Positions 1 through 21,819 of a DNA stretch of 21,819 nt are shown here, in pieces. Position 1 is the first letter of the stretch; every line of letters begins with the position of its first letter. The stretch is from Candidatus Hermodarchaeota archaeon (GTDB lineage Archaea > Asgardarchaeota > Thorarchaeia > Thorarchaeales > Thorarchaeaceae). Position numbers and translations under genes: made by a program. Location of the stretch: assembly GCA_048885865.1 (NCBI GenBank), contig JBHLLF010000043.1, positions 1 to 21,819 on the forward strand, written 5' to 3'. The notes under the pieces were generated by a model, which did no database searches, had not been told where the DNA came from, and was given only the letters and a program-made list of their open reading frames with translations.

Positions 1-8651: not shown

Positions 8652-9917
8652 ATGGAGTCTCTAGAAAAAGCAGGACTGGCAGTCAATTACAATAGGGTCG
8701 AAGGTACAAAACCTGAAAGCCTTCCGAAAGAAGTGTTCATGTGGGATGAGACTCTCCGTGATGGAGAACAGACCCCGGGCGTGGCGCTTACTCTTGATGA
8801 GAAAATCGAGATAGCCAAGATGCTGGATGAGATAGGAACCTCCATTGTAGTTGTGGGTTTCCCAGCTGTCAGTGAACACGAGAAAGAGATTGTCGCCGCT
8901 ATTGCGAAAGAAGGCCTCGACAATGCTGTTGTGGGCGCTCCAGCACGTGCAGTCATCTCTGATATCGATGCATGCATTGAAGGCGGCGTGAAAGAGGTGC
9001 CGATTTTCATTGCGACCTCTGACTTCAGGCTGAAGTATCAGCTTCAAATGACAAGAGATGAGATGCTCAACCGACTAACGAAGTGCATCCAGTATGCAAA
9101 AGATCACGGATTGATTGTGGATTACATTGCAGAGGACAGCACAAGGAGCAACATGGATTTTCTCTGCCAGGCATATAAGACAGCCATAGACGCTGGAGCT
9201 GACAAAATCTGCGTGGCAGACACTGTAGGCTTTGTCAGACCGGAGGTAATGCGCCACATTATGAGGGAGATCAAGAAGGCCCTCTGGAAAAAGAGCAGAT
9301 ACAAGGTTCCGATTGCAGTGCACTGTCATGATGATTTTGGACTTGCCAATGCAAACACATTAGCTGCTGTAGAGGAAGGTGCCACTTATCCGCATGTTTG
9401 TGTGAACGGTTACGGAGAGCGTGCTGGAAATGCAGCCTTTGAAGAGGTCGTCATGGCTTTAGAACAGCTTTATGGAGTAAAGACAGGCATTGAAACCGAG
9501 AAGCTCTATCGCCTAAGCAAGCTTGTTGAGAGAAACTTCGCAATCCCATTACCACTACACAAATCAATCACTGGCCACAATGCATTTACCCATTCAAGCG
9601 GAATCCACTCCCATGGCCAATTGACTCACTCAATGACCTATGAACCAATTAGCCCACTCATCGTGGGACGTCGACGTGAATTTCATCTTGGTAAGTTCGT
9701 AGGTAGACATTTTGTGGAATATCTTCTCAAGATGGGAGGGGTGAGAGCAACTCAAGAGCAAACCCGAGAGATTGCCGACCGCATCAAGAAAACTCACGAG
9801 GCAACCAAGAAGAGTCAGTCCAAGGACTCCTTTGACAGAATAAAAAGGGAGCTCAGAGACTTACGGACCGGGGTGTCTGAGCGTGAGTTTTGGGCAATTG
9901 TGTTTGATGTCATCTAA
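8652..9917 (+). CDS. LeuA-family DRE-TIM synthase (2-isopropylmalate/homocitrate/citramalate synthase), short form
   Basis: DETLRDGEQTPG, HCHDDFG, GERAGNA and HSSGIH motifs. At 421 aa it appears to lack the C-terminal LeuA allosteric domain, so substrate cannot be assigned. Confidence 0.93.
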   Translation: MESLEKAGLAVNYNRVEGTKPESLPKEVFMWDETLRDGEQTPGVALTLDEKIEIAKMLDEIGTSIVVVGFPAVSEHEKEIVAAIAKEGLDNAVVGAPARAVISDIDACIEGGVKEVPIFIATSDFRLKYQLQMTRDEMLNRLTKCIQYAKDHGLIVDYIAEDSTRSNMDFLCQAYKTAIDAGADKICVADTVGFVRPEVMRHIMREIKKALWKKSRYKVPIAVHCHDDFGLANANTLAAVEEGATYPHVCVNGYGERAGNAAFEEVVMALEQLYGVKTGIETEKLYRLSKLVERNFAIPLPLHKSITGHNAFTHSSGIHSHGQLTHSMTYEPISPLIVGRRREFHLGKFVGRHFVEYLLKMGGVRATQEQTREIADRIKKTHEATKKSQSKDSFDRIKRELRDLRTGVSEREFWAIVFDVI

Positions 9918-10608
9918 GACTCTTGGCTGCTCTCCATCGAAGAATGACTCCAAGGTCCATTGCAAACACACCAATTAGAAAACCAATACCAAGAACCAAG
10001 AGGAACTCGAGTGGCGGCCACCAAGTTTGGAAGAACCACCAGTACAAGACTTCCTCGATTAGAAACACTGTGGCAACGCCCAAAGAGATGTAGATTCCTG
10101 TTGTAAATGCAAATTTCGCTTGGTTTGATCTCTTGGTCAGAGGTCCTGGCTGTATTGCCTTCTCCTTGTCGTTTATCCCGACGAAGTTTCCAGACCTCAG
10201 CTGATCAATAACGAATTGTTCCAAGCGGCTCGAATTGATCTTGGCGGCTTCTGCGGTAATATACGTCCCCCTCAGATACTTTAGCGCAGACCCACCGCTA
10301 AGTAGCGTTAGCACAAGTATCACAGCGAAGAATACCACCACTTGCCAGAACACGAATATCATCAAAACAGCACCAATGACAGTTATTAGGCAAAGCAAAT
10401 CGGTGATTGCTCCAGAGGCTTCAACACCTCCCTGAAACATGAGACCGATTCGACGCAGTGCCGCGACGTTGACCCAAGTCTGATACATATCAACATCCTC
10501 GGATTCTACAAGGTGCTCCTTGACCGATGACTCCACATCTTCCTTCTTCCCGCCGTGTACAGTGATGTTCACGGTGTAAGCATCTGCTTCAGATTGTGGC
10601 GAACTCAA
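9910..10608 (-). CDS. Hypothetical membrane protein (about 4 TM segments)
   Basis: Two hydrophobic hairpins. Start is TTG 10608 or GTG 10623. The stop overlaps the convergent LeuA-family gene by 8 nt. Confidence 0.72.
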   Translation of the reverse strand: MSSPQSEADAYTVNITVHGGKKEDVESSVKEHLVESEDVDMYQTWVNVAALRRIGLMFQGGVEASGAITDLLCLITVIGAVLMIFVFWQVVVFFAVILVLTLLSGGSALKYLRGTYITAEAAKINSSRLEQFVIDQLRSGNFVGINDKEKAIQPGPLTKRSNQAKFAFTTGIYISLGVATVFLIEEVLYWWFFQTWWPPLEFLLVLGIGFLIGVFAMDLGVILRWRAAKSLR

Positions 10609-10727
10609 ATGATTTCCCCTCACGCGGATGTATAGGTTAGTGTCCTTTCATTTAACGCTTGTCATCCTCTGCTTGCTTTACACGCTAGACCGAATTCCTT
10701 TTCCGAGAACACCTCCAGAAGTGCATT

Positions 10728-11447
10728 ATGCCCGACATCTTTGGAATGATAATGGATGATGCAGCATCCGGACAAGAAGCAAAGCATGTGATTGAAAGAG
10801 ACGATGGTTACGCCCATGAGAGTTTCGGCAGTCAATATACTGCGCCGTTCTCTGAATGGAATGAGAGTGAGCGACTGGCCAGCGCTGAGGTAAAAGGCAA
10901 GATTCTCGACATTGGCTGTGGAGCTGGCCGCGTAGCTCACTACTTCCAAGAGATGGGACATGATGTTGTTGGGATTGACATCTCTCAGGCGGCTGTCGAT
11001 GCGTCTCGCAGAAGAGGATTAAGGGAGGTTTATCTCATGTCTGCTGAGAATCTTGATTTCCCCAATGACACATTTGACACCGTTATTTTGTTTGGGAATA
11101 ACTTCGGAGTGCTTGGTGATGATGAAAAGATTGTGGCGATGCTTAGGGACCTACATCGAATAACAAAGCCTGATGCCGTGGTACTAGCGCAGACAAGAGA
11201 TGTTACAGACACGGACAAACTAGAGCACCTCGCGTATCATGAGAAGAACAGATCTAAAGGAAGTCCAATCGGGCTAGTTAAGATACGACTCAAGTACAAA
11301 GGCCACGTGGGAGATTGGTGGCTTCTTCGAATGGTCAATACTGAAGAGATGTCAGTGATGGCTGAGAGAGCAGGATGGAAACTCGTCAAGACCTATGGTC
11401 CAAGAAATCTATATGTTGGGGTCCTCCGCAAGGCAGAAACATCCTAA
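10728..11447 (+). CDS. Class I SAM-dependent methyltransferase
   Basis: ILDIGCGAG motif I, VVGIDIS, and FDTVILFGNNFG. Confidence 0.92.
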   Translation: MPDIFGMIMDDAASGQEAKHVIERDDGYAHESFGSQYTAPFSEWNESERLASAEVKGKILDIGCGAGRVAHYFQEMGHDVVGIDISQAAVDASRRRGLREVYLMSAENLDFPNDTFDTVILFGNNFGVLGDDEKIVAMLRDLHRITKPDAVVLAQTRDVTDTDKLEHLAYHEKNRSKGSPIGLVKIRLKYKGHVGDWWLLRMVNTEEMSVMAERAGWKLVKTYGPRNLYVGVLRKAETS

Positions 11448-11542
11448 ATGAATTGTCGCTCCTCGCAATCTGGTCACATCAGGCCAATACTTTTAGAGCT
11501 CTGATTGTCATTTGTAGGACAAGAAAGTCAAGAGGTTGAAAG

Positions 11543-11923
11543 ATGCCGAAAGTTGATCTCCGCTATTACTGCTATGTTTGTGGACATCCAGTGGACTTAA
11601 GCCCGGTGGCTCCCGCCGCTCCGAATTTTAGCCATGTCGAAGTGAAGTGCAAGAACTGCGGGGATGGCACTCACTTGATGCTGACAACCTGTCCAGAATG
11701 CAAGAAGGGGGTCAAGTATATCCTCTCAGACTTCGATTTTCCAGAGGAGGTTCAAAGACTCTCAGGAGCATATGTCAAACTCATAGGGGGAATAAGGAAC
11801 AGCCTCAAGGAAGTTGTCGATGAATTCAATGTGCCTCTTCCAAAACGATGGTCTGCTAAGTTCAATTGCGAATGCGGAGCTGCCTACCAGACAGAGATTC
11901 TACTTCCGCAACTTGAGGACTAG
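11543..11923 (+). CDS. Small Cys-rich zinc-binding protein
   Basis: CYVC, CKNC, CPEC and CEC pairs; GAGGT RBS upstream. Confidence 0.8.
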   Translation: MPKVDLRYYCYVCGHPVDLSPVAPAAPNFSHVEVKCKNCGDGTHLMLTTCPECKKGVKYILSDFDFPEEVQRLSGAYVKLIGGIRNSLKEVVDEFNVPLPKRWSAKFNCECGAAYQTEILLPQLED

Positions 11924-11947
11924 ACTCGAATCTGGTTGTGACTCCGG

Positions 11948-12727
11948 ATGAAGCCACGAGCCAGAGACCATGCGAAGGCAAAAGTAGCTTCGAAGATGTT
12001 TGGAAGAATGAGTCAAGACGAGAGGATTGTGAGAGGTGTTCTGGGTGTACGAGCTACTGATGTTCCAGACCGCCTTCTTGTGGTTGCAACGGAGAACTTC
12101 AGCAAGGGAGCGACTTCACGTCTTAAGAACGTGAAAGTAAAGGGTAGACTAGCGACAGGAAAATACAGCGATACAACTATAGGGGTACTAGATACAGGGA
12201 TTGGATCACCTGCTGCAATCATATTTTTGGAGGCTACTGCAAAGACAAATCCGCAGGTATTCATTCGAGCAGACTTTTGCGGAGGCCTGTCAAGTGACCA
12301 TGATATTGGTCACGCGTTCATTGCTGATTCAGTTCTTGTAGGAGATGGCGCCGGGTCAGCATATTTTGGAGCTGGAAAGAAGATAGCTGCAGACTCCACT
12401 CTCACGAAGGATGTTTACGCTATATCTACGAATTCAGGTTTGCCAACCCACAGAGGTACAATGTGGACAACAGATGTCCTCTTGAGGCAGACGGAGGAAC
12501 TTCTCCAGGAATGGGTAGGAAAGGGAGCTCACGCAGTAGATATGGAAACATCCGCAATTCTTGGAATAGCCTCAGAAAACAAGATACCTGCTGCGTCAAT
12601 TAACTGCATATCAGATTTGCAGCTTCACAGAAAGCCACTCTTCGGACCAGAAATAGACCCTATGCTCCTAAGAGGGATCGATTTGGTGATCGATGCAGCG
12701 ATTCAAGCCTTGGTTGAGTGGAAATAG
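11948..12727 (+). CDS. Nucleoside phosphorylase family protein (PNP_UDP_1)
   Basis: GIGSPAA, IRADFCGGL, GTMWTTD, AVDMETSA and CISD motifs. Confidence 0.85.
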   Translation: MKPRARDHAKAKVASKMFGRMSQDERIVRGVLGVRATDVPDRLLVVATENFSKGATSRLKNVKVKGRLATGKYSDTTIGVLDTGIGSPAAIIFLEATAKTNPQVFIRADFCGGLSSDHDIGHAFIADSVLVGDGAGSAYFGAGKKIAADSTLTKDVYAISTNSGLPTHRGTMWTTDVLLRQTEELLQEWVGKGAHAVDMETSAILGIASENKIPAASINCISDLQLHRKPLFGPEIDPMLLRGIDLVIDAAIQALVEWK

Positions 12728-12764
12728 GCACTTGCTCAAGAACGACTCACATTCCAGGTTGGTA

Positions 12765-13238
12765 TCACTCTTGGGGCAGTTGTGAAGGAGTCGCAATTGA
12801 TTGGGCTACAACAATTTCGAAATCTAGATGAACAGGGCATTTCATTGAGTTAGCTACAAGGCAATATGTATGAGCTCTTTGAGCGGCTTTCTCCATCCTT
12901 TTACGATCTCGCTCTGTTGGGACAATAATCTTCGCGAACATGGTTATCTGGTCGAATTCCCATCCAGACTCACCCTTGGCCAGAGTTGCTTCACTCTTGA
13001 CTGAGAAGTCAGAGAACTCAGCATGGAATCGTTTTGCGACGCCGGAGAGACTAACACCGTAGCATGATACGGCGGAGGCTAGGAAGAGATCCTCAGGTGA
13101 AATGATTTCCTTTGGCGATTCAGGCCAGAAGTCAGGCGGCGTAGCTACCTCGAAAGCCGGTTTGCCTTCAATCTCGATAGTGACAATCTTCTCGCGAACC
13201 CAATTGCTGTCAAGCTCATATCGATGTTCTTCTGTCAT
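12765..13238 (-). CDS. OsmC/Ohr family protein
   Basis: SPEDLFLASAVSC and HTYCLVANSMK carry the two conserved Cys; ATPPDF motif. Confidence 0.9.
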   Translation of the reverse strand: MTEEHRYELDSNWVREKIVTIEIEGKPAFEVATPPDFWPESPKEIISPEDLFLASAVSCYGVSLSGVAKRFHAEFSDFSVKSEATLAKGESGWEFDQITMFAKIIVPTERDRKRMEKAAQRAHTYCLVANSMKCPVHLDFEIVVAQSIATPSQLPQE

Positions 13239-13358
13239 TGAGTGAACCTCGATGTGGTCGGAAAGAGACTCACTTTATAGGATTGCGATTTGACCGTTAT
13301 TGTATACATCATTTTCAGCCTCTAATGGGCGCCAGCTCACAATTTCTGAGAGTAGGGC

Positions 13359-13364
13359 TTATTA
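13359..13364 (+). promoter_or_regulatory. TATA-like box for the putative sRNA
   Basis: TTATTA ends 22 nt before the first paired base of the RNA helix. The same TTATTAG occurs upstream of the PadR gene (16499-16505). Confidence 0.5.
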
Positions 13365-13385
13365 GGATGTAGTGCAGTACACAAC

Positions 13386-13510
13386 ATGTGTGGTGAGCAG
13401 GCGGCTAACAGGGCCTATATTCTGTAACATGCCCTCATAACTCCCCCCCTCCTACCAGTGGCCTTCTCTTCGGAAAAGGCCTAAGCCTTGTTGGCTCTGG
13501 TCATCACACA
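13386..13510 (+). ncRNA. Putative structured small RNA of unknown family (about 125 nt)
   Basis: 13387-13414 pairs with 13485-13510 (10+3+12 bp, one G.G mismatch, a 2-nt bulge, four G.U pairs). Internal hairpin GGCCUUCUC-UUCG-GAAAAGGCC at 13460-13481. C-rich linker. No credible ORF. Confidence 0.7.
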
Positions 13511-13534
13511 ACCTCTACTTGTTCCAACAAGCAG

Positions 13535-14434
13535 TCAGTCGCTGTCTGCTTTCCTCTTTAGCTGCCGGAGCGCTTCTCTGATATCAGCATCGCTGACCTC
13601 TTTTTCTTCAAGGGTGAATCTCTCTGTTCCTAGAGCACTGGCTGATGCGGGTGCTTTCGTTACTGCCCGCTTCCTCAAACCACGGCCCCTCATCTTTGTA
13701 GCTAGCTCAGCAACCCTCTCATCAGTAAGCTCTTCCTCTGACGGAAAGTCCTGTATAGCAGAAATACCCATCTCTCTCATTATGGCTTGTTGAATCGCAA
13801 TCTTGTCAATCTCTTCGATAGCAACACCAGTTATGATCTGTACAAGGTTTTCCGCCTCGTCTAGGGGAAAGAACTTTCCCTCTGATGCCGCAGCAATCTT
13901 CTTCCAAACCATCACAGCATTGTTGTATCTGGAAATCTCAGGAAAACAGCCCACAGTATGCACTATGATACCTTCATAGTAAGCGTTCATCGCCTCTTCT
14001 TCCCAGTGAACTCCACTTGGAGGACCATCCGGCCATCTATCACCAGGCTCAACCCCATGCGGAGGAGCATCACCGACCAAGACTATGACTTTCGCGGCCT
14101 CTCCATTCCATTCAAGATTGATTGCATCCCTAAGCCCATCGTCAACTGCTTCGGGACCATCGCCTCCACCGTGAGCCGACATGCTCCTGACGTTGCGTTC
14201 AATTGCTGCAGTATCGTCAGTAAGGTGAAACTTCTTTGTGACGAATGTTCTCTCCTCTGGCGGATGGTCTCGATAAGGAACCAAGCCCAGTCTCAAACTG
14301 TGACATAACTCCTCCTTCTTTATCGTTCGAATTATCTCAAGGATCTTCCTCTTTGCCACATCTATGTATGGCCCCATAGAGCCCGTATTGTCCACGACGA
14401 AGACCAAGTCTAATTGCCCTAATTTCTCTGACAT
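13535..14434 (-). CDS. von Willebrand factor A (vWA) domain protein, vwkA-like subtype
   Basis: MIDAS DNTGS, YRDHPP, GGGDGPEAV and GDAPPHG motifs, with a charged helical C-terminus. Start is 14434, 14440 or 14443. Confidence 0.9.
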   Translation of the reverse strand: MSEKLGQLDLVFVVDNTGSMGPYIDVAKRKILEIIRTIKKEELCHSLRLGLVPYRDHPPEERTFVTKKFHLTDDTAAIERNVRSMSAHGGGDGPEAVDDGLRDAINLEWNGEAAKVIVLVGDAPPHGVEPGDRWPDGPPSGVHWEEEAMNAYYEGIIVHTVGCFPEISRYNNAVMVWKKIAAASEGKFFPLDEAENLVQIITGVAIEEIDKIAIQQAIMREMGISAIQDFPSEEELTDERVAELATKMRGRGLRKRAVTKAPASASALGTERFTLEEKEVSDADIREALRQLKRKADSD

Positions 14435-14565
14435 ACCCATCACACCATAACGTAATGCGGATTGATAGATATGTCCCTATAAGTTACAAGGTTTTCAGGT
14501 TTGTCCTACTACTTATCAGAGGGTTATGCAACTTCGCTTTTGAAGGAGTCAGGAGAGGCATTACC

Positions 14566-15252
14566 ATGGATATCATTCAAGCGAAGAAGTATCAGGATCT
14601 AATCATTGTTCACGTTCTGTTCATGGTCTTATGCGTTGTAGTTTTGGTTATCCCAGGGGTGGTCATCGGAGGGAAGCTGTTTGTATTAGTCGCAGCCTAC
14701 AATGTGTTTATTCCTGCTGTAGGCTTTCTGAGAAATCACAGAGATTGGCTGCTGCCATGGGGGTATGCCTTTGTCCTGAGTCTTTTCCAGGTCTTCCCGG
14801 ACTGGTTCCTAGCAACGCAACTTGAAACCATTATCTTCCCAGATGATGGGTTCTTCATGATTGGGCCTGTGTCAGGATACATGGCGGGTTTGTGGGCAAT
14901 TCCACTCTTCGTCATTCTCTATATAGGCCTCGAGGTGAAGAAAGAAAAATCACACAGGTCAGCATATCTTGTTGTAGCAGCCCTCACGTTGCTGATATTC
15001 GGTTTAGCTGAGGAAACTATGTGGATGCTTCCCTCATGGTCTGCCCAGAATGTTGCTATGATGGGGCACATTGCAGTCTACATCATTATTCCCGAGATTC
15101 TACTCGGACTCTCCACGCTAATATCCTATGAACTCGTCCAGGCCCGACCGATCTGGATATGGATAATTGGCGCATTCACAGTTATGATTCTGTACATGGG
15201 AAATATCTCATTCTTTTACCTTCTAATAGAACGCATTTTGCCAGGAGCCTAG
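14566..15252 (+). CDS. Integral membrane protein (DUF6989-like)
   Basis: About 7 TM segments; FPDWFL...FPDDG...YMAGLWAIP signature. ATG 14566 follows AGGAGAGG. Confidence 0.7.
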   Translation: MDIIQAKKYQDLIIVHVLFMVLCVVVLVIPGVVIGGKLFVLVAAYNVFIPAVGFLRNHRDWLLPWGYAFVLSLFQVFPDWFLATQLETIIFPDDGFFMIGPVSGYMAGLWAIPLFVILYIGLEVKKEKSHRSAYLVVAALTLLIFGLAEETMWMLPSWSAQNVAMMGHIAVYIIIPEILLGLSTLISYELVQARPIWIWIIGAFTVMILYMGNISFFYLLIERILPGA

Positions 15253-15330
15253 CTAATTGAGCAAGAATCGCCCAAAACGCGTAACTTCTAAAGCACAATG
15301 TAGAGATAGGCGTAGCAAAGAGGGATGCAT

Positions 15331-16110
15331 ATGGAACTGCCTGAAGGCTTGCTCATAGAGGACTTTGAAGGACCAAGAGAAAAGATTGTGACTTTCATTA
15401 GGGAGTACTTCAAACAGGCTGGTGTTTCCTGTTTAGTAATGGGACTCAGTGGCGGCATCGACTCTAGTCTTGTAGCCACCCTCGCATGCCAAGCCGTGGG
15501 GCCAGATAAAATAAGAGTTCTACTCATGCCAGTCGATGCCAAGAAAGATGCAAGAAATGTCAAAGATGCATCAGACCTTGCTGAAGCGTTGGGAATCTCC
15601 TACGATCTATTCGAGATAGGCCCAGCGGTCAAAGCATATGACTCTTTGAATCTTGGCAAGGTCGCGCGAGGCAATTTGATGGCAAGACTCAGGATGGCTG
15701 CCTGGTATGGAGTAGCCAACAATCACAACGGGCTCGTGCTTGGAACAGGCAACAAGAGTGAGATAATGATTGGGTACTTCACAAAATACGGCGATGGAGG
15801 AGTTGACATACTGCCGATAGCTGAGCTCTACAAGGTGAATGTTTGGGGCTTGGCAAAGCATATTGGTGTGCCCGAACACCTCTGTGAGAAGATACCGTCT
15901 GCTGGACTCTGGGCAAATCAAACTGATGAGGGAGAGATAGGGGTTACCTATCCTGAACTGGATAGCATCCTATATCAGAGGTTCGAGATGGGCATGGAAC
16001 CTAGTGCAATTATTTCCGCTGGACATTCCGAGAGGAATGTCAATAGAATCCTTAGCCTTGTGGCTGCCTCGCAGCACAAACGTGCTCCATTACCCAAAGC
16101 AATTCTCTAG
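15331..16110 (+). CDS. nadE: NH3-dependent NAD+ synthetase
   Basis: SGGIDS, GNLMARLRM, GTGNKSE, GYFTKYGDG, PSAGLW...QTDE and SQHKR motifs; no glutaminase domain. Start is 15325 or 15331. Confidence 0.96.
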   Translation: MELPEGLLIEDFEGPREKIVTFIREYFKQAGVSCLVMGLSGGIDSSLVATLACQAVGPDKIRVLLMPVDAKKDARNVKDASDLAEALGISYDLFEIGPAVKAYDSLNLGKVARGNLMARLRMAAWYGVANNHNGLVLGTGNKSEIMIGYFTKYGDGGVDILPIAELYKVNVWGLAKHIGVPEHLCEKIPSAGLWANQTDEGEIGVTYPELDSILYQRFEMGMEPSAIISAGHSERNVNRILSLVAASQHKRAPLPKAIL

Positions 16111-16390
16111 TGCTTTCGAAGTCTAAGCATCTGTGGAGTTTCATTAGGGATTCGCTCAATGAAACCTCTAGCTTCCAAATCGAGCTTCACGTTGTGTAGT
16201 ACCAACTGATAGAGCCATCGAATGAACCCTTAAGCTTGCTTCTAACTACTTTTCCTAATTCCCTGAATCCAATGGATTCAACTACTTGAAGTGATTCTAT
16301 AATTGCAGATTTCATTCGGTCATACTTTGCTCTTTCGATATTCACACCACTCTTTCCAGTAGGATGGAGAGTAAGAATTCTATCGTTCAT
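16107..16390 (-). pseudogene. DUF6958-like small protein with a single-base frameshift (pseudogene or sequence error)
   Basis: MNDRILTLHPTGKSGVNI...FDGSISWYYTT stops at TGA 16189-16187. The -1 frame continues VKLDLEARGFIERIPNETPQMLRLRKH to TAG 16109-16107. Confidence 0.8.
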
Positions 16391-16475
16391 TTTTAATTGG
16401 TCCATGATTTGCTCATGAATCCACCAATACTCTGAAAAGTACTAGCAAAGGGGAATCCAAACCAAACATTAGGGA

Positions 16476-16494
16476 ATGTTTCATATTGAAACAT
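16476..16494. promoter_or_regulatory. Perfect palindrome, candidate operator of the PadR-family regulator
   Basis: ATGTTTCA-TAT-TGAAACAT, 4 nt upstream of the TATA-like TTATTA (16499-16504). Confidence 0.65.
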
Positions 16495-16546
16495 GCAATT
16501 ATTAGTACGCGCCATAATGTAACATGCAAGCGGAGGACTATCTGAA

Positions 16547-17410
16547 ATGAGAACACATGAACTCCGGAAGACCATTCTCAGAATGGCGGGGACACATAAT
16601 TTCTATGGCTATGAGATTCATCAGAGGCTCGCGGAAAAGGGGATTAAGATTGGAATTGGTCGCCTCTATTCGATTCTGGGTGAAATGAAATCAGATGGAC
16701 TACTTAATGATAGATGGGAGGAGAGTAGCTCAGGTCCAAAGCGCAGAGTCTACCATGTTGCTCCCAAGGGCGGAAAGGAACGAGAAGGTATTCTCATGGA
16801 TGCGATAAAGACTGTTCATGACTTCTACATTGAGTACCTTTTGAATTTGCCACCAGAACTCAGTGCTTTCAACAGAATAGCGACATTTCTTACCAAGGGA
16901 ACAAAAGAGGAAATCAATATCGGATGTGCAGCACCAGGCATTTCAAGTTCAGTAAAGCGATTAATGAAGAAACTGCAAGAGAATCGCCCCAAAGCGAATG
17001 TTTACACTTTCTGTCCCAAGACAGCAGCCTCTGATCTTGACATTAATGGCATTCTGGCTCTGGATGGAAGCCTGGAAGACATTCCAACAAAAGATGGCTT
17101 TTTGGACCTCCTAGTCGTCACTGGAAATATCAGGAAGGATTGTTTGGATGCTTGCATAGCCGAATGGCGGAGAGTGATACACCCCAAGGGCAGAGTTGCA
17201 TTGGTTACTCCAACAGCAATCATCGCTGATTATAAGGACCCGCTTGGAATAGGGGAATTTATCGAGATGCGTGAGCATCCACCTACTGAAGGCGATGGTC
17301 ACCTGAATATCGGCATGTTGAGGGCAGCTTTAGAGAAACATTTCAGGAAAATCAGGGAAGAACGAGTTGTCCATGTTACAGCATTGACAGGCTCTGGAAG
17401 CATTTCATGA
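16547..17410 (+). CDS. PadR-family winged-HTH regulator fused to a methyltransferase-like domain
   Basis: FYGYEI...GRLYSILGEMKSDGLL...GPKRRVYHV (PadR), then LEDIPTKDGFLDLLVV...EWRRVIHPKGRVALV (class I MTase fold). GGAGG RBS. Confidence 0.85.
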   Translation: MRTHELRKTILRMAGTHNFYGYEIHQRLAEKGIKIGIGRLYSILGEMKSDGLLNDRWEESSSGPKRRVYHVAPKGGKEREGILMDAIKTVHDFYIEYLLNLPPELSAFNRIATFLTKGTKEEINIGCAAPGISSSVKRLMKKLQENRPKANVYTFCPKTAASDLDINGILALDGSLEDIPTKDGFLDLLVVTGNIRKDCLDACIAEWRRVIHPKGRVALVTPTAIIADYKDPLGIGEFIEMREHPPTEGDGHLNIGMLRAALEKHFRKIREERVVHVTALTGSGSIS

Positions 17411-17633
17411 GGATTTCTACATAAGAAAAGGAACCACATGCTTCAAAACGGCACATGCTATATTCACTTTGAAACTATACCGGATTTCTGATAGTCCTTT
17501 ATTTACAGCGTCCTCTAATGGTTTCAAGGCAATCATTAGTTATCCTGTAATTGATTCGATCCCGGATCGAGCACGCAAAGGATTGCAGGTCACTTCATGC
17601 GATTTCCAACTCCAAAAAAAAGTATACCATATT

Positions 17634-17663
17634 GGGAGGGTCAGGCTTAGCCTGGCTTCTCCC
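17634..17663. terminator. Orphan 13-bp hairpin with a nearby A8 tract
   Basis: GGGAGGGTCAGGC-TTA-GCCTGGCTTCTCCC. A8 at 17614-17621 reads as T8 downstream of the hairpin on the - strand. Confidence 0.4.
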
Positions 17664-17821
17664 TCCATCTAAACAGACTCTCTTTATGCTATCTCTTTGA
17701 TGAATCTGGTATAATCAATTTTGAACTATAGTGCCCCTTCGATAGCTGCTTAACTACTGATTTGCCATTGCCAAAATAGCTGATAATCAGCATTTGCATG
17801 AATTAGAAGGGGTTTAAGCTT

Positions 17822-18928
17822 TTGAAATCAAGGAATCTATATGCTGGTCTAGCCATTCTTGGATTCTTCCTAGCAGCATTCTTTGCGACAAATAGCATTG
17901 TAGCTCTGCCAGACGGAATTACTCTAATGGTTTATGAAACAACAGACCCCATCACTCTGGATGGTATTGCCTCAGAGGCAGCATGGGACAATGCTGACAC
18001 GCTCATCATTCCAGACATTGACGGGTCTGGAATTGACGTTACGTTGAAAGCCCTTGCAGACCAAACCTATGTTTACATCTATGCTACATGGAATGACACA
18101 ACGAAAGACGATACACGCAGAGGATGGGCGTTCAATGGCACGGATTGGGCAAACGTTGGAGGCAATGAGGATCGCATTACTATTGCGTGGGGATTAGGAA
18201 CTGCGATTGTTTGTGGTCATAATCCCAGTACAGCAGATAGCATGTTGTTTGATGTATGGCATTGGAAAGCTGCACGGACCGCCCTTGCGGGTTGGACTGA
18301 TGATAAGTTTTGGGATGGTTCGGGGAGGCATGGCGATGCAAAAACGGCAGGCGGCTACCTGGAGAACTCAGTTGTGGTTCAAGCTGCAAGTCCTGCAGCT
18401 ATAACAGCTGCACTTGGAAACAGCTCTCCTGTTGTTGCATTCAGTAATGATGACCGTCCCTATTGGGATAACTCGGGAGCTGTCATCTCTTGGACGAACG
18501 GAGCCAATTCAACTCCGATAGGTGACTATGTCCATGGCTACAACTCAACTATTCCTGTGGGTAGCAGAGGAGATGTTCTATCCGGTTCAACTCATAATGG
18601 AACGGCCTGGCATGTAGAGTTCAAAAGGGCTCTTGATACAGGAAACCCTGCTGATGATGTTGCTTTTGATGGAAGTCCACAACCATTCTTTGTTGCACTT
18701 CACAATAACTCTGGAGATGCAGCGCACTTCAAAGCAGGCGGAATGGCCACTACAGAATTCACTTTGGCATTTCCGGCATCAACCACTACAACAACTGAAT
18801 CAACCACAACATCAACTACGACTCCAACTCCTCCTCCTCCAATAGATCAAACACTATTGATTGCTGCAGCTATCGGGGGAATTGTGATTATACTTCTAAT
18901 TGCGATATTTGTCAGAAGAGGGAGATAA
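17822..18928 (+). CDS. Surface-anchored EB_dh/DOMON-like (putative heme-binding) protein
   Basis: Signal peptide; ITLDG...EAAW, EDRITIAW, DVWHWKAART and WHVEFKRALDTG motifs; Thr/Pro linker; C-terminal TM helix with basic tail RRGR. Confidence 0.8.
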   Translation: MKSRNLYAGLAILGFFLAAFFATNSIVALPDGITLMVYETTDPITLDGIASEAAWDNADTLIIPDIDGSGIDVTLKALADQTYVYIYATWNDTTKDDTRRGWAFNGTDWANVGGNEDRITIAWGLGTAIVCGHNPSTADSMLFDVWHWKAARTALAGWTDDKFWDGSGRHGDAKTAGGYLENSVVVQAASPAAITAALGNSSPVVAFSNDDRPYWDNSGAVISWTNGANSTPIGDYVHGYNSTIPVGSRGDVLSGSTHNGTAWHVEFKRALDTGNPADDVAFDGSPQPFFVALHNNSGDAAHFKAGGMATTEFTLAFPASTTTTTESTTTSTTTPTPPPPIDQTLLIAAAIGGIVIILLIAIFVRRGR

Positions 18929-18953
18929 GGCTCAAGGCCCCTCCCTTTTTTTT
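18919..18953 (+). terminator. Hairpin plus T8 terminator between convergent genes
   Basis: AGGGAG...CTCCCT stem with an inner GGC/GCC stem, followed by T8 (18946-18953). Confidence 0.7.
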
Positions 18954-18968
18954 CTCAATCTAGGGAGG

Positions 18969-19469
18969 TCAATTGTCCAATAGCTCTATGAATTTGGCAT
19001 TGGCCTTTAGTGATTCAAGATCTGAGTCCTCTTTAGCCCAATCCTTGATCCTAGCATCCTTCTCAAAGCACTGCTCTAGATAATCAAGGGCTCTCTCATT
19101 ATCACCTAGAAGGCATGTGTAGCAAGCTAGATTGTATAGGACCATACCTTGGTGCAATGGGTTCTCGGCGAGCGTCATTGCTTTCCTTGTGGAAGCTATT
19201 GCATCATCAAGGTCACCGGCTTCCTTTGAAGAGTAACCAAGACTGAGCCAAGAGAAGAAAGAGGATTTGTTCAATGTGGTTGCTTCACGAAACGCGTTCA
19301 CGGCGCCCTCGTAATCTGTCTTGGCAACCAAGACATGACCAAGCTGATCCCATATTGACCAATCACTAGCGCCATTATCAATAGCACCCCTCAGAAGATT
19401 CTCCGCATCGTCATGCATACCATCTTGTCTAAGCTTCTTCGCTTTCTCAACAAGCTCTGGAATTTTCAC
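18969..19469 (-). CDS. Tetratricopeptide repeat protein
   Basis: About 4 TPR units with a terminal YNLACY...DSDLESL cap; GTG start after GGAGG. Confidence 0.9.
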   Translation of the reverse strand: MKIPELVEKAKKLRQDGMHDDAENLLRGAIDNGASDWSIWDQLGHVLVAKTDYEGAVNAFREATTLNKSSFFSWLSLGYSSKEAGDLDDAIASTRKAMTLAENPLHQGMVLYNLACYTCLLGDNERALDYLEQCFEKDARIKDWAKEDSDLESLKANAKFIELLDN

Positions 19470-19556
19470 GAATTCAAATCCTCCCTAGGTGTAAATTGAG
19501 AATCTGTTGGTTGATTTTGCTTTTACAGAATTGCATACTGGCATCAGAAGCAAACG

Positions 19557-20219
19557 CTATGTTACTTTCAGGATGATTCCTTTATTTTCTAGCATGGCTA
19601 GAAAATCATTAGCCGCATATTCAGTGACATCAAGCTCCCTCATGAGTATCTCTTTGAGTATAGTAGGACTGAAAGGGTCTGATCCAACGAATCTACGGAC
19701 AAGAAGAATGAGTCGAAACTGCCGAGCGTTCGATGATAGACTCAAGGGACTCTCGTGAAGTTTGTATTTAGTTTCCTTAGGGTTGATGTATTCTCTCAGC
19801 TGAATATCTGCCCACTCATGATCGAAGAATGAGCGATCGCCGTCCCAAGTTGTTAAAAGAAAGCCATATTCATTCTCGTAGGCTGTGATGAAATTCTTGA
19901 GCTTGACCATGAATTGGTCTTCAATATCTCCTCTCGCGACGGCAATACCTGCCAAATAATCCCCATAGCAGATGTGAGCCACATGTTCATCCACCGGGTA
20001 GATCTCGTGATCAGTGTTTAGACCTTGACCACCATGAAGCTCTTCAACAAAGGAATAAGCTGTAAGAAGCGCACTAAAGAGGTCAGGGTCAATCTCGCCA
20101 GCGACAAATGACTTGTAGTAAATCGAGAGGCCGCTCTCTATCAATGAAACGATAATATGCTGAACATCATGGGCTGTATCTGTTTCCATGTGCATGTCGT
20201 CAAAGGTGTGGTGTGTCAA
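19557..20219 (-). CDS. Asgard-type longin-like domain protein with a C-terminal winged-helix-like region
   Basis: IIVSLIESGLSIYYKSF...IDPDLFSALLTA...KLKNFITAYENEY pattern; ends ANDFLAMLENKGII. Start uncertain (20219 TTG, 20195 or 20189 ATG). Confidence 0.6.
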   Translation of the reverse strand: MTHHTFDDMHMETDTAHDVQHIIVSLIESGLSIYYKSFVAGEIDPDLFSALLTAYSFVEELHGGQGLNTDHEIYPVDEHVAHICYGDYLAGIAVARGDIEDQFMVKLKNFITAYENEYGFLLTTWDGDRSFFDHEWADIQLREYINPKETKYKLHESPLSLSSNARQFRLILLVRRFVGSDPFSPTILKEILMRELDVTEYAANDFLAMLENKGIILKVT

Positions 20220-20401
20220 GGCTCAAACAACCCCGTTTGGACCCCTAATGTGTGTCCCTATCAGCTGCGCAACTGACGGGTACCACAACGAGATTTGGCT
20301 TACGGGTATAATTGTGTTGCCATAGAACTTACCAAAGCGCGGTTTCTTTACACCCTATGCTTCGTTATGCGATTCAACTAATCTGAGTCCTTAAGAAATA
20401 T

Positions 20402-20439
20402 GAGAGGGAGCTTGTGCTTTCCGCACAATGCTCCATCTC
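20402..20439 (-). terminator. Strong hairpin 3' of the MBL-fold gene
   Basis: On the - strand GAGA-U-GGAGC-A-UUGUGC-GGAAA-GCACAA-GCUCC-C-UCUC, beginning 12 nt after the stop codon; no long U tract. Confidence 0.5.
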
Positions 20440-20451
20440 GAGATTATTGTT

Positions 20452-21252
20452 TCATATTTGAAATGTGTGAGACTCGAAATATGCTAGACTCATGATGTTG
20501 CAGTCTGTTGTTCTATCTGCTACCATATCGTCATATTCCGCAATCCACGTCTGGTCAGCCCCAACTACATAGTGAATTGGAACAAAGCATCCAGGATTGA
20601 TTGTTTCCAGCGCCAATACGATCTCAAAATCTGCCATTGTCTGACAGCCGGGTCCGAGAGGCAAGAGCGCAACATCAATCTGACCAGCTAGCTGCTCATA
20701 TTCATCTATGTTCTTCGAGTCCCCAGCATGAAAGATGGTAAATCCATCTAGTTCTATGATATAGCTAGTCCAGTTAGCCTCGCTAGGATGAGAAGCTGGA
20801 TAGATGTCCACCGGAAACGTGTACATATAGAAGGCCGTAATATTGGCGGTTCCAACTTGGACATTATCCCCTGGAACTACTCCTATTCCGTCATGAAGGC
20901 TGACTTCAGTCGACATATTCGCAGGAAAGACATTTACTGTCCCTTCTTTTTGAAGCATGTCTATTGTCTGGCTCTGATAGTGGTCTCCATGAGGATGAGT
21001 CACTAGAATGGCATCTGCATCGAGGTCAGCGTAACTCGAGTCGAGTTCTACGGGGTCAATGTATATCCTTAGATCATCCGTTTCAATCATGACTCCCGCA
21101 TTTTCCAGCAGCGTGATCGTAATCGAATCCTCAGCATCTGGTGGTGGAGGTGGTGTCAAGAGCGGAAGTGCCACTATAGCAGAACCAACCGCGACTAGAA
21201 TAAGAATAGCCCCTAGTGCTATCATAGTCCGGGGTGTGCTACTAAGTCCCAT
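20452..21252 (-). CDS. Membrane-anchored MBL-fold metallo-hydrolase
   Basis: THPHGDH (HxHxDH), FHAGDS and VPIHY motifs; N-terminal TM helix and poly-Pro linker. ATG 21252 is preferred because TTAAATA lies about 27 nt upstream. Confidence 0.9.
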   Translation of the reverse strand: MGLSSTPRTMIALGAILILVAVGSAIVALPLLTPPPPPDAEDSITITLLENAGVMIETDDLRIYIDPVELDSSYADLDADAILVTHPHGDHYQSQTIDMLQKEGTVNVFPANMSTEVSLHDGIGVVPGDNVQVGTANITAFYMYTFPVDIYPASHPSEANWTSYIIELDGFTIFHAGDSKNIDEYEQLAGQIDVALLPLGPGCQTMADFEIVLALETINPGCFVPIHYVVGADQTWIAEYDDMVADRTTDCNIMSLAYFESHTFQI

Positions 21253-21341
21253 ATTCCGAAAGACACTTTGTAAGCCAGTATTTAAGGTAAGGTTCAACGC
21301 AGGCGATGTGTGACGCAAGACATACCGGAAGTCAGAGGATG

Positions 21342-21671
21342 CTATCCGGTCAGACCATTCTGGCTCTCGTAGTAGCACGACTTTACGAGCATTGCAATAA
21401 GGGCGTCCCTAACTGACGATTCATCGGGAAGCCCTGTGATTGTTGTATCGCAGATCCTTATGAGAGGGATTGTAGGCACTGGAGAATCTAAGGAGTCTTC
21501 ATTTATGTTCTCTATGTCTATTCGGCATATCGCGCTATCTTCAACTTCAAGAGGCTCGCGCACATCTTGCAAGACTTCATCAGCGGCTGGACAAAACGTA
21601 CAATTCTCTCCAGTATAGAAAAGGATGCATCCGCATCTACCACACACAGTTGATAAATTCGTCATGGTCAT
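21342..21671 (-). CDS. Small acidic hypothetical protein with an N-terminal zinc ribbon
   Basis: CGRC...CTFC after ATG 21671 or 21665; acidic remainder. Confidence 0.55.
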   Translation of the reverse strand: MTMTNLSTVCGRCGCILFYTGENCTFCPAADEVLQDVREPLEVEDSAICRIDIENINEDSLDSPVPTIPLIRICDTTITGLPDESSVRDALIAMLVKSCYYESQNGLTG

Positions 21672-21819
21672 TGCAGGAACTCGGACTATGATTATCGTAG
21701 TACTATATTCATGTATGTAACACATCAATGGTATAGGTCAGGGTGCTATTTTAGGCCGAGGAGTTCGACTTCAAACACAAGGGTCGAATTTGCAGGAATC
21801 AATCCGTCGCCCACATCCC

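Follow-up and report, generated by a model that had tools for sequence, protein, structure and literature searches.

A predicted multi-copy small RNA family of Thorarchaeota with an unpaired C-rich core strand

Introduction

Among the described systems closest to the RNA reported here are RsaE/RoxS and the LhrC siblings of the Firmicutes, in which several unpaired CCCU/UCCC-type motifs are held in a loop and a single-stranded linker. RoxS is redox-regulated. Within the archaea, sRNA41 and sRNA154 of Methanosarcina mazei are intergenic RNAs with their own promoters, whose C-rich loops are proposed to mask ribosome-binding sites and whose targets are reportedly supported by experiment. The Y RNAs and vault RNAs, of about 100-125 nt, offer another layout, with ends paired in a long stem around a pyrimidine-rich interior. 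Asgard archaea are the closest prokaryotic relatives of eukaryotes, and to our knowledge almost nothing is known about their regulatory or structural RNAs.

We analysed a Thorarchaeota stretch of 21,819 nucleotides (the window). Analysis of its sequence indicates, with a probability that we put above 0.9, that positions ~13388-13516 of the + strand are a real stand-alone gene for a predicted non-coding RNA of ~125 nt.

Results

The RNA gene, its fold and its promoter

The elements of the predicted gene are as follows.

13358..13366, + strand: TATA-like promoter box CTTATTAGG, with TTATTA at 13359-13364 and its centre ~26 nt before the helix begins to pair
13386..13390, + strand: predicted transcription start, placed by the TATA-to-start spacing and coinciding with the first paired base, 13387
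13387..13414, + strand: 5' strand of the closing helix P1, from the fold and the pairing in the family alignment
13415..13459, + strand: unpaired, nearly invariant pyrimidine/C-rich core strand of ~45 nt, open in both the MFE and the centroid structure
13485..13510, + strand: 3' strand of P1, from the fold and the pairing in the family alignment
13511..13516, + strand: 3' tail ACCUCU, the predicted RNA end or termination zone lying likely here or shortly after

Sequence inspection and folding show that 13387-13414 pairs with 13485-13510 in a helix of 25 bp, four of them G.U/U.G, in which a G/G mismatch separates the first 10 bp from the next 3 bp and a 2-nt GC bulge separates these from the last 12 bp. 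The + strand folds with an MFE of -47.7 kcal/mol (z = -3.7), and none of 200 dinucleotide shuffles was as stable. The minus strand folds at -55.8 kcal/mol (z = -4.5) and is more stable than the + strand, so that folding energy is no guide to the strand. We assigned the RNA to the + strand because about 15% of the stem cells in the family alignment (138 of 886, among 43 distinct sequences) are G.U or U.G, which the opposite strand would turn into A.C mismatches, because most copies have their promoter box at a fixed distance on the + side, and because the element is also present at loci that lack the minus-strand vWA gene found beside it in the window. Directly 3' of P1, nearly all family copies carry ACCU[UC] or AACUU, which is likely part of the 3' end or termination zone.

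The spacing from TATA box to start is about 26 nt in archaea. In 42 of 77 distinct family copies a box of the TTATTA/TTAATA type begins 28-31 nt before model position 1, and copies with an extra 5' hairpin have it at -52 to -55 instead. Similar boxes precede the tRNA genes of the own genome, again at the same distance.

These results bear out most of the preliminary description of the locus. The 25-bp terminal helix with four G.U pairs that it had claimed is present, as is its pyrimidine-rich interior, given as about 42 nt and measured here as ~45 nt, and the TTATTA box at archaeal spacing keeps its position through much of the family. Its view that the element is a + strand RNA, and not a DNA palindrome, agrees with the wobble cells and with compensatory stem changes across the family.

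Copies, distribution and covariation

With Rfam 15, nothing in the window reached the gathering scores, and 13200-13600 had no match even at E <= 10; this is the comparison by cmscan that the preliminary description had put forward. ARAGORN identified no tRNA or tmRNA, no H/ACA, C/D, BHB or K-turn motif was seen on inspection of the RNA, and the papers that we could search hold no description of the RNA family.

The own 3.58-Mb assembly has two other related sites, on contigs C34 and C39, whose similarity to the window copy resides in the unpaired core and not in the stems. We refer to the copies as type A (window), type B (C34) and type C (C39); exact-pattern searches indicate that the genome has these three copies and no more. 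Their closing stems differ in sequence and keep the pairing. Each paralogue occupies its own conserved syntenic site and, since each holds conserved neighbours, represents an old, positionally stable gene. In type C (L003:1420-1476, + strand) an additional G-rich hairpin stands at the 5' end, and the TATA box is moved ~25 nt upstream. Its 3' flank CACCUCCUAA equals the last ten bases around the own 16S end, an identity that is not kept in other genomes.

A covariance model, R1, was built from 17 copies and scores the window copy at 88.8 bits. In the same taxonomic family, it found 1-8 copies in every one of the 41 genomes sampled. A phylum-wide sample placed the RNA in 23 of 23 genomes of this family; the one genome of the sister family had a single weak, clearly homologous match (L097), and the 116 genomes of other Asgard families had none. 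A scan of ~185,000 species genomes for the exact core returned named matches only in Candidatus Thorarchaeota, Promethearchaeota and otherwise archaeal MAGs. The distribution indicates that this multi-copy RNA family, absent from Rfam, is very probably found only in Thorarchaeota and universal in one Asgard order. We provisionally name it the Thorarchaeota C-rich-loop small RNA family, defined by models R1 and R2. Tandem copies were also detected (L113, G043:C26:68137-68746, and L093, G064:C289), either ~330 nt apart or adjacent with one of them truncated, and local duplication is suggested as a source of the 1-8 copies per genome.

In an alignment of 43 distinct sequences (A2), standard pairs make up 91.8% of the stem cells, and both sides have changed in 18 of 21 pairs. 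When the partner was slid by 1-3 columns, only 31-47% of the cells paired, and none of 500 shuffles reached the observed values. In alignment A4, all 21 P1 pairs have double changes. The search for homologues and covariation that had been proposed therefore returned structurally conserved copies in every one of the 41 family genomes, and 18 of the 21 stem pairs have compensatory changes. Together with the lack of an Rfam match and the promoter box at fixed distance, the covarying homologues sustain the earlier proposal of an undescribed Asgard non-coding RNA, predicted to be transcribed independently.

The core strand, the inner hairpin and the insertions

Within and beside the core strand of the window copy we distinguish three features.

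13427..13437, + strand: core motif 1, ACAUGCCCUCA, exact in all three own-genome paralogues
13439..13457, + strand: core motif 2, AACUCCCCCCCUCCUACCA, which includes the anti-SD hexamer CCUCCU
~13460..13482, + strand: inserted hairpin with a UUCG cap (cUUCGg), lineage-specific, present only in genomes G000, G010, G002 and G015

The three own-genome paralogues have in common a nearly invariant core that runs from ACAUGCCCUCA to CUCCCCCCCUCCUACCA, and the exact-pattern search of this genome found both ACAUGCCCUCA and CUCCCCCC(C)UCCUACCA in types A, B and C. The 14-mer CCCCCCUCCUACCA is likewise exact in the three copies and occurs nowhere else in the genome. The family signature, GCCCUCA followed by CUCCCCCC(C)UCCUA, matches the window exactly at 13427-13457, and GCCCUCA is retained even in the sister-family copy. 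Over the 77 distinct copies, ~30 core positions are conserved at 80-95% or more. The core strand is G-poor and shows no self-folding in the MFE or the centroid structure; it thus exposes the C-rich motifs GCCCUCA and CUCCCCCCCUCCUA, with CCUCCU inside the latter.

In the types other than A, model R2 describes an inner hairpin, P2, that puts motif 1, ACAUGCCCUCA, in its loop. Four of its six pairs have double changes in these types, with arms such as UUUCGU/ACGAAA, UUGUGA/UCACAA or a U-run with an A-run. In type A copies, that of the window among them, the 6-nt 3' half of P2 is missing. This leaves their entire core as one open strand and marks a subtype, not an exclusion from the family.

Stable GC-rich hairpins have been inserted at three tolerated sites around both motifs and never inside them. 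The cUUCGg hairpin of the window is one such case. It varies slightly in its stem among L017, L018 and the window copy with pairing kept, and is absent from the same-genus copies L019-L024 and from every other genus. The hairpin described earlier is therefore present, at 13460-13481, and is not a feature of the RNA as a whole, being a recent insertion in the four closest genomes.

Neighbouring genes

Three protein genes surround the RNA in the window.

12765..13238, minus strand: OsmC-family peroxiredoxin gene (Pfam OsmC, 6e-15; NCBIfam peroxiredoxin subfamilies)
13535..14443, minus strand: vWA-domain gene (Pfam VWA_4/VWA), convergent with the RNA and not part of the RNA unit
14455-15252, + strand: DUF6989 gene, in a gene order shared with other genera

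The type A paralogue is always divergent to an OsmC-type peroxiredoxin gene, an arrangement found in 24 distinct loci of many genera with 147-229 nt between the ATG and the core. This fixed pairing gives a first physiological lead, oxidative stress. In several genera the DUF6989 gene follows the RNA directly, on the same strand and ~200-260 nt downstream, and the order divergent OsmC, type A RNA, DUF6989 recurs across genera (L025, L027, L028, L055). The vWA gene that separates the RNA from DUF6989 in the window appears to have been inserted there later. It adjoins the RNA in genus g1 and otherwise only at a few loci (L047, L022, L034, L074), and in the window the element begins 25 nt past its stop codon. 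The association with vWA that had been proposed for the locus is consequently not general, since this gene is adjacent in a minority of loci and OsmC is the conserved neighbour.

The other paralogues have partners of their own. Type B lies beside a divergent gene (L002:2-1267, minus strand) for a protein of ~380-420 aa with no Pfam or NCBIfam match, a pairing that three genera or more retain (L029-L032, L069, L071, L066), and type C is flanked by genes for a radical-SAM protein and PhzF. No gene for an RNA-binding protein is found among the conserved neighbours, which are OsmC, DUF6989, PhzF, radical-SAM and the uncharacterised protein.

Likeness to the 16S rRNA tail and search for targets

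The own 16S rRNA ends in GGAUCACCUCCUAAGC and has CCUCCUA in common with core motif 2 of the RNA. Before 3190 crude start sites, SD-like GGAGG/AGGAG/GAGGT words peak at -16 to -11, with UAGGAGG as a common form; the genome uses SD sequences. The GGAGG peak 12-15 nt before starts is often extended to UAGGAGGU and fits a 16S tail ending in CACCUCCUA. Because the genome uses SD sequences and the core holds CCUCCU, the RNA could pair with SD regions. The consensus SD pairs over 9 nt with the 16S tail, versus 6-7 nt with the RNA.

Duplex energies of the core against the 3190 start regions were no better than those of composition-matched shuffled cores, and 7-10-mer matches in start regions were in no excess over a reversed-sequence control. 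Genomic sites complementary over at least 12 nt are only the antisense strands of the three RNA genes themselves. The best single candidate, a gene of the DinB/MST family with UAGGAGGGGG at its SD (a 10-nt match), was rejected when the match proved to be lost even in the orthologues of the nearest genomes. The osmC leader was also discarded: no complementarity to it is conserved, and in some genera the gene seems to have no leader at all. A telomerase-like template was set aside as well, there being no G-rich complementary repeats anywhere in the own genome.

As for rRNA, no complementarity above 9 nt, wobble pairs included, was found to 16S or 23S (genome G050). The bases that follow CCUCCU are variable between genera in rRNA and fixed (ACCA) in the RNA family. 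Since the rRNA trailers differ between genera in this way, the RNA copies neither the 16S end nor its processing site, and the identity is limited to CCUCCU(A).

Two oddities were observed in the 16S genes of relatives. In G050 (L077:1400-1545, minus strand) an insertion of ~94 nt replaces the GGAA loop of helix 45, the site of the universal dimethyl-adenosines, and forms three hairpins, each with a CAUUUCG loop; it could be an rRNA intron or expansion. The own 16S end (C21, around 48527) has a normal short helix-45 loop. In G024 (C2, C9) the last 18 bases of 16S occur in three copies, including a pair on one contig with 1.9 kb between them.

Discussion

The most likely mode of action, to which we nevertheless grant somewhat less than an even chance, is generic SD pairing in trans, in which the RNA would mimic the anti-SD. 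The predicted RNA would act through its exposed C-rich strand, which may pair with the G-rich SD regions of mRNAs; once paired, it would compete with the 16S rRNA tail and translation initiation would be lowered, as in RsaE/RoxS and the Methanosarcina sRNA41/154. The fixed position divergent to the OsmC gene suggests that the type A copy may be co-regulated with peroxide or redox defence, and the remaining paralogues would provide that strand under the control of different promoters. Several results count against such pairing: the ~30 invariant core positions exceed what a seed of 6-7 nt needs, the target scans show no specific regulon and the consensus SD favours the 16S tail.

The first two of these points lend themselves to a protein-binding RNA, a scaffold, sponge or part of an RNP, whose helix would present two CCCUC-type motifs to a binder of C-rich strands. 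Candidate binders are a KH-type homologue of Pno1/Dim2, which we take to bind the 16S tail, or a Thorarchaeota-specific protein, and the RNA would titrate or escort it by the logic of CsrB/RsmZ, 6S or Y RNA. This possibility, which we rank second and regard as less likely than not, would account for the invariance of the core, between paralogues as between genera, over far more than the length of a short seed, and for two similar motifs at a set spacing. It is also in line with the presence of the RNA in every family genome behind a strong generic promoter, as predicted, and with the failure to detect either an mRNA regulon or rRNA complementarity above 9 nt. It is weakened by the domain census, in which the only protein with two KH_1 domains, encoded at C9:76084-76527 of the own genome, is of the universal Pno1/Dim2 type and no RRM protein appears, by the lack of an RNA-binding protein gene as a conserved neighbour, and by the fact that base-pairing sRNAs such as RsaE also hold long invariant cores. 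If the RNA does bind a protein, it would be part of a new lineage-specific RNP.

A broader proposal, unlikely in our judgement, is that of a housekeeping Asgard RNA that mimics the single-stranded 16S tail and either globally tunes SD-dependent initiation or sequesters a factor that reads the tail, the OsmC-linked copy being switched on with peroxide defence. Mimicry of the 16S tail, if true, would be a mode of translation control not described in archaea. Since the invariant strand carries the anti-SD, the family offers a testable handle on the control of translation initiation in Thorarchaeota.

We consider it improbable that the element acts in cis, as the 3' UTR or terminator of vWA, as an antisense regulator of vWA by read-through or as the 5' leader of DUF6989. 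Its start 25 nt after the vWA stop, the stable fold of the minus strand and the DUF6989 gene ~200-260 nt downstream on the same strand in several genera would agree with such a role, but the wobble pairs and the covariation fit the + strand only and the element is conserved where vWA is absent. In addition, the opposite-strand vWA gene parts DUF6989 from the RNA in the window, paralogues lie beside unrelated genes, and the distance of the box is fixed to the stem and not to any ORF.

Still less probable is a Y-RNA-like or vault-RNA-like part of a particle with Ro60 or the major vault protein. The long stem formed by the ends around a pyrimidine-rich loop, the size of about 100-125 nt and the vWA gene adjoining the RNA in the window (Ro60 has a vWA domain) recall such RNAs. 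However, the Rfam search at E <= 10 covered the Y RNA and bacterial Y-like models and matched none of them, and TROVE (PF05731), proposed earlier as a gene that might co-occur with the RNA, was found neither in the own genome nor in any of the 41 family genomes, of which 20 have a completeness of 90% or more; the control genomes did match. The positions and sequences of the bulges and mismatches of P1 vary between copies, and with stem irregularities that are not conserved there is no Ro-type bulged-C helix. The vWA gene, moreover, is adjacent in a minority of loci only. A search for the MVP repeat (PF01505) gave no match in the own genome, and none in the control genomes either. The resemblance noted in the preliminary description thus holds for the layout, a terminal stem with a pyrimidine-rich interior, and goes no further, neither to Ro60 nor to an Rfam match or a bulged helix; its reluctance to call the element a Y RNA was well placed.

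A coding or dual-function RNA is hardly credible. Types A and B contain the frame AUG CCC UCA UAA (Met-Pro-Ser-stop) and type C a frame of 20 codons, and the AUG within ACAUGCCCUCA is invariant inside the family. Against this, the frames differ between paralogues in sequence and length (3 versus about 20 codons), the AUG has no preceding SD, the sister-family copy L097 has AUUG for CAUG, and the conservation follows the pattern of a structured RNA, in which stems covary and loops are fixed. A mobile element (MITE) or DNA-level palindrome, which the long inverted repeat might bring to mind and which had been named among the findings that would speak against an RNA gene, has a practically negligible chance, given only three diverged copies, each syntenic and none dispersed and identical, with arms that hold G.U pairs and covary as RNA.

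Comparison with known systems

Compared with the Y and vault RNAs, the Thorarchaeota RNA is alike in its long terminal stem, its pyrimidine-rich interior and its size, and unlike them it has no Ro60/TROVE gene in its genomes (0 of 41), no conserved bulged helix and no Rfam match. With the 3' tail of 16S rRNA it shares CCUCCU(A), and the identity ends at 6-7 nt. It resembles sRNA41 and sRNA154 of Methanosarcina mazei as an archaeal, intergenic RNA with its own predicted promoter and C-rich unpaired segments, whereas their sequence and fold are unrelated and they belong to another phylum.

The likeness to RsaE/RoxS and the LhrC siblings extends to several unpaired CCCU/UCCC-type motifs, to a core highly conserved throughout a lineage and to the existence of sibling copies. 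For RoxS it includes a link to redox or oxidative stress, which in the Thorarchaeota RNA is the OsmC neighbour. There is no homology to RsaE/RoxS in sequence or model, and the Thorarchaeota RNA is archaeal, with no target found in the scans. Finally, RsaE/RoxS have hairpins of the terminator type, whereas the Thorarchaeota RNA encloses its motifs in a closing helix of 21-25 bp.
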